The notes under the pieces are model-generated. The model did not search any database and was not told the origin of the DNA. It worked only from the letters and a program-made list of their open reading frames with translations. Positions 1-64,000 of a stretch of DNA of 64,000 nt are shown here, in pieces. This stretch comes from a virus. The number at the start of each line of letters is the position of its first letter. Positions within the stretch are counted from its first letter, which is position 1. The translations under genes were made by a program, and so were the position numbers. Location of the stretch: the IMG/VR virus record IMGVR_UViG_3300049460_000196, positions 49,104-113,103 of that record; one strand, 5' to 3'.

Positions 1-56
1 CCATGTGAAAACTTGATTACAAGGCTTTCGATAAATACTGTTTTAATGAGGTATTC

Positions 57-521
57 ATGCGAGCTATCGAAATCTTCCAAAATTCAGTATTGAACGAATC
101 AGTTACTGAACAAATAATCGCCAAAGCACAGTCATTTGTTAATGCGGTAAAACGCATGAGTGGTATGGAGACCGCAATGGTGCAAGCTAATAGCTATCAG
201 CAAGAATTGTTGAATATTTTTGAGAACTGCGTAGATGCCGAAGATCTCAAAATGAAGATTCAGCAACTTGGTCAAACCATCACGATGTCACAAGTACATG
301 AAGGTGTGGGATCCAAGATTGCCAAGGCATCACTGTTGACTCTGGCTGGTGTTGGTGCGGTAGTATGTGCCAAACTGGTCGGCATCTACAATCAAATGGG
401 CCAACCAGATGTTATTGACGGCAGTCATTTGAACATGGTTGGAGGTGTACTGTTTGGTGTTATTCCAGCCGTGTTATGTGCGATGCTGGCTATCTTTATC
501 GCCCTTGACAGCCGGGCTTGA
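57..521 (+). CDS. hypothetical membrane protein
   Basis: 154 aa, two C-terminal hydrophobic segments, TAAATA and GAGG upstream. Confidence 0.7.
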   Translation: MRAIEIFQNSVLNESVTEQIIAKAQSFVNAVKRMSGMETAMVQANSYQQELLNIFENCVDAEDLKMKIQQLGQTITMSQVHEGVGSKIAKASLLTLAGVGAVVCAKLVGIYNQMGQPDVIDGSHLNMVGGVLFGVIPAVLCAMLAIFIALDSRA

Positions 522-634
522 TGGCAAACAACCAATAAAATCAGGACACACTTGTTCTTCTTTTGGTGGATGAGTGGCCGAAAAATTAGTGCGGAAGATC
601 ATTGGTCGTCCGCACTTGATGCAAGTATAACCCA

Positions 635-1009
635 TTAAATGGATACCGCCAACAGGTCAGTGGCCACAACATGTGGCGGCACGTTTGCACGTACATGATG
701 CTGAATCAACAGCATACCAATGTATTTGTCGAAGTTGCCGTCATCCGCGTCGTCTACCCAGCCGTTGTAAGGATACGTGGTTTCGTCGTATCCCTCTTCA
801 CCTTCCTGAAACTTCACTAATTCACTTACTGGCGTGGGATCGTCAATCTTCAGACTCAGCTTGTACTTAAAGTCACCGTCCTGATAGTCCAGCATCTTGT
901 AGTCGTACTCCAATGCATCATCACGAAGCATCTGATACATCCAATCTGGCAAGTCATAGCCACGGATAGTGTGAATATAAGCTGGGCTGTGATCAGTTAT
1001 TGCCAACAT
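635..1009 (-). CDS. hypothetical protein
   Basis: 124 aa acidic ORF in a co-directional run. Confidence 0.65.
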   Translation of the reverse strand: MLAITDHSPAYIHTIRGYDLPDWMYQMLRDDALEYDYKMLDYQDGDFKYKLSLKIDDPTPVSELVKFQEGEEGYDETTYPYNGWVDDADDGNFDKYIGMLLIQHHVRANVPPHVVATDLLAVSI

Positions 1010-1012
1010 GAA

Positions 1013-1621
1013 TTATCCTTCAGATATTAAGCGCTTGATGGTCGCTGTGACCAATTGTGGATCGGCCTTCATTTGACGCATAACTTGCCCCATGAGCGAG
1101 CCGATTGCTTTGTCCTTACCAGACTTAAATTCCTGGACTGCCTTGGCATTCTGCGCCAAGACTGTTTTTACAATCGCATCCAGTTCACTCGTATCTGCCT
1201 CATCCAGTGCCGTAGAGGTCACCAAAACGTCTTCCAGCAAAAGTCCGATGTTGGACGTCAGCAGCACATCTTTCAGCAGCAAACGCGCCTGGTCTTTGCG
1301 AATCAGGTTTTTGTCGAGGAGCTGGGCAATTGCGAACAACGAACGCCCAGCACCATAGTGGTATTCTGGAATGTCGGTCAAGACCAAACCTGATTGACTC
1401 AGTTGGCCTGACACGTCGTTGATCATGAACTTGTGGAAAACATCCAGATCAGAACTGAGGGTGAAACTTGCCGCATCTTTGCCGTGGAGATTAGCCATGA
1501 CAGCACGGTACATGAGTTCCTGATCTTTCATCACATTGATGTTTTGGTACAGTTTCAGCACCTCGGTATCATCAATGTGGGCAATACTGGCCACAACAGC
1601 GGCAATTTCTAATTGTTTCAT
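1013..1621 (-). CDS. GatB/Yqey C-terminal tRNA-binding domain protein
   Basis: C-terminus AVQEFKSGKDKAIGSLMGQVMRQMKADP typical of GatB tail; start moved to MKQLEI because the upstream part overlaps a tRNA-like RNA. Confidence 0.8.
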   Translation of the reverse strand: MKQLEIAAVVASIAHIDDTEVLKLYQNINVMKDQELMYRAVMANLHGKDAASFTLSSDLDVFHKFMINDVSGQLSQSGLVLTDIPEYHYGAGRSLFAIAQLLDKNLIRKDQARLLLKDVLLTSNIGLLLEDVLVTSTALDEADTSELDAIVKTVLAQNAKAVQEFKSGKDKAIGSLMGQVMRQMKADPQLVTATIKRLISEG

Positions 1622-1634
1622 ATACGTTAAATTC

Positions 1635-1865
1635 TGGTGGACGCGACGGGACTTGAACCCGCGTATTTCCTTGTACCCGGGCATTACTCCGGGATCTAAC
1701 ACAACTTGGAAAATCCGCTTCCCTTGCTGTTTATCGCCACCTGTTGCCAGGCCGCTATAGGTGCGGGGTAAAACCATGCGTTATGCCAGACTTGCGACTT
1801 GGAACCCATTTTATTGGAACCCCTGCCTATTTTTAGGAGTGCATCGCCCTCTTTGCTACGCGCCC
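1635..1865 (-). ncRNA. tRNA-like RNA (G3.U70, A73, CCA) with ~160-nt insert replacing the anticodon loop
   Basis: GGGCGCG/CGCGTCC-ACCA acceptor, D arm, T arm GCGGG-TTCAAGT-CCCGT. Confidence 0.75.
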
Positions 1866-2042
1866 ATGTTCATATGGTATTGCCAGTTTACCGGGAAGTC
1901 AAGCGATCTATTACCGCCCAAGCTTTTAGCCGATCAATCTCGAGTGAAATTTCAAGATCCGTGTAACCTTCCAGTTCCATCACGGTGGCGATGTAGAAAT
2001 ATGGATCAGGCTGTAACGAAGCCCAGATTTTCTTGAGCCAAT

Positions 2043-2267
2043 TCATGATATCAACACTGCATTGGTGGAGATAACTTCGTTAATCAGTTCACGCTGTTTA
2101 TCAGCCAAAGCCAAGGGAAACATGGGCGAATCGTATTGCTTCTGGGTTAAGTTGAAGGTTAGCTCAGCGGTCATCAACACACCAACACCCAACCCTTCCT
2201 GAAATTCTTTGGTGGCCCCGTTTACCACTACGGATAGCTTGTAGACTCGCTTGATCGTTTCGGTCAT
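2043..2267 (-). CDS. hypothetical protein
   Basis: 74 aa, AGGAG RBS. Confidence 0.6.
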   Translation of the reverse strand: MTETIKRVYKLSVVVNGATKEFQEGLGVGVLMTAELTFNLTQKQYDSPMFPLALADKQRELINEVISTNAVLIS

Positions 2268-2276
2268 AGCCAGCTC

Positions 2277-2525
2277 CTAGTGAACAGTGTTGTTGCCAGG
2301 CATTACCAGCGCATGATTGTTCCGGTACAGCAAGCCAGCATGAATCATATTCACTTCTTCCACAAACGCACGGATCTTTTCAGGCGATACCATGTCCTCT
2401 TCATGCGACTTGATATCTAGGACAAAAACTTCGACATCAAAGTCTGGTTTAGGCGGAAGAACTTCAGTCCGCTCACTCATGAATTTTTTCAACAGGTCAC
2501 GCCATTCCAATTTCTTGTCGTCCAT
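2277..2525 (-). CDS. hypothetical protein
   Basis: 82 aa, AGGAG RBS. Confidence 0.6.
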   Translation of the reverse strand: MDDKKLEWRDLLKKFMSERTEVLPPKPDFDVEVFVLDIKSHEEDMVSPEKIRAFVEEVNMIHAGLLYRNNHALVMPGNNTVH

Positions 2526-2579
2526 GATTGCTCCTTTTCTGATGTTTCATTTTACACGCAAGTGAACAATCATGCAAGC

Positions 2580-2954
2580 CTATTCTGGGAGATCGCTTGG
2601 GTGCATGCCATAGAGGTCAGCTACTGGTTCACGTAAGACAGTTTTGAGGTTGGCAACCAAATCTTCCAGATAAGCGAGGCGAGCTTCCAACTCGCTCTTT
2701 TGCTCTTTGTGCATGGCATGAGCAGTTGCATAAGTGTAGTCATCAGCATACGATAAACTACCGTAACCAGAAAGACTGTAACCAATCAATTGTGCGAACT
2801 GATTTTGATCATCTTTGTCAACATCATCCATACAGGCGATGTCATTGAGGTTGATCACGTTGGTGTCAACTAACTGACGAATGATCTTATTGGCTTTGAA
2901 GCGAAGGGTGCCGTGCTGGTCGAGTTCCAGCGGCTGAATTGGATGTTTGGACAT
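2580..2954 (-). CDS. hypothetical protein
   Basis: ORF restarted at MSKHP, after the tRNA. Confidence 0.65.
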   Translation of the reverse strand: MSKHPIQPLELDQHGTLRFKANKIIRQLVDTNVINLNDIACMDDVDKDDQNQFAQLIGYSLSGYGSLSYADDYTYATAHAMHKEQKSELEARLAYLEDLVANLKTVLREPVADLYGMHPSDLPE

Positions 2955-2959
2955 GTTTT

Positions 2960-3031
2960 TGGTCCCTCGTACTGGAGTCGAACCAGTCAAGCACGCTTAG
3001 GAGGCACGCTGCTCAATCCCTGAGACGAGAG
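2960..3031 (-). tRNA. tRNA-Arg(CCT), compact fold
   Basis: no 8-9 linker, 6-bp anticodon stem, loop CT-CCT-AA, T arm, CCA. Confidence 0.75.
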
Positions 3032-3111
3032 GTAATGGTTAAGATATTGCCACTCTACTGGCAATACTTGATGCACACAATAATCTAAATACCAGTCATT
3101 GGAGACATTAT

Positions 3112-3654
3112 ATGAAAATTCTTATCACAGGTGCAAGTCGGGGTATTGGTCTTGCCACAGCGTCTTTGCTGACGTCTATGGGGCATACCGTGATTGATGC
3201 TAGTCGGAGTACCGGCCATGACATTCGTCGCCCACAATCATTCTTGAATCTACTGCGCGACTGCGATGTATTCATCAACAACGCATATTCATTCCAGGCA
3301 CATTTCGCACAAACGGAAGTGCTATATGGCGCATATGATCTCTGGAAGGATACCAATAAACACATCATCAGTATTGGATCAAACTCAGCAGATGGCATTA
3401 AGAATCATCCGCACCTATACGCCGTAGCCAAACATGCGTTGGATAAAGCATCCGAGCAATTGGCCAACACTGGATCGAAATGCCGTGTGACCAATGTGAG
3501 GTTTGGATTAGTTGACACCCAAATGAGTGCCAGTATTGTGGGATATCCTGGGCAGCGTCGTATCACTCCCCAGGAAGCCGCAGAGACGATTGTGTGGGCT
3601 ACGAATCAGCCAAGTGGATTGCTGATGAAAACCACTACAGTGCAACCGTGTTGA
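3112..3654 (+). CDS. short-chain dehydrogenase/reductase
   Basis: TGASRGIG, INNA and YAVAK motifs. Confidence 0.9.
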   Translation: MKILITGASRGIGLATASLLTSMGHTVIDASRSTGHDIRRPQSFLNLLRDCDVFINNAYSFQAHFAQTEVLYGAYDLWKDTNKHIISIGSNSADGIKNHPHLYAVAKHALDKASEQLANTGSKCRVTNVRFGLVDTQMSASIVGYPGQRRITPQEAAETIVWATNQPSGLLMKTTTVQPC

Positions 3655-4026
3655 ATTACTGACGTGGCATTTTGCTGGTTTTGGTAGGCCAGGCAGCGGG
3701 ATTACGGGCGGTATTGTACTTCTGTTCAGGAGCTGATTCGCGGATCATATTGATCGTCGTTGTCAGTGGAGATTCATGGCCGGGGGCAAACAACTTGCTA
3801 ACTTTTACAACAACCGAGTTAATAAAGTTTTGTTTGGAAGTGTTTGGCATGATGGTCATCCAGCTAGTTAAGATAACGCAGTATAGTACCAAATGAACAA
3901 AAGATCAACTTCTATTTGAAGACAGCCACCAACCCTGATCACAAAGTTGGTGCTGCGGAGAATCAGACCACCATCCAGAATAAACCAGATAGCCTGGGGA
4001 ACGAGTGCTCCCGGGTCATTGAATTT

Positions 4027-4104
4027 TGGTGGTGATAGGCGGGATCGAACCGCCGACCTGCGGGTTATGAATCCGCCGCTCTAACCAGTCTGAGCTATAT
4101 CACC
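4027..4104 (-). tRNA. tRNA-Met/Ile2(CAT)
   Basis: canonical cloverleaf, CCA. Confidence 0.9.
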
Positions 4105-4106
4105 TT

Positions 4107-4191
4107 TGGTGTCCTGGGCGGGACTCGAACCCGCACGCCTTTCGGCACCACCCCCTCAAAGTGGCGAGTCTACCAATTTCTCCACCAGGAC
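4107..4191 (-). tRNA. tRNA-Leu(GAG)
   Basis: class II cloverleaf, CCA. Confidence 0.9.
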
Positions 4192-4236
4192 ATTTTGTAT
4201 TGCATGTATTATAGAACCTATTTACTAGTCTTGCAA

Positions 4237-4632
4237 CTACAGCCGTTTGAAAATTCCTTCCAGGGCCTGATATTCAGTACCCTTCAGATCTTTTGTTGCC
4301 TTATTGGCTGCACGAATTGCTGAACGGCTACTCTTAACCTGATTGATCAACTCTGCCAATACCTTCGGATCCAAGCATTCAAATTCATGAAGAGCCATGA
4401 TACGGCTGCACCCATATTTACCCGTGAAAGAAGTGGTAACATGCAGATGCACGGCATCCAGATTTGCATTATAGCCAGCGAGGAAAATCCGGAAGACGAC
4501 ATCGTGATTCTTTTTCGTTCTCGCAAGCAGGTATGGGCTCCATTGTGTTGGCTCAGTGACGGCGAGGTTCAACATATTGGCTTTCGCGACAAAGCGATTC
4601 GCAACATCTTGTTGCACAGGATTGAGAATCAT
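4237..4632 (-). CDS. hypothetical protein, paralog of 4641..5066
   Basis: shared EFExxDPKxLA...SRxAxRAAxKA motif. Confidence 0.7.
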   Translation of the reverse strand: MILNPVQQDVANRFVAKANMLNLAVTEPTQWSPYLLARTKKNHDVVFRIFLAGYNANLDAVHLHVTTSFTGKYGCSRIMALHEFECLDPKVLAELINQVKSSRSAIRAANKATKDLKGTEYQALEGIFKRL

Positions 4633-4640
4633 GTTGTACC

Positions 4641-5066
4641 TTAAATCAGCTTATTGATCAAGTCGTTGATCTTCACACCTTCAGCGCCGATGGCAACCTG
4701 TAGGGCTTTCTTGGCTGCACGGTGAGCCGTACGACTGTCAGTGATTTGTTGGTGGAGCGCAGCCAAAGCCTTGGGATCAATGCGCTCAAATTCTTCAATC
4801 GTGATGTACTTGATCGACTCATGGATGCCCGAAATACTTGATTGGACATGCTGGGTGATCTTTGGGCCGTTCGCACTCAATGGATCAGCACTCACATTGA
4901 ATTGGAACAGGATAGAACGGTTCTTGGCATGCCGGGCTTCGTGCGTCCAAGTATTCCACCAATTCATGGTTGATGTTGGATTACGAAAATCCAGAACGAA
5001 GCCAATGTGTTCAGCTTTAAGGATAAAGCGATCGGCTAGTGCCTGCATGGCGGGATGAATGTTCAT
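4641..5066 (-). CDS. hypothetical protein, paralog of 4237..4632
   Basis: shared motif with neighbour; start MNIHP. Confidence 0.7.
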   Translation of the reverse strand: MNIHPAMQALADRFILKAEHIGFVLDFRNPTSTMNWWNTWTHEARHAKNRSILFQFNVSADPLSANGPKITQHVQSSISGIHESIKYITIEEFERIDPKALAALHQQITDSRTAHRAAKKALQVAIGAEGVKINDLINKLI

Positions 5067-5139
5067 GTGAATACAAAAAGATTGACAATACCACATGGTA
5101 CTGCCAATCTGGCAACTACTCTACTGGGGAGTTTTCACA

Positions 5140-5373
5140 TTATTGGAAAACTTTGGTGACGATCAGCATACGACCTGGATACTTGACCGAGCGAGTGGCG
5201 CCATCCAGATAGACTTTGCCATTTTTGATCTCAGTTACTTCCTTGATCTCGATGTCATACGACGTTGCGATTTTACCCAACACAACGCCACGGACGACTT
5301 TGTCGCCAACCTTGTAGTCGTTACCCAGCATGTCTTTGGCTTCGGTACCGAGGAAATCGCTCTGGATGGTCAT
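5140..5373 (-). CDS. hypothetical protein
   Basis: 77 aa, downstream of a sigma70-like promoter. Confidence 0.6.
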   Translation of the reverse strand: MTIQSDFLGTEAKDMLGNDYKVGDKVVRGVVLGKIATSYDIEIKEVTEIKNGKVYLDGATRSVKYPGRMLIVTKVFQ

Positions 5374-5404
5374 CTGCTACTCCGTGTTCGTTTATCTTGT
5401 TCCT

Positions 5405-5433
5405 ATTATAGGCGTAGATGAACAAACAATCAA
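5405..5433 (-). promoter_or_regulatory. sigma70-like early promoter
   Basis: TTGATT-17nt-TATAAT, TGTTCAT in spacer. Confidence 0.75.
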
Positions 5434-5436
5434 GTA

Positions 5437-5649
5437 TTAGTCACGTTTGTTTGCCAGTTCGTTCAACTGTTTGCTGAGGTCGGCGTCGGTTTCGGCGGTG
5501 ATCACGCCCAGCTTAACCATGTTGTTCATGGTACCACGATACACTTCAAACTCGCGGTTATCGAACGACTCAACCATCACGTGCTCGCGACCAGTGTCGC
5601 TGTCGAAGGTGTCGTAGTTGTGTTTGATCTGCGCGTTGATGATATACAT
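5437..5649 (-). CDS. hypothetical protein
   Basis: 70 aa, AGGAG RBS. Confidence 0.6.
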   Translation of the reverse strand: MYIINAQIKHNYDTFDSDTGREHVMVESFDNREFEVYRGTMNNMVKLGVITAETDADLSKQLNELANKRD

Positions 5650-5677
5650 GGTCGCTCCTGCATTTGTGTAGAATCAC

Positions 5678-5706
5678 ATTATAGACGCAGATGAACAGAA
5701 AATCAA
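5678..5706 (-). promoter_or_regulatory. sigma70-like early promoter
   Basis: TTGATT-17nt-TATAAT, TGTTCAT in spacer. Confidence 0.75.
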
Positions 5707-5714
5707 GTAATATT

Positions 5715-5985
5715 TGGTGGACCAGAGCGGAATTGAACCGCCACGACGTCGCGAACGTCTTTCCCAGTGCGGAGGACTTGTACTCACCTGAGTAGCCCAG
5801 CGAAGCACCAATACATGATGCTTTGGTGGACTATGGGGACTCGAACCCCCTCTCCCTGGCCCGTAATGATCAGCCTCGTGGGGCTTGTCCCACAATCTCC
5901 GCCATTAGATGTAGCGGTGCTGAATCACGCTTCTGAAGCTACTCGCTTGAAGCCGATCATTACGAGCGACTGTTGCCAGTCACCC
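5715..5985 (-). ncRNA. structured tRNA-like RNA with two T-arm/CCA ends
   Basis: T arm+ACCA at 5715 and 5824, 18-bp upstream helix, GCAA tetraloop hairpin. Confidence 0.65.
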
Positions 5986-5992
5986 AGCTGGT

Positions 5993-6277
5993 TTAATGGT
6001 CTTTGCAGTGACTCAGGTCGCCACGTGATGGCTTTGCACCAGCACGATGTTGTTTCGACCAGTCGTAATCTGCACCCGCGGAGGTAGCACCAGCTTTACC
6101 AACGCTGTTTGGGTTCTCGGATACCATAGTCACGAAACGAATCTTACCCGTTTCTTCACCTTCGCGGCGCAGAGCAGCCTGAAACTCCAGTGGCTCTGCC
6201 AACAGTACGGTATCAAACACGCGGGATTTTGCTTCCAGGCCGTCTTCGTGAACTTCCGACCAATAAATCATAAACAT
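5993..6277 (-). CDS. hypothetical protein
   Basis: 94 aa ORF with RBS. Confidence 0.65.
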   Translation of the reverse strand: MFMIYWSEVHEDGLEAKSRVFDTVLLAEPLEFQAALRREGEETGKIRFVTMVSENPNSVGKAGATSAGADYDWSKQHRAGAKPSRGDLSHCKDH

Positions 6278-6393
6278 TTTACTTCCTCTCTCTTTTCATC
6301 TTTATATTTACAAGAGAGTATATGGTAAAATGGCCACATTTTCAACTGTTATTTCAGATGGGTGGGGAAAGTTGACTTTCCCCAGTTTACGCA

Positions 6394-7041
6394 CTATGCA
6401 GCCTCACGCTCCAATTCGGCCATAGCCGTCTGGTATTCGTCATCGCTGTAGTAATGATTGCCCAGAACGTCTATCCAAACATTGGTAGTAGCATACTGAT
6501 TGTTGTCGCAGAATTGAGCATCGACTTTGAATTGTTCACCATCAACCGAATAGGTTTTCGGTACAGTCACGTTATTGCAATAACGATCGACATGAAGGAA
6601 CATTTGAGACAAGCGGGCATGACTTGCGACACGCGCTTTGGTGATGTCGCGAGTGAACTCAGTTACCTTCGCATCAACGGCATAAATGGGCTCCACGCCT
6701 TTATGATAAAACTTGACCAAGTATGCAGTCTTGGCTGGCTCGTAACGGAGTCGAGCATCGCGTCCGAGAACTTTCGTTTGACGAAACATGGTGGACACAC
6801 ATTCGATAACCTCTGGTTTGAATCCTTCAGGGCCCACCAGTTTAACGTTCATCAAAAGCTCGCCTTTGTATTGGAGCCCGACCATATTATGACCGTGGGT
6901 ATCAAGCAGCTTGCGAACGGCTTTGGCATGATGCTTGGTGCCCGTATATAGCGTCAATAGCGTATTGGGTTTGAACCCACGCTCCATCAATGCTGTAACG
7001 GCCCGAACTGGATCTGAATCTACAATACGATGCGAAATCAT
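6394..7041 (-). CDS. hypothetical protein
   Basis: 215 aa ORF. Confidence 0.7.
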   Translation of the reverse strand: MISHRIVDSDPVRAVTALMERGFKPNTLLTLYTGTKHHAKAVRKLLDTHGHNMVGLQYKGELLMNVKLVGPEGFKPEVIECVSTMFRQTKVLGRDARLRYEPAKTAYLVKFYHKGVEPIYAVDAKVTEFTRDITKARVASHARLSQMFLHVDRYCNNVTVPKTYSVDGEQFKVDAQFCDNNQYATTNVWIDVLGNHYYSDDEYQTAMAELEREAA

Positions 7042-7102
7042 GTGCTTCCCCGGTGCGTTAAAAAAAACACACTATACTGTAATTAATACAATGTTCAAAG
7101 CT

Positions 7103-7405
7103 CTACACTACTAAAACATCAATGAAGGCAGTTGGGGTATTGGTGGGTTCAGGAGGAAAGACGGCGGCCCATTGTGCGGCATAGCGCTCAATAGATTCGC
7201 CTAGAATGAATTTATAGCCAACCACACAACCATCACCAGTAAACGCATTCAGCGTCGTGATCAGGAGTTCATTGGTTGGTGTTTCTTCGTAGTCATCACT
7301 CAATGAATATGAGTCGATGTTGTGTGATTCGAGCCATGACTTTGCTTCCGGGTAATCACCGAACCAGAGTCCGTAAATGGCAATGCCCGTGTATGCAACT
7401 GTCAT
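7103..7405 (-). CDS. hypothetical protein
   Basis: 100 aa ORF. Confidence 0.6.
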   Translation of the reverse strand: MTVAYTGIAIYGLWFGDYPEAKSWLESHNIDSYSLSDDYEETPTNELLITTLNAFTGDGCVVGYKFILGESIERYAAQWAAVFPPEPTNTPTAFIDVLVV

Positions 7406-7454
7406 AGTCTTTTATGTGGTAGGGAGAGGGGGACTTGAACCCCCACGCCACTAT

Positions 7455-7539
7455 TGGTACCCTGAGCCGGAATCGAACCGGCACGCCTCACGGCGCTTGA
7501 TTTTGAGTCAAGTGCGTCTACCAGTTCCGCCATCAGGGC
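7455..7539 (-). tRNA. tRNA-Leu(CAA), nested in split tRNA
   Basis: class II cloverleaf, CCA. Confidence 0.92.
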
Positions 7540-7988
7540 TCATTCTGTTTATATTGACTGCGTTTCTTACCAGTAAGAGCTTGAGCAATTTTCGCTCTAT
7601 GTTCGGGAGATTTTGGCTTCCCTGCATTACCCTTACCAGCTTTACGTGCTTGCTCTACACCTCTACTCTGTGAGGCACATGCAGCTTCGTATCCATTCTT
7701 AGCGACATTCTGTTCCCAAAGCGTCATACCCGTATGGTCTACACGATCAATATAATTGTCTTTGTGCGTACCCCAATACAAATGATTGGGGTTACTGCAT
7801 TTTTCATTATTGCAAGCATGACACAACAAAGTTGTGTGAGTTTCGGGTATGGTAGTTCCCAAAGTTGCTGCCAACAATCCGCGAAATTCAACTGATTTGC
7901 CACCACGTTCAACACATGGAAGTTCAAGAGCTAAATGACTACGGCGTTCTTCTCTACTCAGAAGCATATGGTCGATGATATTCATCAT
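7533..7988 (-). CDS. HNH/His-Cys homing endonuclease with NUMOD3-like tail
   Basis: CHACNNEKCSNPNHLYWGTHKDN and KSPEHRAKIAQALTG motifs. Confidence 0.85.
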   Translation of the reverse strand: MMNIIDHMLLSREERRSHLALELPCVERGGKSVEFRGLLAATLGTTIPETHTTLLCHACNNEKCSNPNHLYWGTHKDNYIDRVDHTGMTLWEQNVAKNGYEAACASQSRGVEQARKAGKGNAGKPKSPEHRAKIAQALTGKKRSQYKQNEP

Positions 7989-8049
7989 CTATTTAGTAAA
8001 CACGGCTGCTGTGTCTACCAATTCCACCATCCCCCATAAGCGTATATTT

Positions 8050-8134
8050 TGGTGCCCAGAGCCGGAATCGAACCGGCACGCCTTGCGGCAGCGGATTTTG
8101 AGTCCGCCAAGTCTACCAGTTTCATCATCTGGGC
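8050..8134 (-). tRNA. tRNA-Leu(CAA)
   Basis: class II cloverleaf, CCA. Confidence 0.9.
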
Positions 8135-8207
8135 GACAAAATATAAGTTCACGTGCTGCTAGTGCTCCGCATTATACATATCGGAGCCCAGTATGCCAAA
8201 TGTTTTT

Positions 8208-8286
8208 TGGTGGATGCGGTGGGCATCGAACCCACAAAGCCCAAGATTTTAAGTCCCGGAGGTATGCCATTTCCCGTCACGCATCC
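8208..8286 (-). tRNA. tRNA-Leu(TAA), short variable loop
   Basis: cloverleaf, loop CT-TAA-AA, CCA. Confidence 0.8.
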
Positions 8287-8312
8287 ATGGGATGACGCAC
8301 GTCATCCATGTA

Positions 8313-8711
8313 TTACAGATACAGCCTGGTGTTCCAGTCGTTGTACTGGTCACCATCATAGGTGGTATTCCACCTAAACGAACGTTTAACCAGCTTCTTG
8401 TCCCACGTATATTCCACGCGATCAAAACTGTATTCAAACGAACTTACTACCGACTCGCCATCAACCAATACTGCTTGGCCATAGCGAACCTTATTGAGCA
8501 TCTGATCAGGCTCAAAGAAAATTGTTCTCACTTCGTTATGCCAATCCGCAGGCACATAAAGGTCAATCAACTTCTGGACATTCTCAAATGTTGCATCCCA
8601 TTGTTCAGGTATGCGAATGGTCTCCATGGCCATGTGTGTGCCATTCCAAGCCGCATACCGTATCTCAACGGACGGTTTGATTCTATATTGGGGAAGGGTT
8701 ATGGGAAACAT
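8313..8711 (-). CDS. hypothetical protein, paralog of 8719..9132
   Basis: ITLPxYxxKPSV and DQxxxK motifs shared. Confidence 0.7.
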   Translation of the reverse strand: MFPITLPQYRIKPSVEIRYAAWNGTHMAMETIRIPEQWDATFENVQKLIDLYVPADWHNEVRTIFFEPDQMLNKVRYGQAVLVDGESVVSSFEYSFDRVEYTWDKKLVKRSFRWNTTYDGDQYNDWNTRLYL

Positions 8712-8718
8712 CGTCTAT

Positions 8719-9132
8719 TTACCGAACATAGAAATACTTGGCATGATCTTCACCATTTGCACCAGTTCGACGTGAGCGTTTGGTGATCTTACCTGCAACT
8801 CCCTTATTCATCGCAACATCAACTTGTTCATACGAGTATGACTCAACGTGCATAACCAGATCACCATCGTCGCTCAAATAGGCTTGATCATATTGAAGCT
8901 TGGGAATCAACTGGTCAGAAATGAAGGCCACATACGATACGGTATCATGAAATTGTGGAGGAACATGCTTGTGCATGAATGCTACTGCATTGTCGCGTGT
9001 TGGCGCAAGCTCAACGTCCTCGGACACCAGGATAGCCATGTTGCCACGAGTGTGCGACAAGCCATCGTCATACACCAGAAAAACGCTTGGCTTGTAGGCA
9101 TACTTGGGTAAAGTGATCGACAAATCCATCAA
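8719..9132 (-). CDS. hypothetical protein, paralog of 8313..8711
   Basis: shared motifs with neighbour. Confidence 0.7.
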   Translation of the reverse strand: MMDLSITLPKYAYKPSVFLVYDDGLSHTRGNMAILVSEDVELAPTRDNAVAFMHKHVPPQFHDTVSYVAFISDQLIPKLQYDQAYLSDDGDLVMHVESYSYEQVDVAMNKGVAGKITKRSRRTGANGEDHAKYFYVR

Positions 9133-9506
9133 ACACCCTTTGCGATGTCAGGATGTTTTGCCAGCAAAGTAGCCAACAGTTCTTTCTCTGCCGCCTCGTC
9201 TTTGGCTTTCTTCTTCAGTGCCTTTTCCTTACGGGTGAGATCAGCTTTTGCTTTACGTTGACGTTCTGCTTCTTCTTCCTTAGCAATAATATCCACGTAG
9301 TCGCGAACAGTTTTCTTGATGAAAGCTGCTTCGTCTGCTGGACGTTCAATGATCGAAAAGTTCATACGATGCGATGCACCATACAGCTTGTTATAGGTAT
9401 CTTCGTCAACTTCAGTCCACTCAGTGATTGAATTTACGATCTGATCGCAATCATCACCATAATTATAGTAGAAGTCGCGAGTGGTTATAATGGCAATTTT
9501 TCTCAT
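9129..9506 (-). CDS. hypothetical coiled-coil protein
   Basis: 125 aa, overlapping stop/start with neighbour. Confidence 0.65.
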   Translation of the reverse strand: MRKIAIITTRDFYYNYGDDCDQIVNSITEWTEVDEDTYNKLYGASHRMNFSIIERPADEAAFIKKTVRDYVDIIAKEEEAERQRKAKADLTRKEKALKKKAKDEAAEKELLATLLAKHPDIAKGV

Positions 9507-9522
9507 TTGCTCTTGTTATTGT

Positions 9523-9593
9523 TGGACCCACCTGCTGGGCTCGAACCAGCCTCACAGAGGTCGGAGCTCTGTGGCGTCTCCCTACGAGGTGAG
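9523..9593 (-). tRNA. tRNA-Arg(CCG), compact fold
   Basis: 6-bp anticodon stem ACAGAG/CTCTGT, loop CT-CCG-AC, CCA. Confidence 0.75.
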
Positions 9594-9600
9594 TTATGTT

Positions 9601-9684
9601 TGGTCTCGGTGACAGGAGTCGAACCTGCAAAAGCCTGGGGTCTAGACCCAGTAGGTGTACCTGATTTCCATGAGCCACACCGAG
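9601..9684 (-). tRNA. tRNA-Leu(TAG), expanded D region, short variable loop
   Basis: acceptor, anticodon and T stems intact; loop TC-TAG-AC. Confidence 0.7.
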
Positions 9685-9693
9685 GTAATTCTA

Positions 9694-10324
9694 TTATTCA
9701 ACTATTTGATTTGCAGCCATCGTGGCATCGATTTTTCGTTGTTGATCCTGATCATATAATCGAACAAAAATTAGTTCAATACGTTGACTCCATTGCTGAT
9801 CACGAATTTCCTTTTCAGTCTTCTCCGCTGAAGCAATGGCGAGATCAACAGCACGATCATCTGGAAAAATATGGACCACAGATGACGAAGCAAAATCACC
9901 ACCATTGACATGCTTGGTTATAATCAATACCGGACAAGTCATTTTCGTTTTTGTTGTTGATAAGCCAGGGTCATCACGTGTGTGATTTCGTCATCGTCGG
10001 TGTGATATACCTCACTACCATCTGCATACTTGACTTTACAATATTTCTTGCGGGAATCAAGTAAGTGGAGATCACCATACTCAACTGAAAGCATGATGCG
10101 ATTGCTCGTGATTTCAATCATACCGGATAGCGGATGACTTCACCTGCCGCCAAGGCTTTAACTTGCTCAGCCAACTGTTCTTGAATCAGCAACAGCTCTG
10201 CTTTTGTGGTGATGTGTTTTTTGCTGTCGTCAGCAAAGATCACCATACAATCAACATTTTCTGGATGATCGTAATTGTAGTCTACCGACTTGATGTACAG
10301 CGGATATTTGTCCATGTAAGCCAT
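9694..10324 (-). other. three small overlapping hypothetical ORFs (9694-9942, 9939-10121, 10118-10324)
   Basis: 4-nt stop/start overlaps; the last two share CxVx(Y/F)ADxS. Confidence 0.6.
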
Positions 10325-10386
10325 TCAAATGCTCCTCGAAAGCATTATGGTAACAAGACAAATACTTGATGTCTAATTATGAATTC

Positions 10387-10462
10387 TGGTGCTGATGAAG
10401 GGGATCGAACCCTTGACCTCTTCCTTACCGAGAAAGTGCTCTTCCAACTGAGCTACATCAGC
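10387..10462 (-). tRNA. tRNA-Thr(GGT)
   Basis: cloverleaf, C33, CCA. Confidence 0.9.
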
Positions 10463-10493
10463 GTTGAAGGGACGGGAAGAACTCCCGTCCCTT

Positions 10494-11063
10494 TTAGTTA
10501 CCTGGCAACAGGCGACTTTTCTTCTGCACACCAGCCAGCAAAAATTCCATCTGGTCAGCCAGGATGTTGCGGTTACGCATGATCAATCCTTCGTTACGGT
10601 CAGGTACGTATGGTACGTACAAGAGTGGCATTTTTGCTTCTTCAGGAGTACGGTCAGCTTTACGACTGTTGCATGGCTCGCAAGCCGCAACAATGTTCTG
10701 CCATGTGAATGGACCACCACGCGAGTCTGGCATGATGTGTTCCATGCGCAGGTCATCTTTATGGAACTGACCACCGCAGTAAGCACAGGTGTGACGGTCA
10801 CGAAGAACCAGAGCATCCTTGCTCAAAGCAATCGACAAGCGGTGACGCTGATCGCTCTTGCCCTTTACTGCGATAATGGTTGGCACTCGCATGGTGGACT
10901 GGTCACCATCACGATTGTGACCTCCGCGCAGAGTGATCTGCTCATCGCCCATTTCCCAAAGAATCTTACCCAGCGATTGCAGGTAAGCGTAGTGTTCAAT
11001 ATCTGACCACTGGGTTGGCGTACCATACGCATCCAGTGTCAATATCCGTATCCGATCCAACAT
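10494..11063 (-). CDS. HNH endonuclease
   Basis: RDRHTCAYCG...EHIMPDSRGG...NIVAACEPCNSRK. Confidence 0.9.
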   Translation of the reverse strand: MLDRIRILTLDAYGTPTQWSDIEHYAYLQSLGKILWEMGDEQITLRGGHNRDGDQSTMRVPTIIAVKGKSDQRHRLSIALSKDALVLRDRHTCAYCGGQFHKDDLRMEHIMPDSRGGPFTWQNIVAACEPCNSRKADRTPEEAKMPLLYVPYVPDRNEGLIMRNRNILADQMEFLLAGVQKKSRLLPGN

Positions 11064-11101
11064 ATCGTACCTCCTTTCAGTTATCAGTTATTTAATCAAA
11101 C

Positions 11102-11129
11102 AAAAGGCCCAGGAATTCCTGGGCCTTTT
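11102..11129. terminator. palindromic intrinsic terminator
   Basis: AAAAGGCCCAGGAATTCCTGGGCCTTTT. Confidence 0.75.
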
Positions 11130-11145
11130 CAATTGTGTGTATCGC

Positions 11146-11550
11146 TTAGAGTGCAAGTAAGGGTGGTAAACCTATTCCTGCTCGCAACCTCTGACAATCT
11201 GGATTCGGCGTACCATCATCCATCCAGACTGGAAATTCCCTACATACTGATGGACGGTTGGTGTAAATTGCACAACCGATACCACCGACACCAATCTCAC
11301 CCTGGAGTGCAGAGCAGCGACCATTACCACATTCAGTACCAGTCATGCACGCCATGAAATCATTGACCTTAGATGTCAATGCAACGGGCACCGTACCACC
11401 AACATCAGTCGTTTCACCCTGGTAGAATGAAACCCGGTAATGGGAGCAGCAAATGCCGCAAGTCAAGCATGGATTGTCTGGGCCGTCAGGCATGTCAATA
11501 AAGACCTTGCCGTCATCCTGAACCCTGGATATTTGTTTGATCGTTTCCAT
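11146..11550 (-). CDS. YkgJ-family cysteine cluster (Zn/Fe-chelating) protein
   Basis: CLTCGICC...CSAL...CAIYTNRPSVCREF. Confidence 0.85.
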   Translation of the reverse strand: METIKQISRVQDDGKVFIDMPDGPDNPCLTCGICCSHYRVSFYQGETTDVGGTVPVALTSKVNDFMACMTGTECGNGRCSALQGEIGVGGIGCAIYTNRPSVCREFPVWMDDGTPNPDCQRLRAGIGLPPLLAL

Positions 11551-11560
11551 GACGGCCTCG

Positions 11561-11863
11561 TCAGACCTTAATAGCAATGTTGACGTTATCCATTTCCATA
11601 AGACCCTGGTGATACACATCTTCGCTATCGATGTACAGGCGAATTTCTTGGTTGTTCATGTTTGTGTCAACTTCCATCCACCAAGCTTCTTGGTCGCGTG
11701 GTGGATAACCAAATACACGAACAATCTCATGACTGATTTGCAGAATGTTGTGGGTATAAAAGTTGAAGCGGAAACCGAATTTGGATTTCTTGGGCTTGAA
11801 TTCGTGCATGGCAACCTCGTGATTAGAAGTTGCCAGTTTAACTGGCAGAATGCTATTTTGCAA
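11561..11863 (-). CDS. hypothetical protein
   Basis: 100 aa ORF. Confidence 0.55.
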   Translation of the reverse strand: MQNSILPVKLATSNHEVAMHEFKPKKSKFGFRFNFYTHNILQISHEIVRVFGYPPRDQEAWWMEVDTNMNNQEIRLYIDSEDVYHQGLMEMDNVNIAIKV

Positions 11864-11883
11864 ACGGCATTCTTCAGGTATAC

Positions 11884-12444
11884 TTAGATATATGCCGAAC
11901 GAATCTGATCGTACAATTCAGCTTTGGCCTTTTGCTTACCGATTGGTCCAAGCTTGTTGATGGTGCGCAGATATGCGTTGAATGGCTGCAATACCGATTC
12001 ATATTTGTCTTCCACGTCCGGGCCTGGATTCGTCAATGCTTCAATGAGGACGGACAATACGGCATCTGCACCAGTGCCAACATGGTTGATCAAGGCAGTC
12101 ATTACCGTATTTGGAGTTACACCCGCCATATCACCAACATAATCGGAAACGTTATCTGGGTTTGCAACCAAGAAGTCATACATTGAATCGCAGTAGTCTT
12201 TCATGAACGCTGGCAGATCAATACCGAACGACTCAAAAGTTCTCGGCTCAAAATTCTTTCGATCACCACGACGTTCAGCTGCTGCTTGTTTGTTACGGGT
12301 TCTGATGTTTTCAATCTCGCGGAATGCCGCATCGCGTGCTTTCGCATTTACTTCAGGACTGAATTCATCACTGTATTGCCACAAGCTCGAGAGCTTTGGG
12401 ACTGGTTCAGCTTCCATTAATTGTTTGATTTCGTTGAATCGCAT
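11884..12444 (-). CDS. hypothetical late protein
   Basis: MRFNEI start, ATAAATA upstream. Confidence 0.7.
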   Translation of the reverse strand: MRFNEIKQLMEAEPVPKLSSLWQYSDEFSPEVNAKARDAAFREIENIRTRNKQAAAERRGDRKNFEPRTFESFGIDLPAFMKDYCDSMYDFLVANPDNVSDYVGDMAGVTPNTVMTALINHVGTGADAVLSVLIEALTNPGPDVEDKYESVLQPFNAYLRTINKLGPIGKQKAKAELYDQIRSAYI

Positions 12445-12479
12445 AAGATACTCCCATTAAGAGAGTATTTATCTTGTGG

Positions 12480-12555
12480 TGGTGCCCATTACCAGAATCG
12501 AACTGATGGCCTCCTGATTACGAAACAGGCACTCTTCCAACTGAGCTAAATGGGC
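12480..12555 (-). tRNA. tRNA-Thr(CGT)
   Basis: cloverleaf, CCA. Confidence 0.88.
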
Positions 12556-12556
12556 T

Positions 12557-12877
12557 TTAAACTTTGGCGCGAGCTACAAAGAGCTGCATGGCTTTCTGAA
12601 TATCAATGCTGTACAGGTTAGGCCCAATCAACTCACTCATTGGTAAGTTGCGGCCAGGAGCCCGGTAGGCTTTGATCTGATGTACGTTATTGGCACTGAG
12701 GAATTGAATCAACTCAGCCAACAATCGACGAGTGATTACACCGTGAAGACCAGTCACCCAGACTACATGGGGTGTTTCCCACATGAGCGTACAAATGGCG
12801 TCATATGGTGCATACGGGTCGGTGGATGACTCGTTGAAGAATCGAACTTGCGAGGTTACCGTAGTGTGTCGAATCAT
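12557..12877 (-). CDS. hypothetical protein
   Basis: 106 aa ORF. Confidence 0.6.
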   Translation of the reverse strand: MIRHTTVTSQVRFFNESSTDPYAPYDAICTLMWETPHVVWVTGLHGVITRRLLAELIQFLSANNVHQIKAYRAPGRNLPMSELIGPNLYSIDIQKAMQLFVARAKV

Positions 12878-12921
12878 ATTTCACCATAAATGTATTCCTG
12901 TATTTATGGTGAATCTATGGT

Positions 12922-13197
12922 TCATTTACTACATGTAATTGGCTGAACTGGATTGCCACGGAAACCTGGTTGATACACTTGCACCAAGGCCACGCCACCA
13001 GCACCATTACTGGTATTCGACTTTTCCTGCGAAGCAACAGCAAACACGAAGCCACTCAAGCATACCGTGTTGACTGTTACCGTTGCATTGTTGTTAGTCT
13101 TAGTTGATACCGACTCTGGGCGAAACACAGGAGCAACGGCATCAGCCGCAAATGCGGTACTGGCGAGCAACAGGGTAGTGAGGATTACTTTTTTCAT
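12922..13197 (-). CDS. small exported protein
   Basis: signal peptide MKKVILTTLLLASTAFA. Confidence 0.7.
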   Translation of the reverse strand: MKKVILTTLLLASTAFAADAVAPVFRPESVSTKTNNNATVTVNTVCLSGFVFAVASQEKSNTSNGAGGVALVQVYQPGFRGNPVQPITCSK

Positions 13198-13209
13198 ATT
13201 TGATATTAT

Positions 13210-13962
13210 TGGGGGCGGGTGGAGGACTCGAACCTCCGACAACGTCCTTACAAGGGAATTGAGGGTTATGCTGTGACTATCCTGATCAGGATCGTGCCTT
13301 TCGGCTTCTACAGCTAAATAAGGTCGCGAGATTGCAGTCTCCACCTTTCTAACGCTTTCAAGGAGCATCAGCATGGATATTTATCCGCCAACTTTTCTTT
13401 ATATAAAACAACACGCAATTACTGGCAAACTTTACTTTGGCAAAACCGCAAAGGACCCAGAAACTTATTTGGGATCAGGCACTTATTGGCGCAAGCATAT
13501 CAAAAAACATGGAACAGAACATGTCATTACTGTGTGGTATTGTTTGTTTTATGACACGACAACAATAAGTGAATTTGCATTATCATTTTCGGCAATGCAC
13601 AACATTGTTGAATCTACAGATTGGGCAAATCTTAGGCCTGAAAATGGTCTAGATGGTAACCTTCCTGGAAATGTCCCGTGGAATGTCGGACTAGAAGCAC
13701 ACAATAAAGGCACAACCAGTCCAAACAAAGGGCGAACTTTGTCAGTTCGTTCTCAAGAACATAAAGACAAAATATCAGCAAGCTTAACTGGTAAAACCAA
13801 GTCTAGTAAACCTCAACCCAATCGAAAAGCACGGGTACATGTAAAACACGACACCGTAATCTGCCCTCATTGCGGAAAAACTGGCGGAAGTAATATAATG
13901 GGTAGGTGGCATTTTTCTAATTGTCCAGCTAAGACGTGCTCTACCAACTGAGCTAACCCGCC
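13210..13962 (-). pseudogene. split tRNA-Thr(TGT) (5' half 13932-13962, 3' half 13210-13254)
   Basis: GGCGGGT/ACCCGCC acceptor and CGTCT/GGACG anticodon stem across a ~680-bp insert. Confidence 0.85.
13373..13951 (+). CDS. GIY-YIG (Seg-like) homing endonuclease
   Basis: FLYIKQH...LYFGKT...YLGSG, NUMOD3-like segment, CPHC zinc knuckle. Confidence 0.85.
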   Translation: MDIYPPTFLYIKQHAITGKLYFGKTAKDPETYLGSGTYWRKHIKKHGTEHVITVWYCLFYDTTTISEFALSFSAMHNIVESTDWANLRPENGLDGNLPGNVPWNVGLEAHNKGTTSPNKGRTLSVRSQEHKDKISASLTGKTKSSKPQPNRKARVHVKHDTVICPHCGKTGGSNIMGRWHFSNCPAKTCSTN

Positions 13963-13972
13963 CAAAAACTGT

Positions 13973-14308
13973 TTAGCAGCCTGCCGCAGGGCCGCGATGT
14001 GCCATGCCGTAGGCAATGTGATCGGAATTACTACCCGCCTCTGCAAGCATTTTGGCCATGCGAGCGCGAGTCATATCATCTTCGAGACGTTTAGCTTCAG
14101 CTTCAGTCTGGATGGCAAGTTGCAGGTGATTGCCGATGATGTTCAGCTTTTCTTGAGTAATGCCGGTCGGTTTACTGACTTCCAGATAACCACGGAGCCA
14201 GTAAACGAAATCGCGAGAATTCATTGGAGTTAATCCTTGTTGTTGTTCAATAGCTAGACGTCGAATCCCGTCTACCAGTGCCTGTAATAAGACTTGTTTG
14301 CTCATCAT
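13973..14308 (-). CDS. hypothetical protein
   Basis: ORF with FVYWLRGYLE segment. Confidence 0.6.
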   Translation of the reverse strand: MMSKQVLLQALVDGIRRLAIEQQQGLTPMNSRDFVYWLRGYLEVSKPTGITQEKLNIIGNHLQLAIQTEAEAKRLEDDMTRARMAKMLAEAGSNSDHIAYGMAHRGPAAGC

Positions 14309-14346
14309 GTGGCAACTATACAACAACAAGGTGGTACCATGCAAGC

Positions 14347-14763
14347 TTACATGATATCCAGATAATCAAACCGTTCGTCAGGAGACATTGGCGCTTCTTC
14401 GCTCAACATCTTGGGATTGAACGCCTTCAGGAAAGCCTGAATGTCGGCTTGGGAAATGCTTGTGATCTCGTCGTAAACCTTGTACTGCCATTCCACGAGT
14501 TCACGCTCGGAGAGGCGATCAGGCATGACCACAACGTCGCAAGCATCGAAGCTCGACGCTGGGTTGCTCCAACCGAAGTCGTTTATCCTAGGACGAATCT
14601 CGGCGAGAACGCTCGCAACATCGGACAGCTTAACGTTGCAGACCACAAGCTCGGTATGCGAACCTTTTGGACGCCAGCTTTGAGGCACTTCTCCGGTGCC
14701 GTCCCAATCCTCAACACCCTTGTTGATCCAGTACTGACCCGTTATCGCGATTTGAACCAGCAT
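14347..14763 (-). CDS. hypothetical protein
   Basis: start MLVQI after AAGGAG. Confidence 0.65.
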   Translation of the reverse strand: MLVQIAITGQYWINKGVEDWDGTGEVPQSWRPKGSHTELVVCNVKLSDVASVLAEIRPRINDFGWSNPASSFDACDVVVMPDRLSERELVEWQYKVYDEITSISQADIQAFLKAFNPKMLSEEAPMSPDERFDYLDIM

Positions 14764-14773
14764 CGAGTGCTCC

Positions 14774-15139
14774 TTAAGATTGGAAGATCGTGGTGCCGTA
14801 CAGTTCATCGATGGTAAGGAAATCTACCACTGGCCGTCGGCCATTAACGAAGCCAAAAATCAGGCTGATGTATTTGAAACCGTTGACCAGTTCGCGGTTC
14901 ACGTCGACCGTGCATGGGTAACCAGCAGCACGAAACTTAGCTGCCAAGCGTTTCGCTGGCAACAGCTCGGATTTGTAGGGGTCAATCGTCAGGCGAGTAA
15001 AACCACCTTGCACAATCGACACATCACTTTTGTCGAACGTGTAACCAGCTGTTTGCATGAGTGCGACCATGTTGTTGATCGTCTTCTGTGCTTTTTTGCT
15101 TGGCTGTTTCATCTTCTGCTCCGCTTGTCTGTTTACCAT
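14774..15139 (-). CDS. hypothetical protein
   Basis: 121 aa ORF downstream of a promoter. Confidence 0.6.
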   Translation of the reverse strand: MVNRQAEQKMKQPSKKAQKTINNMVALMQTAGYTFDKSDVSIVQGGFTRLTIDPYKSELLPAKRLAAKFRAAGYPCTVDVNRELVNGFKYISLIFGFVNGRRPVVDFLTIDELYGTTIFQS

Positions 15140-15145
15140 GTTCCT

Positions 15146-15174
15146 ATTATAGGTTCATTTGAAACATGAATCAA
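15146..15174 (-). promoter_or_regulatory. sigma70-like early promoter
   Basis: TTGATT-17nt-TATAAT. Confidence 0.7.
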
Positions 15175-15192
15175 GCAAAAGATGAAAATATT

Positions 15193-15271
15193 TGGTAGCT
15201 GTGGTCGGCCTCGAACCGACAGAACCCTTTGTTTTGAGCAAAGGAGGTATTCCAATTCCCTTCACACAGCC
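15193..15271 (-). tRNA. tRNA-Leu(CAA), short variable loop
   Basis: cloverleaf, loop CT-CAA-AA, CCA. Confidence 0.8.
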
Positions 15272-15277
15272 ATTGTT

Positions 15278-15352
15278 TGGTGGAGCTAGTGGGACTCGAA
15301 CCCACGACCTACGACATGCCATGCCGCCGCTCTCCCTCTGAGCTATAACCCC
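15278..15352 (-). tRNA. tRNA-Ala(GGC)
   Basis: cloverleaf, G3.U70, CCA. Confidence 0.92.
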
Positions 15353-15358
15353 ATTGTT

Positions 15359-15442
15359 TGGTCCCCTGGGCGAGATTCGAACTCGCAAAAGCCTGCCTTC
15401 TGACGACAGTAGGTGTACCAGATTTCCACTAGCCACCAGGGG
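15359..15442 (-). tRNA. tRNA-Leu(CAG), expanded D region, short variable loop
   Basis: paralog of 9601..9684; loop GT-CAG-AA. Confidence 0.7.
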
Positions 15443-15451
15443 TAAAAATAC

Positions 15452-15624
15452 GTATTAGGGAAGGCAGGTTGGATTCAGGGATTGCCGCCCCTTGCACCAA
15501 CTTTCGGACTTGGCCCATTAGCCGCACAGACAGGGAACGTCGACTCCCCTATCCAGCATCCGACACTACCGTTCGACTTCCACATCAGTGCCTGTTCCTA
15601 CCAGGTTGCTGCCTTCTCTAATAC
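15452..15624 (-). ncRNA. structured RNA closed by a 16-bp terminal helix
   Basis: GTATTAGAGAAGGCAG / CTGCCTTCCCTAATAC, between tRNA genes. Confidence 0.55.
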
Positions 15625-15653
15625 ATACTTGGTATTTCATACTTGAAAAACTT

Positions 15654-15731
15654 TGGTGGATATGGGGAGACTCGAACTCCCACACGACGGTCTCTGAAAC
15701 CGCCAGGTATACCAATTCCCTTCACATATCC
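15654..15731 (-). tRNA. tRNA-Leu(CAG), short variable loop
   Basis: cloverleaf, loop TT-CAG-AG, CCA. Confidence 0.8.
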
Positions 15732-15733
15732 TT

Positions 15734-15809
15734 TGGTGCTGTTAGTTGGACTCGAACCAACCACCTCATACCTACCAAGTATGTGCTCTGCCAGATGAGC
15801 TATAACAGC
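15734..15809 (-). tRNA. tRNA-Thr(GGT)
   Basis: cloverleaf, CCA. Confidence 0.9.
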
Positions 15810-15810
15810 A

Positions 15811-15886
15811 TGGACCCACCAACACGACTCGAACGTGCGACCTCCTGAGTCGAAATCAGGCGCTCTTCCAACTGAGCTACGGTGGG
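15811..15886 (-). tRNA. tRNA-Arg(TCG)
   Basis: cloverleaf, CCA. Confidence 0.88.
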
Positions 15887-15887
15887 A

Positions 15888-16172
15888 TTAACTTTTGAAC
15901 ACGGAGTCTAACCACCAATGTGGGAACAAACCGTCCTCATACAACTCTTGCTTGAACAACGTGCCCAAGCACATATCCTCTTTCCACATTTTCACATGGA
16001 CATTCAGATACATTTTACCAACAGCATAACCATTATTGCCTGACACTGGTGTGCCAAATGATTCGCCGTTAAACAACTCCAACATAGCGTCATCGCTATG
16101 ATCTAACACATGATCCCAGTGACGAGAAAAGACTCTGTACACTTCGCACATGCGTTTGAACTTCTTACTCAC
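15888..16172 (-). CDS. hypothetical protein
   Basis: 94 aa ORF. Confidence 0.6.
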   Translation of the reverse strand: MSKKFKRMCEVYRVFSRHWDHVLDHSDDAMLELFNGESFGTPVSGNNGYAVGKMYLNVHVKMWKEDMCLGTLFKQELYEDGLFPHWWLDSVFKS

Positions 16173-16278
16173 ACCGTTGATGGTTAGCTTTGGCTGACCT
16201 TTGTTGCGTTTAGCTGTGACATGGCATCCTCCAGGGTTATTATTCGATTTCTATAGTCACGACGAAAGACGATGAGTC

Positions 16279-16392
16279 TTAGATTGCCAGTGCTGCCAGG
16301 CGCAAGGTGGTCGTGGTTGCCAAACCCAGAGTCAGAGCGGTTGCGGTAACGGTTAGCGATAAGTCAGCTTTTACGTAAGTGCGGTTGCTCAT
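16279..16392 (-). CDS. 37-aa Thr/Ala/Leu-rich peptide
   Basis: MSNRTYVKADLSLTVTATALTLGLATTTTLRLAALAI, GGAG RBS. Confidence 0.45.
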   Translation of the reverse strand: MSNRTYVKADLSLTVTATALTLGLATTTTLRLAALAI

Positions 16393-16414
16393 ATGAGACT
16401 CCATGGGTTAAAAG

Positions 16415-16490
16415 TGGTGGTGATGAAGGGATTCGAACCCCCGGTCCTCTCCGTATGAAGGAGTTGCTTTACCAACTAAGCTACATCACC
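16415..16490 (-). tRNA. tRNA with CAT anticodon (Met/Ile2)
   Basis: cloverleaf, loop TT-CAT-AC, CCA. Confidence 0.85.
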
Positions 16491-16770
16491 GTATTGATTG
16501 TATTGCATAAACCAAGCTGGGCAGCGTTGCCCGCAAAGTCCATTCAAATTCAGGTCTTGTTTGATTCAAGCTTATTATATCACCCAAAGGAAATACTCGA
16601 CCGTCTGGGTGCAAATAAGTGAATCGCATTTTGTTTGGATACCATTGGTAGAAAGTAGCTGGGCAAACCTTTGGATCATCCCTTGGGATCAGTATGCCAG
16701 TCACACCGCAGTCGCACAGGCGATGCGTCATAACTGCTGCAACTATCTTCTTAAATGTCTCTACCGTCAT
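16486..16770 (-). CDS. hypothetical protein
   Basis: start MTVET, between tRNAs. Confidence 0.5.
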   Translation of the reverse strand: MTVETFKKIVAAVMTHRLCDCGVTGILIPRDDPKVCPATFYQWYPNKMRFTYLHPDGRVFPLGDIISLNQTRPEFEWTLRATLPSLVYAIQSIR

Positions 16771-16781
16771 GGTATCATGTT

Positions 16782-16858
16782 TGGTTGCGGATGGGTGGAT
16801 TCGAACCACCGACGTAGAGGTTATGAGCCTCCTCTTCTGACCACTGAATTACACCGCA
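16782..16858 (-). tRNA. tRNA-Met(CAT), initiator-like body
   Basis: cloverleaf with bulged acceptor stem, CCA. Confidence 0.8.
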
Positions 16859-16948
16859 TTTGTTTGATCGACCCTCTTGCGAGGATGGCACTTTCTACAG
16901 CAGCCACTCCGTCTGTGAGCTTACGCTCGATCACTAAGCCGAAACCTG

Positions 16949-17257
16949 TTATCGTTTGACCAACTTACCGTCAACGACTTTAAATTCTTCATCTTCGAGT
17001 GGATGTGGCTCATCCACTTTGCTATCTGGGGTTGCCAATGCAGGATTGAGAACCTTTACTGTCTCCCAGAGCTTCCAGTCTATCGAATCAATTTTGGTTT
17101 GCATCTGTGCCAACTTATCGTTGATGCCCTGGAGGCCATATGCCATCACACGAAACATCTCAAGTTGAACTTCAATTTGCAAACGCTGCAATATTACGGG
17201 ATCTTCTGAATCCAAAGCATTCCGGTAACTCTTTACTGTATTTTCTATATCGCTCAT
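16949..17257 (-). CDS. hypothetical protein
   Basis: 102 aa ORF. Confidence 0.65.
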   Translation of the reverse strand: MSDIENTVKSYRNALDSEDPVILQRLQIEVQLEMFRVMAYGLQGINDKLAQMQTKIDSIDWKLWETVKVLNPALATPDSKVDEPHPLEDEEFKVVDGKLVKR

Positions 17258-17325
17258 ATGTCTCTCGCAGGATCAAGTCCTTTCTTGTTATTATACGGAC
17301 AAGAGACAACAGTGCAATATATGAT

Positions 17326-17402
17326 TGGTGGACAAGACCAGGAATCGAACCCGGCTTCCTCCGCCCTACTTCCAAGGCGACTGATTAGCGGATCACTTGC
17401 CC
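17326..17402 (-). ncRNA. tRNA-like RNA, G3.U70 acceptor, non-canonical anticodon loop
   Basis: GGGCAAG/CTTGTCC-ACCA, T loop TTCGATT. Confidence 0.65.
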
Positions 17403-17408
17403 AATGAC

Positions 17409-17484
17409 TGGTTGTTGAGAACGGGATCGAACCGTTGACCTGAGGTTTATCGAACCCCTGCTCTACCGACTGAGCTACTCAACA
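17409..17484 (-). tRNA. tRNA-Ile(GAT)
   Basis: cloverleaf, C33, CCA. Confidence 0.9.
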
Positions 17485-17492
17485 TCATATAA

Positions 17493-17554
17493 CTGGATGC
17501 CATTCTTTGGTTTTCGGAAAAGGAAAATTTAGAAAGGTTTGCTGTTGGCATCCA
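17493..17554 (-). ncRNA. stem+CAGCAA repeat RNA, copy A (CT-TTT-CC loop)
   Basis: TGGATGCCA/TGGCATCCA stem, ACAGCAA, hairpin TTTTC-CTTTTCC-GAAAA. Confidence 0.7.
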
Positions 17555-17621
17555 AAACTTGGTAGGATAAGTCAAGTATTCCCTTTGGCGGGGAACGTAG
17601 TTTATCAAACTTATCCAAAAC

Positions 17622-17706
17622 TGGTACCCTGGGCGAGACTCGAACTCGCAAACCTTACGGCACATGGACCTGAACCATGCGTGTCTTCCAATTCCACCAC
17701 CAGGGC
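17622..17706 (-). tRNA. tRNA-Leu(CAG)
   Basis: class II cloverleaf, CCA. Confidence 0.92.
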
Positions 17707-17721
17707 ATTACTGTATTACTA

Positions 17722-17924
17722 TCAAGTCGCGTGCTGCTACGCCAAAGGAGAGCTGCCCATACGCCGCCCAAGACGACTTTTGGCTACATGCTTCTATCAA
17801 CATTTATCCCTGCCACATCACCATTCTATACCACCACTAGGGTTCGGCATTATGGCATTTCGCGGCTCGGGTGCTTCGCTCCACTCATTAAGGATGGCTG
17901 CTTCTAAGCCAACCACAAGCTTGA
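17722..17924 (-). ncRNA. 23S rRNA L11-binding domain (H43/H44) mimic RNA
   Basis: GGTTGGCTTAGAAGCAGCCATCCTT then, after an insert, GGCGTAGCAGCAC; closed by TCAAG/CTTGA. Confidence 0.75.
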
Positions 17925-17960
17925 CTCAAGTACCTGACTGGCTGTCAGGATTTGGAGAAA

Positions 17961-18036
17961 TGGTAGTTCCTGACGGGTTCGAACCATCGACATCCACTTT
18001 GTAAGAGTGGCGCTCTACCAGCTGAGCTAAGGAACC
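17961..18036 (-). tRNA. tRNA-Val(TAC)
   Basis: cloverleaf, CCA. Confidence 0.92.
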
Positions 18037-18038
18037 AT

Positions 18039-18114
18039 TGGGGTGAAGGATGGGGATCGAACCCACGACGACCGGAATCACAATCCGGGACTCTACCACT
18101 GAGCTACCTACACC
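18039..18114 (-). tRNA. tRNA-His(GTG)
   Basis: cloverleaf, G-1/C73, CCA. Confidence 0.92.
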
Positions 18115-18124
18115 ATTGAAACTG

Positions 18125-18793
18125 TTACGGAAACTTCATCTTTCGACCAAGCTTCCAATTTCGAGAAAGCCACAAATCAATGTCTTCTCGATTTATCTTT
18201 ATCGTGCGCTTTTCTATTTCAGAAAATATCCACATAGTGCCATACTGCGAGTTACCAGTACCGCGTGCGCTTTTTGATACGTTATCTCCAATTTTCTTCT
18301 TGGTTTCTTCGGTATGATTTTTACCTTTAAAACTGGGAGGCGGCGTGCCTGGTAAATTGGCTATGCCTGCTGATGATCTATTGGTTTTTGTTTGTTTTGC
18401 CCATTCGGGGTCATTATCTCTCAACCATTGCTGCCTTTGTTGACTGATCTTATTCTTGGCAGTTTGACGACATGAATCGGCATTAATGATATTGTTAGGC
18501 CAACTGCTACCACCTAAAGATATGTTCATACACATCGGATCAGTTAGCATTTCGGCACACACCAATTCTGCTTCGCGTTCTCTCAACCACTCCCTACTGA
18601 AGTAATGCTCGAGAATCGCACATACGTGATTTTCCTTACCGTGAACATTAACTGATCGCCCAAGCAGTTTGCCAGAACCAATATAACCGTCATTCAGGTC
18701 ATAAGTGCTGTGCATACCCAAGTAATATTTTCCAGTCACAATGCACGTGGTGCGATATATGTAATGATACTGTCTGTTGGTCATATCCGCCAT
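18125..18793 (-). CDS. GIY-YIG homing endonuclease (Seg-like) with NUMOD3
   Basis: YIYRTTC...YYLGMH...YIGSG and GKNHTEETKKKIG motifs. Confidence 0.9.
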   Translation of the reverse strand: MADMTNRQYHYIYRTTCIVTGKYYLGMHSTYDLNDGYIGSGKLLGRSVNVHGKENHVCAILEHYFSREWLREREAELVCAEMLTDPMCMNISLGGSSWPNNIINADSCRQTAKNKISQQRQQWLRDNDPEWAKQTKTNRSSAGIANLPGTPPPSFKGKNHTEETKKKIGDNVSKSARGTGNSQYGTMWIFSEIEKRTIKINREDIDLWLSRNWKLGRKMKFP

Positions 18794-18822
18794 TGTATAT
18801 GACCATTGATATGGTGCAATAA

Positions 18823-18915
18823 AGTATTAAGGGGTGGCCACCGAGAATTGAACTCGAGTAAACGGGATCACAACCCGCGTCATTAACCACTATGATATGG
18901 CCACACCTTAATACT
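18823..18915 (-). tRNA. tRNA-His(GTG) with extended acceptor helix, no CCA
   Basis: ends CCT; flanks AGTATTAAGG/CCTTAATACT pair. Confidence 0.8.
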
Positions 18916-18977
18916 CTAAAGTGACGGTTACGAGCTCCGTCAATCGCTCTATATTGCGCTCGCTTTCTACTACTGTT

Positions 18978-19051
18978 TGGCAGGCCATGAGGGAATCGAA
19001 CCCCCGTCCTTGGTTTTGGAGACCAGTACACTACCGTTGTGCTAATGACCT
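18978..19051 (-). tRNA. tRNA-Trp(CCA)
   Basis: cloverleaf, CCA. Confidence 0.9.
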
Positions 19052-19057
19052 AATGTA

Positions 19058-19140
19058 TGGCAGGAGCTGTGGGACTCGAACCCACGTGGATTTCTCGACG
19101 GCTTTGGAGACCGTTGCAATCGCCGCTATGCGAAACTCCT
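19058..19140 (-). tRNA. tRNA-Trp(CCA), long variable region
   Basis: loop CT-CCA-AA, ~12-nt variable region, CCA. Confidence 0.8.
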
Positions 19141-19222
19141 GTTGAAACTAATTGTACCTGAGCCTCGAATTCCACGACGCCAGTCTATCCTTCAGGTACG
19201 TTTTGACGTATTGCTTGGCAGC

Positions 19223-19555
19223 TTACGCTGCTTTGTCTGGATATTGCTCATCCAGAATATCGATGTAATACAGTGGGCTCATGCCAGGTTCCAGGAAATG
19301 GACCTTGCTGAAGCCGTTTGCTTCATCGATCATGCTATCTTGTGGCTGGATGGCGCCGGCATACTTACGGAAGCCTGGCTTGTTCATCATCTTGCCTGTT
19401 GCTGGATCAATGGAACCCCATTCAGTCCAGTCTGTTTTACTACGACCATCAATCGGTTCAACGAAGTAGCGTTTGCCAGTACGTTGCGAGTTGACGATAA
19501 AACGACCAGTGTCGTCTGTGTTGGTAAGGAACCGTTTAAGGAAGTCGGCATTCAT
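19223..19555 (-). CDS. hypothetical protein
   Basis: start MNADF, 110 aa. Confidence 0.7.
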   Translation of the reverse strand: MNADFLKRFLTNTDDTGRFIVNSQRTGKRYFVEPIDGRSKTDWTEWGSIDPATGKMMNKPGFRKYAGAIQPQDSMIDEANGFSKVHFLEPGMSPLYYIDILDEQYPDKAA

Positions 19556-19666
19556 GTTATTATTCTCGGGTTGATTTAAAATCTCCGAGACATTGTCATC
19601 GGAGCAGCTTAGATTGTGATGACAAAGTGGTACATGATAGCCTCCATGGCTGGTTAATAAAATGTT

Positions 19667-19743
19667 TGGAGCGGATAGCGAGGTTCGAACTCGCGACATT
19701 CACGTTGGCAACGTGATGCTCTACCAGACTGAGCTATATCCGC
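19667..19743 (-). tRNA. tRNA-Gly(GCC)
   Basis: cloverleaf, U73, CCA. Confidence 0.92.
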
Positions 19744-19749
19744 ATTGTT

Positions 19750-19824
19750 TGGCGACGCCTAGGGGGATCGAACCCCTGACCTTCGGATGGACAATCCACT
19801 GCTCTTCCGCTGAGCTAAGGCGCC
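19750..19824 (-). tRNA. tRNA-Asp(GTC)
   Basis: cloverleaf, G73, CCA. Confidence 0.88.
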
Positions 19825-19877
19825 AATTTGTTAGGAAATTTCCTTAAAGATGATTTGCATTCATGTTTAAAGAAACT

Positions 19878-19953
19878 TGGTGGACGCGGTGGGGTTCGAA
19901 CCCACGACCTTCGGATTAAGAGTCCGTTACTCTACCAGCTGAGTTACACGTCC
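19878..19953 (-). tRNA. tRNA-Lys(CTT)
   Basis: cloverleaf, CCA. Confidence 0.92.
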
Positions 19954-19959
19954 GTACTG

Positions 19960-20035
19960 TGGTGGAAGTGGAGGGACTCGAACCCCCGTCGCACCGGTTA
20001 AGAGCCGGGCCTCTAGCCTGTTGAGTTACACTTCC
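19960..20035 (-). tRNA. tRNA-Lys(CTT)
   Basis: cloverleaf, CCA. Confidence 0.88.
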
Positions 20036-20048
20036 AAGTGTATTTGAT

Positions 20049-20136
20049 TGGTGGGAGCAGTGGGGATCGAACCCACTCTGGACTTTCGTCTCGCCGGATT
20101 AAAAGTCCGGTGCCTACCCAATTCGGCATTACTCCC
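20049..20136 (-). tRNA. tRNA-Lys(TTT), long variable arm
   Basis: loop CT-TTT-AA, GAC-GAAA-GTC variable hairpin, CCA. Confidence 0.8.
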
Positions 20137-20146
20137 TGTGAAACAA

Positions 20147-20221
20147 TGGTAGGGCCGCAGGAGCTCGAATCCTGTTTGTCTGGTTAAAAGCCAGATACTT
20201 CACCATTAAAGTTTCAACCCC
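20147..20221 (-). tRNA. tRNA-Lys(TTT)
   Basis: divergent cloverleaf, CCA. Confidence 0.8.
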
Positions 20222-20367
20222 TTTGATTTGACGTGGCACACGTCGATCTCGGGGGTGGCAGGAGCAATCCAATCAAACAACTACACTTGGAATTACTTAG
20301 TCACCCCCGAAAGTTTGCCAGATTTGTCACTTTCCATGACAGGCTCCTTTCAGAAATGTAATTTGGA

Positions 20368-20490
20368 TATTGCGATTTACCAGGTATCCCAATGACGAGA
20401 CCAATCGCTCCAACAGGCTGGAGTTCCAGATGATGCGCATTCAACTCGCGTTGACCATACGTGCCACTCACGGCATAACACCTCGCAATA
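20368..20490 (-). ncRNA. putative structured RNA
   Basis: TATTGCGA/TCGCAATA terminal stem, internal hairpins, within the tRNA array. Confidence 0.4.
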
Positions 20491-20495
20491 AAACT

Positions 20496-20571
20496 TGGTG
20501 GAGGATATCGGGATCGAACCGATGACCTTTAGCTTGCAAAGCTACTGCTCTCCCAGCTGAGCTAATCCCCC
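20496..20571 (-). tRNA. tRNA-Ala(TGC)
   Basis: cloverleaf, G3.U70, CCA. Confidence 0.93.
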
Positions 20572-20661
20572 AGGGTGGCAATGTTTGTACCGGTATGGCA
20601 AACATCACCCGCACATGCCGACTAGAACCTTTTCAGGGGATGAGGACATGAACGTTTAACT

Positions 20662-20738
20662 TGGTCTCCAGTGCAAGATTCGAACTTGCGCCCCATGGTC
20701 CCAAACCACGTGGATTAACCTGACTTTCCTAACCGGAG
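20662..20738 (-). tRNA. tRNA-Pro(TGG)
   Basis: cloverleaf, CCA. Confidence 0.88.
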
Positions 20739-20787
20739 ATAAAAACTTGGTATCTAGTACTGGTCTCGAACCAGTGACCTCATCGAT

Positions 20788-21045
20788 TTAATCGATTGTA
20801 CCGTTGACTTTTATTTGTACAAGATCGCTAAACATTTTAGAGATCCCACTCAACTCATTCAAATAATCTTCCGTCAACTTATCGTCTTCGGTTAATTCAA
20901 CTTTTAAATTAAGTTCAGCTCTTTGTTCTTGTACTTGTTTGTGAATAAGTGCAGTGGCCACTTGCAATGTGTCGATTGGTAAACTACTCGCCAACATAGC
21001 TACTGCATTCCGAAGTGCCAATATTTGTACTTGAGTTGATGACAT
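20788..21045 (-). CDS. hypothetical protein inside split tRNA
   Basis: 85 aa, start MSSTQ after AGGAG. Confidence 0.65.
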   Translation of the reverse strand: MSSTQVQILALRNAVAMLASSLPIDTLQVATALIHKQVQEQRAELNLKVELTEDDKLTEDYLNELSGISKMFSDLVQIKVNGTID

Positions 21046-21104
21046 ATGATTCTCCTTTAGAACAAACAGGATGCACATGTTTTTGTCATACCGCAATATT
21101 ATTC

Positions 21105-21179
21105 TGGTACTCACGGAAGGAATTGAACCTTCGACCCTCTCCACGTCAAGGAGGCATTCTACCACTGAACTACGTGAGC
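21105..21179 (-). tRNA. tRNA-Val(GAC), nested in split tRNA
   Basis: cloverleaf, CCA. Confidence 0.9.
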
Positions 21180-21180
21180 A

Positions 21181-21534
21181 TTATCTTTTCTTGTTACCCC
21201 AGGTAGGGGTCTGTCTGTGGCAGTTTGGACACAGAAATCTCAAATTATCTGGATGATTGTTGGTCTTTACCCCATCCATATGGTCGATATCCAAACTAAG
21301 TGGTTTACCGCACCAGTCACTTACTGCACAACATGAACAGGCATAACCGTCGCGTTCCGTTAAGAACTTGATCATCGCCGGGCTATTATAATGAACAGCA
21401 CCTTGCAATATTTTCGGTTTGGTAACCGATATCCAGGTAAATGCGTGTTGGCATTTGTTCGAGCAGTATTTGCCATTAAATGCTGGCGGTTTATACTTTG
21501 TTGGTTTACCACAATTGATACATGATCTTTCCAT
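21181..21534 (-). CDS. HNH endonuclease
   Basis: LDIDHMDGVKTNNHPDNLRFLCPNCH; TATAAATA at 21552-21559. Confidence 0.9.
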   Translation of the reverse strand: MERSCINCGKPTKYKPPAFNGKYCSNKCQHAFTWISVTKPKILQGAVHYNSPAMIKFLTERDGYACSCCAVSDWCGKPLSLDIDHMDGVKTNNHPDNLRFLCPNCHRQTPTWGNKKR

Positions 21535-21616
21535 ATAAGCACCTTTTCAGGTATTTATAAGAGCGATCTGGTTCAACGATGTGCTCTACCAACTGAGCTA
21601 ACTAGATATTGAAACT

Positions 21617-21691
21617 TGGCAGCGAATCTAGGGCTCGAACCTAGGACCTTGAGATTCAAAATCTCCTGCTCTACCTCTGAGCTAATCCGCA
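21617..21691 (-). tRNA. tRNA-Gln(TTG)
   Basis: cloverleaf, CCA. Confidence 0.88.
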
Positions 21692-21700
21692 ACTGAAACT

Positions 21701-21780
21701 TGGCGACCTAGATGGGTATCGAACCCACCTGAATATCTTCCGTGACAGGGAAGTGACCACTCCATGCAGTCCCCTAGGCC
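21701..21780 (-). tRNA. tRNA-Asp(GTC)
   Basis: divergent D arm, loop CT-GTC-AC, CCA. Confidence 0.82.
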
Positions 21781-21797
21781 ATATTACTAATTGTCAA

Positions 21798-21869
21798 TGG
21801 TCCCTCGTGATGGAGTCGAACCACCCTATTAGCGTTCGTAGCGCCAATGCCGTATCCCACGGACGAGAG
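21798..21869 (-). tRNA. tRNA-Arg(ACG), compact fold
   Basis: 6-bp anticodon stem TTGGCG/CGCTAA, CCA. Confidence 0.75.
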
Positions 21870-21872
21870 AAA

Positions 21873-21977
21873 TATTCTTAGTTGCGGGCCCTGGATTTGA
21901 ACCAGGACAAGCATTAGATGTCTCGGGATTATGAGCCCCGCGTGTTACCAGGTTACACTAACCCGCGACTAAGAATA
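21873..21977 (-). tRNA. initiator-type tRNA(CAT) with long variable region and extended acceptor helix, no CCA
   Basis: C1.A72, G-rich anticodon stem, flanks TATTCTTAGT/ACTAAGAATA. Confidence 0.75.
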
Positions 21978-21997
21978 CTTGGTATTACATACTTGAA

Positions 21998-22076
21998 TGG
22001 TGCGTCAGGCAGGGTTCGAACCTGCATGTGTCCAGTTACCTTTCGCCTGGTTCGTAGCCAAGGGGGATACTGACGC
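21998..22076 (-). tRNA. tRNA-Arg(ACG) lacking a D arm
   Basis: GCGTCAG/CTGACGC, loop CT-ACG-AA, T arm, CCA. Confidence 0.7.
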
Positions 22077-22078
22077 TT

Positions 22079-22153
22079 TGGTAGTTCCTGTTGGGATCGA
22101 ACCAACGACCTTCGCCTTGTAAGGGCGCTGCGCTACCTCTGCGCCAAGGAACC
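22079..22153 (-). tRNA. tRNA-Val(TAC)
   Basis: cloverleaf, CCA. Confidence 0.92.
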
Positions 22154-22169
22154 ATTGCATTGTTGATTG

Positions 22170-22246
22170 TGGTCGCTTCTGATAGTATCGACGTATCGTC
22201 TACCCCTCTTCACGGGGCCGCTAGTACCATTCTCAGCTAAGAAGCA
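22170..22246 (-). tRNA. tRNA-Phe(GAA), degenerate T loop
   Basis: loop GT-GAA-GA, T loop GTCGATA, CCA. Confidence 0.65.
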
Positions 22247-22279
22247 AGTTTTTATCAACAACGATTTACTACAAAAATC

Positions 22280-22354
22280 TGGCAGGGAATGTTGGGCTTG
22301 AACCAACGACCTTCGGATTCAGAATCCGCTGCTCTACCTCTGAGCTAATCCCCA
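22280..22354 (-). tRNA. tRNA-Gln(CTG)
   Basis: cloverleaf, CCA. Confidence 0.88.
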
Positions 22355-22371
22355 ACTGTGTACTACTAAAC

Positions 22372-22446
22372 TGGTGCCCCAGGATGGAATCGAACCACCG
22401 CACGCTGCTTACAAAACAGCACCTCTACCATTAAGGATACAAGGGC
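22372..22446 (-). tRNA. tRNA-Thr(TGT)
   Basis: cloverleaf, CCA. Confidence 0.85.
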
Positions 22447-22450
22447 GTAA

Positions 22451-22554
22451 TATCGTTTGCTCCGAGAGCTGGATTCGAACCAGCGGCGGCCTTTACGGCG
22501 ACGGATTAACAGTCCGGTCTCTGCTACCACTCGAGTACCTCGGAGCAAACAATA
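22451..22554 (-). tRNA. tRNA-Asn(GTT), long variable arm, extended acceptor helix, no CCA
   Basis: loop CT-GTT-AA; flanks TATTGTTTGC/GCAAACGATA. Confidence 0.75.
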
Positions 22555-22563
22555 CTACCTATA

Positions 22564-22655
22564 AATCATATGCTGTCAAGACTGGGCTCGAACCAGTGAC
22601 CCGATGATTAACAGTCATCTGCTCTACCAACTGAGCTACATGACAGCATATGATT
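22564..22655 (-). tRNA. tRNA-Asn(GTT), extended acceptor helix, no CCA
   Basis: flanks AATCATATGC/GCATATGATT. Confidence 0.82.
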
Positions 22656-22663
22656 CATAAACT

Positions 22664-22741
22664 TGGTGGTGTTGGGCGGCCTCGAACCGCCAAGCAACAG
22701 GATCTCGACCTGTTAGGTATACCAATTCCCTTCACAACACC
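22664..22741 (-). tRNA. tRNA-Leu(GAG), short variable loop
   Basis: loop TC-GAG-AT, CCA. Confidence 0.78.
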
Positions 22742-22742
22742 T

Positions 22743-22819
22743 TGGTAGTCCCTGTTGGATTTGAACCAACGACCTATGCGTTATCAACACATTGCTCTAA
22801 CCAGCTGAGCTAAGGAACC
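22743..22819 (-). tRNA. tRNA-Ile(GAT)
   Basis: cloverleaf, CCA. Confidence 0.92.
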
Positions 22820-22829
22820 TTCGTATTAA

Positions 22830-22886
22830 CGGGATGACTTTTGGTTTCTGTTTTCAAAAGAAGTTTTTAGTTGCTGTACGCATCCC
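22830..22886 (-). ncRNA. stem+CAGCAA repeat RNA, copy B (TT-GAA-AA loop)
   Basis: GGGATG/CATCCC stem, GTACAGCAA. Confidence 0.7.
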
Positions 22887-22909
22887 ATAAGTCTTGCGAC
22901 TCATTTTCT

Positions 22910-22985
22910 TGGCTAGGGTTGATGGACTCGAACCACCGACATACGGGATCAAAACCCGCTGTTCTACCAACTGAACTAAACCCCA
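22910..22985 (-). tRNA. tRNA-Gln(TTG)
   Basis: cloverleaf, CCA. Confidence 0.9.
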
Positions 22986-22996
22986 ACTGTAAACCA

Positions 22997-23071
22997 TGGT
23001 CGTTGATATTGGTATCGAACCAATCTCTATGCCTTATCAAGACATTGCTAATCCATCTCAGCTAATCAACG
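22997..23071 (-). tRNA. tRNA-Ile(GAT)
   Basis: cloverleaf, CCA. Confidence 0.85.
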
Positions 23072-23081
23072 ATTTAATACT

Positions 23082-23158
23082 TGGCGGAACAGACGGGGCT
23101 CGAACCCGCGACCTTCGCCGTGACAGGGCGACGCTCTAACCAACTGAGCTACTGCTCC
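23082..23158 (-). tRNA. tRNA-Asp(GTC)
   Basis: canonical cloverleaf, CCA. Confidence 0.95.
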
Positions 23159-23202
23159 AACGACATGCAGGGCAGTTTTGCCTCACATCATGTTATGAAA
23201 TC

Positions 23203-23273
23203 TGGTGGACCGTACGGGACTCGAACCCGTGATAGAGCATTGCAAGTGCCCCGCCAACCCCTGAAGACAGCCC
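23203..23273 (-). tRNA. tRNA-Ala(TGC), reduced D arm
   Basis: G3.U70, loop CT-TGC-AA, CCA. Confidence 0.75.
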
Positions 23274-23293
23274 AGAAATCTTATTACTAAACT

Positions 23294-23369
23294 TGGTGCA
23301 GTCAACTGGTATCGAACCAGTATCCCCGGACTTTCAAACCGTCGCATAGACCATCTTTGCTATGACTGC
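23294..23369 (-). tRNA. tRNA-Phe(GAA)
   Basis: cloverleaf with weak anticodon stem, CCA. Confidence 0.78.
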
Positions 23370-23399
23370 ATGAAACTTGATTGCTCAAGTTCTAAAACT

Positions 23400-23474
23400 T
23401 GGTGCCCCCGGTTGGTATCGAACCAACCTCTACGACTTTTCAGGCCGTCGCTAATCCATCTCAGCTACAGGGGC
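23400..23474 (-). tRNA. tRNA-Phe(GAA)
   Basis: cloverleaf, CCA. Confidence 0.88.
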
Positions 23475-23479
23475 ATATT

Positions 23480-23598
23480 CACATTATTCAAATTCACTAT
23501 GTCAGATGTGAAGGGATCGAACCTTCGACCTCATGGTCCCAAACCACGCGCTCTCCCTGGCTGAGCTAACACCTGACATAATAAACTTGAATAATGTG
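23480..23598 (-). tRNA. tRNA-Pro(TGG) with 23-bp extended acceptor helix, no CCA
   Basis: flanks pair fully, with three G.U pairs. Confidence 0.8.
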
Positions 23599-23771
23599 TG
23601 TAAATGAATGTCGATGAACTGATCTTCATTTACACACATGAACTTGATTTTACTATCCGCGTTATCGCCGCGTGTTCATCCCAAGTTCCGCCCATTTGAC
23701 TCTCTTTTAAGTGTGAGCCGAGGATCTCGTTCCCTCATTTTCACTGTACTGCTTGCTGCTTTTCGTGTCCC

Positions 23772-23810
23772 AAAACAAAAAACCCCGGGACTTTTCAGTT
23801 TCCCGGGGTT
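23772..23810 (-). terminator. intrinsic terminator / attenuator upstream of the tRNA array
   Basis: AACCCCGGGA...TCCCGGGGTT followed by TTTTGTTTT. Confidence 0.85.
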
Positions 23811-23829
23811 CTGTGGAGGAGCTTAGACT

Positions 23830-23976
23830 TTACATCTTCGCTCGTCCCTTAATCCCGGGCACGGTAATATTAAACAACTTCGCATCAATCGCCAGCGGCC
23901 AGACAGCCATACGCACGGTCGCTGGAAGGCGGCGTGTCGCTTGCTGTTTAGGTTGATGGAAATTGAAGGCGTTCAT
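23830..23976 (-). CDS. putative 48-aa leader peptide
   Basis: MNAFNFHQPKQQATRRLPATVRMAVWPLAIDAKLFNITVPGIKGRAKM, stops ~20 nt before the terminator. Confidence 0.55.
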   Translation of the reverse strand: MNAFNFHQPKQQATRRLPATVRMAVWPLAIDAKLFNITVPGIKGRAKM

Positions 23977-24104
23977 TTTAATTTACTCGTTTCTCTCGAA
24001 AAGTTTATGCAGGGAACAACATTGCTCTCTGCTTCATATCTATTTAGTTAAGTGACTCAAATCCCTGCACAAAAGCACAGAAAACTGAGGTTTTAACAAA
24101 TAGC

Positions 24105-24239
24105 AACAAGTTTTAAGCCGTTCACTGTGGAAATTCGCATCCCACGTAATCGCCGCTGTACTATCCCCGCCGCCCCAGCACTACAAGAGCGCCTCAAATG
24201 CGATTCACCGGCAGGAAACATGAAAGCTTAAAACTTGTT
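24105..24239. ncRNA. putative structured RNA
   Basis: 14-bp terminal inverted repeat AACAAGTTTTAAGC/GCTTAAAACTTGTT. Confidence 0.5.
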
Positions 24240-24315
24240 ACCACTTAGTTTGTAACACTCTACAGCATAATTTATAAATGTCAAGAATTATTTTTGCCTT
24301 CTTGTCATTTATTTT

Positions 24316-24426
24316 CAGCTGTTAGGTTTGCCCCTGTCTGTTACCCAGGACTACTAGGCTATCGACCTGCGAACAAGTCTAAGCGCTCCATCTCGGGCGG
24401 ATGATCAGAGGCAAACCTAACAACTG
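24316..24426. ncRNA. putative structured RNA
   Basis: terminal inverted repeat TGTTAGGTTTGCC/GGCAAACCTAACA. Confidence 0.5.
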
Positions 24427-24602
24427 GCAATTTACTGCGTGCCACTTTGTTGCTGCATCATGTGTTGAACTTTACAGAACTAATTTCGTAAAGTCAAACA
24501 CTTTTTGAAATCTTTTTACAACAACGACATCTTGCTGTTTTGCTGCAACAGAAGCCACTTTACATGGCTTCCTGTGTCTGGTCAAATATGCTTTGACTTT
24601 AA

Positions 24603-24847
24603 CTGGATGGTCCGACGGTCGTTTTTACTGTTTATCGTGGAGTCCTCAGTAACGTAACTGTTGATGTCTTCCCCGGATCTAACCGAGCGTCAATCAACCA
24701 GCCCTTTATAGTTACTGCCATCGACTACACTATGGCACCTCGCTGCACCATGCGTCTAGTTCACGTCCTACTAGCAAATAGTTGAGTCTCAAGTATTGCT
24801 ACAATCTCCCAACACATCATTTTTAGGTGAGTTGCTGTACCCATCCA
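24603..24847 (-). ncRNA. stem+CAGCAA repeat RNA, copy C (long insert)
   Basis: TGGATGG/CCATCCA stem, GTACAGCAA. Confidence 0.65.
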
Positions 24848-24918
24848 AGGGTGTCAGATCGTTGATGCTTGCGTGATAGTTGCCTATCCCATGTGGTCCA
24901 ACGATCCAACAAATTTAA

Positions 24919-25231
24919 CAGGATTAGCTGTTTCCCTTTTCATTTAAGCGCACGTCAGGATCCATATACGCCGAGATGGATTACCATCATCATCTAGGTT
25001 TCTGTCTAGCCCATACAGGGTTCTCGTCCCCGACACAGTGTGAAGAACAGGTGGTTTTCACAACCCATTCGATCTTGTCACACGCACAGTTCTCCTCGTC
25101 CTCAACAATCCGCTTCAAAGCCACAGACAACTTCCGGCTCCACGAACTTTCCCACGCTGTCATAGTAGTTGAGGTGGAAAACAACACTTTTAAAGTTGGC
25201 TTTTTTAGTGTGTTTTGCTGTATCTAATCCT
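24919..25231 (-). ncRNA. stem+CAGCAA repeat RNA, copy D (long insert)
   Basis: AGGATTAG/CTAATCCT stem, ATACAGCAA. Confidence 0.65.
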
Positions 25232-25321
25232 ACCAGCGATTTCCGGATTAACGTTGTCGCCAGGTCACTAATATAACGTACTGGTACTCGTGATGCAATA
25301 ACTTTTTGAATTCTTTTTGAA

Positions 25322-25804
25322 TTATTCGGTCTGGCTCTCGTAAGGCATCTTGCCAGCTGCCAGACGGCGCATGATGTGGCGCATTTCAACAGGCTCAAAC
25401 ATGCGATCTTGCGCGTCCAGTGACGCATCCTTGAATGCAGTCATCTTGTACTCTTTGCCGCCCAGGAAGATACGATTCATAGCTCCCTCTGGGTTATTGG
25501 GCAAGTAACGATGCCATACCAGTTTAGTGCCAGTGTCGTCACCAGCAACAACCACGAAGGAGCCAGCTGACGACATATAACCGTCGCGCAGGGCGGCGCC
25601 TATTACAATGTGGGTGAGGCCTTGACGCTCACACAGCGCCTTGACAGCAAGCCAGTGCTTTTCCATCACAGACGAACTGAACTGGAAGCTGTCTGGATGG
25701 CCGTAGAAATAGGAGGTGGGGAAGGTGATGGTTTGGTCACCGATGCCGGTCAATACACGGTTTGGAATTCCGTTCGCATCGTAGGTGATTTTGCGCTTGG
25801 CCAT
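25322..25804 (-). CDS. hypothetical early protein
   Basis: 160 aa, GGAG RBS, promoter upstream. Confidence 0.7.
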   Translation of the reverse strand: MAKRKITYDANGIPNRVLTGIGDQTITFPTSYFYGHPDSFQFSSSVMEKHWLAVKALCERQGLTHIVIGAALRDGYMSSAGSFVVVAGDDTGTKLVWHRYLPNNPEGAMNRIFLGGKEYKMTAFKDASLDAQDRMFEPVEMRHIMRRLAAGKMPYESQTE

Positions 25805-25833
25805 TCATTGCTCCGTTGTGTTCAGATGTTCCT

Positions 25834-25862
25834 ATTATAGACACAAATGAACAAAGGATCAA
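25834..25862 (-). promoter_or_regulatory. sigma70-like early promoter
   Basis: TTGATC-17nt-TATAAT, TGTTCAT in spacer. Confidence 0.75.
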
Positions 25863-26786
25863 CTAGAAGGACCAGGTTTGTCCAACCAATTTTGCAAGCC
25901 AGACGTGACATTCACGCGCCAGACCAACCTCCATGGCATCGATCATCTTTTGCATATGAGCATCGCCGTGCTGTTCACGGAAATATGCAAACACATCAGC
26001 TTTGCGGATCAATGAGTAGTATTCGCCGCTTCCAAGATGATTTTTACTGTCTTTCAAGGCCGCAAAGCGCTGAGCCCATTCGCTTACGGGCAATAGCGAA
26101 ATCTTACCGGTTATGATATACTGAGCAATTAATTCAGAGAAACAATCAGCTGTATTGTTTAACGCAATCTTACGGGCGCACCTGGTATTTTGCAGCACCA
26201 TCAGGGTTGGTCGCCATGCATCTGGATACATATCGCACTCTTCTGGCGGGCTCTCAAATTCTGCCTGTCGAGCTTTTCCAGTTTCAATTTCATAACGATA
26301 CTGCCGTGGTTGGCCATCTGAGGCTAGCTGACAATATTCGATCATACATTCACGTACTACTTGAAAGACATGACCATTCTCCAGACGGCGACCGATAGCT
26401 TGGTTGGGGCGATAGATTAAGTTCAGATGCCCAATACGATGGGCCAGCATCCATGCTGTGAACGGCATGTAATTGCTTATGCCCGTTATATTATTGCAAT
26501 AAATGAGCTGAATACTGTTGGGGGCTTCCTGCTGTTGTTCAAGTTCAGCAGCTTTGAAGAACTCGTGATCAAGGCCCATCATGGCCTTGTTGTTTGCCAA
26601 CGGATGAATTTTGAAGCGAAAATCGAAGGGAGTTTTGTTAAACGAACTGAGAATCTTTGCTCTCCCAGAGCTAGATACTATGGGCAGTATGTCGTCAGTT
26701 GTAAGCTGGGCGGAGCTCATCTTACCATCTTCCCGGTAACGAGGAGTGTTTATTTCACCACATACTTGTAAGGACGATATGCTCAT
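25863..26786 (-). CDS. hypothetical protein
   Basis: 307 aa ORF with AHRIGH segment. Confidence 0.7.
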   Translation of the reverse strand: MSISSLQVCGEINTPRYREDGKMSSAQLTTDDILPIVSSSGRAKILSSFNKTPFDFRFKIHPLANNKAMMGLDHEFFKAAELEQQQEAPNSIQLIYCNNITGISNYMPFTAWMLAHRIGHLNLIYRPNQAIGRRLENGHVFQVVRECMIEYCQLASDGQPRQYRYEIETGKARQAEFESPPEECDMYPDAWRPTLMVLQNTRCARKIALNNTADCFSELIAQYIITGKISLLPVSEWAQRFAALKDSKNHLGSGEYYSLIRKADVFAYFREQHGDAHMQKMIDAMEVGLARECHVWLAKLVGQTWSF

Positions 26787-26895
26787 AAGCGACTTTCATT
26801 TAAGATATGCCATTATAGCAAGATCTCATAATCAAGTCAACAAATGAAAAAGCCCCAGGAATTCCTGGGGCTGATGATCCGAAGATCAGTACAGC

Positions 26896-27342
26896 TTAGA
26901 AGCCGTAACGAACGCCGACAGCAACTTGATTGCCGCCCAGAGCGCGGATTTGGCTTTCGGTACGCAGGTAACCGTATTCACCAACAACGCTGACATGCTT
27001 GGTCAGTGGGTAAGCGGCTTCCAGAGCCACTTTCGCACCGTAGCCATTCAGACCCTTGGTTGCATCCAGGTAATTGACACCAGCTTTGGCGGTCACGACA
27101 GTCGAACCCAGTTTTGCTACCGGATAGCCAACAGCTACACCATAGTTGGTTACACGGTGGGTACCAGTAACATCACGGGTGACCGATGCTTCGCCTTTCA
27201 GCGGGCCAAAGGTTTCACCAACGACAACACCAGCGTTGTTGGTTTCGGTACCGTAGTTACGACCACCAACAGCGGTCAGTTCGGTTGCGGATGCTGCGGT
27301 TGCAGCCAGGATCAGGGCGGTTGCCAGAATAGTTTTAGTCAT
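26896..27342 (-). CDS. small outer-membrane beta-barrel protein
   Basis: signal peptide, amphipathic strands, C-terminal VGVRYGF. Confidence 0.8.
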   Translation of the reverse strand: MTKTILATALILAATAASATELTAVGGRNYGTETNNAGVVVGETFGPLKGEASVTRDVTGTHRVTNYGVAVGYPVAKLGSTVVTAKAGVNYLDATKGLNGYGAKVALEAAYPLTKHVSVVGEYGYLRTESQIRALGGNQVAVGVRYGF

Positions 27343-27469
27343 TTTGTAGTTTCCTATTGTACGGCTGAAGCTAATCTTCAGCACGGCCATCATTGTACTG
27401 GTCTGGCCCTAATAGTCAAAATAATAATGGCGAGGATCTCCTCGCCATTTTGTTACAGCATGTTACTTA

Positions 27470-29074
27470 TTACTTGAACACAGCAACACTAGCCTTGACA
27501 TTGAGACCAATATCATTGACCTTGTCAACAATCTCACCATCACGGAAGCCAACAATATTGAGTACCTTGTAATAGCCTTTGCTCGCCTGGGTTTGATCAT
27601 GGAAACATTCATGAGTGGTATTCAATTCACCCATCCAATTCTTCGACGGTCCACTGCTAGCCAGGAAGGTAATGCGCTCATCATCCACCTTCATACACAC
27701 CAAAATCGTCTCGTCATGTGGGGCCCACTCACTTGCGGCAGTCTTGATGTCAACCACTCGTTTACCATAAAGAACCATGGTGGCGGGCAAAATGGCCCAA
27801 CCCTTACTCCGACGATAATCAGCCATCGAATTGCGAGCTTCATCCACTTCCTGATCTTCACTGACACTTTGGACTAATACGTGACGACCTGGTGGCAAAT
27901 TGCATTCTTCCACTATTGGATCCATATCATCAGTCTCAAACACATAGACAGTTGCTCCAACGGGCTTCTGCTCATCAAAGACCGTAGGCGATGGAGTATG
28001 ACCTTCAGCCATTGATTTCACGGAAGCAGACGGCATACCACCAATCATAGCACTATAGACAGCCGCCGCACAACGACGTAACTCTGAACTTGAGAAACCA
28101 CCCATCGACAACGCACCACGCAAAGCCTCAGCACCCTTACCAAGCTGTGTCTGACTAGGCGTCAACTTCACCATCTTCTCTGGTGTCGCAACCATGACAT
28201 CCTCGTCAATTGCCTGACCTTTCCTCATAGCATCTAATGCGGAAAGAATGGCAGTATGTTCTGCTTGTACTTGTGGATCAAAGTAATCACGATAACATCC
28301 AGAACCAATATCTGAATGTACAACCGGCGGCATTTGACCCGACCGAATCGCATTAGCGGCCATGGCCATCATCGCCGAATCCGGACCATTCCAACGCTCG
28401 TCTGGATCATCATACTCAGGATCATAGTCAGCTGCAAGCTTGGCATAGTTGCCCAAGAATGTATCAATACGGTCAGCCAAATCCTGACCGGCTATTGACT
28501 CATCAACAATGGCAGCTTCTGGAGCCACAGCACCTGCCATAAAATCTTCATCAGTGGTCTTTGGTAACTTGTCATTGTAGAACGTACCAACACCATCCAT
28601 AAACGAACCCACCTTCTCACCCTGCGCATTCAGGGCAATATAGCAACGCGATCCAATACCCACAGGATCACGCTCAATAGTGAAACCATAATGATCGCAC
28701 ATATGACGGAAGGCAGCAGTGGTATGAGTGGTGGTGAATCGACCAACCTGATAGGTGTTTTCCATGGACTCCTTGACACTCGGCTGCAAATCCTCAACAG
28801 TTACATTACCTGGTGTAATCTTGGCCTTGTAATGATACCAAATATGATTGAACGTTTCCTCATCAGGAAAGTACATGCAGGTATCCTCAACATCCAATGC
28901 AACACCATCACGCTTGGCCGCAATATCACGAACTTTATTCGCCAACTCCGCATTGGCAAACTTCAAATACTTGGTGTAACGAACACCAGCATCCTCGATA
29001 ATCTGATTGGCTTCATCCGACTCATAAATGGATGACTCAATCTCACGAAGACTCTCTTGAATTGTTTTATACAT
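27470..29074 (-). CDS. hypothetical protein (possible virion/internal protein)
   Basis: 534 aa acidic ORF downstream of a late-type gene. Confidence 0.7.
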   Translation of the reverse strand: MYKTIQESLREIESSIYESDEANQIIEDAGVRYTKYLKFANAELANKVRDIAAKRDGVALDVEDTCMYFPDEETFNHIWYHYKAKITPGNVTVEDLQPSVKESMENTYQVGRFTTTHTTAAFRHMCDHYGFTIERDPVGIGSRCYIALNAQGEKVGSFMDGVGTFYNDKLPKTTDEDFMAGAVAPEAAIVDESIAGQDLADRIDTFLGNYAKLAADYDPEYDDPDERWNGPDSAMMAMAANAIRSGQMPPVVHSDIGSGCYRDYFDPQVQAEHTAILSALDAMRKGQAIDEDVMVATPEKMVKLTPSQTQLGKGAEALRGALSMGGFSSSELRRCAAAVYSAMIGGMPSASVKSMAEGHTPSPTVFDEQKPVGATVYVFETDDMDPIVEECNLPPGRHVLVQSVSEDQEVDEARNSMADYRRSKGWAILPATMVLYGKRVVDIKTAASEWAPHDETILVCMKVDDERITFLASSGPSKNWMGELNTTHECFHDQTQASKGYYKVLNIVGFRDGEIVDKVNDIGLNVKASVAVFK

Positions 29075-29082
29075 GTTTCCCC

Positions 29083-29562
29083 CTAGAAACCATTATCTGT
29101 GATTTTAGTATGCTCCGGAATACTTGATACAATGAATAACGAATTATCCGTCAGATCACCAACTCTCTTGTAGGTGGGATACTTGGTCAATAGCGAACTG
29201 ACTAGACGACGATACAACGATTGACGGCTAACCTCATCAGCACTAAATGCCAAATACTCAGGCTTCACGGCAATCATAAACTCATCAATGACCCGCAACA
29301 CACAAGCGAATACCTGAGCAGCATTCCCGGTATTGGTAACGCTAGTATCAAACACTTGACCAGATGCAGACTCAACCAATAACTCGAAACGGACATCCCA
29401 TCCAGGACCAAACTCAGTCAAGTTCTCATCATCCCGGCTAAACGTAATCTGATACCGCTTATCAGTTACCTGAAACGCAGCAACATGACGCTTCGATGTG
29501 CTGACCTCCCACGTATACGGAACACGACTGTCAAATAACTCCAAGAGAGAACTATACCTCAT
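29083..29562 (-). CDS. hypothetical late protein
   Basis: MRYSSLLE start, TATAAATA upstream. Confidence 0.7.
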   Translation of the reverse strand: MRYSSLLELFDSRVPYTWEVSTSKRHVAAFQVTDKRYQITFSRDDENLTEFGPGWDVRFELLVESASGQVFDTSVTNTGNAAQVFACVLRVIDEFMIAVKPEYLAFSADEVSRQSLYRRLVSSLLTKYPTYKRVGDLTDNSLFIVSSIPEHTKITDNGF

Positions 29563-29602
29563 AAATATCCCCAATTAACAACATACTTAAAAGGGTATTT
29601 AT

Positions 29603-30112
29603 ATGCGTGGCGATATCGTGGCAATGCTCCACTACGAAGCAAAAGTGAAACCTGAAGTCAAAAAATTGGTCGACAATATAATGAACATGACCACTCAAGA
29701 CATCGAAAACGCCCAAGTACCACTGCCCTGGTACAGACAAGCCCTCCTGATCCTGAAAAACAGAACCACAATCCAATCAACTATTACATTCGGGGAAAAT
29801 GCAGATCCCTTGGGATGGATCGCAAGATGGCATGACGTGGACTCCGACCTGATGATCGATCGAAATAACACAATTGAAATAAAAACTAATACCCTGGTAT
29901 GGTTCCCAGACTCAGGTGGCGTCTGGATCGAATCACTGTTCAGCCAAATAATCGACCCACGACTCTCAACACTACATCAAACCGAAATCCTAACAAAGAG
30001 CCAATACATGATACGATACCGCGAACGACTCAACGGCCTCGTACCAGAATCAATCATCGACCTCACAAACGGTGCCAGCACAGCTCCAAGATTCACTATC
30101 ACACGACACTAA
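29603..30112 (+). CDS. hypothetical protein
   Basis: 169 aa ORF. Confidence 0.6.
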   Translation: MRGDIVAMLHYEAKVKPEVKKLVDNIMNMTTQDIENAQVPLPWYRQALLILKNRTTIQSTITFGENADPLGWIARWHDVDSDLMIDRNNTIEIKTNTLVWFPDSGGVWIESLFSQIIDPRLSTLHQTEILTKSQYMIRYRERLNGLVPESIIDLTNGASTAPRFTITRH

Positions 30113-30124
30113 ATCGTCACACAA

Positions 30125-30616
30125 TCAACGAACACGAGTCAACATCGCACCTACATCATCCACCGGACCACGCCACAACCATACACGATCCCTGGTACTA
30201 ATGAGACCAGGTAACCCCAACTCCAACACCCGCTTGGTGAAATCAACAAATAAACTAGGCAACCAACTCCACTGATTACCCGGAATACTCTCCCCAATAC
30301 CAGGTAATTCACTCATCTCCTGATACGCTGAAGTGACATTGCATGCACCAAAGGGAATCAAATACTCCTCAGGTCCATAATTACGAGTTACATATAATAT
30401 CTCCCACTCCTGACGAAACCTCTTATCCACTACCATACGCAACTCAATACGAGGAACAGGCAAACCACTTCCATCCTCACAACGATGACGACACCACGAC
30501 CAATCACGATCATCTATCAACTTGTCCCGTCTCGCTATCTCATTCCGTAATCCCTCCAACTCCTGATCACGTATGTCCATCAACTCCTGCATACGAGCTA
30601 ATACCCTATCACTCAC
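30125..30616 (-). CDS. hypothetical protein
   Basis: 163 aa ORF. Confidence 0.6.
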   Translation of the reverse strand: MSDRVLARMQELMDIRDQELEGLRNEIARRDKLIDDRDWSWCRHRCEDGSGLPVPRIELRMVVDKRFRQEWEILYVTRNYGPEEYLIPFGACNVTSAYQEMSELPGIGESIPGNQWSWLPSLFVDFTKRVLELGLPGLISTRDRVWLWRGPVDDVGAMLTRVR

Positions 30617-30789
30617 ACTATACCCCCTTGTAAAAACTTACTCACCTATTGCCATATGATTAATACCTTCATGAGGAAGGAAGAGATCATGAAATATGAT
30701 TCTTGAAGAATTATGTCAGAAATGACACACCTGATGTCGTAAACTCCAGGTAGGTATTTCAAAACTTGATCGATTTCTGCTTGATTTCG

Positions 30790-32272
30790 TCAAGAATCAC
30801 AAAAATGCAGTTTCCTAAATTTCGCGTCAGGCTTGTTATGGCACATGCGAATCGTCCATTCGCCCATAGCGTCTTTCCTTATCAACTTGTGATAACTTAC
30901 CTTAATCATATCCCCACCAACTTCCACATAGACGCGATATCGCTCACTCGCGAACTTCTCCATGGCCATACATGCTTCTGTGAACTGAACCAGTCCCAGG
31001 TGTAAGTGCATGAACTCTTCATCCTCCAGCATGGTGTCAGGAAACGACAGTCGGTGGTCGCATTTGAGTTTTTCGTGCCAGGTGCGAGGTGGCTTAGGAT
31101 CGAAGATTGAAGGCGATTCTGGCCAGCGGCCATTCGATAAGCGTTTGTATGTCATGTTGATAATGGTACACTGCTGTTCATCTATGTGCAAGCCTAGTCG
31201 TAAAAAAGCCCACACGATGTGGGCTTACTGGGAGTCATCCAGCAGTCGTTTGACTTACTGGTGACCTCTGGTGACGTCCGTGGCGACATCCAGCATCTGG
31301 AGATCGTGGCCGTATTCTGGACGGATAACATTCATGCCATCGCGAGTCCATTCCACTTCTTTACCATTGACCGTGCCATACACGGAAGTGGCATTGAAGC
31401 CCAGGATTGTCGGCCGGCCACCACCACGAGTTACTACTGGGTGGCCTTGCTGCCAGAGCAAAAGATCGAACGGTGCGTTCATGATTAGTTGATCGTCCGT
31501 TTGATTGGATTGACTGGTACTGAGTTTGGTGCATGCGAAGCCTCGTAGGCTTCGCAGCGTTTTGCAAGCTGCGAATAGTAGTCGGCTTTGGCGTTGGCCT
31601 CGCGTTCCATCTTGTAGATGGATTCCAGACTTACCACCAGGCCGGTGCGCTCGCGGAAGTTGGTCTGGATCGCATCCAGCAGCCGAGCTTCAAATCGCGT
31701 GTAGCCTTCTTCCGTGATCTTGAACGCATCGTGTTGGCGTTCGTTTGCCGTCACAGCGTCTGTGATGAAAAATAACCAGCCGTCGTTCGGGTTGATCGTG
31801 CCCGTATAACGAGCGACCATGCCGATGTCGCGGGCATCAACGTGCATGTTGCCCGAAACTTCGTGGTTGTTCAGGTTGAAGAAGGTATCGTGAAAACGCT
31901 TGGCCAGCTCTTGAATGCGAATCATAGCATTGTTCCTTGTTGTTTACCAATAACGCAATGGTAACACCAAATGGTTAAAAAGCAAACAGCTGATATTCAG
32001 TTGTGGTTTGCCACACTAACCAGAACATGACGATTCAATATATCCATTAGTAAACCCACATACGAGCCATATTTTTGACGAGCATGGCTGTGGTTGATTG
32101 GATAGGCGCGATGAATCAAGCGCACATGGGCGCGATATTGTTCAGCACAGCAATGGCGGAAAATTTCCTTGCTGTCAGCCATAGTGACTCCTGGTATGTC
32201 GTCTCCGTTGTAGATTGCACGGAACAACAGCAGGATGCGATCGTCATATGGTGACGGCAGGTCAACGTTCAT
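30790..32272 (-). other. four hypothetical ORFs (30790-31155, 31255-31482, 31485-31925, 31997-32272)
   Basis: co-directional, closely spaced ORFs. Confidence 0.6.
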
Positions 32273-33111
32273 TTATGATTCCAATGCAATTTTGTGGTCA
32301 GCAGGTCGAAGAAGTTCCACTCTGGGGCATGAAGGAGGGTGACTTTCTTTTCCAGGCGGTTCACTTCAACGGTATATTGGGTTGCATCGTCAGGCCAACA
32401 TTGCTCGATATTGACGCCGTCTGCCTTGATAGACAGGTCTCGGCCCGGCTTGCGCTTTACTTGGACCTTGATCGTATTCTTGCCACCTACCACCATAGGG
32501 CGAGCACTCATGCTCATTGCGGCCAAGTGTATGATTTCTACAACATCAAGATCTGGTTCAATTATAGCACCACCACTGAATAACGCATAAGCGGTCGATC
32601 CTGTCGGCGTGGAGATGATTACGCCGTTGCTTTTGTGATTGCCCGCATAAGAGTCGCCCACATGAAGATCGTAGTCCACGATCGAGTCGCTGTAACGGTC
32701 ACTAACCACGATTTCATTCATAGCCACATACTCTTTGCCGCAAATGTTCACGGTGAGCAGTGTGCGACGATCTCGCTTGAAAGCTTGTGGATTGCGCAGC
32801 CGTTCAAAGAACTTGTGCGAGTCTTCACGGTCAAGCGGCAACAGGTCAGTGAGGAAGCCCAAGTTGCCAATGTTCACGCCGATGATTGGAATATCCAGCT
32901 CGACTGCTTTCTTGGCTGCAACCAGAACCGTACCATCGCCGCCGATGGGGATCATGACGGTATGGGCTGAATCGGTTACTTGATCGAGATCGCGGATTAC
33001 TTGGAATCCATGAATCTTTGCATGACGTTCGAGGTCATCTGCAATGCGTAGCGAATCTTCGACGCGATTGCCGCCGACTTTTGTTTGTATCAGTATTGTG
33101 GTGAATGTCAT
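32269..33111 (-). CDS. nadK: NAD kinase
   Basis: IGGDGT, GNLGFL, NE and STPTGSTAY motifs. Confidence 0.93.
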   Translation of the reverse strand: MTFTTILIQTKVGGNRVEDSLRIADDLERHAKIHGFQVIRDLDQVTDSAHTVMIPIGGDGTVLVAAKKAVELDIPIIGVNIGNLGFLTDLLPLDREDSHKFFERLRNPQAFKRDRRTLLTVNICGKEYVAMNEIVVSDRYSDSIVDYDLHVGDSYAGNHKSNGVIISTPTGSTAYALFSGGAIIEPDLDVVEIIHLAAMSMSARPMVVGGKNTIKVQVKRKPGRDLSIKADGVNIEQCWPDDATQYTVEVNRLEKKVTLLHAPEWNFFDLLTTKLHWNHK

Positions 33112-33173
33112 GATGACCTCATAAAAAATCCTTGTTCATTATAACACGAACAAGGATTTGGTTCAATGCCGTT

Positions 33174-33548
33174 TTACCAGTCCCAAGTCCAACGGCCAAT
33201 CAGTTCCAACATGGCTTCTTCCATACAGGCATTCACATCGTCTTGTGTGAACTTATGCTTACCTGAGTCTGCCTTATCTTGCAAGCGCTCTATGATGTCA
33301 TCAATGCTTTTGGATTGATGACGGTCGATATCAAAATCATCGTACGGCGAATCAAAGATACAGCTTGCATGGTTGAGTGGAACCTCGCTGTCGTCGACAT
33401 CACGCCGCCAGTCGTCTGGAGCCAGCAGGAAAGTGCGCCACCGTTCAGCGAGTGGATGATCTTTATTGGTGATGAAGGTGTACCAATCAGTCTTGATTGT
33501 TGAAGCAGATTTGACGTATTCGTGAATACGAGTTTCAATTTCGTTCAT
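33174..33548 (-). CDS. hypothetical protein, paralog of 33604..33975
   Basis: shared RWxxFLxAPxDWR, FDSPYD and NACxEEA. Confidence 0.75.
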   Translation of the reverse strand: MNEIETRIHEYVKSASTIKTDWYTFITNKDHPLAERWRTFLLAPDDWRRDVDDSEVPLNHASCIFDSPYDDFDIDRHQSKSIDDIIERLQDKADSGKHKFTQDDVNACMEEAMLELIGRWTWDW

Positions 33549-33603
33549 GTTATTGTTATTATGGTGAACGTTAAAAAGCCCGGACCAGCCGGGCGCTTAC
33601 GGG

Positions 33604-33975
33604 TTACTGATCGTAAAACCAGGAACCCAGATTCTTTTTGATTGCTTCTTCCTTGCAAGCGTTCAGTTCTATCTCCGTGAATTCGCCGTCTTCAACGAAC
33701 TCTTCCAGCTTGTCGAAAAGCTCTTTGACAGTCATGGTCTGTTCCAGGTCCATATGGAAGTGATCATACGGGCTGTCGAACTTCTTGTAGGCAGTTGGCA
33801 ATGGAACACCGCCGTCGCTGTGTTTTTTGCGCCAATCAGATGGTGCTGCCAGGAACGCTTCCCAACGATCATCCAGCGGTTGTTTCTTGTCGTTGATGAA
33901 CTTTGTCCAATCAGGGACAATAGTCTTGCTCAATGCCACGTAAGTGTTGATGCGTTCCAGAACAGTTTGGGTCAT
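33604..33975 (-). CDS. hypothetical protein, paralog of 33174..33548
   Basis: shared motifs with neighbour. Confidence 0.75.
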   Translation of the reverse strand: MTQTVLERINTYVALSKTIVPDWTKFINDKKQPLDDRWEAFLAAPSDWRKKHSDGGVPLPTAYKKFDSPYDHFHMDLEQTMTVKELFDKLEEFVEDGEFTEIELNACKEEAIKKNLGSWFYDQ

Positions 33976-34026
33976 GTTTTGCTTTCGATAGTCACAAAAA
34001 GGGCCACTTGCGTGGCCCCCAAGGTA

Positions 34027-35601
34027 TTACTGATTTGCGCGAGCGCGGACTTCTTCCAGATCGTATTCTTTCAGGATTTGACCGTTGTACCACACGTCTT
34101 GCATGACTTCGGTGTGATCCTCGGTCATGTCTTCGATACGGATGGTCATGTACTCGCCGACCTTGCTTTGCACCACGGTCAAGCGACCTGCTTTGCTACG
34201 CTTACCCGAGTCGGTGATTGGATCCTTGAACACGTCGACCCATACGCCGTCAACTTCGGCCGCGCACGTCTTTTCAGCGAACTTGTAGGTATCGCGGTTG
34301 ACTTGTTGCAGCAGACCACCACCCTGACCGAAGACCATGTTTTCGATCGAGAAGCCGGCCGATTTCACTGCCATGCAAATGCGCTCGAAATCTTCAGGTT
34401 TCGACAAGCCGTCACCTTGCAGGATGCGGACAACGTTCAGGACTTTGTAGCCCTTGCTGTTGACCGTAACGCCGAAGCCTTCTTCGAAGATCTTCAGCAG
34501 TTCCAGGATGACCGTGACTGCGTCGCCGCTGTCTGGACGAACAACCAGCTTGATGCCTTTGTCCAGGATCTTTTGGCGCAGATCGCCTTTCGCGAATTCA
34601 CGTGCCAGGTTGAAGATGTCGTAGCCGTCGCTGACGATCGAGATCAACGTACCGACACCAAAGCGGCCGAATTCGTCGATGATGTCGTTCACGGTTTTCA
34701 GCTCGCCGTCACGACCACGCATGGTCATGATGCTGTGTTCAGTTGCGAACACGCTGTAGGCCGACATTTCGCTGTTGTAGTACGTGTTCGCGAACAGCGC
34801 ACCCGTGATAGTGTCGGTGCCCATTGCACCCGTTGCCAGGTGAGCGGCGCCGCCGATACCAGCCGATACGATGCTCGAAACGCCGCGGGCGCCGAAGTCG
34901 TGGAACATGAACGCAATTGCTTCAGCGATCGACAGATCCGAGGTTTCGCTGATGTACTTCTTCAGGATGTTACGAACGGTCATGGAACGCGACGCAACCG
35001 TCGTTGGGTACCAGACTGCACGCAGCATCGAGGTCTCGAAGTATGCGACCATCCAGGCGAGTTCTGGGTCGGTGCTTTCGATGGTGACCAGCGCATTGCG
35101 GGAGTCGATCACCATACCTTCTGGCAGAGCGCGGATGCGCAGTGGCAGGTGGCCGCCGTAGACGTTGACCACTTTTTCCCAGTCTGCGCGGGGGAAGATT
35201 TCTTTGCCGCCGATGATGTGCTTCTCGAAGAACGCTTCAGCCTGATCGATCATTTCCATGGTGATCGGGCGCAGACGTTTGATCCAGATTTGCAGACCGA
35301 AGAACAGCACTTTCTCCGCAAACGAACGCGGTTCGATGTAGCTGAACGCACCGGTCACGCCCAAACGGCCGTACATTGCTTGGTGGCACAGCTTGTACGA
35401 GTCAACGTCCAGGATGACGTTGTCTTCAGGCTTTTCGATCGTGCGGGGATCACCCAGCAGTTTCAGATCAGCCCACAGTTTAGCGCGACGGATGGAGTCG
35501 GCGATGAACTGGTCAGCTTGTGCTTTAGCGGCATCCAGGGTGGCTACCGATACGGCTTGTTTGGTATAGCTGGTTTCGATTACGTTGTCTTCAGTTTTCA
35601 T
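34027..35601 (-). CDS. nadV: nicotinamide phosphoribosyltransferase
   Basis: DSYK, WYPTTVA, HDFGARG, ATEHS, RPDSGD, QGDG and KDPITD motifs. Confidence 0.95.
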   Translation of the reverse strand: MKTEDNVIETSYTKQAVSVATLDAAKAQADQFIADSIRRAKLWADLKLLGDPRTIEKPEDNVILDVDSYKLCHQAMYGRLGVTGAFSYIEPRSFAEKVLFFGLQIWIKRLRPITMEMIDQAEAFFEKHIIGGKEIFPRADWEKVVNVYGGHLPLRIRALPEGMVIDSRNALVTIESTDPELAWMVAYFETSMLRAVWYPTTVASRSMTVRNILKKYISETSDLSIAEAIAFMFHDFGARGVSSIVSAGIGGAAHLATGAMGTDTITGALFANTYYNSEMSAYSVFATEHSIMTMRGRDGELKTVNDIIDEFGRFGVGTLISIVSDGYDIFNLAREFAKGDLRQKILDKGIKLVVRPDSGDAVTVILELLKIFEEGFGVTVNSKGYKVLNVVRILQGDGLSKPEDFERICMAVKSAGFSIENMVFGQGGGLLQQVNRDTYKFAEKTCAAEVDGVWVDVFKDPITDSGKRSKAGRLTVVQSKVGEYMTIRIEDMTEDHTEVMQDVWYNGQILKEYDLEEVRARANQ

Positions 35602-35624
35602 GATAATTCCTATCAATGTTAAAA

Positions 35625-35647
35625 CCCGACTGGTCTATCCTGTCGGG
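35625..35647 (-). promoter_or_regulatory. GG-ATAGA-CC leader hairpin before nadV
   Basis: motif repeated before three consecutive genes. Confidence 0.55.
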
Positions 35648-35709
35648 GGTGCTACGGTTTAAATTAATGCCATATTGTGGCGCAATGGCTTCTACGAGTC
35701 AAGCACTGA

Positions 35710-36858
35710 TTACTGATATTTTTTCAACTGGCTCAGTGCGTACAGGAGCATGTCGTAGTGATCTTCGAAGAACTGGATGCGCGACAGCATGTGAACAGGA
35801 ACCCAGATTGCTTCTTTGGCGTCGTCACTGCCTTTTACTTTAGGCAGACCTTTGCCATCGCTTGGCAGCACGATGATTTGTGCAGTAGTGATGACGCGAC
35901 CACGGCGGGAACGGTTGACGGCGTCGAAGACTTTTTCTTCCTTGATGCAGCCGCGAATCAGTGCTTCGGGCAGCTTGATCTTGGTTTCTTCGAACAGTTC
36001 ACGGATGCCGCATTCGAGCATGCTTGCATCAGCTTTGATCAGCTCGCCCTTCTTGTTCGTGTAGGTCTTGGCGTTGACGAATCCGCCTGGGAATGCCAAC
36101 AGGTTTTTGCCTGGATTGGACTTACGGCGGATCAGCAGGACGTGACCATCTTTGAACACGATTGCGTCGCCGGTGTTGAACGTGATCGGATATGGCAGGT
36201 GCTCGAATTGCTTGCGATAGTCCCGGATGTACTTGGCTTCGTCAACCACGTATTGGTAGTTGGTCGAAGTCAGGAAGCGTTCCAGGAAACGCGCAGTTGC
36301 GCTTGGTACAACACCTTTGAACAGGTTCAGATTGCACTTCGGGCTGAAGTACAGTTCGCGGATAGTGGTTGCATCCAGGATTTCCACCAGCGGCATTTCG
36401 ATCGGCTCGCCCCACTGCGGGAACATCTTCAGGTAGAAGCTCGAATCGTCTTTGCTGTGGCCGATCAACTTCACGTTGTCGCCGAGCAGCAGCGGCTGAA
36501 CTTGTGCTGCGACGTCCATGCCCCAGCCTGCATTGCTGTAACGTTGGTTTTCTACAGAGATGAACTTCAGGCGGTCGTCCAGATCATCGACTGGAATGTT
36601 GCGAGCGATGCATGCGTCGTGGATGCTTTCGCGGATCACTTCCATGCGTTCGTCTTGCGTGAACGGATTGTCTTCGTCACGCGGTTCGTTCGCAGAACCC
36701 ACTGCCACGATCACACGGTAGGCCAGCGTCATGGCGTGCATGATCGTTTCCAGGTGTGCATTATGGAATGGTTGGAAGCGGCCAATGTAGATGACCGTGT
36801 CATACGCATATTTGATAGCCTGCGCAATAGGCTTGAGGGTTGGTGCTGCGGTTGTCAT
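35710..36858 (-). CDS. nadM: bifunctional NMN adenylyltransferase / Nudix hydrolase
   Basis: IGRFQPFHNAH, Nudix box PGGF...RELFEET, GSDDA and FFEDH motifs. Confidence 0.93.
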   Translation of the reverse strand: MTTAAPTLKPIAQAIKYAYDTVIYIGRFQPFHNAHLETIMHAMTLAYRVIVAVGSANEPRDEDNPFTQDERMEVIRESIHDACIARNIPVDDLDDRLKFISVENQRYSNAGWGMDVAAQVQPLLLGDNVKLIGHSKDDSSFYLKMFPQWGEPIEMPLVEILDATTIRELYFSPKCNLNLFKGVVPSATARFLERFLTSTNYQYVVDEAKYIRDYRKQFEHLPYPITFNTGDAIVFKDGHVLLIRRKSNPGKNLLAFPGGFVNAKTYTNKKGELIKADASMLECGIRELFEETKIKLPEALIRGCIKEEKVFDAVNRSRRGRVITTAQIIVLPSDGKGLPKVKGSDDAKEAIWVPVHMLSRIQFFEDHYDMLLYALSQLKKYQ

Positions 36859-36879
36859 GATAATTCCTATCAAGTTATG

Positions 36880-36902
36880 CTCAACTGGTCTATCCGGTCG
36901 AG
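36880..36902 (-). promoter_or_regulatory. GG-ATAGA-CC leader hairpin before nadM
   Basis: CTCGAC/GTTGAG lower stem. Confidence 0.55.
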
Positions 36903-36964
36903 GTACTACTGGTGGGTTTATTGCCACACCGTCATGCTACTGGCTTCAGGCCAGTTACGCAAGA

Positions 36965-37351
36965 TTACTTGGCAATTTGCTCGTCGAGTGCTGCGACTTG
37001 TGCAAGCAATGCCGTACGTTCTGTGATCAGTTTTTGGTTATCTGCTTCTTCAGCAGCACGGATGCGTTGAGCTTTGAGCTCTGGATCGTGTGCAATGACA
37101 GTAACTTCTCGCAGGACGATTTCCCCGCCGCTACCCCAGCTCCAGAAGTCTGGATGGGCGATAGCCATATAGATCACATCTTCCAGCATACCGGAAAACA
37201 GACCAATTTTGGTACCATTGTAGCCACGGTCATCACCCTCGCCAATGACTTCCCAGACGCCAATAGTGTCGAGTGGGATATGCGCGAGGTGCCGCTTAAA
37301 AAAGTTACCGCTGATGAAACTTTGAAGACGCTTGTGCGTGGTAATACTCAT
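36965..37351 (-). CDS. hypothetical protein, first gene of the NAD block
   Basis: 128 aa, preceded by the same hairpin (37381-37404). Confidence 0.65.
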   Translation of the reverse strand: MSITTHKRLQSFISGNFFKRHLAHIPLDTIGVWEVIGEGDDRGYNGTKIGLFSGMLEDVIYMAIAHPDFWSWGSGGEIVLREVTVIAHDPELKAQRIRAAEEADNQKLITERTALLAQVAALDEQIAK

Positions 37352-37544
37352 GATTAATATGAATCCCATATTAAAGTTGATAGCGTCGGGTCTATCCCTT
37401 GCTAGTTGTATTTAGGATACTGGCTTACCAGATAAAAGTCAAATACTTTATGACTAGTTAACCTACTTGTATATGTCAATAACCGCCGTGTATAGGACAA
37501 ATCTCAAATGAATAAATATTGAAAAATAATCCAGGTGCATTGAT

Positions 37545-37907
37545 ATGAGTTACACTCCTCTTAAGTTGATTGAAAATCTCACAGTTAAAGATATCAATCT
37601 CACTTCGTCCGTCACTATGACCACAACCGAAGACCCCGTTGTGGTTGACGAATTTCCGATTGGTACTTATCGATCAGCAAAATACGAAACCCAAGTCAGT
37701 GACGGGACCAATTTCCAAATATCCGAAATTAGAGTGTTACACGATGGAGCCCTCGCCTACATGACTGAGTACGGCGTGATCACGAACGCTTCCTTGATGG
37801 GGACGTTTGTGGTAACTATATCAAATGGATTATTGCAGTTGATGTTCACTCCGGTGGACGCATCAAGCAAAACCATCAAGATTGCTCGATCAACAATAAC
37901 AATCTAA
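37545..37907 (+). CDS. virion structural protein (related to C-terminus of next ORF)
   Basis: RSAKY...HDG domain shared with 37918..39450; TAAATA upstream. Confidence 0.7.
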   Translation: MSYTPLKLIENLTVKDINLTSSVTMTTTEDPVVVDEFPIGTYRSAKYETQVSDGTNFQISEIRVLHDGALAYMTEYGVITNASLMGTFVVTISNGLLQLMFTPVDASSKTIKIARSTITI

Positions 37908-37917
37908 AGGAAACGTT

Positions 37918-39450
37918 ATGTCGATCAATAAAGATCTCGTATTAAAAACCGGGCTTGCTCTCGGTACCACTATCACTAAAGTTAACGGAGTCGCGTTGAC
38001 CGACGGCCAATTACTTATTGGCAATTCTGCAACTGGCGCTATGTCAGTTGCCACTCTGGCATCATTAAATGGGGCATCCATCACGAACGGCAATGGCACC
38101 ATTTCGGTGTCCACGAATGCTACCAATCTCAATACAGTTTCAACCATTGTTGCCCGTGATGGCTCTGGTAATTTCTCTGCTGGTACAATTACCGCTGCAC
38201 TGACTGGTAATGCTACCTCGGCAACCACAGCAGCGGCACTCACAACCGCCCGCACAATTAATGGTACGGCATTTGACGGTACTGCCAATATCACATTTAC
38301 GACTGATGCTACCGCCGAGGGTACCACGAACAAATACTACTTGGATTCGCGTGCGCGTGCTGCAATCTCTGTATCGGGTTCGTTGGCGTACAACTCGTCC
38401 ACTGGTGTGCTTTCATACACCACACCAGTAACCACGGTGTTTGGACGTACTGGTGCGATTGTGATGTCGTCAAGTGATGTTACCACGGCACTGGGCTATA
38501 CTCCAGTGAATGCCGCTTTGTTGGGTGCAAACAGTGGTGTCGCAACGCTTGATAGTACGGGCAAATTGACGACTAGCCAGATGCCAGCCGCATTGGTTGG
38601 TGCTGTGGTTTATCAAGGTACATGGAATGCAAATACCAACACACCAACTCTTGCGAGTGGTACTGGCACGAAAGGTCAGTATTACAAGGTATCGGTTGCG
38701 GGCTCTACCAGCATCGATGGTATCACGAACTGGCAAGTCAACGATTCCATTATCTTCGATGGTACAACTTGGGACAAACTCGATGGTGATACGAATGAAG
38801 TATATTCCTTCAACACTCGTACGGGCGCAGTAACTCTGACCTCTGGTGATGTCACCACAGCTCTGGGTTTCACACCATACAATTCAACCAACCCATCGAA
38901 CTTCATCACCTCAGCTGGCGCACCTGTTCAAACTGTTGCGGGTCGTACTGGCGCTGTAGTTCTTGCCAATACTGATATCTCGGGGTTGGGTACAATGTCA
39001 ACCCATAATGCAACCGCAATTGCTGTTACGGGCGGTACAATCAATGGTACGACTATTGGTGCCACTACGCCATCAACAGGTGCGTTTACGACATTAGCAG
39101 TTATTTCACAAACCCTGAACAGTGTCGCTGCCAAAGCTGCATCGTCAACTGCGGTAACAACCACCTCTGCCACTGCGGTTGATTCATGGCCAGTAGCTTC
39201 GTTCCGCTCAGCTAAGTATGTGATTCAGGTTACGGATACAACAAACTCTGCCTATGAAGCAATCGAGATGTTGGTCATCCATGATGGTACCAACGTGCAT
39301 GCTGTGACTTATGGCGACGTATTCACTGGTGCTGCTTCGATGGGGACATTCGATGCCACCATCTCGGCTGGTACTCTGACGCTCACATTTACTGCTCTGG
39401 TGGCATCAACCAAAGCCGTTAAGGTGAGTCGAGACGCGATCGCGGTTTAA
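37918..39450 (+). CDS. tail fibre-like structural protein
   Basis: Thr/Gly/Ala-rich, GRTGAV repeats, RDGSGNFSAGTIT. Confidence 0.8.
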   Translation: MSINKDLVLKTGLALGTTITKVNGVALTDGQLLIGNSATGAMSVATLASLNGASITNGNGTISVSTNATNLNTVSTIVARDGSGNFSAGTITAALTGNATSATTAAALTTARTINGTAFDGTANITFTTDATAEGTTNKYYLDSRARAAISVSGSLAYNSSTGVLSYTTPVTTVFGRTGAIVMSSSDVTTALGYTPVNAALLGANSGVATLDSTGKLTTSQMPAALVGAVVYQGTWNANTNTPTLASGTGTKGQYYKVSVAGSTSIDGITNWQVNDSIIFDGTTWDKLDGDTNEVYSFNTRTGAVTLTSGDVTTALGFTPYNSTNPSNFITSAGAPVQTVAGRTGAVVLANTDISGLGTMSTHNATAIAVTGGTINGTTIGATTPSTGAFTTLAVISQTLNSVAAKAASSTAVTTTSATAVDSWPVASFRSAKYVIQVTDTTNSAYEAIEMLVIHDGTNVHAVTYGDVFTGAASMGTFDATISAGTLTLTFTALVASTKAVKVSRDAIAV

Positions 39451-39511
39451 GCCCTCGGTAATGTAATCAAGGGGAGCCGTGCTCCCCTTCTTTGATGGAT
39501 AGTGAAATCAA

Positions 39512-40444
39512 ATGGCAACAAATAAAGACTTCTTGGTGAAAAATGGCCTGACGTTAGGTGGCACAATCACTAAGGTAAATGGGGCGGCTCCCACTAATGG
39601 CCAACTCTTGATTGGTAATACCACCAATTCAAATTTCTCAGTTGGTACACTTACGGTATCAAACGGAGTACTGATTGTCAATGGTGCAGGCACTATTAGT
39701 CTCAGTACCAATGCAACTTCTAATAATACTGCTTCAACTATTGTATCTCGTGATGCCACTGGGAACTTTTCGGCTGGCACGATCACCGCTGCATTGTCAG
39801 GTAATGCGTCGACGGCAACCAAATTACAAGTTAGTCGAAATATGTCTATAACTGGCGATATTGTCCCAGTATCTAACCAAGTTGATTGGAGCACTGACTA
39901 CGTCTTCGATTTACAATTGACTGCTACTGGTGTGGCTGCGGGTACATACAATACGGTAACCCTTGATACCTCGGGCCGGGCAACTGCCGCACAGAATGCC
40001 AATGGAACAGTGGCACAAAAAATTATTGGCGAAGTCGCACAGGTATCAGGCACCAGTCAGATCGCATATGGTAATACTGCACCGGTATCTACCGCAGGCA
40101 CACAGATATGGTCTCAAGCATTTACGCCAAAGTCGGCGACCTCTGATATCGCAATTGAGTTTTCTGGGTTTGTTGACTCAGGTACCAACAATCGCTATGT
40201 GACGCTTACCTGCTTCCGTGGTACAACCTTAATTGGGCTTACTTCTGCATATATCGCATCTACCAATAGTCCCAATGCGGTTTGTTTGCGATTGATGGAT
40301 AATCCAAATACCACATCCAGTGTTACCTATTCTATGCGGATAGGCATATCAACATCTGGCAATACTTGGTATTTGGGTAAAAGTCAGGGCGCCACCTTTG
40401 GTGGTACTAATTGGTCTGGTTGGAGTATTACGGAGATTTATTGA
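39512..40444 (+). CDS. tail fibre-like protein
   Basis: N-terminal ~110 aa paralogous to 37918..39450. Confidence 0.8.
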   Translation: MATNKDFLVKNGLTLGGTITKVNGAAPTNGQLLIGNTTNSNFSVGTLTVSNGVLIVNGAGTISLSTNATSNNTASTIVSRDATGNFSAGTITAALSGNASTATKLQVSRNMSITGDIVPVSNQVDWSTDYVFDLQLTATGVAAGTYNTVTLDTSGRATAAQNANGTVAQKIIGEVAQVSGTSQIAYGNTAPVSTAGTQIWSQAFTPKSATSDIAIEFSGFVDSGTNNRYVTLTCFRGTTLIGLTSAYIASTNSPNAVCLRLMDNPNTTSSVTYSMRIGISTSGNTWYLGKSQGATFGGTNWSGWSITEIY

Positions 40445-40941
40445 TGGATTACATTTTAACACTTAGTCGCAAATTCCCTAACGTTCAAGCAACATGCTTT
40501 GGGGATCCTGAAACATACGATCATATCATTTGGGAAGATGGCGATCCGCTTCCATCTGAAGAAGTCATGCAGACTGCTTGGCTCCAGGTAATGAAGGATC
40601 TCATGTGGGAATCAATCAAAGGCGAACGCGATCGCCGTAAAGCGGGTGGCGTGAAAGTTGGCAACTATTGGTTCCACTCAGACGATACCTCTCGTATTCA
40701 ACAAATAGCATTGGTCATGTTGGGCGCCAACATTCCCGCAGGCTTGCAATGGAAAACCATGGATGGCACATTCACCACCATGACGCAAACACTGGCGGGA
40801 CAAATCTTCGGAGCAATCGTTATGAGTGACCAGAATGTTTTCGCAATTGCGGAACAAAAGAAAGCAGCTATGGAAACTCTTGAAGATCCATTGTCGTATG
40901 ACTATTTGTCTGACTGGCCCATTATTTACGGCGAGCAATAA
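40444..40941 (+). CDS. DUF4376-like tail fibre-associated protein
   Basis: ERDRRKAGGVKVGNYWFHSD...WKTMDGTF. Confidence 0.75.
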   Translation: MDYILTLSRKFPNVQATCFGDPETYDHIIWEDGDPLPSEEVMQTAWLQVMKDLMWESIKGERDRRKAGGVKVGNYWFHSDDTSRIQQIALVMLGANIPAGLQWKTMDGTFTTMTQTLAGQIFGAIVMSDQNVFAIAEQKKAAMETLEDPLSYDYLSDWPIIYGEQ

Positions 40942-40970
40942 ATACTAAAATTAACCATTTGAGGTGACTC

Positions 40971-41588
40971 ATGTTTTATAAAATAGTATCGTTTTTTGCC
41001 AAGATCATTGGCAAAATCAACTGGGGTGGCAATCGATACAAGATGACCAACGCCGAACTTGAACTGATCCGTAATATGTTGAAAGACAATTACTACATCA
41101 TTTTGACTCGCCACGATGGTCACCTGTCAACCTATGCCATCTCTTTGGCACACAAGTACCTGACTGGTAACTGGGGTCATTACGCTCACGCACTTATGAA
41201 TCTGGAAGGCAATGATGTATCTGCCGACTCAGATTATCGCTTCATTGAAGCTACGGGCAAAGGCGTTCATTACTCGTACTTCATGGATGTATTTGATTGC
41301 GACTCCGTGGCATTGCTGAAGCCAAAGAGTATGACTATCGAACGTTGGAGTATTGTGATGGAAAAATTGAAGGACAACTTAGGTAAGCCATATGACACCA
41401 TGTTTGACTTGGCAGACGAATCCAAGATGTCATGTGTTGAATTGATCCGTAGCGCACTCATGAGTGAGCCCAACTACGCGGTCGACTATGCAAACTTCGA
41501 GGCAATGATCCAGAAGAGCAGTAACTTGGATCCAAATATGTTCTACGAATGTCCTGACTTCGAGCTTGTTTGGGAGTCACGCCACTAA
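40971..41588 (+). CDS. permuted papain-like (YiiX/YaeF NlpC/P60) enzyme
   Basis: His motif HYAHAL precedes LGKPYD...SCVELI. Confidence 0.75.
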   Translation: MFYKIVSFFAKIIGKINWGGNRYKMTNAELELIRNMLKDNYYIILTRHDGHLSTYAISLAHKYLTGNWGHYAHALMNLEGNDVSADSDYRFIEATGKGVHYSYFMDVFDCDSVALLKPKSMTIERWSIVMEKLKDNLGKPYDTMFDLADESKMSCVELIRSALMSEPNYAVDYANFEAMIQKSSNLDPNMFYECPDFELVWESRH

Positions 41589-41612
41589 TAATAAAGCCCG
41601 GAATTCCGGGCT

Positions 41613-42557
41613 TTATGCTGGGATCTTACCAACCACACATATGATGTAATTCATCGCCATATATGGTGGCAAAACAGCGGGCATCGTCACACTGACGGGC
41701 ACATTGATAGGTTGTGACGAACCGGTACTGACGATGGTTGGAGCACCACCCGTAAATTGGACGCTTTCGTCAAAAGGCTTTAATGTGGCATTCGCAGCGT
41801 TGGTGCTATATATTCTATTTGCTGGACCGGCAGCAGACGCTAATACCAAGGTATTGTTGGGACTTAGATCTGTGGCTGAGCCAGTATTTACTGGTATGTG
41901 GATGGTAACCGTGCCAGTAAGTGTCCCAGCCAAAGCATTGTGAGTATGTGATGGTAATTGCGAGGGATCGGTCAGTGTGAAGGTACTCGTTGAATTCAAT
42001 GTGGTGCTATTGGTGCCACCAATTGATCCGAACGTATAGGTATCAAGTGGCCCCGTTCCTTGTTGGATTACAACTCGACCACGGAGATCTGGTAATGAAA
42101 ATGTAGTTATACCATCTCCACCAAATTGGTTTCCGATCACATTGAATAGAGCTGAATGGTCATTGATCAGTAGTGATTGACCTTGGCACAGCATCCAGTT
42201 GGTAGGAGCAAAATTAAAGGCAATTGCCTTCATTTCCCCAATAAAACTGACAGCATTGAGTGCTTGATCGACATATGACTTGGTGGACGCATGTAGGGGT
42301 GCGGTTGGTAGGCCGCTTAAGGTAAGCGAGCCTGTCATGGTGTCGCCAGCCCGGTTGACAGGAATCAAATTTAAGGCCGTGGTTATGGTTGTGAAATTTA
42401 ACTCGGTTAGCTCAACTATTGATTGATTTCCATCGTCCTTGATGAAAAACATCTTGCCGTCATACGTATTGATAGCTACTTCGCCAAGATGCAAATCGCT
42501 CAATACTGGTTTTTTGTTTTGAACAGCTGACTTCTTTAATACAATACGTATAGCCAT
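41613..42557 (-). CDS. phage tail collar domain protein
   Basis: IGEMKAIAFNFAPTNWMLCQGQ...FSLPDLRGRV and PPYMAMNYII. Confidence 0.88.
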   Translation of the reverse strand: MAIRIVLKKSAVQNKKPVLSDLHLGEVAINTYDGKMFFIKDDGNQSIVELTELNFTTITTALNLIPVNRAGDTMTGSLTLSGLPTAPLHASTKSYVDQALNAVSFIGEMKAIAFNFAPTNWMLCQGQSLLINDHSALFNVIGNQFGGDGITTFSLPDLRGRVVIQQGTGPLDTYTFGSIGGTNSTTLNSTSTFTLTDPSQLPSHTHNALAGTLTGTVTIHIPVNTGSATDLSPNNTLVLASAAGPANRIYSTNAANATLKPFDESVQFTGGAPTIVSTGSSQPINVPVSVTMPAVLPPYMAMNYIICVVGKIPA

Positions 42558-42568
42558 ATATTACCTCG

Positions 42569-43057
42569 TTAAATGCAATGCCACCCATCCCCAAATACTA
42601 GTGTGATACTATATCGTGGTGTCGAGACCACATATGTGGTCTCGCCATCAATTGTCTCGCTGCCATAAGGATGCAATGTGATGGTTTTTGTCTCTGAGAC
42701 ATTGCCACCCTCGTCCTTGATCACGAAACTTTTATTCTCTATACCTGGTGGCAAGTAGATATCCACCGAACCGTTACGATTGACACCCAGGTAATATTGT
42801 TGATTAGTAGCAGTGAATTCGGCGGTGGTAATTACGGTACGATTCAAGGAAACGTTTCCTTGTTCAAGCCATACACCAGAACGCATTTGAAATAAACTGG
42901 GCGAAGATCCATAGCGAATAAAGAGATCGCCATCGTTGCCTGACACTGAATCCTCATCGGGATTACCTGTTCCTTGACGGATTGTTGGGCCGACTTGTCC
43001 TATACGGAAATAGGGCATGATCGTGCCTGCCAATCTCTGAAATACTGATAAACCCAT
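42569..43057 (-). CDS. putative virion structural protein
   Basis: 162 aa, VIKDEGG...ETIDG segment. Confidence 0.65.
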   Translation of the reverse strand: MGLSVFQRLAGTIMPYFRIGQVGPTIRQGTGNPDEDSVSGNDGDLFIRYGSSPSLFQMRSGVWLEQGNVSLNRTVITTAEFTATNQQYYLGVNRNGSVDIYLPPGIENKSFVIKDEGGNVSETKTITLHPYGSETIDGETTYVVSTPRYSITLVFGDGWHCI

Positions 43058-43235
43058 TTACACCCTCGTCATGTTCTTGTTGTTGGTCGTGATACCTTTT
43101 GTGACATTTTAATAACATCCGCGCAACATATCAAAATGATATGGCGAAAAATCGACTTTGGTATTTATGAAACATGGAACCTCAAAATATTCACCTGCAC
43201 GCTAAATACGTTTGTTCACTTCCTGAGGTCTTCCC

Positions 43236-44459
43236 ATGTTCATTATTCCTATCCTGGTCATGTTGGTGGCCAGTTATATTGGATACCGTCTGTACCAATC
43301 ACATCTGCAAGATAGTATTCATCCACCAACCAAACCCGAAATCCCAAACGTACCATTTGACAAGTCAGTCAAAGTTCAATTCATCCTCAAACAACGCGAA
43401 ACACTCTACGTTGATGAAAAAGAAGGTGATGGTAACTATTCATACGGCGTGCTGCACTCTGGTCTCTACAACAGTGCCAAGTTCATGAACGATATGCTGC
43501 TTGACCAAGGTTATCAGTCTGAAATCATTCACGTATTCGATAACAGTTTTATCGATCGCGAAGTAACACGTTTCCGCCCAAACATTGTCGTCATTGAAGC
43601 CTTCTGGGTGGTTCCAGAAAAGTTCGATGTGCTGGTCAAACTGCATCCGAAAGTTAAATTCATCATTCGCAATCATAGCAAGACTCCATTCTTGGCAAAT
43701 GAGGGCATCGCGTTTGACTGGATCATGCGTTACAGCAATACGCCAAACGTCTACGTGAGTTCCAACTCACTCGACACAAACGAAGAAGTAATCGAGCTGC
43801 TCCACAGCATGCACGGCGATTGGTCATACGAAGATGCCGCTGCTCGTTGCCCATTCCTGCCAAACTATTATCCAGTTGAATTCAACACCAAGTTGCATGA
43901 AGAACGTATCAAGACCCCAGGTGTTATCAACATTGGTTGCTTCGGTGCCATTCGTCCATTGAAGAATCAGATGATTCAAGCAATCGCGGCAATCGCATTT
44001 GCGGAACGTCATAGCTTGAAATTGCGTTTCCACATTAATGGCAACCGTATCGAAGGCAATGGCAATCAAGTTCTGAAAAATCTGCGTAATCTGTTCAGCC
44101 ACCTGGAACATGAACTGGTTGAAAACGCATGGATGCCACATGACAAGTTCATGACTCTGGTGGCAAGCATGGATATGGGCATGCAAGTCAGCTATACGGA
44201 GACATTTAATATCGTGGCTGCTGATATGATTGCTCAAGGTGTGCCTGTTGTGGTGAGCAAGGAAATTGATTGGGTTGATCCACAATTCTATGCTGATCCA
44301 AATAGCTGCGATGATATCGTGCGAGTAATGGATCATATCTTTGAATGTGCGCAAACACAGGATAGTTTCAAGATGCTCAAGAGCACATTTGATAACATTC
44401 ACTACTACGACGAAAAGACCATCTATCATTGGAAGACAATGATAGAACAGTTGAAATAA
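43236..44459 (+). CDS. GT-B glycosyltransferase with N-terminal membrane anchor
   Basis: FGAIRPLKNQ and SYTETFNIVAAD motifs. Confidence 0.75.
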   Translation: MFIIPILVMLVASYIGYRLYQSHLQDSIHPPTKPEIPNVPFDKSVKVQFILKQRETLYVDEKEGDGNYSYGVLHSGLYNSAKFMNDMLLDQGYQSEIIHVFDNSFIDREVTRFRPNIVVIEAFWVVPEKFDVLVKLHPKVKFIIRNHSKTPFLANEGIAFDWIMRYSNTPNVYVSSNSLDTNEEVIELLHSMHGDWSYEDAAARCPFLPNYYPVEFNTKLHEERIKTPGVINIGCFGAIRPLKNQMIQAIAAIAFAERHSLKLRFHINGNRIEGNGNQVLKNLRNLFSHLEHELVENAWMPHDKFMTLVASMDMGMQVSYTETFNIVAADMIAQGVPVVVSKEIDWVDPQFYADPNSCDDIVRVMDHIFECAQTQDSFKMLKSTFDNIHYYDEKTIYHWKTMIEQLK

Positions 44460-44561
44460 AAAACAGGGGGAGCATCTGCTCCCCTTATTCATACAGGTTA
44501 ACTTAGTTGTTCATCTGTTAGAAACTCAGATAAATATTGGTCTCTAACATAGGAGACATTT

Positions 44562-46376
44562 ATGGCTAATACAAAGAATTTTGGATTAGACGGCGTTGCT
44601 TCATCCTTGCAATTGGGCAAGGGTGGCCAGCATGTGGTCAGCGAGGGTGGTAAGATTTCCGCCAAGTCTGCTGATGGCACAACTCTGGTTAACGTGCAAG
44701 CTGCTGATCCAGTAGCACCTAGCGACGTAGTCACCAAGCAGGTCCTCGATGCAGTTGATGGTGCTGCAATCAAACTCGGTAACCCTACCGATGCAAGTCT
44801 GGCTGATGGCGCAGTGCCACTCACCAGCACAACAACCGTGGTTAATGCGGTTGATCAACTGAACGAAATCTTGGGTAAACTCGTTCCAGTAGCACCAACT
44901 AACTTCCCTGCTGGTCAAACACTGACTGTTACTAGCGTGGGTACTACACCATTGCTGGCTTCTGGTTCAGTTCCAGATAATACTTCAGGTGGCACTTTGC
45001 CTGTTGTGGCTGGTGCTTCGGTCACTCGTATTACTGCTGCTACTGTTTCGTCGAACGTAATTGGCGACAACGGTACAACTGGTTTCGTGGGTCCAGGTGA
45101 CTCCGGTACCCTGCAAGCTTTGGTAAACAATGCCGTTGCTGATTCACAAGTTATGGCAACTGGCTCACAAAACAAGTCAGGTGTTCTGACCATCAGTAAT
45201 GATCAAGCATATCCACTGGCAACTCCTGGTTTCTGGGAGAGCTTCCGTGCGCAAGTCGCAGGTGCTGCTGCAACTCAAGGTTGGAACCGCATCAAGTTGA
45301 ATCACACTGGTGCCGGTGCAACCAACGATGTGTACTTTGTTCGTGACAACATTACCGCCAACCCAGTAGTATCGGCTGGTACCGTTGTTGAAGGCACGGC
45401 TGGTACATTGGCTTACTCGTCAGGTGTTCCACACTATGGCACAGGCGCAAGTTTGACAATTGGTTTCACTGCATCGAATCTGGCTGGTGAGACTTACAAG
45501 AGTGGCACAATCTTGTCGACAGCGCCAACAACCGCTGGCGCATTCACAACCGTTAATTATGCTGCTGGTTCGGGTGGTCTGCCTGCAATCCTGGCTCGTC
45601 AAACTACTTCGTTCACCGCATCTGGTTTGTCATTGCCAATCGATGGTACCAACTTCCACAACACTACCCAAGTTTCGGCTTTGGCAAGCAATGTGAACGG
45701 TACAGGTTCGACCACTATTGGTCCAATCGTACTGGTTAAACGTGGTACAACTAGTCGTGTTGACGAACTGTCCTTCCCAGTATCGATTGCTGTCAACGGT
45801 GGCGTCACTGGTAACGGTTTCCGCGTCGTAATGGGCAACAATGATAATCCGGCTGACGACAAGTCCGGTTTGACTGCCACTGACTGGATCCAAGCAAATG
45901 CGATTTCAGCATGGGATGCAACTGTAGTGGGCGGTGTTCTGAAAAATGACACCACGAACTACACAACTGGTTATCTGCCAGTTGGTCCTAACCTGTCAAC
46001 CCAAAATGCAAGTCAGTACATCACTATCGCCGTGCGTCGTACTGCTGTGTCGAAGTTTGATATCGCGGTAACTGGTTCATATGCGGGTATGTGGGTTAAA
46101 CTGCCAGGCGTAACTGATAGCAAGACTACAAGTGCAAATGGTTGGTACTCGATGTCAACTCTGTACGGTGGTGCTGGTTTCCCAGGTGATACTGGTGGTG
46201 CTAACGGTTCGTTGGGTTGCGCTTTGGGTGCGGTTGCAAGCGGTAGTGGTTCGTTCACTTGCACATTCGGTACTCTGAGTTCCACCTCATCCGCAAATAA
46301 CCTGATCTTGGTTCGCATCAAGCTGAACGCTGGTCAGAGTATTTCGGCATTGAGCTTTGTTCCAGCCACACGCTAA
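44562..46376 (+). CDS. virion structural protein
   Basis: 604 aa, G/T/S-rich, TAAATA and AGGAG upstream. Confidence 0.75.
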   Translation: MANTKNFGLDGVASSLQLGKGGQHVVSEGGKISAKSADGTTLVNVQAADPVAPSDVVTKQVLDAVDGAAIKLGNPTDASLADGAVPLTSTTTVVNAVDQLNEILGKLVPVAPTNFPAGQTLTVTSVGTTPLLASGSVPDNTSGGTLPVVAGASVTRITAATVSSNVIGDNGTTGFVGPGDSGTLQALVNNAVADSQVMATGSQNKSGVLTISNDQAYPLATPGFWESFRAQVAGAAATQGWNRIKLNHTGAGATNDVYFVRDNITANPVVSAGTVVEGTAGTLAYSSGVPHYGTGASLTIGFTASNLAGETYKSGTILSTAPTTAGAFTTVNYAAGSGGLPAILARQTTSFTASGLSLPIDGTNFHNTTQVSALASNVNGTGSTTIGPIVLVKRGTTSRVDELSFPVSIAVNGGVTGNGFRVVMGNNDNPADDKSGLTATDWIQANAISAWDATVVGGVLKNDTTNYTTGYLPVGPNLSTQNASQYITIAVRRTAVSKFDIAVTGSYAGMWVKLPGVTDSKTTSANGWYSMSTLYGGAGFPGDTGGANGSLGCALGAVASGSGSFTCTFGTLSSTSSANNLILVRIKLNAGQSISALSFVPATR

Positions 46377-46387
46377 GGAGATAATAT

Positions 46388-47413
46388 ATGTCAATTCTTG
46401 ATACATCAAAAGTAGACTTCTTGTGGAAGAAGGTTATCTACGGCGTTGGTAAAACTGACGGCTCCGGTGCTAAGTCGGGTTCAAATGAAACAGTGGCAAG
46501 CCCACTGCCAGTATTTGCTAGTCAAATCTGGGCACAAGCTAGCAACATTCCTGCTTCGCCACCAGCATCGACTGGTGGCGTGGTTCAAGTGTACACGGGT
46601 GCTGCCCGTATTGCTGCAACCAAGGATGCAACTTCGACCCTGAACGTAACCTGGATTTCTGGTCTTACCGACTGGATCCCAGCAACATTCAGTGCGAACT
46701 ACAGCGTGAAAGTTTATGCTGGTGATCCACAGACGACTGGTGTTCAGATCTTCCCAGACACCAACAATGAAGAGTATGTGTTCGACTACGCTTCCGGTAC
46801 TCTGCATTTCCCTAACACGGTTCCAGCAGGCGTTGTTGCTAACGGCGTGTACTTGGTTGGTTATCGTTATGTTGGTACCAAAGGTCTGACTGGTGCTGGT
46901 GGTGCGTCGAAGGTAACCGTGGTTGCTAACATCGCAGCACGTGATGCTCAGACTGGCTTGGCTATTGGCGACATGACTTTCGTGACTGATGCTTCGGCAA
47001 ATGGCGCGGATGCAGGCGCGGGCGAGTTTGCTATGTATATCTGGAACGGCTCTGCTTACACGGTAGTCGCAACTCAGGATAGTGCAAATGGCGATGCAAA
47101 AACCAACAGCGTGGCATTGACTGCCGCTTCAACGGGTACAATCGCGTTGAGTCGTGCTGGTAATGGTTCGCGTATTGTTGAATGCACAGTTGAAGTCACA
47201 ACTCCGTTTGACGGCACGTTTGACTTTACGATTGGTCAAGCTGGTCAACAGGCTTGGGTAATGAGCGTCAACGACCACGACGTGAAAGAAAACGGCGTGT
47301 ACTACATCACTTCGTCAACTCAGCTGTCCCTGTCACAAGAAACACAGATCAACGTGTATGTGAGCGGTACTGCAACGGTCGGTAATGCTGTTGTAACTTT
47401 GACATACGCCTAA
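46388..47413 (+). CDS. virion structural protein
   Basis: 341 aa, AAGGAG RBS, follows a structural gene. Confidence 0.75.
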   Translation: MSILDTSKVDFLWKKVIYGVGKTDGSGAKSGSNETVASPLPVFASQIWAQASNIPASPPASTGGVVQVYTGAARIAATKDATSTLNVTWISGLTDWIPATFSANYSVKVYAGDPQTTGVQIFPDTNNEEYVFDYASGTLHFPNTVPAGVVANGVYLVGYRYVGTKGLTGAGGASKVTVVANIAARDAQTGLAIGDMTFVTDASANGADAGAGEFAMYIWNGSAYTVVATQDSANGDAKTNSVALTAASTGTIALSRAGNGSRIVECTVEVTTPFDGTFDFTIGQAGQQAWVMSVNDHDVKENGVYYITSSTQLSLSQETQINVYVSGTATVGNAVVTLTYA

Positions 47414-47429
47414 TCTTAGGTAACGTCTT

Positions 47430-47455
47430 AAAAGCCTCCTTCGGGAGGCTTTTTT
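47430..47455. terminator. bidirectional intrinsic terminator
   Basis: AAAAGCCTCC-TTCG-GGAGGCTTTTTT between convergent genes. Confidence 0.9.
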
Positions 47456-47476
47456 ACGACTTATCGACTTCAAGTC

Positions 47477-47836
47477 CTAGAGCGCTTTATTGCCAAGAGC
47501 ATTTTTCATGTTATAGAAACGATCTGATTGTACGGCCCTAAATTCATTTAGCCAATGCTGTTCGCGTGCTTTAATTGATGTATTGGCATCAACGTATTCG
47601 AGGATGACTCGCTGGAATTGGGTTATGCCATAGTATTCAAATACGCGTCTGAACATGCGCCCAGAACCCCGGTATTCGTCATTTGCAATCCCAAGATGCG
47701 ATCCGATGTAGTACCGATCTTCCGGGATACATTTCCACATGTAGATGAAGCCCTGATATGCTTCAGGCTTCTCGGCGTTGAGTGCTGGAAAGTCTTCCAG
47801 CAGAGGATTAGTGTGAGTGAGTATGATTGGTTTCAT
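47477..47836 (-). CDS. GIY-YIG domain protein (catalytic domain only)
   Basis: GFIYMW...YYIGSH...YRGSG...REQHWL...FYN. Confidence 0.8.
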   Translation of the reverse strand: MKPIILTHTNPLLEDFPALNAEKPEAYQGFIYMWKCIPEDRYYIGSHLGIANDEYRGSGRMFRRVFEYYGITQFQRVILEYVDANTSIKAREQHWLNEFRAVQSDRFYNMKNALGNKAL

Positions 47837-47871
47837 GAGAACATGATAGCGAAATCATGTTCTTCATGCAA

Positions 47872-48787
47872 TTAATGGCAGTACACCATCTCTTGTTTGT
47901 TGGTCAGTACACCGAACAAAATGTCAGCGAAACGGTATGCCCACTTGCCGCCCTTCCAAGCCTTGACGTTGTCTGGATGAGTAGCAACCGGATGACGCAC
48001 ACTTGGATCTTGCCCGAAGTTCCAGTGATTGAACTCCATTTCCTTCTTGTCGTTCAGACGATACCAGATAGTGATTCGACCACAGTGCTTCAATTCTTCA
48101 AGTGATCGGAAACCATAGCGTGCCAGTACTGCACGCCCAGCATCATTGGCACCTTTAATACCACCACCGGGCCCACCTGGAATGAAAGAGGGAATATCGC
48201 TCATATGTGCTCCTGATCCATAAAGCCATGATAGTACAGGAGCACAACCAGTTAGTCAACTGGTGGGGTCACTCGAGTGACGATAAGCTTTGCGAGTTCC
48301 TTCAATACATCAACTTCGTAAAGTTGTTCTTGTGTGAAACCATTCTTGTCGATGAATTGCACCATCTTGTGCCTGTCATCGTAGTCGTAAACTGCCACTT
48401 TGCGTCCATCAGGAAACATTTTGGTGCTGCCAATCATGATTCACCTCATAGGTTGAACTTCTTGATCACACGAGATACCGCATATTCGGCTAGGAATTCT
48501 GGCATCCCCATTTGACTACTAATCGTCACAGCAACTTGCTGGAAGAATTCAGTACGGCGCTCTGGTTCCTGATACGCAGTCACGCCACGCAGGACCATCT
48601 CCTTGACAGTACGATAGTCCATGTAAATCATCACTGGAATAGTGAACACAACAATGCCCAGCATGATCAAACCGCACACAACTGGCACAATACCGTCGGT
48701 TGCGTAAATGGCCACAATCCAGGCCACTAAGGCGATGATGATTGCAGTAAGGTATGGTACGATGTACCACGAAATAAGATGTTTCAT
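47872..48787 (-). other. three hypothetical ORFs (47872-48204, 48252-48437, 48446-48787 membrane protein)
   Basis: co-directional ORFs; the last has two TM segments. Confidence 0.6.
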
Positions 48788-49107
48788 TAGTCTTTCTTTC
48801 CATGCTCAAGAATGAAGGCACGCTTCTCTTCTCGAGTCATATTATTGGGCATCTGTATTGATGGGCTATCAAGTGCTTCCTGAATGCGTTTGATATTCAG
48901 GTCGAGTTCAACATCGATTAAATGTTCAGGGGTGGGATGACCTCGATATTGCTCTAGTTCACGTTCATCCCATTCGGCCCTGATTTCGTTCTGGTATGTC
49001 AGACCATCAATTGGACCACCTTCGCGATTCTTCCACAGACCGAATAAAGACTCAATCGCTTTACGTCGACGCTCAAGGCGTTCATCGTAGTCGGTAAGGT
49101 CGCTCAT
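48787..49107 (-). CDS. VapB/CopG-antitoxin-like protein
   Basis: FGLWKNR...DGLTYQNEIRAEWD resembles antitoxin C-termini (recognised by eye). Confidence 0.55.
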   Translation of the reverse strand: MSDLTDYDERLERRRKAIESLFGLWKNREGGPIDGLTYQNEIRAEWDERELEQYRGHPTPEHLIDVELDLNIKRIQEALDSPSIQMPNNMTREEKRAFILEHGKKD

Positions 49108-49283
49108 TTGCGCTTTGCTCGTTGGATGGTCTTCTCGGCCATTGCAATCAGTCGGTCATCGCCACTTTTAAGCGCTTCAGCCATGTAGGCATTGATGCTG
49201 GCCTTACTGTTCAGATAATCTTCGGGTTTGAATTCCGGGAGATCATGGATCGACTGCAATTCGTCTTTGTAACGTTTACTCAT
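49104..49283 (-). CDS. addiction-module antidote (HI1420-like) N-terminal domain
   Basis: FKPEDYLNSKASINAYMAEALKSGD...IQRAK. Confidence 0.55.
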   Translation of the reverse strand: MSKRYKDELQSIHDLPEFKPEDYLNSKASINAYMAEALKSGDDRLIAMAEKTIQRAKRK

Positions 49284-49461
49284 ATGGTTTATGAACCTCC
49301 CCATTACTTTTAATGATGGGTGGCAATCCATCTTTTGTGACTCGATTGCCCCACTTTTTTGCTTCTCGTGTGATCGAGTCAAGGTCAATGTCGACAGTGG
49401 TATTCACACCTTTGACTATCTTACCTAGTTCATCCAACCGAATCAATTCGTTGTATCTCAT
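49276..49461 (-). CDS. small late protein
   Basis: MRYNEL start, AAGGAGG RBS, TAAATA upstream. Confidence 0.65.
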   Translation of the reverse strand: MRYNELIRLDELGKIVKGVNTTVDIDLDSITREAKKWGNRVTKDGLPPIIKSNGEVHKPYE

Positions 49462-49755
49462 AGACACCTCCTTCGCGTTATTTACACCAAATGAAGATAT
49501 GGGATAAATACTAGACAACGGAGGATATCATGTTTGAGCTTATTGGATACTTGATCTTTATGCTGCTGGGTTTGACCTTAGATCAAACAGCGAAAACCTT
49601 CAGACAGGCCGTGATTGCCATATTCATTCTGTTTGCTGCCACGTTCTGCTTCATGGAAACTTTGGTGATCCAGGGTGTCAAACTGTTATGGTACATTGTG
49701 GCATAGGCATTGTGCCACATCAACAGCTTAGTGGTATTGTTGATAAATAATCATC

Positions 49756-50316
49756 ATGAGATTATACGAATTCGACCTTTCCCAAGCCAATACACCAATG
49801 AGCTTCTGGGGCCTTGCTGACCTCCTAGGCCTCAAACAATATGCTGAAAATATGGATGACCTTGCTTTGCCATGGCTCAACCATAATAAGCCAGCATGCA
49901 TCAACAAGATGCTGAATGATACGAAATACCATCAAGCCTCGTTGTTGAAGCTGTATTGGGATACTCAGTTCAAACACAAAAGCTGGACAGATCCTATTGG
50001 GTCATATGCGGGATTAAAGGCATTTTTAGCGTCACCAATGACGTTCTGGCGCGGTGGCGGAGGGGAATATGACCCCAACTATACCGGCAATGGTTGGTTC
50101 GCTTATACGTACAGCCGTGACCGTGTCCAGACATTCACTGACTACGATGGCACGTATGCCAGCAAAAGCCAGTTTCTTAGCAAACGCCAGGGAGAGAGTT
50201 GGGTAGTTGAATTGACGATTCCAGTCGGTGAGATTGGACTATACCTGCACAATAGTATGGACTCAGAAGTGATTATTCCTGCCCATTTGTCCGCTACGGC
50301 GCGTCAGATCAAATAA
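49756..50316 (+). CDS. hypothetical late protein
   Basis: 186 aa, TAAATA upstream. Confidence 0.7.
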   Translation: MRLYEFDLSQANTPMSFWGLADLLGLKQYAENMDDLALPWLNHNKPACINKMLNDTKYHQASLLKLYWDTQFKHKSWTDPIGSYAGLKAFLASPMTFWRGGGGEYDPNYTGNGWFAYTYSRDRVQTFTDYDGTYASKSQFLSKRQGESWVVELTIPVGEIGLYLHNSMDSEVIIPAHLSATARQIK

Positions 50317-50345
50317 AAAAGCCCGAGATTGCTCTCGGGCTTTTT
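50315..50345. terminator. bidirectional intrinsic terminator
   Basis: AAAAAAGCCCGAGA...TCTCGGGCTTTTT. Confidence 0.85.
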
Positions 50346-50383
50346 CACGATTCTAACAACTGGAGGAAGTAAGAATTGTGAAC

Positions 50384-50457
50384 TGGAGTCCTAGGATGGA
50401 TTCGAACCACCCTACATGCCTTTGCAAGGCACTACATAACCACTCTGCCACCAGGAC
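50384..50457 (-). tRNA. tRNA-Cys(GCA)
   Basis: cloverleaf, U73, CCA. Confidence 0.9.
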
Positions 50458-50463
50458 TTTGAC

Positions 50464-50538
50464 TGGAGTGATACCAGGGAATCGAACCCCGCTGGACGCC
50501 TTTGCAGGGCGTTGCCTAAACCGATCGGCCAATATCAC
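50464..50538 (-). tRNA. tRNA-Cys(GCA)
   Basis: cloverleaf, U73, CCA. Confidence 0.88.
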
Positions 50539-50550
50539 ATAAAACTTTAA

Positions 50551-50658
50551 CGGAATAGCGTCATCTAAAGCCCGGGAGTCGAACCCTTATCGATGACTTG
50601 TCCCCATTGGACTAGGCTGGAAAGGTTGGCTCCATAAGTTGTTTGCTGAATCTATTCC
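50551..50658 (-). ncRNA. stem+CAGCAA repeat RNA, copy E (contains T-loop hairpin)
   Basis: GGAATAG/CTATTCC stem, TTCAGCAA, GGG-TTCGACT-CCC. Confidence 0.65.
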
Positions 50659-50675
50659 AAAACTTTACAATTTAC

Positions 50676-50868
50676 TTAAAGCTGAATCCCACAGTCGATG
50701 GTAAACGAATCCCATTCCTCCGATAGACTCGGTGCTCTGGCCGTCTGAGCTACTGCCACCTCAAAATTCCACCTTGCCGGATCACCCCACTGGGTTTACC
50801 GCGGAATTCCAATTATAAGTGTTGAGACCCATGCCTGCGTACTTAGCGGCAAGACCTTTCAGCTTTAA
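50676..50868 (-). ncRNA. structured RNA containing a degenerate tRNA body
   Basis: 11-bp terminal repeat; TA-GCTC-AGACGGCCA-GAGC D arm. Confidence 0.5.
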
Positions 50869-50874
50869 ATAAAC

Positions 50875-50951
50875 TGGATGCGGGGGATGGATTTGAACCA
50901 TCGACCTTCGGATTATGAGCCAGACGAGCTACCAGACTGCTCCACCCCGCA
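50875..50951 (-). tRNA. tRNA-Met(CAT), initiator-like body
   Basis: cloverleaf, CCA. Confidence 0.88.
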
Positions 50952-50993
50952 CTGTCAAGTACACATTCTATGTACTTTTTACCACATGGTCAA

Positions 50994-51335
50994 TTACTTT
51001 TCAAACTTCTTTTTCAACTTCAAATACTCTTGATACTGCGGATCTTTATCTCTGGCATGCTCATCAAGTATCTTTTGATAATCGCCTGCATCTCCACCTT
51101 TGCCGAAAGCATAGCCGGTAAGGAAATGCTTCAACTTATCCACCGATGAACTGGCGCCACCATCATCATGGCTTCCAGAATAACCAGCATTCAGACTACG
51201 TTCAGCTGCACTATGTAATACTGCATCGATGATGATTTTAAGATCAGGATTATCATCCTGATAACCAACAGACCCTAAACGTGAACGATAACGAGGTACT
51301 TCATTGTCCACTTGACGATCCCAATCTGCACTCAT
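50994..51335 (-). CDS. hypothetical protein
   Basis: 113 aa ORF. Confidence 0.65.
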   Translation of the reverse strand: MSADWDRQVDNEVPRYRSRLGSVGYQDDNPDLKIIIDAVLHSAAERSLNAGYSGSHDDGGASSSVDKLKHFLTGYAFGKGGDAGDYQKILDEHARDKDPQYQEYLKLKKKFEK

Positions 51336-51342
51336 ACGCACT

Positions 51343-51635
51343 TTCTGAAATGATGTTTACTGGCTTTCTCATCCTGCACCACTAGGCCGTTGGAACTGGT
51401 GTAGACATCCACCTTTGATGTCTCATGCAACGTGTTGTTGACTTATTGGTCCCCTACGATGACCGCTCATCTAGTCACTTCGTGGCAAACACCATATAGA
51501 GTCGCACATCTAAATTCCACATTTCGACGACTGGGGATCTTTACGACCTCTTTCATCCTGAACATAATGCCATCTGTAGCCTCGGGAGCTCCCGAAATTT
51601 AATACGGGCCTATGTGGCACTATGGATTTTCAGAA
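51343..51635 (-). ncRNA. putative ~290-nt multi-hairpin RNA
   Basis: terminal TTCTGAAA/TTTCAGAA, several internal stems, no ORF. Confidence 0.5.
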
Positions 51636-51697
51636 CTATCCAGCAGTATTGGAACGCCGCTGAGCGAATGTACGACCGTATATGGGTTCGCGGTTAA

Positions 51698-51764
51698 CAG
51701 GATGCGGTTTTTAACGTGGTCAAATTTAAAGTTTGAATGTTTTGTAATTTGCTGTACGCATCCT
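51698..51764 (-). ncRNA. stem+CAGCAA repeat RNA, copy F (CT-TTA-AA loop)
   Basis: AGGATGCG/CGCATCCT stem, TCAAA-CTTTAAA-TTTGA hairpin. Confidence 0.7.
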
Positions 51765-51820
51765 AGTTCCTAGTATAGCTCGCCACTTCCAAGCCATCAA
51801 TACTTTTTACGATGGCTATT

Positions 51821-52036
51821 TCAACTTGGCAATCGGTACTTCTTCAGAGCTGCATTTGCCAAATCATACGATGGCATGCGACTGACGGCAACGTCAACAA
51901 GTTCTACCGCAGCCATTGCAAACAATTCCTGTGAATAAAGCAGATCATCAGGAGTTGCGGTTGCCCGCCATTTGGCCAACTCTTCAGGAGTTGATTCCAT
52001 CAAAAATTTCAAGTTGTTCAGGTCGTGTTGATTCAT
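51821..52036 (-). CDS. hypothetical protein
   Basis: 71 aa, AAGGAA RBS. Confidence 0.6.
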   Translation of the reverse strand: MNQHDLNNLKFLMESTPEELAKWRATATPDDLLYSQELFAMAAVELVDVAVSRMPSYDLANAALKKYRLPS

Positions 52037-52338
52037 ACTTGTTCCTTGGAGGACTTCTCATTATAGACTGGACCTGCACGCTGTCTTGCCACACTTCTGA
52101 TGTCTAATATTAGAAGTAAGTTTATCAAGGCAAAACTTGATGCACCCAAGATCAACTCAGTCATCTTAGTATATAAGAGTTGATTACTTGGAAATCCATT
52201 GATGATTTAAGCTTCTGACCCTTATGTCATACGCCGATCACCCAAGGTCAGTATAGACTTCATAGTTGAATGGCACAAATAGGATTTACCAGATATAAAA
52301 AAAGCGCCCGAAGGCGCTAAAGGGTGCTACGGAACTTG

Positions 52339-52848
52339 TTAGCGAGTCACCGCATCAATCGTCGCCTGCGTCATATACGGGATGCCGTTCAGTGTGTAGG
52401 TGCAGCAAGTGCAACCAAAACACTCCTTGTTGATGTCGCCGGAGCAAAGGTCAGGCTTGACCTTCTGAAGCTTATTCTGGTCATCCACGTAGAGGCCACT
52501 GTAGTACGAAGTTTCACCAGCACGGAAGAACATTTCCCGATCTTCTTCACGGATGGCAACCATGTGGAAGATAGGGTCAGTGCGATCCAGACGTGACACT
52601 GCTTCGCTGTGAACAGCCGGCCAGTCTTGGCCCACATTGCTCAACAGGAAGCGATACAGTGGTGTATAGTCGAGGCCACGCTGCACGTTGCCGTTCATAC
52701 TACCCCGCGTCACACCTTCTTCCAAAAGACGCTTGGATGACTTGGTATGACGTTCATGACGATGCTCGCCACCGAAATCCAAATAGCTACCGCACCGACG
52801 AACACGTTTGTTCTCTTTGCGATACAGGGGTTCTTTAACTTTGTTCAT
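52339..52848 (-). CDS. hypothetical protein
   Basis: 169 aa, coupled to the GluRS-like gene by an ATGA overlap. Confidence 0.7.
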   Translation of the reverse strand: MNKVKEPLYRKENKRVRRCGSYLDFGGEHRHERHTKSSKRLLEEGVTRGSMNGNVQRGLDYTPLYRFLLSNVGQDWPAVHSEAVSRLDRTDPIFHMVAIREEDREMFFRAGETSYYSGLYVDDQNKLQKVKPDLCSGDINKECFGCTCCTYTLNGIPYMTQATIDAVTR

Positions 52849-53732
52849 CCTTGCTCCTTGGCTTTAGCGGCTTTGTACTTTTTGTCGTAGTGGGCCAGTT
52901 TGCTGAAGTCCACTTTGGAGTGAACGCCGCGCAGATTGCCGCCATCCAGGAACAGTTCCAGGGCACGATCACGGCCAATTATCGCAGCAGTTTTGTCATC
53001 GACCTTGGGCCCCCAGCCCAAGCGCAACAGGAAGTTCAGCATGGCGTCAGGATCGATGCCTTGATCCTGGTAGTCCAGAAGCGACGTGGCGCCGTCAGAC
53101 TTCGACAGTTTCTTGCCGGTCGTCAGATCGCACAACAGGCCCACGTGTGCGTAGTCAGGCAGACGAACTTGCGTACCTTCAGCAGCATGAATGGCTTCGT
53201 AGAGCGCTACTTGCTTCATGGTGTTGTTGGTGTGATCGTTGCCACGAATGATCATGTTGATGCCATGATCTATGTCGTCCACGACATTGGCGAAGTGATA
53301 GGTTGGCATGCCGTCGCTTTTGCGCAGCACCATGTTCTGGATGAAGTCGGTGTCGATCTTCGTGACCTTCACATTTTTCAACGCCCGGTCATCGAACGAG
53401 TCGCGTTCCAGCGAGTGCTTCAGGAACACCGCGCCGTCGCGGACTTCAGCCTTATCCGCCTTGACCATCATTTCCAGGCAGGTATTGTAACGATCCAGCC
53501 GGTCGCTTTGCTTGAACGTGTGGTCGAAGTTCAGTCCCAGGTAGTCCATGGCACGATAGATCACATCGATGTATTCCTGGGACGACTTTTCCGTGTTGGT
53601 GTCATCGATGCGCAGCAAGAAGGAACCGCCAGTTGCACGGGCAGCCAGCCAGTTAAAATAAGCCGTTCGAGCGGTTCCTAGATGGAAGTGCCCTGATGGA
53701 CTCGGTGCGATGCGCGTATGTTTACGATACAT
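52845..53732 (-). CDS. glutamyl-tRNA synthetase catalytic-domain-only protein
   Basis: RIAPSPSG-HLGT (HIGH), LRIDDT, PTYHFANVVDD, IRGNDH, KLSKS; ends before the anticodon-binding domains. Confidence 0.9.
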   Translation of the reverse strand: MYRKHTRIAPSPSGHFHLGTARTAYFNWLAARATGGSFLLRIDDTNTEKSSQEYIDVIYRAMDYLGLNFDHTFKQSDRLDRYNTCLEMMVKADKAEVRDGAVFLKHSLERDSFDDRALKNVKVTKIDTDFIQNMVLRKSDGMPTYHFANVVDDIDHGINMIIRGNDHTNNTMKQVALYEAIHAAEGTQVRLPDYAHVGLLCDLTTGKKLSKSDGATSLLDYQDQGIDPDAMLNFLLRLGWGPKVDDKTAAIIGRDRALELFLDGGNLRGVHSKVDFSKLAHYDKKYKAAKAKEQG

Positions 53733-53816
53733 GATATGCTTTCATTTGAATGATGCGCCATTCTACGTGAATATTGGTCTGGTTTCAAGCATAAATATGA
53801 TTTCAAGGAGAACAGT

Positions 53817-54248
53817 ATGCGCTACAATGAATTGCTGGAATACAAGAAATACTCAGATGATGGGCGTGATTTCGATTATGTGGATTCGCCATTGCATCGA
53901 GGCACCAACGAACTGTTGAGAAATCGTCCTGATACCGATCGTGGTCCACATCAAAACAAAGAGTTGAATATGATGTTGGCTGGGGTTAAACCAGCTGCAT
54001 TAATCGACGTTGACGAGTATGATTTACTGTGGAAACCTTATGTGGACCAAGGCAAATTTATTGCTCGGAAATTTACCAATATCGCTGGGTGGGACAACTA
54101 TATCGTTGCATTACCTGGAGAGGAACAACGTATCGATCGTATGATAAAAATGTTGACTGATACCGGCCCCGCATCCGACGTATATCATGTGAAACTTGGT
54201 CGGATGTTGGGCTATACCAAGGATCAAATCCGCAAGTTTATTGGCTAA
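53817..54248 (+). CDS. hypothetical late protein
   Basis: MRYNELLE start, TAAATA upstream. Confidence 0.7.
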   Translation: MRYNELLEYKKYSDDGRDFDYVDSPLHRGTNELLRNRPDTDRGPHQNKELNMMLAGVKPAALIDVDEYDLLWKPYVDQGKFIARKFTNIAGWDNYIVALPGEEQRIDRMIKMLTDTGPASDVYHVKLGRMLGYTKDQIRKFIG

Positions 54249-55643
54249 GTTTTGGCGTGAGCAAGTCTATATAGCGCGGCATCTGCTTCAGTTTCAAACA
54301 ACCAGAACGCGCTATGCCACCAAGCTTTATTGGCGCAATGCTGCTTGATCCATTCCCATTCTTCCATGTGATCTTTTTGCCGAGATTTAACCTGAACTGG
54401 ATCGTCAGTTCGCATATGGGATATCATGTACCCGCTGATATGACTGGTCTTCACAGTTGGCATATAATCAACTAATGGATTCCAGTCATATTTGCGACAC
54501 AGTTCATCCCATTGGAACATGAACATCTGTTTGGTCATCTGACCTCGGGCCAATAGCCATCCCGTACCTTTGACTTCGGGCATGAATGTATTCATGTTTG
54601 TGGTAAAACTAGCATCAGTCAAGATAATTGTATTCTCACTGAGATTGCCACGACAACGTATTGTTTCTATATTTTGTCGTGCTGGACCAGACACATCAAA
54701 GGTCATCACCACTATCAGTTCGGAGTTTACCCCAATTGGTTCATGTTCTGGAACTTGATATGGTGGTGCTTCGCGTTTCACTCGTCAAACTCCGCGATCA
54801 CATCCGCAACATCCATAGCATCGTCAGGATTAATGATTCCGCCGCCTTCACTCAGGTCGTACGAATACCTTTCAGCTTCCAGTTTTTCCAGGAAGAGATT
54901 GAGTGCTTCTTGTGATTTGAACAAGCGAATGTTTGCGGAGCCATCGCCGGAGTCAGTGATGCAATAGAACAGCGGGTCTTGTTGTTGTGCCATCTTGTTT
55001 CCCCTTCAGAGTGGTTATTATGCCACCATGATAGAAAGAAAAGATGATGTGGTAAATTTATCCCCAGCGTGGTTTGCCAAGTAATTTGATCATAACGATT
55101 GCTTGATCAGCTGAGTCATATGGGCCTATAAGCTCCATCTTATCTCTATCCCAGATATCATTCGCGCCAATCCACCATTTGTACGGCTCTTTGGTTGCCG
55201 AAAATGCGAATACGCCAATCCCATTAATCATAAAAGGCGGATCTGGATCACTGTATTGGAAAAGTTGAAGATTCAAGGACAGCTTGAAACTACGATAGTA
55301 TCCATGACCATCGATTTTGAAATCAGTTTGTGTCTGGACAATGGCCGTCATATTAACGACGTCGCTGCTGACGATAAGCCGCTATAGCTTGGGTTTCTGG
55401 AAATGGCTTCAAACCTGTACGCAAGTAGAAGACAAGTGGATCTTCATTACCAAAGGCGACTTCATATAAGTCGCCTTTGCTTATCTTGGCTAAGTCGTTA
55501 CATATGAACTTGACTCTGTTAACGTTAAGTTCAATTTCCAATACTCGTTCGATGTCTTTACCAAGAGACCAATTTGTCTTGCGGTCGTATGGGACATCAA
55601 TGTACAGCATGGGCTTCTTACGCCAAAAGTTTAATACATTCAT
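54245..55643 (-). other. four hypothetical ORFs (54245-54781, 54778-54993, 55058-55351, 55353-55643)
   Basis: co-directional, overlapping or adjacent ORFs. Confidence 0.6.
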
Positions 55644-56485
55644 TCTGATAGATAACGAAAAGTCGATGAAGTTGACCGTATGCGTTGACGTATTGCTTCA
55701 ACAGTCAACTTATAATGTTTAGCAGCATCAGTCAATGACGCGAACACATTGCCAGCACCATCTGAAATTTTCTTACTGTTGCCCTTTAGTATACACGACT
55801 TATTTGAACAATATTTTCTTTTGTTATCAACACTTTCAAATATGGCATTACAGTTAGCACATGAGTACGTATACACTGGCTTAGTCTGTTCAGGCTTGGG
55901 TGATTTGATACTTTTTGGTTTCGTATTCTGTTTTACATATTCGATACAACTAGGGCATTTCTTTCTGGACTCAACTTTAGACGTTTGAAATTCAACTAAA
56001 CATCGCTCGCACTTTGATAAAATTTGGTTGCGGCCCCATAGACATCCGTCAGGTAAATCACCTCTGATTTTATATGTAACGCTAGTAGTAATATTGGTTA
56101 CCCATTTGCTACCGAAATTATTATTCTTGCTACCAGATTGATCCATTGATTTCTTTATGCTATATGCTTCTCGTAATGTGGCATATAGTCTATTATTGAT
56201 ATAGCGAGACATCTTTGAGTTTGACGCCCTCATGATGATGGTCGCATTTACCATTTTATGATAATTTGGCGTATTTGGCACTTGCATTTTGACAAGAAGC
56301 ATATGACAAATGAAGTGCTCTCGGGCGGTAAGTCTTACCAAGTTTTCAGCAACATCCGTGCCACCAAGACTTCTTGGGATTATATGATGACGTTCAACAT
56401 AACCAATTGGTGGATTTTGAATCCGATTGTTGATGATGGTGTGATAGATCTTTTGATAGGCCAAAACAAGAAATCCTAAAAGCAA
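55640..56485 (-). CDS. HNH homing endonuclease
   Basis: ERHHIIPRSLGG...NLVRLTAREHFICH, Cys clusters, C-terminal HTH-like segment; start uncertain. Confidence 0.88.
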   Translation of the reverse strand: MLLGFLVLAYQKIYHTIINNRIQNPPIGYVERHHIIPRSLGGTDVAENLVRLTAREHFICHMLLVKMQVPNTPNYHKMVNATIIMRASNSKMSRYINNRLYATLREAYSIKKSMDQSGSKNNNFGSKWVTNITTSVTYKIRGDLPDGCLWGRNQILSKCERCLVEFQTSKVESRKKCPSCIEYVKQNTKPKSIKSPKPEQTKPVYTYSCANCNAIFESVDNKRKYCSNKSCILKGNSKKISDGAGNVFASLTDAAKHYKLTVEAIRQRIRSTSSTFRYLSE

Positions 56486-56533
56486 TCAGCTTAAAGGATT
56501 TGAGCAAAAGATCAATATTGGAATAAAACAGAT

Positions 56534-56628
56534 TGGCAGAAGCAGTCAGATTCGAACTGACGGAGCGTGTGTCTAGCACGCTCGGCGGTTTTCAAGACCG
56601 CTGGGTTCAACCACTCCCCCATGCTTCC
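56534..56628 (-). tRNA. tRNA-Ser(TGA)
   Basis: class II cloverleaf, G73, CCA. Confidence 0.92.
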
Positions 56629-56665
56629 ATTCTAGTATTTATAGACCGCAAATGACGCGGGTTAA

Positions 56666-56786
56666 CTGGATCATCTTTTTATGTCACCGCTCTACCAACT
56701 GAGCTATGAGCAGCTTTATCCAAACTGCTCAGAAGGATTCGAACCTCCGACAAACGACTTGTATTAGATTTTGCTGAACTGATCCA
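56666..56786 (-). ncRNA. stem+CAGCAA repeat RNA, copy G, carrying a circularly permuted tRNA
   Basis: order T arm, acceptor closed by loop, D arm; TGGATCA/TGATCCA stem. Confidence 0.8.
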
Positions 56787-56855
56787 ACGTTGCTCGTCAC
56801 GGCCAGTGCATCACAACAATTCCAGTATAGAGTACTGGCACCAAAACCGCAAATT

Positions 56856-57807
56856 TTAATAATCGGGTTTCTGGTCGCCAGTTATCTTATTCAACGAATT
56901 CTTGCCAATATGATAGCCATTGCAATACAGACACTTCCAATTGCTGAAATGCACACCGCGCTTCTTGCCCATGGCTTCAGCAGATTTGAGTGCAGTGGCT
57001 TTGGTGTTGTACATGATCTTGGGCGTACCCTCTTTAGTAATATGCGACCTGATACTGAACCATCCTTTCAAATGGCCAGCACGCCAGTTCCGGATAAACC
57101 GGGACAGCGGAAATTGATCTTTTATGCCAAGATAGAGATTGCGTAGTGTGATTTTCATGATGGTTCATGGTAGCATGAACCAGTCATTGATTCAATATTA
57201 CTTGATACGACGAATGGTTCTGTCGACCATATCGGGGTCGGTTAGTTCAGTAAGTTGTGGCTTCGGGCGGAAATATTCTCTCAACTGATTCCGTAGCTCA
57301 ACGGCTTCTTGCGTTTCTGTATGTTGGGTGGTTTGTTCGCGGTGATTATACCACGACGTCCAACGAATACGAATGACTTTTTTGAAACGATACCATGCCT
57401 TAAAATGCAGTGTCACCTTGGTGTACACGCCATCATCAAGGATCTTTTCAGAGGTGTCTTCGTAGTATTCGACTTGCTTCAACAAATTTTCAGGCAGCAG
57501 CATCGTTATCCCTTTCGGCACGTTTAGCTTTTGCTCGTTCAAGAGCGCGTTCCAGAATTTCAACCGCACCAGGCCAGCTTCCATCGTGGATGACCTTGTA
57601 ATAATCCAGATCGAATTTGGTATTCTGGAGGTCGTCATACACGACATCGAAGAACTGTTGCTGCTCCAAGGGAATCAATGCCATGTGCTTTTGGAAAGCA
57701 CGATAGTTATTGCAGATGTCGCATTCACATCCGTTATGCTTGTGTGTTTCACTTGCTGTGTTCATATATGACCTTGCTATTGATTGAAGCCAGTATAGCA
57801 AGGTCAT
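56856..57807 (-). other. three hypothetical ORFs (56856-57158, 57198-~57506, 57490-57807)
   Basis: co-directional ORFs; two have CxxC motifs. Confidence 0.55.
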
Positions 57808-57822
57808 ACTCAGGATACAATA

Positions 57823-59376
57823 CTAGCAAGCATTTTGTGCGGCACATATACACCCGCCGTTCTTTGGACCACAACTCCAGCAAGGATTCACACATGCACC
57901 ACACGTTGCACCACTACATGTCAACAGCGTAATGTCAACCGGAGTATCATTGGGGGCGGTACCCGCCTTTGCCAAATGCAATGTCAATGGGAAGGTATTT
58001 GTTGCTCCAGATGCAAAGGTAAGTGTTACCAGATATGACAGTGTTGTGGTTGATTCTGGAGCAGTATCCAGTTTGCCCACTAGCCACCCATTACTCAAAC
58101 TCAAGCCAGATGGCAAGTCGTTATCGAGTTCGATCTTCGTCGTGTAACTGCCGTATGCAATGAAACCATGAATCTCCGTGTTGTCATAGGCAATACGGGT
58201 CATTGAATAATTGCCGGTATCAACACCTACGGGCATGTCCATGAAGAAGGTAGAAATCACGTTGATGCTTGTTTTATAGCGAGCATCACTCAAGTTGAGC
58301 ATGTTGGTTCTGAACAGCGAGAATGCACGCAGGTGATCCAAGTATTGGGCCGTGAAGCCATCATTTGAGTACAGGAAGTCACTATTGTAGGCCAAGCACG
58401 CAGTCATGATTGCGGCTGCAACGGAAGTGCCAGATGCTGAACCCATTGTACCATCAATACTTGCAACCTTGATGTTGGTACCAGGAGACCAGCAATCCAG
58501 CGCACCGGAGTTTGTTGCCTGTTGAGTGTTTGAAATATCGCTCGAGTAGTTGGAGAAGTCAGCTGGCTTGAATTCATCAGTGTATGCGCCAACTGTCAAT
58601 ACTGCTTCCATTGACGCTGGTGTGACATTCGCAATAGCCACACCGCTATTGCCAGCCGCAGCAACAACAAAGGCACCGGTATCAATCAAACCTTGAATGC
58701 GAGTTTCCACATAGGTGTTCTTGGGGATCGACCAACTCATATTCACGATTGCAACCGCACCTGGATTAGCCAACATGTCAATCAGAATCGCATCTAAGGC
58801 GCGAACGATATCAGAGACCATGGTTGCTGTGTTGGGATCAAAGATCTTCACGGCTTTTAGGGTTGAATCGCTGATGCCCAATGTGGTACCAACCACCAAG
58901 CTACTGAGTGCGGTACCATGACCGGATACGTCAGTATGATCGTCATTGAACGCAAACAAACGTTGAACTGTTGCATTGACTAAATCAGGATGATCCACCT
59001 TCACACCTGAATCGACCAGATAAACATTGGTCTTCTTACCGCGCTTCTGGAAGGTAGACGAATCTGCATTGAAGTCTACCACATTCGAACATGCAGTTTT
59101 CCACCAATCAGAGTCATGATCAAACGACGTTGTCTCGCCGGTGCTGGCAGGCAGGATTTCAACCACACCCAAAAGTTGGGCAGAGATATTTTGATCCTCA
59201 TGAACCTCAATGGCAAGCCCATCAATAGGTGGAACCGTGGCGCTGACCACCTTGTAGATGTTGACTGTGCTGGTCAATTTTTCAAAACTGATTGTATTGT
59301 CAGTCAACCATGTATCGATGCTCTCTTGGGTGGCATCAGCCCTAAATTCAACAATGTACGTCATCATAAACCTCAA
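57823..59376 (-). CDS. subtilisin-like (S8) serine protease with Cys-rich tail
   Basis: VDSG, HGT, AAGN and SGTS catalytic motifs. Confidence 0.9.
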   Translation of the reverse strand: MRFMMTYIVEFRADATQESIDTWLTDNTISFEKLTSTVNIYKVVSATVPPIDGLAIEVHEDQNISAQLLGVVEILPASTGETTSFDHDSDWWKTACSNVVDFNADSSTFQKRGKKTNVYLVDSGVKVDHPDLVNATVQRLFAFNDDHTDVSGHGTALSSLVVGTTLGISDSTLKAVKIFDPNTATMVSDIVRALDAILIDMLANPGAVAIVNMSWSIPKNTYVETRIQGLIDTGAFVVAAAGNSGVAIANVTPASMEAVLTVGAYTDEFKPADFSNYSSDISNTQQATNSGALDCWSPGTNIKVASIDGTMGSASGTSVAAAIMTACLAYNSDFLYSNDGFTAQYLDHLRAFSLFRTNMLNLSDARYKTSINVISTFFMDMPVGVDTGNYSMTRIAYDNTEIHGFIAYGSYTTKIELDNDLPSGLSLSNGWLVGKLDTAPESTTTLSYLVTLTFASGATNTFPLTLHLAKAGTAPNDTPVDITLLTCSGATCGACVNPCWSCGPKNGGCICAAQNAC

Positions 59377-59388
59377 ATGGATTGAGCA

Positions 59389-60285
59389 TCAACCCAATGG
59401 GCATGTCACAGAAACAAAAGGAGGTTTTTCGTAAAAATCCTTGTTGTATGTGAGTTTGATGCTGTAATGATTGCGAAATGCAATCAGATATTTATTCCGG
59501 AAGAGTTGGTCGAAAACTCGTTGAGATGGCAAATGAGCATACATTAACTTCATCGCCGAAGTTACTCGCTTGGTGCATGAATCATATGACAATTTGATTT
59601 GCTCAAAGCCAGTATATTTCTCCGGCTGACGTATGATTGGAAATCCCAAACGTTCATAGTGCTCACACTTGATTTCGTACGTCATCGCGATTCCATTTAG
59701 TGGAACACTTGCTACCAAACTGGCACGAGTGCTTTTATCGGTGCCATGTAGAAAGAACGGGATGATCGACCGGCCACGCATGGTCGCATATCTCTGAAGA
59801 CCATAGATGGTATTGTCGATAGACAATCCATTGATGTTTGGTAGATTACCAGAGAATATGCAGGTACCCGATGCCATAGTTGATATCGCCATATGGGTAC
59901 AGATTTGCGGACTTGCACACTCGTATCGGGTGGCGTATGAATCCAAGTTGTGCTCTAGAAATCGCACGATATCAAACATCTGAACTACCAGTTCGATACC
60001 TTCTCGTTCGCAGAACTGCTGTATTTCCTGATAGTCATGATGATTCAATCCCATATAGTTGACATGTAGGGCAGTGAATGGCACTTTAGCTTTATGCCAA
60101 ATATATGCCATAGCCTGGCTATCAACTCCACCAGAAACAAATAGAGTATAGGGAGCGGGATATGTGGCAACTATATGATGAACATACGCAACCAATTCAT
60201 CCATACAATTGAGGGTAAGGTCAGCATCATGCAGTGTGATGTGACACTCGCGATTCAAATTGAGGTTGTCGTCTGATAAGTTCAT
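59389..60285 (-). CDS. PP-loop (adenine nucleotide alpha-hydrolase) superfamily protein
   Basis: LFVSGGVDS motif. Confidence 0.65.
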   Translation of the reverse strand: MNLSDDNLNLNRECHITLHDADLTLNCMDELVAYVHHIVATYPAPYTLFVSGGVDSQAMAYIWHKAKVPFTALHVNYMGLNHHDYQEIQQFCEREGIELVVQMFDIVRFLEHNLDSYATRYECASPQICTHMAISTMASGTCIFSGNLPNINGLSIDNTIYGLQRYATMRGRSIIPFFLHGTDKSTRASLVASVPLNGIAMTYEIKCEHYERLGFPIIRQPEKYTGFEQIKLSYDSCTKRVTSAMKLMYAHLPSQRVFDQLFRNKYLIAFRNHYSIKLTYNKDFYEKPPFVSVTCPLG

Positions 60286-60346
60286 GGCATTACTATAAAA
60301 GTAATGCCATGCTGACGCAATTTAAATCGTTACATGAATTGCAAAT

Positions 60347-62346
60347 TCATTCCAGGTTACGATTGTCAAACAGTTCTGGGTCACGATCTTCGCGCAGAAT
60401 GACTGCATACTCACCACTTGACGTGGTATCGCATTGCCACAAGCCATCGACAAACTCAGCATCGCTGTATGCCTTATAGCTGTCCGTTAGGTCGTAGACG
60501 ACGTCCCCACGCTTCATGTCTTTGATTTGGATTTCCATTATTCGTCGTTGTCGCAGTAGATGACAGTCATGACGAGCAAGATAATACTGGTCACCACTCC
60601 CGCCAGCACAAATGCAAAATGACCGCCATTCGACCATATACAGGCTGTGGCCCAAACCATTGCCAGGGCGGCAATGAGAAACATTTTCCAGAATCGATTG
60701 AGCAAGAGGTCGAGCATAGTGGTCTCCAAAGTAATTGAAGCCACTATACTGGCACAGTTGACGAACGTCAACTGGAGGTGATTATTCTTTAATCAGCAAC
60801 ATCAGCGTGCCTTCGTGCAAGCCACGCGCAATGTGTTCAACCGACCAACCCATTTTCTTCTTGTACTCGCGGCCGGTTTTGCTCACCAGCACCATGTCGT
60901 AAACCAGGTCAGCGGTGGCCGTGCTGTTGCCGATGAACGAAGGGCGGCAGCCGACGATCTTGAACGAGTTACCGGCACGGACCGAACACGCGAGCGAAGT
61001 GCCCAAATACGGCTCCACCCAGGTGATAACGGTTCCATCTGGAAAAGGGGTCAGGGATGCACGCCAAGCCTTGTAACCGTGGAGGCTGGTAGCTGCCGTT
61101 ACATGAACGATGCCTTGAGTCATTTCTTCTCCTGCGACATTTTGGTGACGATCTCGTCAATGGTTGGGGATGGATCCACGTATCGAACAAGCTTGTGACC
61201 CATGTTACGGGGAGCACCAATGCGCTCCAGGCTTGGCCGTTTGTAGCGATTGTGATCGTCCAGCTGAACTTCACGAGCGGTGACCTTGACAACTTTGCGC
61301 AGATATTCACCACGTGGCAGATACATGGTTTGAACCACCACAGTTTCGCCTTCGCGGGGAACCCAGGTGGGCTTTTGATCGAAGCCAAGCGCACGTTCAA
61401 TGGCGTGCCCGATCATGTCGTCGTGGTTACTCATTTCATGCACTCTTTGTGGTAATAATCCCTCAAAGCTTCTTTGCCGCCGGTATTGTACAGGGCGAGC
61501 TTCAAGCGAATTTCCTTATCGTTCTGCACCACTATGCCACAGTGATACAGATCGCAATTGCCAATCTTGCCGGTCAGGATCGATTGCACGGACATGTCAC
61601 CCGAATTGCGGTCAACATTCAAAACATGGCCGATATGCAGATCGCAGGATTCCACAATCGAGCCGACTTTCACGTCTTTGCGCACGCCGCGATTCCAGAT
61701 GCGATGCATGCGAGCTTTCCAGTCAGCAGCGATTTTCAGCTTCTTTTTCTTTTCGCGCGTTTTCATTTGGTCTCTATTAATCGTGGAGCCACTTCAGGCA
61801 CTGGCCCAGCATCTTGATCGACACCATGACTGCTTGACCGAAGTCATCCATCAGGTACATGGGGCCGATGTCTTCCAGTTCGGTGGTGTAAAAGAGCCCA
61901 GTTTTATGCGTGATCTGAGCTGCTTCGTAGCCACCAGTGTTGTAGGTGGCGATAAGGTGTGCGACGCGTTCGTTGCTCATAGTCACTCCTTAGCGATTGT
62001 GCAACCCGTTGTCCATGTAGTCATCAAACCATTTCATGTGTTGACCCATTTGCAGACGAACCGCCGCCAGACGGCCCACGTTGAACACGTCGCCAGCAGC
62101 GATGAAGATCAGGTCAGTACGACGACCGGTTTTGTTTTCGTACTTGCGCACGCTCGACCACATTGCTTCTGGAGTGGCGATGCCCGCGTTGGCGCATTTT
62201 TCGGTGATCAGGAAGTCGGTAACTTGCTGGATATATTCAGCATCTTTCTCGGGGGTCGAGACGTCGCAACCCAGAACAACGATGCCCAGCCCTTGTTCGC
62301 GTTCGAACTTAGCCAGTTCGTTTTTGGCAATCGGTTCAGTGTTCAT
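60347..62346 (-). other. run of small early hypothetical ORFs (incl. 60782-61123, 61120-61443, 61431-61766, 61777-61986, 61990-62346)
   Basis: co-directional ORFs downstream of promoter 62378-62406. Confidence 0.6.
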
Positions 62347-62377
62347 GTTTGACTTTCTGTAAGTTCACAATACAGTC

Positions 62378-62406
62378 ATTATAATGACTAATGAACAAGA
62401 GATCAA
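62378..62406 (-). promoter_or_regulatory. sigma70-like early promoter
   Basis: TTGATC-17nt-TATAAT, TGTTCAT in spacer. Confidence 0.75.
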
Positions 62407-62563
62407 GTCTTAAATGAACTAACGGCCTTGAGGTCAGCAATGACGCGTTCCAATACATCGCGCCGTGCCTGATATGCATCAGGAGGCATTGCATCGTCCG
62501 TGCGTTGGTCGATGCCGATCATGCGCAGCTCTGCTTCGTATTTTTGGATCAAGTCTTGGATGC

Positions 62564-62827
62564 TCATACGTCCTCCCGGTTACGCCATGTTGCTTGTGGC
62601 AAAATATCGTCGAGCGTTTGCTTCTCTTTAACCAGTGTTTGATTCAACATCGCCTGCAATACCGTTACGGTAAAGCCTGATGCCAATGCGGCAAAAATGC
62701 ACTGGTCCAATACTTCAAGGATTTGCAGTGATGTTGGTTCCTCGTCCCATTTCTCAATCAGGGGGAACATACTGTGGTCCAGTTGACTATCGGGTGCCTG
62801 GAGCAGCATTGCTTTGATATTCTGCAT
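62564..62827 (-). CDS. hypothetical protein
   Basis: 87 aa, GAGGA RBS. Confidence 0.6.
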   Translation of the reverse strand: MQNIKAMLLQAPDSQLDHSMFPLIEKWDEEPTSLQILEVLDQCIFAALASGFTVTVLQAMLNQTLVKEKQTLDDILPQATWRNREDV

Positions 62828-62910
62828 AATGAATCCTCAAAAATTCATTATAACATATGGTGGGATGGTGGTGGCTGATTTTCTCTACGCCCAGCCACCT
62901 GAAGCGACTA

Positions 62911-63276
62911 CTATTTCATCCAGATTTTGAACTGAAGGAACGTCTTTTTGCCAGCCTTATATTCATCACTCAAGGTCTGGCTGTATATCAATTGTTCGTT
63001 GAGGGTTGGCAACGTGGCCAATTCGCCATCAAGCTTGTCGCGGAAACGATTTGCAAACTTAACAGCGCGTTCCTTTGAATCATCATCGGCCAATTCCATA
63101 TCTAGGCGTGGAGCCAAAATGGCAGCAATGTCCAGGAACAGGTTGAACAACAGGTCGTCATCCGTGTACGAACGACGTGGGGTAGCGGCCAGAAACTTAC
63201 GACGTGAACTTGATTGGCGGATGTTCTGGATTGGACCAAGACCGCGAATAGGGAACAAGCTCAATGGATCTGACAT
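62911..63276 (-). CDS. hypothetical protein
   Basis: start MSDPL, after the tRNA. Confidence 0.6.
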   Translation of the reverse strand: MSDPLSLFPIRGLGPIQNIRQSSSRRKFLAATPRRSYTDDDLLFNLFLDIAAILAPRLDMELADDDSKERAVKFANRFRDKLDGELATLPTLNEQLIYSQTLSDEYKAGKKTFLQFKIWMK

Positions 63277-63292
63277 AACACCCTTTAAATTC

Positions 63293-63384
63293 TGGCAGAG
63301 AGTTAGGGATTCGAACCCTAGATGCAGCTTACGCCGCATGCTTCCTTAGCAGGGAAGTGCCTTCGACCGCTCGGCCAACTCTCC
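63293..63384 (-). tRNA. tRNA-Ser(GCT)
   Basis: class II cloverleaf, G73, CCA. Confidence 0.93.
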
Positions 63385-63433
63385 GTATCTTTAACGGGCT
63401 CTATTGTAGCATCACACTGGCAATACCACAAGA

Positions 63434-64000
63434 CTACTCGTCAACCATAATGCCAGCTTTAGAACTTGCTACTTTGGGCGAATCCCCCTTCCAACGATAG
63501 CGGTAATATTGACATGCCGCTTTATCGTTTTCATTCAAGCCCTCAGCATTTTGTTCACCGATGCCAATCTGATAATACATGATTGACTTTGAATTACGGC
63601 TGTGATCCAGAGCTATGACGTGCCCCATCTCGTGCATTACAACCAAGTTGAATATCTGATCACGATAACGACGATCTGCGAATGAATTCTCACTCAAGGT
63701 CATGGTGAATTCATATTCAGGACCACGAGCCGAACCTTGAGTTGCTTCCCCCAATGTCGCAGCATCCTCAAATGTGCCCCAATGAATTAAGCCAACATCA
63801 CTATTATTGCGCGACGAATAATCGCTTGACCGATTACCCATATACTTGAATGTTATGTTGCAGCCATTACCCCATTCACGATTGGCATTATCGATCGCTT
63901 CCAAGAATCGAGCTTGACTGATGCCCGCTGGCGCATTTGTCTTATCGTAATAGAACGGAATCTCCAGATGTTTGAATTGGCTGACCGGAGCGGGGGTGGG
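63434..64000 (-). CDS. matrixin/M10-type zinc metalloprotease (5' end probably outside window)
   Basis: HEMGHVIALDHS zinc motif and SIMY Met-turn. Confidence 0.85.
   Translation of the reverse strand, partial: PTPAPVSQFKHLEIPFYYDKTNAPAGISQARFLEAIDNANREWGNGCNITFKYMGNRSSDYSSRNNSDVGLIHWGTFEDAATLGEATQGSARGPEYEFTMTLSENSFADRRYRDQIFNLVVMHEMGHVIALDHSRNSKSIMYYQIGIGEQNAEGLNENDKAACQYYRYRWKGDSPKVASSKAGIMVDE

What the first reader, a model, noticed from the sequence alone, without database searches (positions are those of the whole stretch)
5715..5985. Double-headed, apparently permuted tRNA-like RNA with two G3.U70 CCA ends
Seen, on the minus strand: GGGCCAG-GGAGA-T arm-ATAGTCC-ACCA, a hairpin spacer (AAGCATCA/TGGTGCTT), then GGGCTAC...T arm-CTGGTCC-ACCA. 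The first 3' strand pairs best with the downstream GGGCTA (permuted, as in two-piece tmRNA), and the last 3' strand pairs fully with the upstream GGGCCAG. Both give G3.U70/A73. An 18-bp helix and a GCAA hairpin lie upstream and compete for GGGC. An alternative reading of 5715-5798 is a lone tRNA with a CC-GCA-CT loop. Inference: a two-piece RNA with two acceptor ends.
Basis: partly seen in the sequence, partly recalled or inferred. Interest (0 to 1): 0.75.

Follow-up and report, generated by a model that had tools for sequence, protein, structure and literature searches.

The report
Two-headed alanine tRNA mimic in phage
A giant uncultured soil phage carries a 148-base gene for an RNA made of two cross-paired tRNA "top halves", each with the marks for accepting alanine and neither with an anticodon. 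I found this rare design in three other wild phages and in no paper, and its job is unknown.

Summary
On the minus strand, 5862-5715 reads: 5' strand a, T arm 1, 3' strand b, ACCA, hairpin spacer, 5' strand b, connector, T arm 2, 3' strand a, ACCA.

- **Fold.** The cross-paired (nested) fold is about 15 kcal/mol better than two local units. Both heads carry G1-G2-G3.U70, A73 and an encoded CCA.
- **What it is not.** It is not a tRNA, a tmRNA or a YrlA RNA by ARAGORN and Rfam tests. The ARAGORN "permuted tmRNA" tag lies inside the next protein gene.
- **Relatives.** No close relative could be fetched. Pattern scans of IMG/VR found the same nine-part, cross-paired, double-alanine design in three other phage tRNA arrays (113-122 nt). 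Stem positions 4-7 change in matched pairs and G3.U70/ACCA never changes.
- **How this copy differs.** It is closest to the copy in a 345-kb phage. It has a 21-nt hairpin inserted in the inner loop and a longer connector.

This scan had already noted two-headed tRNA-like RNAs on other DNA (e1-5820008, e1-6041245).

My best reading is a real tRNA-alanine/tmRNA-end mimic, cut out like a tRNA at 5862 and 5715. Function is unknown.

The parts
5856..5862 (-). Outer 5' acceptor strand a (GGGCCAG). G5862 is the expected RNase P 5' end.
   Evidence: Pairs 7/7 with 5725-5719, including G3.U70. It closes the minimum-energy fold.
5851..5855 (-). Linker 1 (GGAGA), crossing from outer strand a to T arm 1. 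It contains a GG, as do the corresponding linkers in the three other phage RNAs.
   Evidence: comparison of the four loci.
5835..5850 (-). T arm 1: 4-5 bp stem with the T-loop TTCGAGT. It is one base shorter than canonical at the join with the inner 3' strand.
5824..5834 (-). Inner 3' acceptor strand b (ATAGTCC) plus ACCA. A5824 would be the second 3' end if the inner head is opened.
   Evidence: Pairs 6/7 with 5798-5792, with G3.U70 and a C7xA66 mismatch. ARAGORN read this junction as a permuted tmRNA-like domain.
5799..5823 (-). Spacer. An 8-bp hairpin (5823-5803) caps the inner head and leaves CCA in a 3x3 internal loop. Relative to the 345-kb-phage copy it is a 21-nt insertion into a 3-nt spacer.
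5792..5798 (-). Inner 5' acceptor strand b (GGGCTAC). G5798 is the possible internal RNase P site.
5743..5791 (-). Connector (49 nt). It starts TCAGGTGAGT, like the TCTGGATGAGT of L170. It holds an imperfect hairpin (to about 5763) and a 5-bp hairpin (5759-5745). There is no usable anticodon loop.
   Evidence: Rfam gives tRNA-Sec at only 16.9 bits.
5726..5742 (-). T arm 2, canonical (GGCGG / TTCAATT / CCGCT).
5715..5725 (-). Outer 3' acceptor strand a (CTGGTCC) plus ACCA. A5715 is the expected mature 3' end.
   Evidence: All 50-odd tRNA genes of this phage also encode CCA.
5863..5963 (-). Upstream structured domain. A 15-bp helix encloses three hairpins and abuts G5862. It can extend to 18 bp by taking G5862-5860.
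   Evidence: z-score -5.3 for 5995-5700. No Rfam match. Role unknown: leader, processing site or separate RNA.
5964..5985 (-). 9-bp hairpin with a GCAA loop, just after the stop codon of the 94-aa ORF.
5678..5706 (-). Sigma-70-like promoter (TTGATT, 17 nt, TATAAT) for the next gene. It starts 9 nt after the terminal CCA, so it bounds the RNA gene.
6317..6345 (-). Sigma-70-like promoter upstream of the 94-aa ORF. It is the likely source of the transcript that carries the RNA.
   Evidence: No terminator-like site lies between it and the element.
5993..6277 (-). 94-aa ORF of unknown function upstream. It belongs to a family found inside the tRNA arrays of 36 other IMG/VR phage contigs.
5437..5649 (-). 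70-aa ORF downstream. It contains the false 'tag peptide' of ARAGORN's tmRNA* call.
   Evidence: an 87% identical protein exists in Logan assemblies.

Best explanation
5862-5715 (minus strand) is a gene for a small structured RNA of a rare phage class: two tRNA 'top halves' (acceptor stem stacked on a T arm) that are cross-paired.

**Shown (structure and class)**
- The 5' strand of each head is joined through a linker to the T arm of the other head. The whole forms a four-way junction of two minihelices.
- Both heads carry the alanine identity set (G3.U70, A73) and an encoded CCA.
- There is no anticodon arm and no tag reading frame.

**Inferred (how it is made)**
- It is transcribed with the upstream 94-aa ORF from the promoter at 6345-6317.
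- It is released like a tRNA: RNase P (host or the phage's own RNase P RNA) cuts before G5862, and the 3' end is the encoded CCA at 5715.
- RNase P may also cut before G5798. Trimming back to 5824 would then give two pieces held together by the two acceptor stems. I put this at about 40% for this copy.

**Inferred, weakly (what it does)**
- It acts as a mimic of the acceptor end of tRNA-Ala or tmRNA. It would be chargeable by AlaRS and would occupy or titrate a protein that reads that end: AlaRS, EF-Tu, SmpB, RNase P or the CCA enzyme.
For: 1. **Sequence and fold.** The nested fold is the free minimum, at -62.5 against -47.7 kcal/mol for local pairing. The two cut pieces would still cofold, at -51.4 against -39.2 kcal/mol apart.
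2. **The design recurs.** L177:7523-7637, L118:186-298 and L170:816-937, all in phage tRNA arrays, have the same nine parts in the same order.
   - All 8 heads keep G1-C72, G2-C71, G3.U70 and ACCA.
   - Positions 4-7 show 2-4 different standard pair types per column in both cross helices.
   - Cross pairing (6-7 of 7) beats local pairing (3-6 of 7) in every locus.
3. **Likeness to L170.** This copy aligns with L170 along its length (71% column identity). It shares the C7xA66 mismatch in the inner head and the TC(A/T)GG.TGAGT start of the connector. It differs mainly by a 21-nt hairpin inserted in the spacer.
4. **Gene-like setting.**
   - The next gene's promoter starts 9 nt after the CCA.
   - The stretch is non-coding by Pfam.
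   - All tRNA genes of this phage encode CCA.
   - The phage has an RNase P RNA-like gene (RF00010, 48.7 bits, E 2e-15).
5. **Published parallels.**
   - RNase P opens the closed 7-bp acceptor-like stem of M. smegmatis YrlA, and CCA is completed in vivo (PMC4201824).
   - Mycobacteriophage DS6A encodes little more than a tmRNA tRNA-like domain, and such a molecule inhibits tmRNA, perhaps by titrating SmpB (PMC4131195).
Against: - No RNA evidence exists: the only run that holds the sequence is the DNA source sample.
- No close relative of this locus could be read, so this copy has no covariation of its own.
- Its link to the three other loci rests on shared architecture and a modest pairwise alignment. 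The covariance model built from L177 scores it 24.4 bits, inside the noise from tandem tRNAs. Homology, as opposed to convergence or chance rearrangement, is therefore not proven.
- Only four loci in 2.9 million IMG/VR contigs fit, so selection is inferred from very few sequences.
- This copy departs from the compact form: T arm 1 is one base short, the inner stem has a mismatch, and the inner loop carries a hairpin. It could be a decaying copy.
- The same genome shows that homing-endonuclease cassettes break tRNA genes and leave T-arm/CCA fragments.
- The proposed function has no direct support. No partner protein gene is linked, and SmpB is absent from all five records.
Confidence: 0.55

Rival explanations
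1. True two-piece RNA. RNase P cuts before both G5862 and G5798, and the spacer is trimmed back to A5824. The mature molecule is a heterodimer of a 39-nt and an 84-nt piece with two free, alanylatable CCA ends.
For: - ACCA and G3.U70 are kept in all four inner heads although the stems have diverged.
- In this copy CCA is left unpaired in a 3x3 internal loop.
- The two pieces would stay together, cofolding at -51.4 against -39.2 kcal/mol apart.
- Published precedents are M. smegmatis YrlA (PMC4201824) and two-piece tmRNA, including phage ones (PMC9004378).
Against: - The 8-bp hairpin begins directly after CCA, leaving no single-stranded entry for 3' trimming.
- The inner stack is only 10-11 bp with a C.A mismatch, where a canonical substrate has 12 bp.
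- A related RNA (L113:10147-10253) seals this arm with a 3-nt loop and has no CCA, so an open inner end is not needed in every relative.
- No ends have been mapped.
Confidence: 0.3
2. Non-functional debris. Two alanine-type tRNA genes were rearranged, by tandem duplication with internal deletion or by a homing-endonuclease 'split and replace' event. That left fragments which happen to be cross-complementary.
For: - The same genome has a tRNA-Leu gene split by an endonuclease ORF plus a replacement tRNA, leaving an orphan T-arm/CCA piece at 7444-7417.
- This copy has defects: a short T arm 1 and a mismatch in the inner stem.
- No close relative is on hand to show conservation.
Against: - Cross complementarity of 7/7 and 6/7 is unlikely by chance (0.003 for positions 4-7).
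- No endonuclease ORF or ORF remnant lies inside the 148 nt.
- The same ordered design with matched base changes occurs in three unrelated phage contigs.
- Both T-loops and both CCA ends are intact, and the nested fold is strongly favoured.
Confidence: 0.15
3. Cis-acting 'punctuation'. The tRNA-shaped structure exists only so that RNase P and tRNA 3' enzymes cut the transcript after the 94-aa ORF. The excised RNA has no function of its own.
For: - It lies in the 3' untranslated part of the ORF94 transcript, with no terminator.
- In 36 other phages the ORF94 homologue is followed directly by ordinary tRNA genes.
- A long helix abuts the RNase P site.
Against: - A single ordinary tRNA or minihelix would suffice for cutting.
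- Nothing in a cutting signal requires two cross-paired heads with alanine identity on both.
- In L170 and L177 the RNA sits between tRNA genes, not after an ORF.
Confidence: 0.12
4. Two independent products: a 39-nt minihelix (5862-5824) and an 84-nt aberrant class II-like tRNA (5798-5715, loop CC-GCA-CT), each folding on itself.
For: - Local pairing of 5/7 and 6/7 is possible.
- The second unit has a long variable-arm-like hairpin and a canonical T arm.
- Rfam aligns it weakly to tRNA-Sec.
- Free minihelix-like units do exist after tRNA genes in other phages (L132, L108).
Against: - The local fold is about 15 kcal/mol worse.
- ARAGORN does not call a tRNA here.
- Rfam scores 16.9 bits against a cut-off of 47, with no match to the tRNA model.
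- The loop has C at position 33 and a pyrimidine at position 37.
- The relatives have no anticodon-like arm at all.
Confidence: 0.06
5. A permuted (two-piece) tmRNA gene, as ARAGORN calls it (5435-5914, tag ASLKCIVVP).
For: - ARAGORN's tmRNA* call.
- The order T arm, 3' strand, CCA, spacer, 5' strand is that of permuted tmRNA genes.
- The relatives give sub-threshold tmRNA matches of 22-27 bits.
Against: - The tag lies inside the 70-aa protein gene, which has an 87% identical homologue.
- There is no short tag frame within the RNA, and no pseudoknot domain.
- RF04321 scores 11.1 bits against a cut-off of 47.
- The 'coding piece' ends after 84 nt in a second tRNA-like 3' end.
Confidence: 0.02

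Closest known systems
Two-piece (circularly permuted) tmRNA genes (Rfam RF04321, RF01849-51; Keiler 2000 and Sharkady & Williams 2004 as cited in PMC9004378), including phage-encoded ones
   Same: - The gene order T arm, 3' acceptor strand, CCA, spacer, 5' acceptor strand.
- An alanine-type acceptor with G3.U70.
- A single precursor that could be cut into two base-paired pieces.
- A GG-containing, stem-less stretch after the 5' strand, like the D-loop analogue.
   Different: - No tag reading frame and no pseudoknots.
- The 'coding piece' is only 84 nt and itself ends in a second T arm, acceptor strand and CCA.
- Model scores are far below threshold (11 bits here; 22-27 bits in the relatives).
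tRNA-like-domain-only tmRNA of mycobacteriophage DS6A (PMC4131195)
   Same: A phage-encoded, anticodon-less, alanine-type tRNA-like RNA with no messenger part. Its suggested action is as a competitor for SmpB or tmRNA partners.
   Different: DS6A has one head in the ordinary (non-permuted) order. Here two heads are cross-paired. I did not compare the sequences, because the DS6A sequence was not on hand.
YrlA Y RNAs, especially M. smegmatis YrlA (Rfam RF02553; PMC4201824)
   Same: - The inner head has the YrlA order: T arm, then an acceptor-like stem closed by a loop, then the 5' side.
- M. smegmatis YrlA is cut by RNase P in that closed 7-bp stem and gains CCA. The result is two pieces that stay together.
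   Different: - No Ro60-binding stem or motif, no D arm, and no Rfam match.
- The stem formed by the RNA's own ends is a second acceptor/T-arm head with CCA, not a protein-binding helix.
- It lacks the ACAGCAA 'handle' of this phage's own Y-like RNAs.
tRNA-Ala minihelix substrates of AlaRS (acceptor stem plus T arm with G3.U70; reviewed in PMC9976931)
   Same: Each head is an acceptor/T-arm stack with G3.U70, A73 and CCA. From established knowledge, this is the minimal alanine acceptor.
   Different: Those are laboratory constructs with one self-paired helix. Here two heads are encoded naturally and swap strands.
Two-headed tRNA-like phage RNAs noted earlier in this scan (e1-5820008, 111 nt; e1-6041245, 125 nt), plus the three loci found here (L177, L118, L170)
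   Same: The nine-part order, cross pairing, alanine marks on both heads, absence of an anticodon, and a position inside phage tRNA arrays.
   Different: - This copy is longer (148 nt).
- It has a 25-nt spacer with a hairpin where the others have 3-4 nt.
- It has a 5-nt first linker where the others have 6-14 nt.
- Its T arm 1 is one base short.
- It follows a protein gene, not a tRNA gene.

Membership tests
tRNA (RF00005) | Cloverleaf with D arm and a 7-nt anticodon loop (U33, purine 37); recognised by tRNA models | tested here: not met
   ARAGORN lists 54 genes in the window but no tRNA here. Rfam shows no tRNA match at E<=10, only tRNA-Sec at 16.9 bits against a cut-off of 47. The candidate loop is CCGCACU.
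tmRNA, one-piece or permuted (RF00023, RF04321, RF01849-51) | Alanine-type acceptor (G3.U70), T arm and CCA | tested here: met
   Both heads have them.
tmRNA, one-piece or permuted (RF00023, RF04321, RF01849-51) | Tag reading frame with a resume codon and a stop inside the RNA | tested here: not met
   ARAGORN's tag lies at about 5555-5526, inside the 70-aa ORF. Reading on from 5798 by eye, I found no short stop-terminated frame within the RNA.
tmRNA, one-piece or permuted (RF00023, RF04321, RF01849-51) | Score at or above the curated threshold of a tmRNA covariance model | tested here: not met
   RF04321 scores 11.1 bits (E 9.6) against a cut-off of 47. No other tmRNA model was listed.
YrlA / Y RNA (RF02553) | Ro60-binding stem formed by the RNA's two ends, next to a permuted tRNA-like module | tested here: not met
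   No RF02553 match at E<=10. The helix formed by the ends is an acceptor stem with CCA. There is no ACAGCAA handle.
YrlA / Y RNA (RF02553) | Permuted order: T arm, loop-closed acceptor-like stem, D arm | tested here: inconclusive
   The T arm and closed acceptor-like stem are present. No convincing D arm follows.
Cross-paired two-headed alanine tRNA-like phage RNAs (unpublished class; defined from L177, L118, L170) | Ordered parts: 5'a, linker, T1, 3'b, ACCA, spacer, 5'b, connector, T2, 3'a, ACCA | tested here: met
Cross-paired two-headed alanine tRNA-like phage RNAs (unpublished class; defined from L177, L118, L170) | Cross pairing better than local pairing; G1-G2-G3.U70 and A73-CCA on both heads | tested here: met
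   Cross pairing gives 7 and 6 pairs, local pairing 5 and 6. The energy gap is about 15 kcal/mol.
Cross-paired two-headed alanine tRNA-like phage RNAs (unpublished class; defined from L177, L118, L170) | Short (3-4 nt) spacer and compact size (113-122 nt) | tested here: not met
   The spacer is 25 nt with a hairpin and the total is 148 nt.
Cross-paired two-headed alanine tRNA-like phage RNAs (unpublished class; defined from L177, L118, L170) | Detectable sequence homology to other members | tested here: inconclusive
   The L177-based model scores it 24.4 bits, within tandem-tRNA noise, and does not find L170 either. The pairwise alignment to L170 has 71% column identity with shared motifs.
Circularly permuted tRNA genes (Cyanidioschyzon type) | A complete tRNA body with anticodon, encoded 3' half before 5' half | tested here: not met
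   The inner unit has only a T arm and an acceptor stem, with no anticodon arm.

The most novel reading that the evidence does not exclude
The RNA matures into a strand-swapped heterodimer of two mini-tRNAs with two free CCA ends, and both are charged with alanine. This bivalent molecule would engage a two-site target at once. Candidate targets are the two active sites of dimeric AlaRS, two SmpB/EF-Tu molecules, or the A- and P-site CCA pockets of the peptidyl-transferase centre. That would give the phage a high-avidity way to reprogram or block a host translation or quality-control step.
Probability: 0.12. Interest if true: 0.9.

Novelty: new variant of a known kind. Interest (0 to 1): 0.6.

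Why it matters
Known tRNA mimics each carry one tRNA-like module: tmRNA, YrlA, viral tRNA-like structures and mascRNA.

A natural RNA built as two strand-swapped alanine minihelices would be a new way of building such a mimic. If it is processed and charged, it would be the first natural molecule I know of with two aminoacylatable ends.

It also bears on two practical points:
- Giant phages with 50 or more tRNA genes also encode tRNA-shaped RNAs that decode nothing.
- tRNA and tmRNA finders mislabel or miss such genes. ARAGORN called this one a permuted tmRNA and missed the three relatives.

The idea is directly testable with RNase P and AlaRS assays on a 150-nt transcript.

Tried and rejected
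**Searches for relatives**
- GenBank phages: blastn of 5600-6100, and of the L177 and L170 elements, found no homologue.
- IMG/VR exact 25-mer of the 3' end: none.
- IMG/VR strict pattern for this copy's geometry: none.
- IMG/VR minihelix-geometry pattern: 7 unrelated hits.
- JGI metagenomes, T arm 1 with one-base-short spacing: 49 hits, all ordinary or att-site tRNA-Ala ends, and no model match.
- Flanking proteins: the 215-aa and 70-aa ORFs have no relatives in IMG/VR or JGI. The 94-aa ORF has 36 distant relatives, but ordinary tRNAs follow them.
- The single-sequence model R1, run over 36 whole contigs, returned only tandem tRNAs.
- Model R2 (L177), run over 100 loci and 50 whole contigs, recovered L118 and a sealed variant (L113). 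Everything else was tandem-tRNA noise.
- GTDB genomes: the compact-form pattern found only tRNA-Ala genes followed by a duplicated 3' half, mostly in candidate-phyla-radiation bacteria. None was cross-paired.

**Other checks**
- Sequencing runs: no RNA holder is listed, and the only holder is the probable source DNA sample.
- A structure-true four-way alignment could not be made with MAFFT. Pair counts were therefore done by script, not with the count of structure pairs.
- This phage's ACAGCAA handle family: the motif is absent here.
- Paralogous sequence in the 113-kb record: only T-arm matches.
- The 12-mer ATCATGTATTGG of the spacer recurs twice elsewhere in the genome, but in unrelated coding contexts. 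I treat this as chance.
- The overlapping ORFs 5674-5895(-) and 5767-6087(+) have no Pfam family.
- SmpB is absent from this record and from the four related records.
- Literature: searches for two-headed or double-headed tRNA-like RNAs found nothing relevant.
Full report
**Setting**

The window is the last 64 kb of a 113-kb IMG/VR virus record, which CheckV rates 27% complete, so the phage is very large. The only sequencing run that holds the sequence is a rhizosphere metagenome, probably the source sample. ARAGORN finds 54 RNA genes, all on the minus strand, and every tRNA gene encodes its CCA.

The finding lies in a 343-nt gap between a 94-aa ORF (6277-5993) and a 70-aa ORF (5649-5437). Sigma-70-like promoters stand before each ORF, at 6345-6317 and 5706-5678. 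No terminator-like site lies between them.

Read on the minus strand, the parts are:
- GGGCCAG (5862-5856) and GGAGA.
- A T arm with loop TTCGAGT (5850-5835).
- ATAGTCC and ACCA, ending at 5824.
- A 25-nt spacer with an 8-bp hairpin.
- GGGCTAC (5798-5792) and a 49-nt connector.
- A canonical T arm with loop TTCAATT (5742-5726).
- CTGGTCC and ACCA, ending at 5715.

The first 5' strand pairs 7/7 with the last 3' strand. The second 5' strand pairs 6/7 with the first 3' strand. Both helices have G3.U70 followed by A73-CCA. The local alternatives give 5/7 and 6/7.

RNAfold chooses the nested, cross-paired fold without constraints, at -62.5 kcal/mol. Forcing local pairing costs about 15 kcal/mol. 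The two pieces that internal cleavage would produce cofold at -51.4, against -39.2 kcal/mol when apart.

Upstream, a 15-bp helix enclosing three hairpins (5963-5863) abuts G5862. A GCAA hairpin (5985-5964) follows the ORF's stop codon. The whole gap folds far better than shuffled sequence, with a z-score of -5.3.

**What it is not**

- **Not a tRNA.** ARAGORN calls none here. Rfam gives only a tRNA-Sec alignment at 16.9 bits, against a cut-off of 47.
- **Not a tmRNA.** ARAGORN's 'tmRNA*' (5435-5914) recognises the permuted junction. Its tag peptide, however, lies inside the 70-aa protein gene, which has an 87% identical homologue elsewhere. The permuted-tmRNA model scores 11.1 bits against a cut-off of 47.
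- **Not one of this phage's Y-RNA-like 'handle' RNAs** noted earlier in the scan. The ACAGCAA motif is absent, and RF02553 does not match.
- **Not a known protein gene.** The overlapping ORFs have no Pfam family.

**Search for relatives**

- GenBank phages held nothing.
- IMG/VR and JGI held nothing by exact or geometry-specific patterns.
- The flanking genes have no near relatives there.

Earlier notes of this scan, all unchecked AI notes, mention two-headed tRNA-like RNAs in other phages. Taking that as a lead, I scanned IMG/VR for a compact double-alanine pattern and screened all held loci with an architecture script. Three loci have exactly the design of this element:
- L177:7523-7637, 115 nt.
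- L118:186-298, 113 nt.
- L170:816-937, 122 nt, in a 345-kb phage rated 100% complete.

L170 and L177 lie between called tRNA genes. ARAGORN calls no tRNA in the L118 locus, where an alanine-type CCA end lies just upstream. ARAGORN misses all three elements.

**Comparison of the four loci**

- All eight heads keep G1-C72, G2-C71, G3.U70 and ACCA.
- Positions 4-7 of both cross helices carry two to four different standard pair types per column.
- Cross pairing (6-7 of 7) exceeds local pairing (3-6 of 7) in every locus.

L177 and L118 are clearly homologous (82% column identity; 49 bits with the L177 model). They differ by matched changes in both helices.

This window's copy aligns best with L170. 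They share the C7xA66 mismatch of the inner head and the TC(A/T)GG.TGAGT start of the connector. This copy's 25-nt spacer looks like L170's AAT with a 21-nt hairpin inserted.

The L177 model scores this copy only 24.4 bits, inside the noise made by tandem tRNAs, and it does not detect L170. Membership therefore rests on architecture, not on a significant sequence score.

The relatives give sub-threshold tmRNA matches. L177 scores 27.4 bits to RF00023 through its two ends. L118 and L170 score about 22 bits to the permuted model across the inner junction. This fits two tmRNA-like or tRNA-Ala-like acceptor modules and nothing more.

A further RNA, L113:10147-10253, has the outer alanine head and T arm 1, but seals the inner arm with a 3-nt loop and has no inner CCA.

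The compact pattern found no cross-paired element in 185,579 bacterial and archaeal genomes. GenBank phages gave no blastn homologue.

**How it probably works**

Shown:
- The sequence, the favoured nested fold and the recurrence of the design.
- The alanine marks on both heads.
- The gene-like boundaries.

Inferred:
- The RNA is transcribed with ORF94. RNase P cuts before G5862; the outer head is a canonical 7+5-bp stack with ACCA.
- The phage has its own RNase P RNA-like gene (48.7 bits, E 2e-15).
- The 3' end is the encoded CCA at 5715, nine bases before the next promoter.

The fold is a four-way junction of two coaxial minihelices. The T-arm 3' strands run straight into the acceptor 3' strands, and the two linkers are the exchanging strands.

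From established knowledge, a G3.U70 minihelix with A73-CCA is a substrate of AlaRS (reviewed in PMC9976931). At least the outer head should therefore be chargeable.

**Is the inner head opened?**

This question remains open.

For opening:
- ACCA is kept in all four inner loops despite diverged stems.
- In this copy CCA sits unpaired in a 3x3 internal loop.
- M. smegmatis YrlA shows that RNase P can open a loop-closed 7-bp acceptor-like stem in vivo, after which CCA is completed and both halves stay in one particle (PMC4201824).

Against opening:
- The stable hairpin begins directly after CCA.
- The inner stack is short and mismatched.
- L113 has a sealed inner arm.

I put the two-piece outcome at about 40% for this copy.

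**Function**

Function is a guess: a mimic of the tRNA-Ala or tmRNA acceptor end that occupies a protein reading that end. A published parallel is mycobacteriophage DS6A. Its tmRNA gene is little more than the tRNA-like domain, and such a molecule inhibits tmRNA, perhaps by titrating SmpB (PMC4131195). No SmpB gene is present in any of the five phage records, so any such partner would come from the host.

**Rivals**

- **Debris from tRNA gene rearrangement.** This is a real possibility in this genome. At 8036-7417 a tRNA-Leu gene is split by a His-Me/NUMOD3-like endonuclease ORF plus a replacement tRNA, and an orphan T-arm/CCA piece remains. It does not explain the perfect outer cross helix, the intact motifs, the lack of any ORF remnant, or the recurrence of the design.
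- **A pure transcript-cutting signal.** This would not need two alanine heads.
- **Two separate products.** This is disfavoured by energy and by the tRNA models.
- **tmRNA.** Membership fails on its defining features.

**Novelty**

I found no description of a two-headed or cross-paired tRNA-like RNA in the searchable literature. The scan itself had noted the design twice on other DNA (e1-5820008, e1-6041245).

I therefore class this as a new, expanded variant within the broader known kind of tRNA/tmRNA-end mimics. The evidence is limited to four loci, with no expression data.

Noticed in passing
L113:10147-10253 (+): A 107-nt RNA with an alanine-type outer acceptor (GGGTATA/TATATCC), T arm 1, then a sealed 6-bp hairpin with a 3-nt loop where the CCA-bearing inner head would be. 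Its 3' end reads ACCT, so CCA is not fully encoded. It looks like a one-headed relative of the two-headed design.
   Followed up: partly
L239, L246, L259, L264 and about 20 other genome-contig loci: In many candidate-phyla-radiation genomes (Saccharibacteria, Parcubacteria and others), a tRNA-Ala(TGC) gene is followed after about 10 nt by a near-exact copy of its own 3' part: anticodon-stem 3' strand, T arm, acceptor strand and CCA. The copies are not cross-paired. Origin unknown.
   Followed up: no
L132:6765-6798 (+) and L108:154-196 (+): Self-paired alanine minihelices (5' strand, short linker, T arm, 3' strand, ACCA; 33-43 nt) encoded directly after a tRNA gene in two other phages.
   Followed up: no
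window 17326-17402 (-): A 77-nt alanine-type tRNA-like gene (GGGCAAG...CTTGTCC-ACCA, with G3.U70) that neither ARAGORN nor the Rfam gathering scan calls. This phage has several such alanine-ended oddities: 1635-1865, 5715-5862, 17326-17402 and the 71-nt tRNA-Ala at 23203-23273.
   Followed up: no
L105, L131 and L235 (second RNA after tRNA-Ala): An 80-nt alanine-type RNA (GGGGCAC...GTGTTCC-ACCA) with a T arm but no anticodon arm, directly downstream of a normal tRNA-Ala(TGC). The same sequence occurs in these loci.
   Followed up: no
window 5993-6277 (-) and L002-L037: The 94-aa ORF upstream of the element belongs to a family with no Pfam match. Its 36 IMG/VR homologues (32-44% identity) mostly sit inside phage tRNA arrays, and where tRNAs were called the gene is typically followed within tens of bases by one.
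   Followed up: partly
window 5863-5963 (-): A cloverleaf-shaped but non-tRNA domain: a 15-bp closing helix with three hairpins, touching the RNase P site of the element. No Rfam match. It could be a processing site (the helix is long enough to suggest RNase III) or a separate RNA.
   Followed up: partly
L177:7523-7637 (-): The inner 5' strand is present twice in tandem (GGGATGT then GGGAATGT). The inner 3' strand can pair with either copy, with G3.U70 or all Watson-Crick. RNAfold prefers the second copy.
   Followed up: no
window 7417-8036 (-): A tRNA-Leu gene split by a 151-aa ORF with weak His-Me endonuclease and NUMOD3 matches, plus a complete replacement tRNA-Leu. An orphan T-arm/CCA piece remains at 7444-7417.
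   Followed up: partly
G000:C1:48692-49052 (just before the window): An RNase P RNA-like gene. RF00010 scores 48.7 bits, below the 100-bit threshold, with E 2e-15. None was found in the four related phage records.
   Followed up: partly

Follow-up and report, generated by a model that had tools for sequence, protein, structure and literature searches.

A His-Me finger nuclease gene and a tRNA-Leu gene nested in a broken tRNA-Leu gene of a rhizosphere virus: a probable homing cassette

Organization of the nested tRNA-Leu locus

The window analyzed here is a stretch of 64,000 nucleotides, the right-hand 64 kb of one 113,103-bp virus record from a rhizosphere metagenome. ARAGORN counts 53 tRNA genes in it, along with a permuted tmRNA, and places all of them on the minus strand. 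The tmRNA (5435-5914) carries the tag ASLKCIVVP, and permuted tmRNAs were also observed near the nuclease described below in two other loci (L088 and L071).

In the reading order of the minus strand, a tRNA-Leu(TAA) gene (8286-8208) and a tRNA-Leu(CAA) gene (8134-8050) are followed, after a 13-nt spacer, by the 5′ remnant of a resident tRNA-Leu gene (8036-8004), which was recognized in the sequence and has no tRNA call by ARAGORN or Rfam. Next come a leader, GTGTTTAC-TAAATAG (8003-7989), which includes the motif CTAAATA (7996-7990) and is a variant of a motif of the nuclease family, and an ORF (7988-7533) whose 151-aa product is a His-Me finger (HNH) nuclease that ends in a NUMOD3-like tail. 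The ORF overlaps a complete class II tRNA-Leu(CAA) gene with an encoded CCA (7539-7455; found by ARAGORN and, over the full model, by Rfam RF00005 with 57.1 bits), and its stop codon TGA (7535-7533) lies within the acceptor stem of this nested tRNA. The 3′ remnant of the resident gene (7454-7417, 38 nt) begins directly after the CCA of the nested tRNA, and the next protein gene stands 12 nt beyond it.

The 5′ remnant consists of the acceptor strand TGGGGGA (8036-8030), U8, G9 and the D arm, which extends to 8011; the remaining 7 nt (8010-8004) may represent position 26, the 5′ strand of the anticodon stem and position 32. The D arm shows 0 mismatches to the family consensus, and from base 2 on the remnant is identical over 25 nt to the beginning of an intact tRNA-Leu(CAA) gene in an unrelated viral contig (L001). 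The 3′ remnant comprises the tail of the variable arm (7454-7445), a perfect T arm (GGGGG/TTCAAGT/CCCCC, 7444-7428), the acceptor strand TCTCCCT (7427-7421), A73 (7420) and CCA (7419-7417). The acceptor strands of the two remnants are complementary in 6/7 positions, T1:T72 being mismatched. The alignment with L001 shows a loss of approximately 14-16 nt, which made up the anticodon loop, the 3′ anticodon strand and the start of the variable arm, and the resident gene destroyed in the window was probably a CAA isoacceptor. We also considered the 5′ fragment as a duplicated piece of the nested tRNA and rejected this reading, because its acceptor strand differs from that of the nested tRNA and pairs with the 3′ remnant instead.

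The initial annotation, made from the letters alone, had described a Leu-type 5′ half, TAAATA, an HNH ORF, an intact tRNA-Leu(CAA) and a 3′ half in this order, and its coordinates proved right base for base. Its placing of the HNH stop codon inside the start of the nested tRNA agrees with the above, as does, by the alignment with L001, its statement that the outer tRNA lacks the anticodon, the 3′ anticodon strand and part of the variable arm.

A misjoin of short-read contigs through repeated tRNA sequence might be suspected behind such a layout, since in the source run the Logan contigs have breaks at 7494-7520 and 8060-8088, in tRNA sequence common to other organisms. However, the sequencing depths are alike (10.3 for the cassette piece vs 12.3 and 11.9), the acceptor strands of the nested tRNA lie on different contig pieces and nevertheless pair 7/7, and the same architecture was found in more than 50 independent assemblies. 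We therefore regard an assembly artefact as extremely unlikely. The contigs of one DNA run, probably that of the source sample, contained no joint skipping the cassette, and no RNA run was listed; the depth difference over 7494-8088 is too small and noisy to indicate a cassette-free subpopulation.

The nuclease and its association with tRNA-Leu

The nuclease of the window matched the HNH family PHROG 6254 (E = 2e-9) and gave weak, sub-threshold Pfam matches to zf-His_Me_endon, NUMOD3 and HNH_3. Only HNH/His-Me domains were returned by Pfam and PHROG, and no GIY-YIG domain was among them. An alignment of 48 sequences (A1) has 18 invariant columns, all of which are kept in the window protein. 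Searched against the PDB, the A1 family profile found I-PpoI only (residues 89-120, E = 0.002); the match spans the segment with the catalytic His and the metal-binding Asn and thus points to a beta-beta-alpha-metal core with a His...Cys...Asn motif. In this alignment, H57 and N78 of the window nuclease correspond to H98 and N119 of I-PpoI. Based on the kept invariant residues and the I-PpoI-like His...Asn segment, the window nuclease appears to be intact.

A confident AF2 model of the window nuclease (pLDDT 86) gave no Foldseek match in the PDB at E ≤ 0.001, and against I-PpoI itself only a 33-residue core was aligned (TM 0.19, E = 0.24), which does not extend to the whole fold. Because only this core is shared, the nuclease is not a member of the I-PpoI family; it is a His-Me finger enzyme with a His-Cys-box-like core and a NUMOD3-like tail.

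At least 193 relatives of the nuclease were present among the 90% clusters of 5.8 billion proteins, none of them named. The closest proteins of GenBank phages were 42-48% identical and belonged to Straboviridae, so that no close relative was found there; one of these Straboviridae relatives has its gene at the end of a tRNA array. The 113-kb record was found to contain no paralogue of the nuclease.

In IMG/VR, 202 nuclease relatives were detected. Their loci were examined first for 22 and then for the best 80 of the 202, and loci were merged at a cassette identity of at least 95%, giving 59 clusters. A tRNA-Leu gene stands directly downstream of the nuclease gene in 52 of the 59 clusters, with the anticodons TAA (26), TAG (24), CAA (1) and AAG (1). 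In 38 of the 52, the ORF extends 7-38 nt into the tRNA before its stop codon; in the remainder the two genes are separated by a gap of no more than 19 nt. The stop codon of the nuclease is often the TAA of the GTAATTGG D loop of the nested tRNA. Within the first 15 nt, nested tRNAs of several loci (L005, L007, L011, L017 and others) have GTAATTGG, as against GGAATTGG in the broken resident genes. This change in the D loop may serve as a stop codon, as immunity to cleavage, or as both.

A free 5′ tRNA-Leu fragment, missed by tRNA finders, precedes the start codon by 46-82 nt in 31 clusters. A 3′ remnant pairs with it in 7/7 positions in 10 of these clusters (the remnant ending in NCCA) and in 6/7 positions in 3, including the window, while fragments of different loci that were paired as a control gave 7/7 in 3% of cases. 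The recurrence of the nested arrangement across the clusters excludes chance. On the 5′ side, the breakpoints are concentrated at tRNA positions 26-33; the retained 3′ remnants vary from 6 to 38 nt, which means that the events were replacements with deletion and not clean insertions. The outer fragments were sought with a D-arm consensus, and a comparison of their D arms with those of the nested tRNAs is circular for this reason; we hypothesize that the D arm is the recognition site of the nuclease.

These pairings also bear on the possibility that no single gene was invaded and that pieces of two separate tRNA genes were brought together with an endonuclease gene and a tRNA when local DNA was deleted or rearranged. 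The window itself leaves some room for it, as its acceptor strands pair in 6/7 positions only and it has a dense tRNA array with several Leu genes side by side. On the other hand, both fragments resemble one intact tRNA-Leu(CAA) type in L001, 10 independent clusters of this layout show 7/7 pairing, and a syntenic pair of empty and filled sites exists (see below). A two-gene origin is thus very improbable, and the two halves are best taken as parts of one gene, as the complementary acceptor strands in 13 clusters of the nuclease family indicate. As judged by the compared sequences, the nuclease gene and the tRNA-Leu gene are established as one conserved unit inside resident tRNA-Leu genes of unrelated phages.

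Two further observations concern the family as a whole. Gene callers extended several nuclease ORFs (P0004, P0014, P0055, P0085) upstream, reading the leader motif as FSINK and the tRNA fragment as WWNGRH; such extensions are an annotation artefact and mark further invaded tRNA-Leu genes. In L120 (the same locus as L012), L053 and L051, a short hairpin occupies the place of the T arm of the 3′ remnant, and the bases before the hairpin can pair with the 3′ acceptor strand, forming a minihelix-like structure that ends in ACCA.

Mobility of the cassette and the fate of the resident gene

The clearest case of transfer is given by the contigs L017 and L018. Within ±3 kb, their sole similarity is a stretch of 734 nt (2922-3654, 98.6% identity), and the phages are otherwise unrelated. 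The shared stretch has its ends exactly at base 1 of the 5′ remnant and at the CCA of the 3′ remnant, i.e., the same element is present in unrelated genomes and the similarity ends at the borders of the target. The acceptor strands differ between the two loci, yet they are complementary within each of them. The contigs L017 and L012 have flanks that are 98-99.3% identical and cassettes of only 79% identity; the nuclease and tRNA variants at this site differ between them. In other viral contigs, 19 intact tRNA-Leu genes begin with the sequence of the 5′ remnant of L017, and an intact tRNA-Leu gene in L044 has a 3′ end identical to the 3′ remnant of L017. Since the gene of L044 matches L017 at both ends, about 30 nt of one gene were replaced. 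In the T stem of L017, the 5′ strand is of the cassette type and the 3′ strand of the resident type, which allows the 3′ crossover to be placed in the T loop.

Empty and filled sites were found for the nuclease family. A whole tRNA-Leu(TAA) gene is present in L132 and L131, while in the syntenic loci L143 and L130, whose flanks are 72-85% identical to them on both sides, the gene is invaded. The order in L143/L130 is the first 28 nt of the gene, the leader, the nuclease gene, a different tRNA-Leu(TAA), 13 nt and the 3′-terminal 6 nt of the old gene, beyond which the homologous downstream flank resumes. A tRNA promoter is visible upstream in L143, L132 and L131. Where the anticodon of the replaced gene can be deduced, the spare tRNA has the same one: TAG in L017, TAA in L079, TAA in L143 and probably CAA in the window.

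For the window, the searches with its own sequences gave no counterpart. Megablast against GenBank phages found no relatives of its phage, the flanking 100-aa protein had no relatives in IMG/VR, the JGI metagenomes or the set of 5.8 billion proteins, and a pattern search of metagenomes for a joined intact allele of the locus found none. For L005 and L007, a scan anchored on the neighboring tRNA-Thr returned those two contigs only.

One type of tRNA-Leu(TAA) gene was found in three states: whole in L132, overwritten in L143 and, in L136, carrying a group I intron (5528-5800; Rfam RF00028, 52.7 bits). The gene is interrupted after the CTT of the anticodon loop in L136, L141 and L142. This true intron invites the idea that the outer halves in the window are likewise intron-like or split and yield a functional tRNA once joined as RNA. 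However, no match to Intron_gpI of Rfam was obtained in the window at E ≤ 10, nor to group I intron models in 20 related loci; the insert is taken up entirely by the nuclease ORF and the nested tRNA. In split tRNAs of the Nanoarchaeum type the halves are jointly complete, whereas here the missing 14-16 nt include the anticodon. The absence of the anticodon and the 3′ anticodon strand from the DNA already refutes rejoining, to which we assign practically no probability. The occurrence of the nested layout in dozens of unrelated phages speaks for a mobile element and not for an intron.

Taken together, it is highly likely that the middle of a resident tRNA-Leu gene in the window was replaced by a mobile cassette of ~550 bp, which consists of the short conserved leader, the free-standing His-Me/HNH nuclease gene and the complete tRNA-Leu(CAA) and would home by cutting the target and bringing a spare. 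The initial annotation had proposed an intron-less homing element that invades a tRNA gene and offsets the damage with its own tRNA. The first part is supported by the syntenic empty and filled sites, the mobility and the lack of a group I intron, and the second by the tRNA-Leu directly downstream in 52 of the 59 clusters, with the anticodon replaced like for like where this could be checked. The comparison with an uninterrupted allele that it had suggested was thus made on the nuclease family, with L132/L131 as the intact and L143/L130 as the invaded tRNA-Leu(TAA).

We suggest that homing proceeds as follows. During co-infection, the nuclease would cut cassette-free tRNA-Leu genes near the junction of the D arm and the anticodon stem, where the 5′ breakpoints cluster (positions 26-33). 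Repair would then copy the cassette from the donor, with the universally conserved D arm and T loop serving as short homology, although this route is a guess. The broken tRNA gene could presumably no longer be cut, and the diverged spare tRNA would escape cutting and supply the lost tRNA. Landing in a tRNA gene would place the cassette behind the resident promoter, and its own leader motif is perhaps used in addition. The position of the nuclease stop codon inside the tRNA requires the ORF and the tRNA to be co-transcribed. Cleavage by RNase P at the 5′ end of the tRNA would leave a nuclease mRNA with no stop codon, a possible brake on dosage.

The leader motif GTGTTTAG[CT]ATAAATAA was found in 36 of the 59 clusters, its end lying 3-4 or 14-17 nt upstream of the start codon. 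From its resemblance to a T4 late promoter, we infer that the motif may act as a promoter. In the window, the leader ends 1 nt before the ATG, and its GTGT can pair with ACAC of the D stem of the remnant. Neither TATAAATA nor CTAAATA is enriched in the window, which leaves a promoter of the T4 late type unsupported for this genome and expression of the window ORF uncertain. This ORF has no Shine-Dalgarno sequence.

These features raise the question of whether the cassette homed in the past and is now a fixed, inactive or domesticated relic, with a nuclease that is unexpressed or has another role, e.g., to provoke recombination by which tRNA genes are amplified, as demonstrated for SegB. Such a state would fit the lack of a ribosome-binding site, the shortened leader, the lack of TATAAATA enrichment and the absence of a cassette-less variant from the contigs of the source run. 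It would also fit the many duplicated tRNAs that stand beside other endonuclease genes in the window array, as SegB drives the amplification of a tRNA locus (PMC13096335). However, the ORF has its full length with all 18 invariant residues, and a spacing of 3-4 nt between leader and ATG is one of the two common forms in the family and no sign of decay. We consider the relic unlikely, and the homing cassette is the reading followed below. It can be added that the window has two more tRNA-Leu(CAA) genes (8134-8050 and 15271-15193), so the nested spare is not strictly needed now.

Other endonuclease genes of the array and comparison with known systems

The tRNA array of the window contains four more endonuclease genes. 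One belongs to a second cassette of the same style but of a different HNH family (21608-21105, minus strand), in which a 5′ tRNA fragment (~21608-21575; D arm canonical) is followed by TTATAAATA (21560-21552), an HNH ORF (PHROG 10822, 21534-21181) and tRNA-Val(GAC), which starts 1 nt past the stop codon; this stretch showed no 3′ remnant. Another HNH gene (11063-10494, in the region 11063-10387, minus strand) is followed by tRNA-Thr(GGT). A PHROG-314 homing endonuclease gene (18793-18125, in the region 18904-18039, minus strand) lies between two tRNA-His genes, and the fourth endonuclease gene (13373-13951) is on the strand opposite to the array. In addition, tRNAs with Leu anticodons and a short variable loop (77-79 nt) were observed at 8208-8286, 15193-15271, 15654-15731 and 22664-22741, as well as in L025, L004 and L021; they occur both as residents and as the spare of some cassettes.

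Homing endonucleases normally avoid harm by residing in introns, inteins or intergenic DNA. Among those of phage tRNA regions, F-TflI, F-TflII and F-TflIV are HNH endonucleases of T5 that reportedly cut tRNA genes of related phages. They resemble the cassette nuclease in being of the HNH type and encoded in a phage tRNA region; to our knowledge, they have not been described as nested in a broken tRNA gene together with a spare. These T5 enzymes are named in PMC2330249. SegB of T4/T6, a GIY-YIG homing endonuclease, has a free-standing gene within the tRNA gene cluster of the phage (PMC2330249; PMC13096335). It recognizes a conserved T-arm element of tRNA genes (PMC2330249), cuts the tRNA genes of phages without SegB and is co-inherited with the neighboring tRNA genes (PMC2330249; PMC13096335). 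The cassette nuclease is like SegB in that its intron-less gene stands among phage tRNA genes. However, SegB is a GIY-YIG enzyme, is encoded between tRNA genes and shows no isotype preference, whereas the cassette nuclease is of the His-Me/HNH type, lies inside a destroyed tRNA-Leu gene, is tied to tRNA-Leu in 52/59 clusters and has an ORF that overlaps the tRNA.

Group I introns in the anticodon loop of tRNA-Leu(UAA), whether or not they carry endonuclease genes, occupy the same target gene at nearly the same place as the cassette, and both solve the cost of occupying a needed gene. The intron does so by RNA splicing, which restores the gene, whereas the cassette leaves the gene dead and brings a second one. 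A further parallel is mobE of Aeh1, a free-standing endonuclease gene splitting nrdA. "Fractured genes" with split inteins have been described as well (PMC2677866). Both cases are similar to the cassette in that a free-standing endonuclease gene stands inside a functional gene without an intron, but there the pieces still give a working product, while those around the cassette are dead and a replacement gene is carried. Finally, cleave-and-rescue (ClvR) is an engineered Cas9 gene drive in insects, which cuts an essential gene and carries a cleavage-resistant copy of it. The logic is the same as that proposed for the cassette, and the analogy is one of function only, since the cassette is natural, protein-guided and found in phages.

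Precedents thus exist for free-standing endonucleases that cut phage tRNA genes, for homing without an intron and for the splitting of protein genes by endonuclease genes. A full-text literature search found no description of a cassette that inactivates the tRNA gene into which it inserts and supplies a same-isotype spare. What appears to be new here, as far as sequences can tell, is a variant of intron-less homing in phage tRNA clusters that combines the killing of a tRNA gene with a spare of the same isotype.

As a tentative and rather doubtful extension, cassettes of a nuclease and a tRNA might represent a general natural "cut-and-rescue" drive that overwrites tRNA genes isotype for isotype, with the D arm and the T loop as portable homology between unrelated phages. 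Such a drive could build and shuffle large tRNA arrays, and the stop codon in the tRNA would tie nuclease dosage to tRNA processing, in that RNase P would generate a stop-less mRNA and tmRNA would tag it for degradation.

The cassette would be a fourth solution to the problem that homing endonucleases face, in which the target gene is destroyed and a working, presumably uncuttable copy is carried along. The conservation of tRNA genes across unrelated phages makes them a universal landing site with built-in homology. Such cassettes could explain the spread of tRNA genes between phages, the duplicates and dead fragments in large tRNA arrays, and the odd ORF extensions of gene finders through tRNA fragments. 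Furthermore, this uncharacterized family of at least 193 protein clusters would be a source of new nucleases specific for tRNA genes.

What the first reader, a model, noticed from the sequence alone, without database searches (positions are those of the whole stretch)
13210..13962. tRNA-Thr(TGT) split by an antisense GIY-YIG gene; 3' half fused to a CAGCA element
Seen: both halves are complete and would rejoin at position 31/32. The nuclease is on the opposite strand and uses the antisense of the D arm for its last codons and stop. Directly before the 3' half is AGGATAG-TCACAGCA (13269-13283), the 5' end of the repeat family, and TCC-CTTGTAA-GGA re-forms an anticodon hairpin. Inference: recombination at the anticodon loop between a tRNA and an anticodon-bearing repeat RNA, which links the two systems.
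Basis: partly seen in the sequence, partly recalled or inferred. Interest (0 to 1): 0.75.

Follow-up and report, generated by a model that had tools for sequence, protein, structure and literature searches.

The report
Homing-nuclease gene splitting a handle-bearing tRNA-Thr
A selfish DNA-cutting-enzyme gene has landed, backwards, inside a phage gene for a threonine-tRNA-shaped RNA that already carried a built-in "CAGCA" docking arm, so the split is an ordinary mobile-element insertion and not a fusion of two RNA systems or an intron.

Summary
On the minus strand, 13962-13933 and 13257-13210 are the two parts of a perfect tRNA-Thr(UGU) cloverleaf. They are separated by about 677 nt that carry an intact plus-strand GIY-YIG/NUMOD3 homing-endonuclease gene, whose last five codons and stop lie in the antisense of the tRNA 5' part.

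The CAGCA motif is also real, but it did not arise by recombination at this locus. More than 100 other phage contigs hold uninterrupted tRNA-shaped genes with the same build: spacer, covarying hairpin, CAGCAA and a linker, inserted between tRNA positions 28 and 29. At least 11 of these have the Thr(UGU) anticodon loop, and two read CAGCAT as this one does.

The window copy has every one of those parts. The nuclease cassette, about 615 bp at 13318-13932, sits in the module's 5' spacer. It is flanked by a 7-nt direct repeat, and its leader is conserved upstream of homologous nuclease genes elsewhere.

There is no group I signature, although a control intron was detected under the same settings. 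I found no empty allele or ortholog.

Most likely this is a recent, one-off insertion of a free-standing nuclease gene that broke a handle-bearing tRNA-like RNA gene. The RNA class had already been noted on other DNA in this scan.

The parts
13933..13962 (-). 5' part of the tRNA-Thr(UGU)-shaped RNA gene: acceptor 5' strand GGCGGGT, D arm, A26, then C27 G28 (T29' C30')
   Evidence: Covariance model R1 hits 13882-13962 at 33 bits.
13926..13932 (+). Right copy of the 7-nt direct repeat CAGCTAA, abutting the tRNA 5' part. It lies inside the last codons of the nuclease ORF.
   Evidence: The chance of the boundary 7-mer recurring in the 117-nt non-coding stretch is about 0.007.
13373..13951 (+). Intact homing-endonuclease ORF of 192 aa: GIY-YIG domain, NUMOD3, C-terminal CPHC..WHFxNC zinc ribbon. 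Codons after Lys (13931-13933) and the TGA stop are antisense tRNA sequence.
13321..13372 (+). Conserved leader of this nuclease family: a covarying two-step hairpin (AGGT..GAGA..TCTC..ACCT) and an AGGAG ribosome-binding site. Homologs have TATAAATA just upstream, where the window has GCTAAATA.
   Evidence: nhmmer finds 20 hits next to homologous nuclease genes and a single hit in this genome, at 13321-13375.
13318..13932 (+). Inferred inserted nuclease cassette of 615 bp. An equivalent placement is 13311-13925.
   Evidence: Direct repeat and start of the conserved leader. The exact boundary is an inference.
13311..13317 (+). Left copy of the direct repeat CAGCTAA
13296..13317 (-). Remaining 5' spacer of the module (TTAGCTG TAGAA, then the mini-hairpin GCC-GAAA-GGC at 13305-13296)
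   Evidence: It has no similarity to sequences upstream of nuclease homologs.
13276..13295 (-). Module hairpin: ACGATCC / loop TGATCA / GGATAGT, 7 pairs with one A-G mismatch
   Evidence: Inverted repeat I6. Aligned to the class hairpin by R1 and R2.
13268..13275 (-). Joint CA plus the core motif CAGCAT (CAGCAA in most of the class)
   Evidence: CAGCAT also occurs in the intact relatives L221 and L260.
13258..13267 (-). A/C/U-rich linker AACCCTCAAT (10 nt)
   Evidence: The class linker is about 8-14 nt.
13210..13257 (-). 3' part of the tRNA-shaped RNA: T29 C30 C31, anticodon loop CTTGTAA, GGACG, variable loop, T arm, acceptor 3' strand, C73, CCA
   Evidence: R1 hits 13213-13345 at 37.1 bits.

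Best explanation
The locus was a single gene for a tRNA-Thr(UGU)-shaped RNA carrying the phage's CAGCA handle module between tRNA positions 28 and 29. This is a widespread build in large phages. Earlier notes of this scan attribute the handle to a Ro60-like (DUF2828) partner protein.

A free-standing GIY-YIG homing-endonuclease cassette (degenerate late-promoter-like motif, conserved leader hairpin, ribosome-binding site, ORF) then inserted in the opposite orientation into the module's single-stranded 5' spacer. The insertion probably used a 7-nt microhomology or duplication (CAGCTAA). It cost the cassette its own stop codon, so the ORF now ends in antisense tRNA sequence.

The RNA gene is thereby split into a 30-nt 5' piece and a 108-nt 3' piece. 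It is most likely a recent pseudogene, while the nuclease gene is intact.

Shown: the anatomy, the class, the nuclease fold, the conserved leader, and the absence of a group I core. Inferred: the order of events, the exact cassette boundaries, and loss of RNA function.
For: (1) The joined halves form a perfect cloverleaf.

(2) The class exists. The pattern D-arm..CAGCAA..T-loop finds more than 114 viral stretches, and 115 of 117 matches have 7/7 acceptor pairs. RNAalifold recovers acceptor, D and T stems plus a 7-bp module hairpin in which every pair shows compensatory changes. Pairs 27-43 and 28-42 hold in 35/36 and 36/36 sequences with 4-5 pair types.

(3) At least 11 uninterrupted Thr(UGU) versions exist, two of them with CAGCAT.

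(4) R1 aligns window 13213-13345 to hairpin, ACAGCA, linker, T arm and acceptor (37.1 bits), and 13882-13962 to the 5' part (33 bits).

(5) The helix keeps the GGAT/ATCC signature of this genome's 11 standard family members.

(6) The nuclease is whole: 628 homologs, conserved C-terminus, I-TevI-like fold.

(7) The nuclease leader 13321-13372 is conserved upstream of homologs, while the module is not. No module-like hit (13 bits or more, the reporting floor of that search) lies antisense just upstream of the nuclease gene in 83 homolog loci.

(8) A 7-nt direct repeat flanks a 615-bp unit.

(9) The association is a one-off. Only 4 of 86 homolog loci are near tRNAs. Only two weak nuclease matches, neither beside a module, occur in about 218 loci fetched with the two RNA patterns.
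Against: - No HEG-less allele or ortholog was found: the predicted empty junction and an ortholog pattern gave 0 hits in metagenome contigs, and the 3' half gave 0 hits in viral contigs. The order of events is therefore inferred.
- The core reads CAGCAT where all 11 family members of this genome read CAGCAA.
- The hairpin has one mismatch.
- Module-only scores are at the top edge of background when position is ignored.
- The inferred ancestral spacer (about 24 nt) is longer than in the class (about 7-15 nt).
- Both RNA pieces are undecayed, which fits a recent insertion but also fits retained function.
- Homing does not normally leave a 7-bp repeat, so the insertion route is unclear.
Confidence: 0.75

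Rival explanations
1. The split gene still works. The handle-bearing tRNA-like RNA tolerates the insert in its flexible spacer, or is cut (for example sense/antisense duplex processing) into two pieces that stay paired through the acceptor stem and pairs 27-43/28-42. The spacer would then act as a safe harbour for the nuclease gene.
For: Both pieces are undecayed and pair perfectly. The insert lies in the one module segment that is variable in length and unpaired across the class.
Against: No recurrence: no other nuclease of this family lies in a module. The flanks show no significant complementarity (duplex -11.7 kcal/mol against shuffles at -8.4 +/- 2.5; 9% of shuffles are as good). A terminator-like site lies inside the antisense ORF. 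There are no expression data.
Confidence: 0.1
2. One reading: recombination at the anticodon loop between an ordinary tRNA-Thr gene and an anticodon-bearing CAGCA repeat RNA made this chimera here, together with the nuclease insertion.
For: Standard-form family RNAs that carry CAGCAA, a linker and a Thr-type anticodon hairpin exist in many phages. Family member 56673-56776 of this window has a Thr-like T arm and D arm. Nuclease-made breaks do promote recombination (PMC2330249).
Against: The identical chimera exists uninterrupted and without any nuclease gene in many unrelated phages, with covariation across the junction. The discontinuity is at 28/29, not in the loop. The handle here is the closed-hairpin form, not the open terminal-stem form of this genome's repeats.
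Confidence: 0.06
3. The 677-nt insert is an intron that is removed from the RNA, either by self-splicing or by a protein, restoring tRNA-Thr(UGU). The nuclease would then be an intron-borne homing enzyme encoded antisense.
For: The 5' part can end in U31, as group I 5' exons do. Joined halves give a perfect tRNA. True group I introns and nuclease-bearing inserts do occur in tRNA genes of similar phage arrays (L215, L302, L224, L286).
Against: No G precedes the 3' part; the nearest lies 14 or more nt upstream. There is no Intron_gpI hit at E <= 10, while the control intron in L215 scores 39.9 bits, E 9e-9, with the same settings. Only 117 nt of the insert are non-coding. The ORF is antisense. 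The short module alone is retained as a constant feature in over 100 genes and also occurs as a terminal-stem handle on non-tRNA cargo, which argues for a handle rather than an intron.
Confidence: 0.05
4. A plain tRNA-Thr(UGU) was hit, and the CAGCA resemblance in the 62 nt next to the 3' half is chance or hitch-hiking filler DNA.
For: Module-only model E 3.5. The PWM score of 10.4 bits is far below true members, and five non-member sites score higher. The core is CAGCAT rather than CAGCAA.
Against: Hairpin, 2-nt joint, core and 10-nt linker all sit in register with position 29 (conditional chance about 3e-4). The helix has the GGAT/ATCC signature of this genome's family. 13256-13317 is not part of the conserved nuclease cassette. 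CAGCAT occurs in intact relatives.
Confidence: 0.04

Closest known systems
Phage T4 SegB and other free-standing GIY-YIG homing endonucleases of T4-like phages (PMC2330249; review PMC2988022)
   Same: Free-standing GIY-YIG nuclease gene with its own leader, living in a phage tRNA gene cluster. Relatives in cultured T4-like and Vibrio phages are annotated as homing endonucleases. The catalytic domain is I-TevI-like.
   Different: SegB lies between tRNA genes and recognises a T-arm motif (PMC2330249 abstract). Here the gene lies inside an RNA gene, antisense, and reads into it for its stop. Cleavage and homing are untested. This is a different family: the only sequence matches are weak Pfam ones and PHROG 655/314.
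tRNA-shaped RNAs with a CAGCAA handle between positions 28/29
   Same: Same order of parts, same insertion point, same hairpin-joint-core-linker build, and the same Thr(UGU) loop as at least 11 intact examples. A DUF2828 gene with a handle RNA just upstream is present in this record.
   Different: This copy is interrupted by 615 bp, reads CAGCAT, and has a longer spacer. Binding to the DUF2828 protein and its Ro60-like shape were not tested here.
Group I introns with homing-endonuclease ORFs in bacterial and phage tRNA anticodon loops (PMC3984707)
   Same: A tRNA gene interrupted near the anticodon by several hundred nt that encode a homing endonuclease.
   Different: No ribozyme core, no terminal G, ORF on the opposite strand, and an insertion point in the stem (28-31) rather than the loop.
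Fractured genes: protein genes split by a free-standing homing-endonuclease gene and rescued by split inteins (PMC2677866)
   Same: A free-standing nuclease gene sits inside a host gene and divides it into two pieces.
   Different: The host gene here is an RNA gene, and no rescue device comparable to split inteins is visible.
Split tRNA genes of Nanoarchaeum equitans (from my own knowledge: Randau et al. 2005)
   Same: 5' and 3' tRNA halves are separated in the DNA near the anticodon.
   Different: Those halves are separate genes with long complementary GC-rich extensions, joined by the archaeal splicing enzymes. Here the halves are 0.7 kb apart on one strand and their flanks are not significantly complementary.

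Membership tests
Free-standing GIY-YIG homing endonuclease gene | GIY-YIG catalytic fold and motifs | tested here: met
   AF2 model has pLDDT 85, about 97 over residues 11-90. I-TevI catalytic domain matches at Z 8.5, rmsd 2.8 A over 85 aligned residues; the next rows score 4.4 or less. LYI..(10)..YFG, invariant H42 and E90, and nearly invariant N91. Pfam GIY-YIG is weak: E 0.036 here, 8 of 15 relatives match, best 1.7e-4.
Free-standing GIY-YIG homing endonuclease gene | DNA-binding extension (NUMOD3 / zinc finger) | tested here: met
   NUMOD3 matches in 13 of 15 relatives, best E 4.5e-12, and E 0.005 here, below the Pfam cut-off. The CPHC..C motif is invariant.
Free-standing GIY-YIG homing endonuclease gene | Not embedded in a self-splicing intron or intein; has its own expression signals | tested here: met
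   No intron model hit, with a positive control. The conserved leader with ribosome-binding site is shared with homologs.
Free-standing GIY-YIG homing endonuclease gene | Presence/absence polymorphism among related genomes; site-specific cleavage of the empty allele | not testable with these tools
CAGCAA-module-bearing tRNA-shaped RNA | Complete cloverleaf body with pairs 27-43 and 28-42 bridging the module | tested here: met
   C27-G43 and G28-C42 here. The class shows 35/36 and 36/36.
CAGCAA-module-bearing tRNA-shaped RNA | 5-9 bp hairpin ending 1-4 nt before the core, then an 8-14 nt A/C/U-rich linker to position 29 | tested here: met
   7-bp hairpin with one A-G mismatch, joint CA, 10-nt linker.
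CAGCAA-module-bearing tRNA-shaped RNA | Core motif CAGCAA | tested here: inconclusive
   The window reads CAGCAT. All 11 family members of this genome read CAGCAA, but intact Thr(UGU) relatives L221 and L260 read CAGCAT.
CAGCAA-module-bearing tRNA-shaped RNA | One uninterrupted gene of about 110-130 nt | tested here: not met
   It is interrupted by about 615 bp. The inferred uninterrupted form would be 138 nt.
Group I intron in a tRNA gene | Ribozyme core (P3-P9) and a terminal G at the 3' splice site | tested here: not met
   No RF00028 hit at E <= 10, while the control L215 scores 39.9 bits. There is no G in the 14 nt before the 3' part.
Y RNA / Ro60 (YrlA-type) system | RNA bound by a Ro60-type ring protein encoded nearby | not tested
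   Only a DUF2828 Pfam hit at G000 9998-10741, with a handle RNA just upstream. TROVE (PF05731) gave no hit. The Ro60-like shape is a claim of earlier notes.

The most novel reading that the evidence does not exclude
The CAGCA module's spacer is a tolerated or removed segment. The nuclease-bearing gene would then still yield a working handle-bearing tRNA-like RNA, either as two paired pieces or after excision. That would make the module an intron-like safe harbour for a homing-endonuclease gene in a non-ribozyme RNA.
Probability: 0.1. Interest if true: 0.8.

Novelty: new variant of a known kind. Interest (0 to 1): 0.45.

Why it matters

First, the tRNA-plus-CAGCA chimera is a standing, widespread gene type in large phages, with a fixed insertion point between tRNA positions 28 and 29 that is supported by covariation. 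It is not a local accident.

Second, the split is the work of an ordinary free-standing homing-endonuclease cassette.

The locus is a natural insertion mutant of that RNA class. It marks the module's 5' spacer as the place where 615 bp could enter, and it predicts the sequence of the empty allele and hence a candidate nuclease target. It also shows that "split tRNAs" in phage tRNA arrays should be checked for handle modules and nuclease cassettes before splicing is proposed.

Tried and rejected
- **Group I or other known intron:** Rfam at E <= 10 found nothing on either strand. The same settings detect the tRNA-Leu(UAA) intron of L215. The gathering threshold missed that control, so only the E-value runs count.
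- **Close relatives or an empty allele:**
  - megablast against phages found nothing.
  - The exact 3' half gave no match in viral contigs.
  - The flanking protein 13973-14344 gave no match in viral contigs.
  - The predicted empty junction and a degenerate ortholog pattern gave no match in metagenome contigs.
  - Relatives cannot be drawn for a virus record.
- **Module as part of the nuclease cassette:** rejected.
- **Recurrent pairing of this nuclease family with tRNAs or modules:** rejected.
- **A standard-form partner strand:** ACTACCC-TGTT lies downstream at about 13160, inside the signal-peptide codons of ORF 12922-13197. I judged it a chance match once the closed hairpin form explained the module.
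- **Split-tRNA-style flank pairing:** not significant.
- **PDB by sequence for the nuclease:** nothing at E < 0.2. Foldseek E-values were weak, but VIA-align was clear.

Full report
**Setting.** The window is bases 49104-113103 of a 113-kb linear IMG/VR virus record that CheckV rates 27% complete. It holds 54 ARAGORN tRNA/tmRNA calls, all on the minus strand.

**What is in the sequence.**
- On the minus strand, 13962-13933 reads acceptor strand GGCGGGT, U8 A9, a canonical D arm, A26 and CGTC. 13257-13210 reads TCC, the loop CTTGTAA, GGACG, a 5-nt variable loop, a T arm, ACCCGCC, C and CCA.
Joining at 28/29 or 31/32 gives a perfect tRNA-Thr(tgt) cloverleaf.
- No other tRNA-Thr(UGU) is in the record.
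- Between the parts, the plus strand carries ORF 13373-13951 (192 aa). Its last five codons and the TGA stop are the antisense of the anticodon-stem 5' strand and the D arm.

**The ORF is an intact homing-endonuclease gene.**
- It matches PHROG homing-endonuclease families 655 and 314 at E about 3e-8. Pfam matches to GIY-YIG and NUMOD3 are weak.
- It has 628 homologs at E <= 0.001, mostly 180-250 aa. They share LYI..YFG, conserved His, Glu and Asn residues, and a C-terminal CPHC..WHFxNC motif followed by a 2-8 residue tail.
- An AlphaFold model (pLDDT 85) aligns to the I-TevI catalytic domain at Z 8.5, rmsd 2.8 A over 85 residues, far above the next matches.
- Homologs in cultured T4-like, Vibrio and Pseudomonas phages are annotated as homing endonucleases.

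**It is not a group I intron.**
- No G lies within 14 nt of the 3' part.
- Only 117 nt of the insert are non-coding, and the ORF is antisense.
- Rfam at E <= 10 finds no intron model. The same settings give Intron_gpI 39.9 bits, E 9e-9, for a 297-nt tRNA-Leu(UAA) intron in phage locus L215.

**The repeat family in this genome.** The record has 11 clear standard members on the minus strand. Their build is T[TA]-GGATNNN, 1-3 nt, CAGCAA, an A/C/U-rich linker, a cargo that is often a permuted tRNA body, then NNNATCC-(N)GTTA. One sits just upstream of a DUF2828 gene, the protein that earlier notes of this scan call Ro60-like. I did not test that shape, and TROVE gave no hit.

**The key comparison.**
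- A pattern search for D arm, CAGCAA and T loop in one short stretch found more than 114 viral stretches. In 115 of the 117 matches the ends form 7/7 acceptor pairs. These are complete tRNA-shaped genes of 110-128 nt.
- In each, a spacer, a hairpin, a 2-4 nt joint, CAGCAA and a linker follow tRNA position 28.
- An alignment of 38 diverse ones (A2) gives an RNAalifold structure with acceptor, D and T stems plus a 7-bp module hairpin. Every hairpin pair shows compensatory changes.
- Counting from fixed landmarks, 27-43 pairs in 35/36 and 28-42 in 36/36 sequences, with four to five pair types. In more than half of the 36, positions 29-31 pair locally with 39-41 around a 7-nt anticodon-type loop. 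The module therefore sits between positions 28 and 29 throughout the class.
- A second pattern (CAGCAW, CTTGTAA, T loop) found at least 11 uninterrupted Thr(UGU) versions. L221 and L260 read CAGCAT.

**The window copy against that build.** After C27 G28 comes TC, then the nuclease cassette. The remaining parts, on the minus strand, are:

| Part | Sequence | Coordinates |
|---|---|---|
| Spacer remnant | ends in the mini-hairpin GCC-GAAA-GGC | 13317-13296 |
| Hairpin | ACGATCC / TGATCA / GGATAGT | 13295-13276 |
| Joint | CA | 13275-13274 |
| Core | CAGCAT | 13273-13268 |
| Linker | AACCCTCAAT | 13267-13258 |
| tRNA 29-31 onward | T29 C30 C31 and the rest of the tRNA | 13257-13210 |

- Covariance model R1, built on A2, aligns 13213-13345 in exactly this way (37.1 bits) and 13882-13962 as the 5' part (33 bits).
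- The helix keeps the GGAT/ATCC signature of this genome's own family.

- A module-only model from other phages (R2) gives 11.8 bits, E 3.5 in 128 kb. That is rank 4 in the window and level with true members at 51741 and 17531, which score 12.0 and 11.7.
- A PWM from the 11 local members gives 10.4 bits against 20 or more for those members. Five non-member sites score higher in 226 kb.
- Ignoring position, the match is therefore at the upper edge of background. Given that it must fall within about 9 positions relative to tRNA position 29, the chance is about 3e-4.
- Architecture and the genome-specific helix signature add to this. I take the module as real but slightly off consensus.

**Limits of the mobile cassette.**
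- The 52 nt before the start codon (13321-13372) match the DNA just upstream of nuclease homologs in other contigs: L061 at 85% over 53 nt, and also L027, L026, L022 and L020.
- The alignment shows a covarying two-step hairpin and an AGGAG site. In homologs a TATAAATA motif precedes it, where the window has GCTAAATA.
- An HMM of this leader finds 20 sites in the nuclease loci, most of them just upstream of the nuclease gene. It finds one site in this genome, at 13321-13375.
- The 7-mer CAGCTAA that abuts the tRNA 5' part (13926-13932) recurs at 13311-13317, with a chance of about 0.007. A 615-bp unit is thus bracketed by a direct repeat.
- Read across the repeat, the ORF would end ..NCPAK-TAA, a tail length typical of the family. 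This is an inference.
- The module therefore lies outside the cassette. No module-like hit (13 bits or more) lies antisense just upstream of the nuclease gene in 83 homolog loci.

**The association is a one-off.**
- Only 4 of 86 homolog loci have tRNAs nearby, and none shows tRNA halves at the ORF ends.
- About 218 loci fetched with the two RNA patterns contain only two weak nuclease matches, neither beside a module.

**Reading.** A handle-bearing tRNA-Thr-shaped RNA gene was entered in its flexible 5' spacer by a free-standing nuclease cassette. The entry was probably an illegitimate event at a short homology, not cognate homing, since the cassette lost its stop codon and part of its promoter-like motif. 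The intact ORF and the undecayed RNA pieces point to a recent event. The RNA gene is most likely dead.

The order of events and the loss of function therefore remain inferences.

**Alternatives.**
- Retained function as a two-piece or insert-tolerant RNA cannot be excluded. It has no positive support: flank pairing is not significant, a terminator-like site lies in the antisense ORF, and there is no recurrence.
- A chance CAGCA match is unlikely for the positional reasons given above.

**Comparison with what is known.**
- The nuclease behaves like T4 SegB and other free-standing GIY-YIG genes that live in phage tRNA clusters (PMC2330249, PMC2988022). Unlike them it lies inside an RNA gene.
- Group I introns with nuclease ORFs in tRNA genes (PMC3984707) resemble it only superficially.
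- "Fractured" protein genes split by a nuclease gene (PMC2677866) are the nearest structural analogy, but no rescue device is visible here.
- The host RNA belongs to the CAGCAA-handle class that earlier reports of this scan relate to YrlA-type Y RNAs (PMC4201824). That class was noted before on other DNA. The interruption by a nuclease gene is what is particular to this locus.

Noticed in passing
window 13321-13372; L061:1920-1978, L027:1937-1996, L026:1934-1994, L020:1510-1569, L022:1925-1994 and 15 more sites: This nuclease family has a conserved roughly 55-nt leader: a covarying two-step hairpin followed by AGGAG. In homologs a TATAAATA (T4 late-promoter-like) motif precedes it. It probably controls nuclease expression.
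   Followed up: partly
L215:6735-7115, L302:120-488 (tRNA-Leu UAA); L213:5066-5905: Phage tRNA genes with inserts ending in ..AGTAG(T/C)AAG. The L215 insert scores 39.9 bits on Rfam Intron_gpI, below the gathering score of 50, so gathering-threshold scans miss these phage tRNA introns.
   Followed up: partly
L224:2927-3707 (-), L286:7710-8253 (-): tRNA-shaped genes (CAU and GUC anticodons) interrupted by 685 and 468 nt. Each insert carries a same-strand ORF (182 aa with a C..C..C pattern; 139 aa) and ends in G. They are likely nuclease-bearing group I introns.
   Followed up: no
window 56673-56776 (-): A standard-form CAGCAA family member whose permuted cargo has a T arm and D arm very like those of the split tRNA-Thr (CGTTTGTCGGAGGTTCGAATCC and TAGCTCAGTTGGTAGAGC).
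   Followed up: no
G000 9998-10741 (-), about 38 kb before the window: A 478-aa ORF matches Pfam DUF2828 (63 and 38 bits). A CAGCAA family RNA lies directly upstream (core at G000 10919). Pfam TROVE gives no hit in the record.
   Followed up: partly
G000 about 5259 (-), about 43.8 kb before the window: TATGGATTGGGTTCAGCTATTAT scores 16.7 bits on the family PWM, the best non-member score. It may be a degenerate family member reading CAGCTA.
   Followed up: no
window 13310-13314 and 13270-13274 (-): In the inferred uninterrupted RNA, the spacer GCUGU can pair with ACAGC of the core motif in the minimum-energy fold. The same GCUG is part of the direct repeat. This may be chance (about 0.02).
   Followed up: no
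window 12922-13197 (-): A 91-aa ORF with a clear signal peptide (MKKVILTTLLLASTAFA) starts 13 nt after the tRNA CCA end. It has no Pfam or PHROG match.
   Followed up: no

Follow-up and report, generated by a model that had tools for sequence, protein, structure and literature searches.

Why would a virus carry a near-literal copy of the GTPase-associated (uL11-binding) domain of 23S rRNA (the GAC) among its tRNA genes? The question is raised by one locus in the window, by which we mean the whole stretch of 64,000 nucleotides analysed here (positions 49,104 to 113,103 of the IMG/VR virus record IMGVR_UViG_3300049460_000196). The element at this locus belongs to a large phage RNA family and is not a stray piece of rRNA; it would be a stand-alone non-coding RNA, and it mimics the GAC in both sequence and structure.

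A self-closed copy of the GAC

An earlier note, made from the sequence alone, had matched positions 17890-17914 to helix 43 (H43) of 23S rRNA. The reverse complement does read GGTTGGCTTAGAAGCAGCCATCCTT, which places the match on the minus strand. The note had also described a sequence resembling the H44 loop after a structured insert of about 140 nt, with pairing ends and no other rRNA nearby, and each of these observations was borne out. The loop-like sequence is GGCGTAGCAGCAC at 17743-17731(-), 152 nt past the H43 15-mer; the true insert measures 136 nt (17882-17747) and is followed by a UUU linker; the ends (17925-17916 and 17729-17721) form 9 bp, with C17919 bulged, in the unconstrained MFE fold as well as in the fold constrained by the family model; and only tRNAs reach Rfam gathering thresholds in the window, where no rRNA family that could supply an operon context (16S, 5S) was found at its gathering score. 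The structural reading of the note, with an embedded H43 and H44 loop, a structured insert, and paired ends, is supported by covariation and by the match to the family model described below, but the insert does not lie between H43 and H44. The 5′ strand of H44 (GAGU) follows H43 directly, and the insert is located inside H44, at rRNA position 1090/1091. The layout of the element is given in Table 1.

Table 1. Parts of the GAC-mimic element and its neighbours in the window
Feature	Position	Strand	Basis or detail
Whole GAC-mimic RNA element, 205 nt	17721-17925	(-)	Match to model R1; ends set by closing helix
P1 5′ strand, equivalent to top of H42 (rRNA ~1051-1056), C17919 bulged	17916-17925	(-)	Folds
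H43 copy (rRNA 1057-1081)	17891-17915	(-)	Exact 15-mer; LSU model alignment
Junction and H44 5′ strand, UAAUGAGU	17883-17890	(-)	G1087 = 17886, A1088 = 17885, U1090 = 17883
Insert, 136 nt, at rRNA position 1090/1091; multi-helix domain	17747-17882	(-)	Constrained fold
Subfamily motif GCCGCGAAAUG, 5′ strand of G.U-rich helix with AAA bulge	17856-17866	(-)	RNAalifold consensus
Subfamily motif UGAUGUGGC, 3′ strand of G.U-rich insert helix, one A unpaired	17812-17820	(-)	RNAalifold consensus
UUU linker, insert stem to H44 tip	17744-17746	(-)	Family conservation
GGCGUAGCAGCAC, H44 tip, loop and 3′ strand	17731-17743	(-)	Motif conserved in family
P1 3′ strand	17721-17729	(-)	Folds
Upstream tRNA-Val(UAC)	17961-18036	(-)	ARAGORN and Rfam; 3′ end 35 nt before element
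Spacer hairpin CCUGAC-AGCCA-GUCAGG, between tRNA-Val and element	17933-17949	(-)	MFE fold of 17707-17960(-)
Downstream tRNA-Leu(CAG)	17622-17706	(-)	ARAGORN and Rfam; start 14 nt past element

The H43 copy contains the 15-mer GGCUUAGAAGCAGCC, exact, at 17910-17896(-), with the loop UUAGAAGCA (A1067 = 17905, U1060 = 17912) and the base pairs G17914-C17892 and G17913-C17893. Within the window, the 18-mer GGCTTAGAAGCAGCCATC is unique, while shuffled sequences predict 0.01 matches even when two mismatches are allowed. In the comparison with LSU rRNA that the earlier note had suggested, the Rfam bacterial LSU model (RF02541) aligns to H43, at 17892-17914(-), but the alignment is local only, confined to model positions 1099-1121 (= H43), and at 13.6 bits lies below the gathering score of 50. 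In BLASTN comparisons with phage genomes in INPHARED, the whole 254-nt intergenic stretch found no match, while the 5′ half alone found relatives, because the inserts differ. Rfam searches at gathering thresholds and at E values up to 10 returned only tRNAs and this weak local LSU match, and the same was true of seven other members of the family. A plus-strand open reading frame at 17507-18004 runs antisense across two tRNA genes and was rejected as a gene.

The secondary structure of the top of H42, H43 and H44 is present in the window element, including the pairs G1059-C1079 and G1087-C1102. So are the U1060-A1088 pair (U17912 and A17885) and all six loop-loop tertiary nucleotides (G1071, C1072, G1091-C1100, and C1092-G1099). 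Within GGCGUAGCAGCAC, the pairs G1091-C1100 and C1092-G1099 form the tip, GUAGCA forms the loop (A1095 = 17738), and A1101 and C1102 form the 3′ strand, while the insert is closed by a stem of its own in the constrained fold, in which GGAG (17882-17879) pairs with CUCC (17750-17747). The window copy is off-consensus at the three-way junction, where it has U.U at 1057.1081, lacks position 1082 (UAAU), and has G in place of A1103; the junction, UAAUGAGU, is therefore 1 nt shorter than the family consensus UUAAAGAGU, and the 1082/1086 junction pair is absent from this copy. Owing to these departures, the window copy fits the rRNA fold less exactly than most members do. The UAAU variant is common to eight family members, the window and seven others, and the junction-variant pattern is in part common to locus L075 and six others. 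The single-sequence fold is no better than those of shuffled sequences (z of -0.5 to -0.6); therefore, evidence beyond chance must come from homologues.

Members and distribution of the family

The family was delimited by a covariance model (R1) and two alignments (A1 and A2). R1 was trained on 24 other phage copies, with the window sequence left out, and gave a single match in the 64-kb window, at 17921-17723(-), covering the full model (positions 1-148) with 68 bits and an E value of 7.7e-16. Members were collected by two scans, the first of viral contigs with the H43 15-mer and the second of IMG/VR with the phage-type 3′ motif alone; since both scans were anchored on a motif, conservation of the anchoring motif itself is no evidence. 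In the H43-anchored scan, GGCGUARYAGCAC (with up to two mismatches) followed 58-363 nt downstream at 91 of 122 places among the matches listed, giving at least 85 distinct elements, so that the H44-like part that the earlier note had singled out is conserved in homologues. The 3′-motif-anchored scan added at least 70 new loci, and together the two IMG/VR motif scans yielded at least about 150 further distinct copies. R1 found all 70 viral loci fetched by the 3′ motif alone, none of which had been used in building it, and most of these matches had E values below 1e-9.

Unannotated copies are present in cultured phages, namely the Pseudomonas phages pf16, UNO-G1W1, Milchi, and Astolliot, the Xanthomonas phages XacN1 and XbC2, Aeromonas phage 4_4572, Paenibacillus phage Pd_22F, Serratia phage BF, and several Erwinia jumbo phages. 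In bacterial assemblies, about 26 of 120 matches listed for the 3′ motif are complete elements, mostly on contigs of metagenome-assembled genomes from many phyla, and the remainder are chance 17-mers. The family extends over phages of Gammaproteobacteria and Firmicutes and, to judge from contigs that were assigned to further phyla by binning, over phages of other hosts as well. The element is duplicated in two loci, L069 (5126-5361 and 5444-5707) and L198, as diverged copies a few hundred nucleotides apart. Rfam 15 contains no such family, and no description of such an RNA was found in the full-text literature that can be searched free of subscription; given this coverage, an earlier description of the family may exist.

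Covariation and conservation

When the structure derived from rRNA was imposed on alignment A2, 94.8% of cells were paired, compared with 72.8% in shuffles. The covariation score was 0.553, against 0.133 for shuffled alignments (none of 500 shuffles reached 0.553) and 0.07-0.15 for slid partners, and 11 of 20 pairs showed compensatory double changes. Strong covariation is located in H42, the base of H43, and the insert stem. Among the matches listed, 57 members have canonical spacing; in this canonical set pairing in the closing helix (H42) reaches 91-100% and involves four pair types, pair 1057-1081 is A-U in 46 and C-G in 10, pair 1058-1080 is U-A in 26, G-C in 18, A-U in 7, and C-G in 5, and the tertiary junction pair 1082/1086 is U.A in 34 and C.G in 19. 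The first three pairs of the insert-closing stem are 89-100% paired, with all pair types, and in A2 double changes occur in all four pairs of this stem.

Several positions that the search pattern left free to vary show little or no variation: G1059-C1079, U1060, A1077, U1083, A1084, A1085, G1087-C1102, A1088, G1093, U1094, A1098, and A1103. U1060 and A1088 are found in all 57 canonical members. In the H44 loop, G1093, U1094, and A1098 never change and 54 members retain A1095, while G1091, C1092, G1099, and C1100 are each kept in 56, and each of the three linker positions is U in 55-57. Position 1089 is G in 55 and position 1090 is U in 56 of the 57, and pf16 and XacN1 likewise keep this GU, where the single gammaproteobacterial 23S rRNA examined, that of Salmonella, has AA. 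Three family features are absent from rRNA altogether, namely the U1090-A1101 pair, the UUUG linker, and the insert.

These results bear on the simplest alternative, in which a scrap of host 23S rDNA without any function, or an assembly contaminant, accounts for the element. The 25 nt identical to bacterial H43 would fit such an origin, as would the rRNA contaminants that INPHARED holds and that match the same query. However, only the part from the top of H42 to H44 is present, interrupted and self-closed, and every helix is kept by compensatory changes. The scrap reading is already contradicted by the covariation and by the family signature, including the GU shared with pf16 and XacN1, and we give it almost no probability. 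Recent capture from host rRNA was rejected as well, as the family-specific signature is kept across hosts; this signature argues for one evolving phage family over repeated capture of host rDNA.

Variation within H43 was examined in 101 distinct 3′-anchored members among the matches listed, a sample that is unbiased for H43. The exact H43 consensus occurs in 53 of them. Changes cluster at 1065 (9 members), A1067 (G in 11), G1068 (A in 19), A1070 (G in 14), and 1076, while G1063, C1064, U1066, A1069, G1071 (99 of 101), C1072 (101 of 101), A1073, G1074, and C1075 are almost fixed; in one lineage, C1064-G1074 is swapped for A-U. G1071 and C1072 are the nucleotides which we take to make loop-loop triples with H44 in rRNA crystal structures. 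The U1060-A1088 pair is hydrogen-bonded by the C-terminal domain of uL11, and A1067 is the key determinant of thiostrepton binding, at which eukaryotes have G (PMC2175356). Since U1060-A1088 and the tertiary nucleotides are fixed and A1067 is relaxed, the pattern of variation fits selection for a compact fold and for uL11 contact more than selection for thiopeptide or factor contacts. H43 also offers a second insertion point, in that an extra hairpin follows A1077 or U1078, often with a loop resembling UUGAGAA or UUGAGCA, in loci L006, L022, L032, L036, L063, L068, L089, L092, L099, L113, L116, and L118.

Insert and subfamilies

The insert ranges from a 26-nt hairpin (in full members of 89 nt) to more than 330 nt and falls into unrelated subfamilies, which leaves the GAC copy as the common core. 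The subfamily of the window, with about 14 sampled members, has an invariant G.U-rich helix with an AAA/A internal loop, formed by GYGCGAAAUG and UGAUGUGC. GC-AAA-G is invariant in the 14 members and pairs with 17812-17820 in the RNAalifold consensus; UGAUGU is likewise invariant (14 of 14), and the neighbouring pairs covary between C-G and U-A (7:7). A group I intron at LSU site 1090 was suggested by the boundaries of the insert (U before it, G at its end) and was rejected because Intron_gpI had no matches in the window or in the eight loci with the longest inserts, the two ends of the insert are paired to one another, and the shortest inserts measure only 26 nt. As the insert enters H44 itself, it might disturb the fold.

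The insert motifs bear on another alternative, in which the RNA is a sponge or scaffold for a different GAC partner: uL10-(bL12)n, a translational GTPase, RelA, or a thiopeptide together with uL11. The element reproduces the apposition G/A1056.A1103 together with the top of H42, a region adjoining the uL10 site, and the invariant subfamily motifs suggest a second binding site. In addition, the only occurrence of GAUGUGG in 23S rRNA is at the H42 base. The partner strand of the insert motif, however, matches 23S rRNA better elsewhere than at H42, so the insert was set aside as a copy of the H42 base (the uL10 side) and is at most a weak lead. The closing helix, at 5-9 bp, is shorter than what we presume to be the uL10 footprint; A1067 and G1068, the contacts of thiopeptides and factors, are the least conserved loop positions; and the inserts differ completely between subfamilies. 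A different partner of this kind is therefore rather improbable, although uL11 binding, for its part, leaves the conserved insert motifs of the subfamily unexplained.

Genomic context

The record is a 113-kb IMG/VR virus judged to be about 27% complete, which implies a very large phage. ARAGORN made 54 calls in the window (53 tRNAs and one tmRNA), all on the minus strand. The element lies in a dense tRNA array at 15193-23575(-) of about 40 genes with duplicated anticodons (e.g., three Asp-GUC, three Ile-GAU, and three Gln), upstream of which a sigma-70-like promoter match (TTGACA-16 nt-TAGAGT) is located at 24284-24257. The same arrangement recurs in the family: in 85 loci among the matches listed, 473 of 474 neighbouring tRNAs are on the strand of the element, with one opposite, and 46 of the 85 elements lie within 300 nt of a tRNA, many of them within 15 nt on one or both sides. 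Copies outside tRNA arrays can have an intrinsic terminator of their own, as in locus L004 and XacN1.

No protein family is a constant neighbour. When 1,708 neighbouring open reading frames were clustered, no family occurred in more than seven of about 110 loci among the matches listed, and the commonest were homing endonucleases of the HNH, GIY-YIG, and PD-(D/E)XK types, as expected in phage tRNA regions. In the window, the open reading frame at 18125-18793(-) upstream of the element (222 aa) has weak GIY-YIG (SegE-like) and NUMOD3 matches and likely encodes a homing endonuclease; in three other loci (L048, L067, and L075), a homologue is located immediately upstream of the element. The 113-kb contig carries one copy of the element and no gene for uL11 or RelA/SpoT. 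The lack of a constant partner gene, together with the lack of these genes on the contig, points to a ligand supplied by the host.

A role in cis, as a leader, terminator, or processing signal for flanking genes like the leaders of r-protein operons, was considered in this light. In loci free of tRNAs, a U-run often follows the end of the element at a distance of 3-5 nt, or a Shine-Dalgarno sequence and ATG at 10-25 nt, and a YunG-like gene lies downstream in five loci and an SSB gene in five bacterial contigs. The downstream genes are nevertheless mutually unrelated, most copies, that of the window included, lie between two tRNAs, and no Rfam leader family matched at E values up to 10, so that a cis role has only a very small probability.

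By one conserved protein of 604 aa (PHROG 8578), the phage is distantly related to the giant siphoviruses of Caulobacter and Brevundimonas, to which this protein has 45-48% identity; it is annotated as a putative tail protein in Caulobacter phage CcrPW, and its function is unassigned. The element is absent from all four of the nearest cultured relatives (giant siphoviruses of Caulobacter and Brevundimonas), for which Serratia phage BF served as a control at 67 bits, and the distribution of the family is thus patchy.

Possible functions

The earlier note had proposed that the RNA titrates uL11, dampens the stringent response, or decoys a toxin that targets rRNA, and all three remain plausible; among them, the sequence evidence leans towards uL11 binding. 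Under this proposal, the element would be transcribed together with the phage tRNA array and probably released by RNase P and the 3′ tRNA-processing enzymes, as suggested by the many elements within 15 nt of tRNAs. The 5′ and 3′ parts would then fold into a self-closed copy of the top of H42, H43, and H44, with the variable extra domain plugged into H44 between 1090 and 1091, generating what may be a high-copy imitation of the GAC that works off the ribosome. The most likely ligand would be the ribosomal protein uL11 of the host. The isolated GAC rRNA domain binds uL11 tightly, and uL11 is the one tight binder of this isolated domain that we know of. If uL11 were soaked up, ribosomes would run short of it, and as a result, RelA activation may be blunted and factor-dependent GTPase steps changed. 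Ribosomes poor in uL11 fail to activate RelA (the relC phenotype); on the other hand, most uL11 is already on mature ribosomes, which may limit the size of any sponge effect. We consider the chances about even that the element is an off-ribosome GAC mimic whose ligand is host uL11.

The main rival is that the RNA draws off, as a decoy substrate, an enzyme directed against the ribosomal GAC, such as an ADP-ribosyltransferase or RNase of a host defence or a competitor, and so spares the ribosomes. One known toxin has precisely this target: Tre23 blocks the GTPase of EF-G by ADP-ribosylation of H44 at 1095-1098 (PMC8661411). Anti-phage nucleases that cut both rRNA and tRNA upon infection are also known, namely RAZR (PMC13017515) and Retron-Kva2 (preprint). 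The near-complete conservation of the H44 loop described above would suit a decoy, as would the position of the element in tRNA arrays and the RNA ligase gene that lies just upstream in one cultured carrier, XacN1. Phage tRNA arrays are thought to counter defences that target tRNAs, a parallel for the decoy reading. In XacN1 (locus L122, 150606-151256), the element comes directly after a gene annotated as 2′-5′ RNA ligase, whose product matches Pfam RNA_ligase (PF09414, E value of 6e-26), and is followed by a strong intrinsic terminator. Against a decoy, (i) no anti-phage system aimed at the GAC was found in the literature searched, and Tre23 is an interbacterial T6SS toxin; (ii) tens of thousands of ribosomes would outcompete the decoy unless it were strongly preferred; and (iii) no repair or reversal enzyme is a constant neighbour. 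On balance, a decoy seems unlikely, if less so than any of the other rivals.

In wider terms, the family may represent a dedicated RNA sponge or decoy of the GAC in large phages of many bacterial phyla, which would either withhold uL11, silencing RelA-dependent stringent control, or absorb an undiscovered immune effector, and it would then be the first virus-encoded mimic of an rRNA domain acting in trans. This wider reading, which leaves the choice of ligand free, we regard as moderately probable.

Comparison with known RNAs

Compared with the GAC of 23S rRNA (E. coli 1051-1108, the 58-nt domain that binds uL11 and thiostrepton), the phage RNA has the same three-way junction and an identical H43 sequence, and the family shares the GUARYA loop, U1060-A1088, G1059-C1079, G1087-C1102, the purine 1056.A1103, and a covarying 1082/1086. 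Unlike its counterpart within the 2.9-kb rRNA, the phage RNA is free-standing, with a length of 89 to about 430 nt; its H44 is split at 1090/1091 by the stem-closed insert with the UUUG linker; A1101 replaces U1101 and pairs with U1090; A1067 and G1068 are relaxed; and the window copy lacks position 1082.

The mRNA leaders of r-protein operons (L10_leader and the L1 leader) are likewise RNAs outside the ribosome that copy an rRNA site for an r-protein. These are cis-acting 5′ leaders of bacterial operons with a loose resemblance to rRNA, whereas the phage element is a near-literal copy that lies mostly between tRNA genes and has no r-protein gene nearby; in the window, tRNA genes on both sides, the absence of a leader match in Rfam at the permissive threshold given above, and a contig free of a uL11 gene all agree with this distinction. 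The tRNAs and tmRNAs of phage arrays share the location and strand of the element and likely its transcription and processing, and both kinds of RNA copy host RNAs of translation. However, tRNAs and tmRNA are usable as such, while an isolated rRNA domain is no substitute for its counterpart in the ribosome, and the element must therefore act as a mimic. In its proposed action, it would resemble protein-sponge RNAs (6S RNA and those of the CsrB/RsmY type), abundant RNAs that titrate a protein by imitating its target; it has no sequence or structural relation to them, and its ligand is proposed by inference only. Lastly, the phage RNA presents the loop attacked by Tre23 (H44 1095-1098) in the same fold. 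To our knowledge, no Tre23-like toxin takes part in phage defence, and the link is one of analogy only.

Implications

If this reading holds, phages carry, besides spare tRNAs, a free-standing RNA that imitates a functional centre of the ribosome. Such RNAs would form a novel class of non-coding RNA in viruses and open a new route by which to interfere with the control of host translation or with immunity. Because the family is abundant, with at least about 150 further copies, and occurs in cultured phages whose hosts are tractable (P. putida phage pf16, Serratia phage BF, Xanthomonas phage XacN1, and Aeromonas phage 4_4572), the hypothesis is directly testable. The family would also offer a natural, compact, and stabilised uL11-binding domain for structural work, and its variation would distinguish nucleotides required by the fold and by uL11 from those that factors and thiopeptides require.

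Other features near the element and in the window

The one tmRNA call by ARAGORN in the window, a permuted form at 5435-5914(-), is probably false, as an Rfam search of 5300-6100 at E values up to 1 found no tmRNA or other family. In other phages, a type-P5 twister ribozyme (38 bits, just over its gathering score) and phage tmRNA genes do occur near the element; these ribozyme and tmRNA matches are at L113:12687-12763(+), L113:13276-13663(+), and L107:8163-8535(-). Farther along the window, a nicotinamide phosphoribosyltransferase gene (34027-35616(-), PHROG 448, E value of 7e-136) is accompanied by a cytidylyltransferase/NUDIX fusion (35710-36927(-), PHROG 395), and the two form an NAD+ salvage pair of the kind that phages use to rebuild NAD+.
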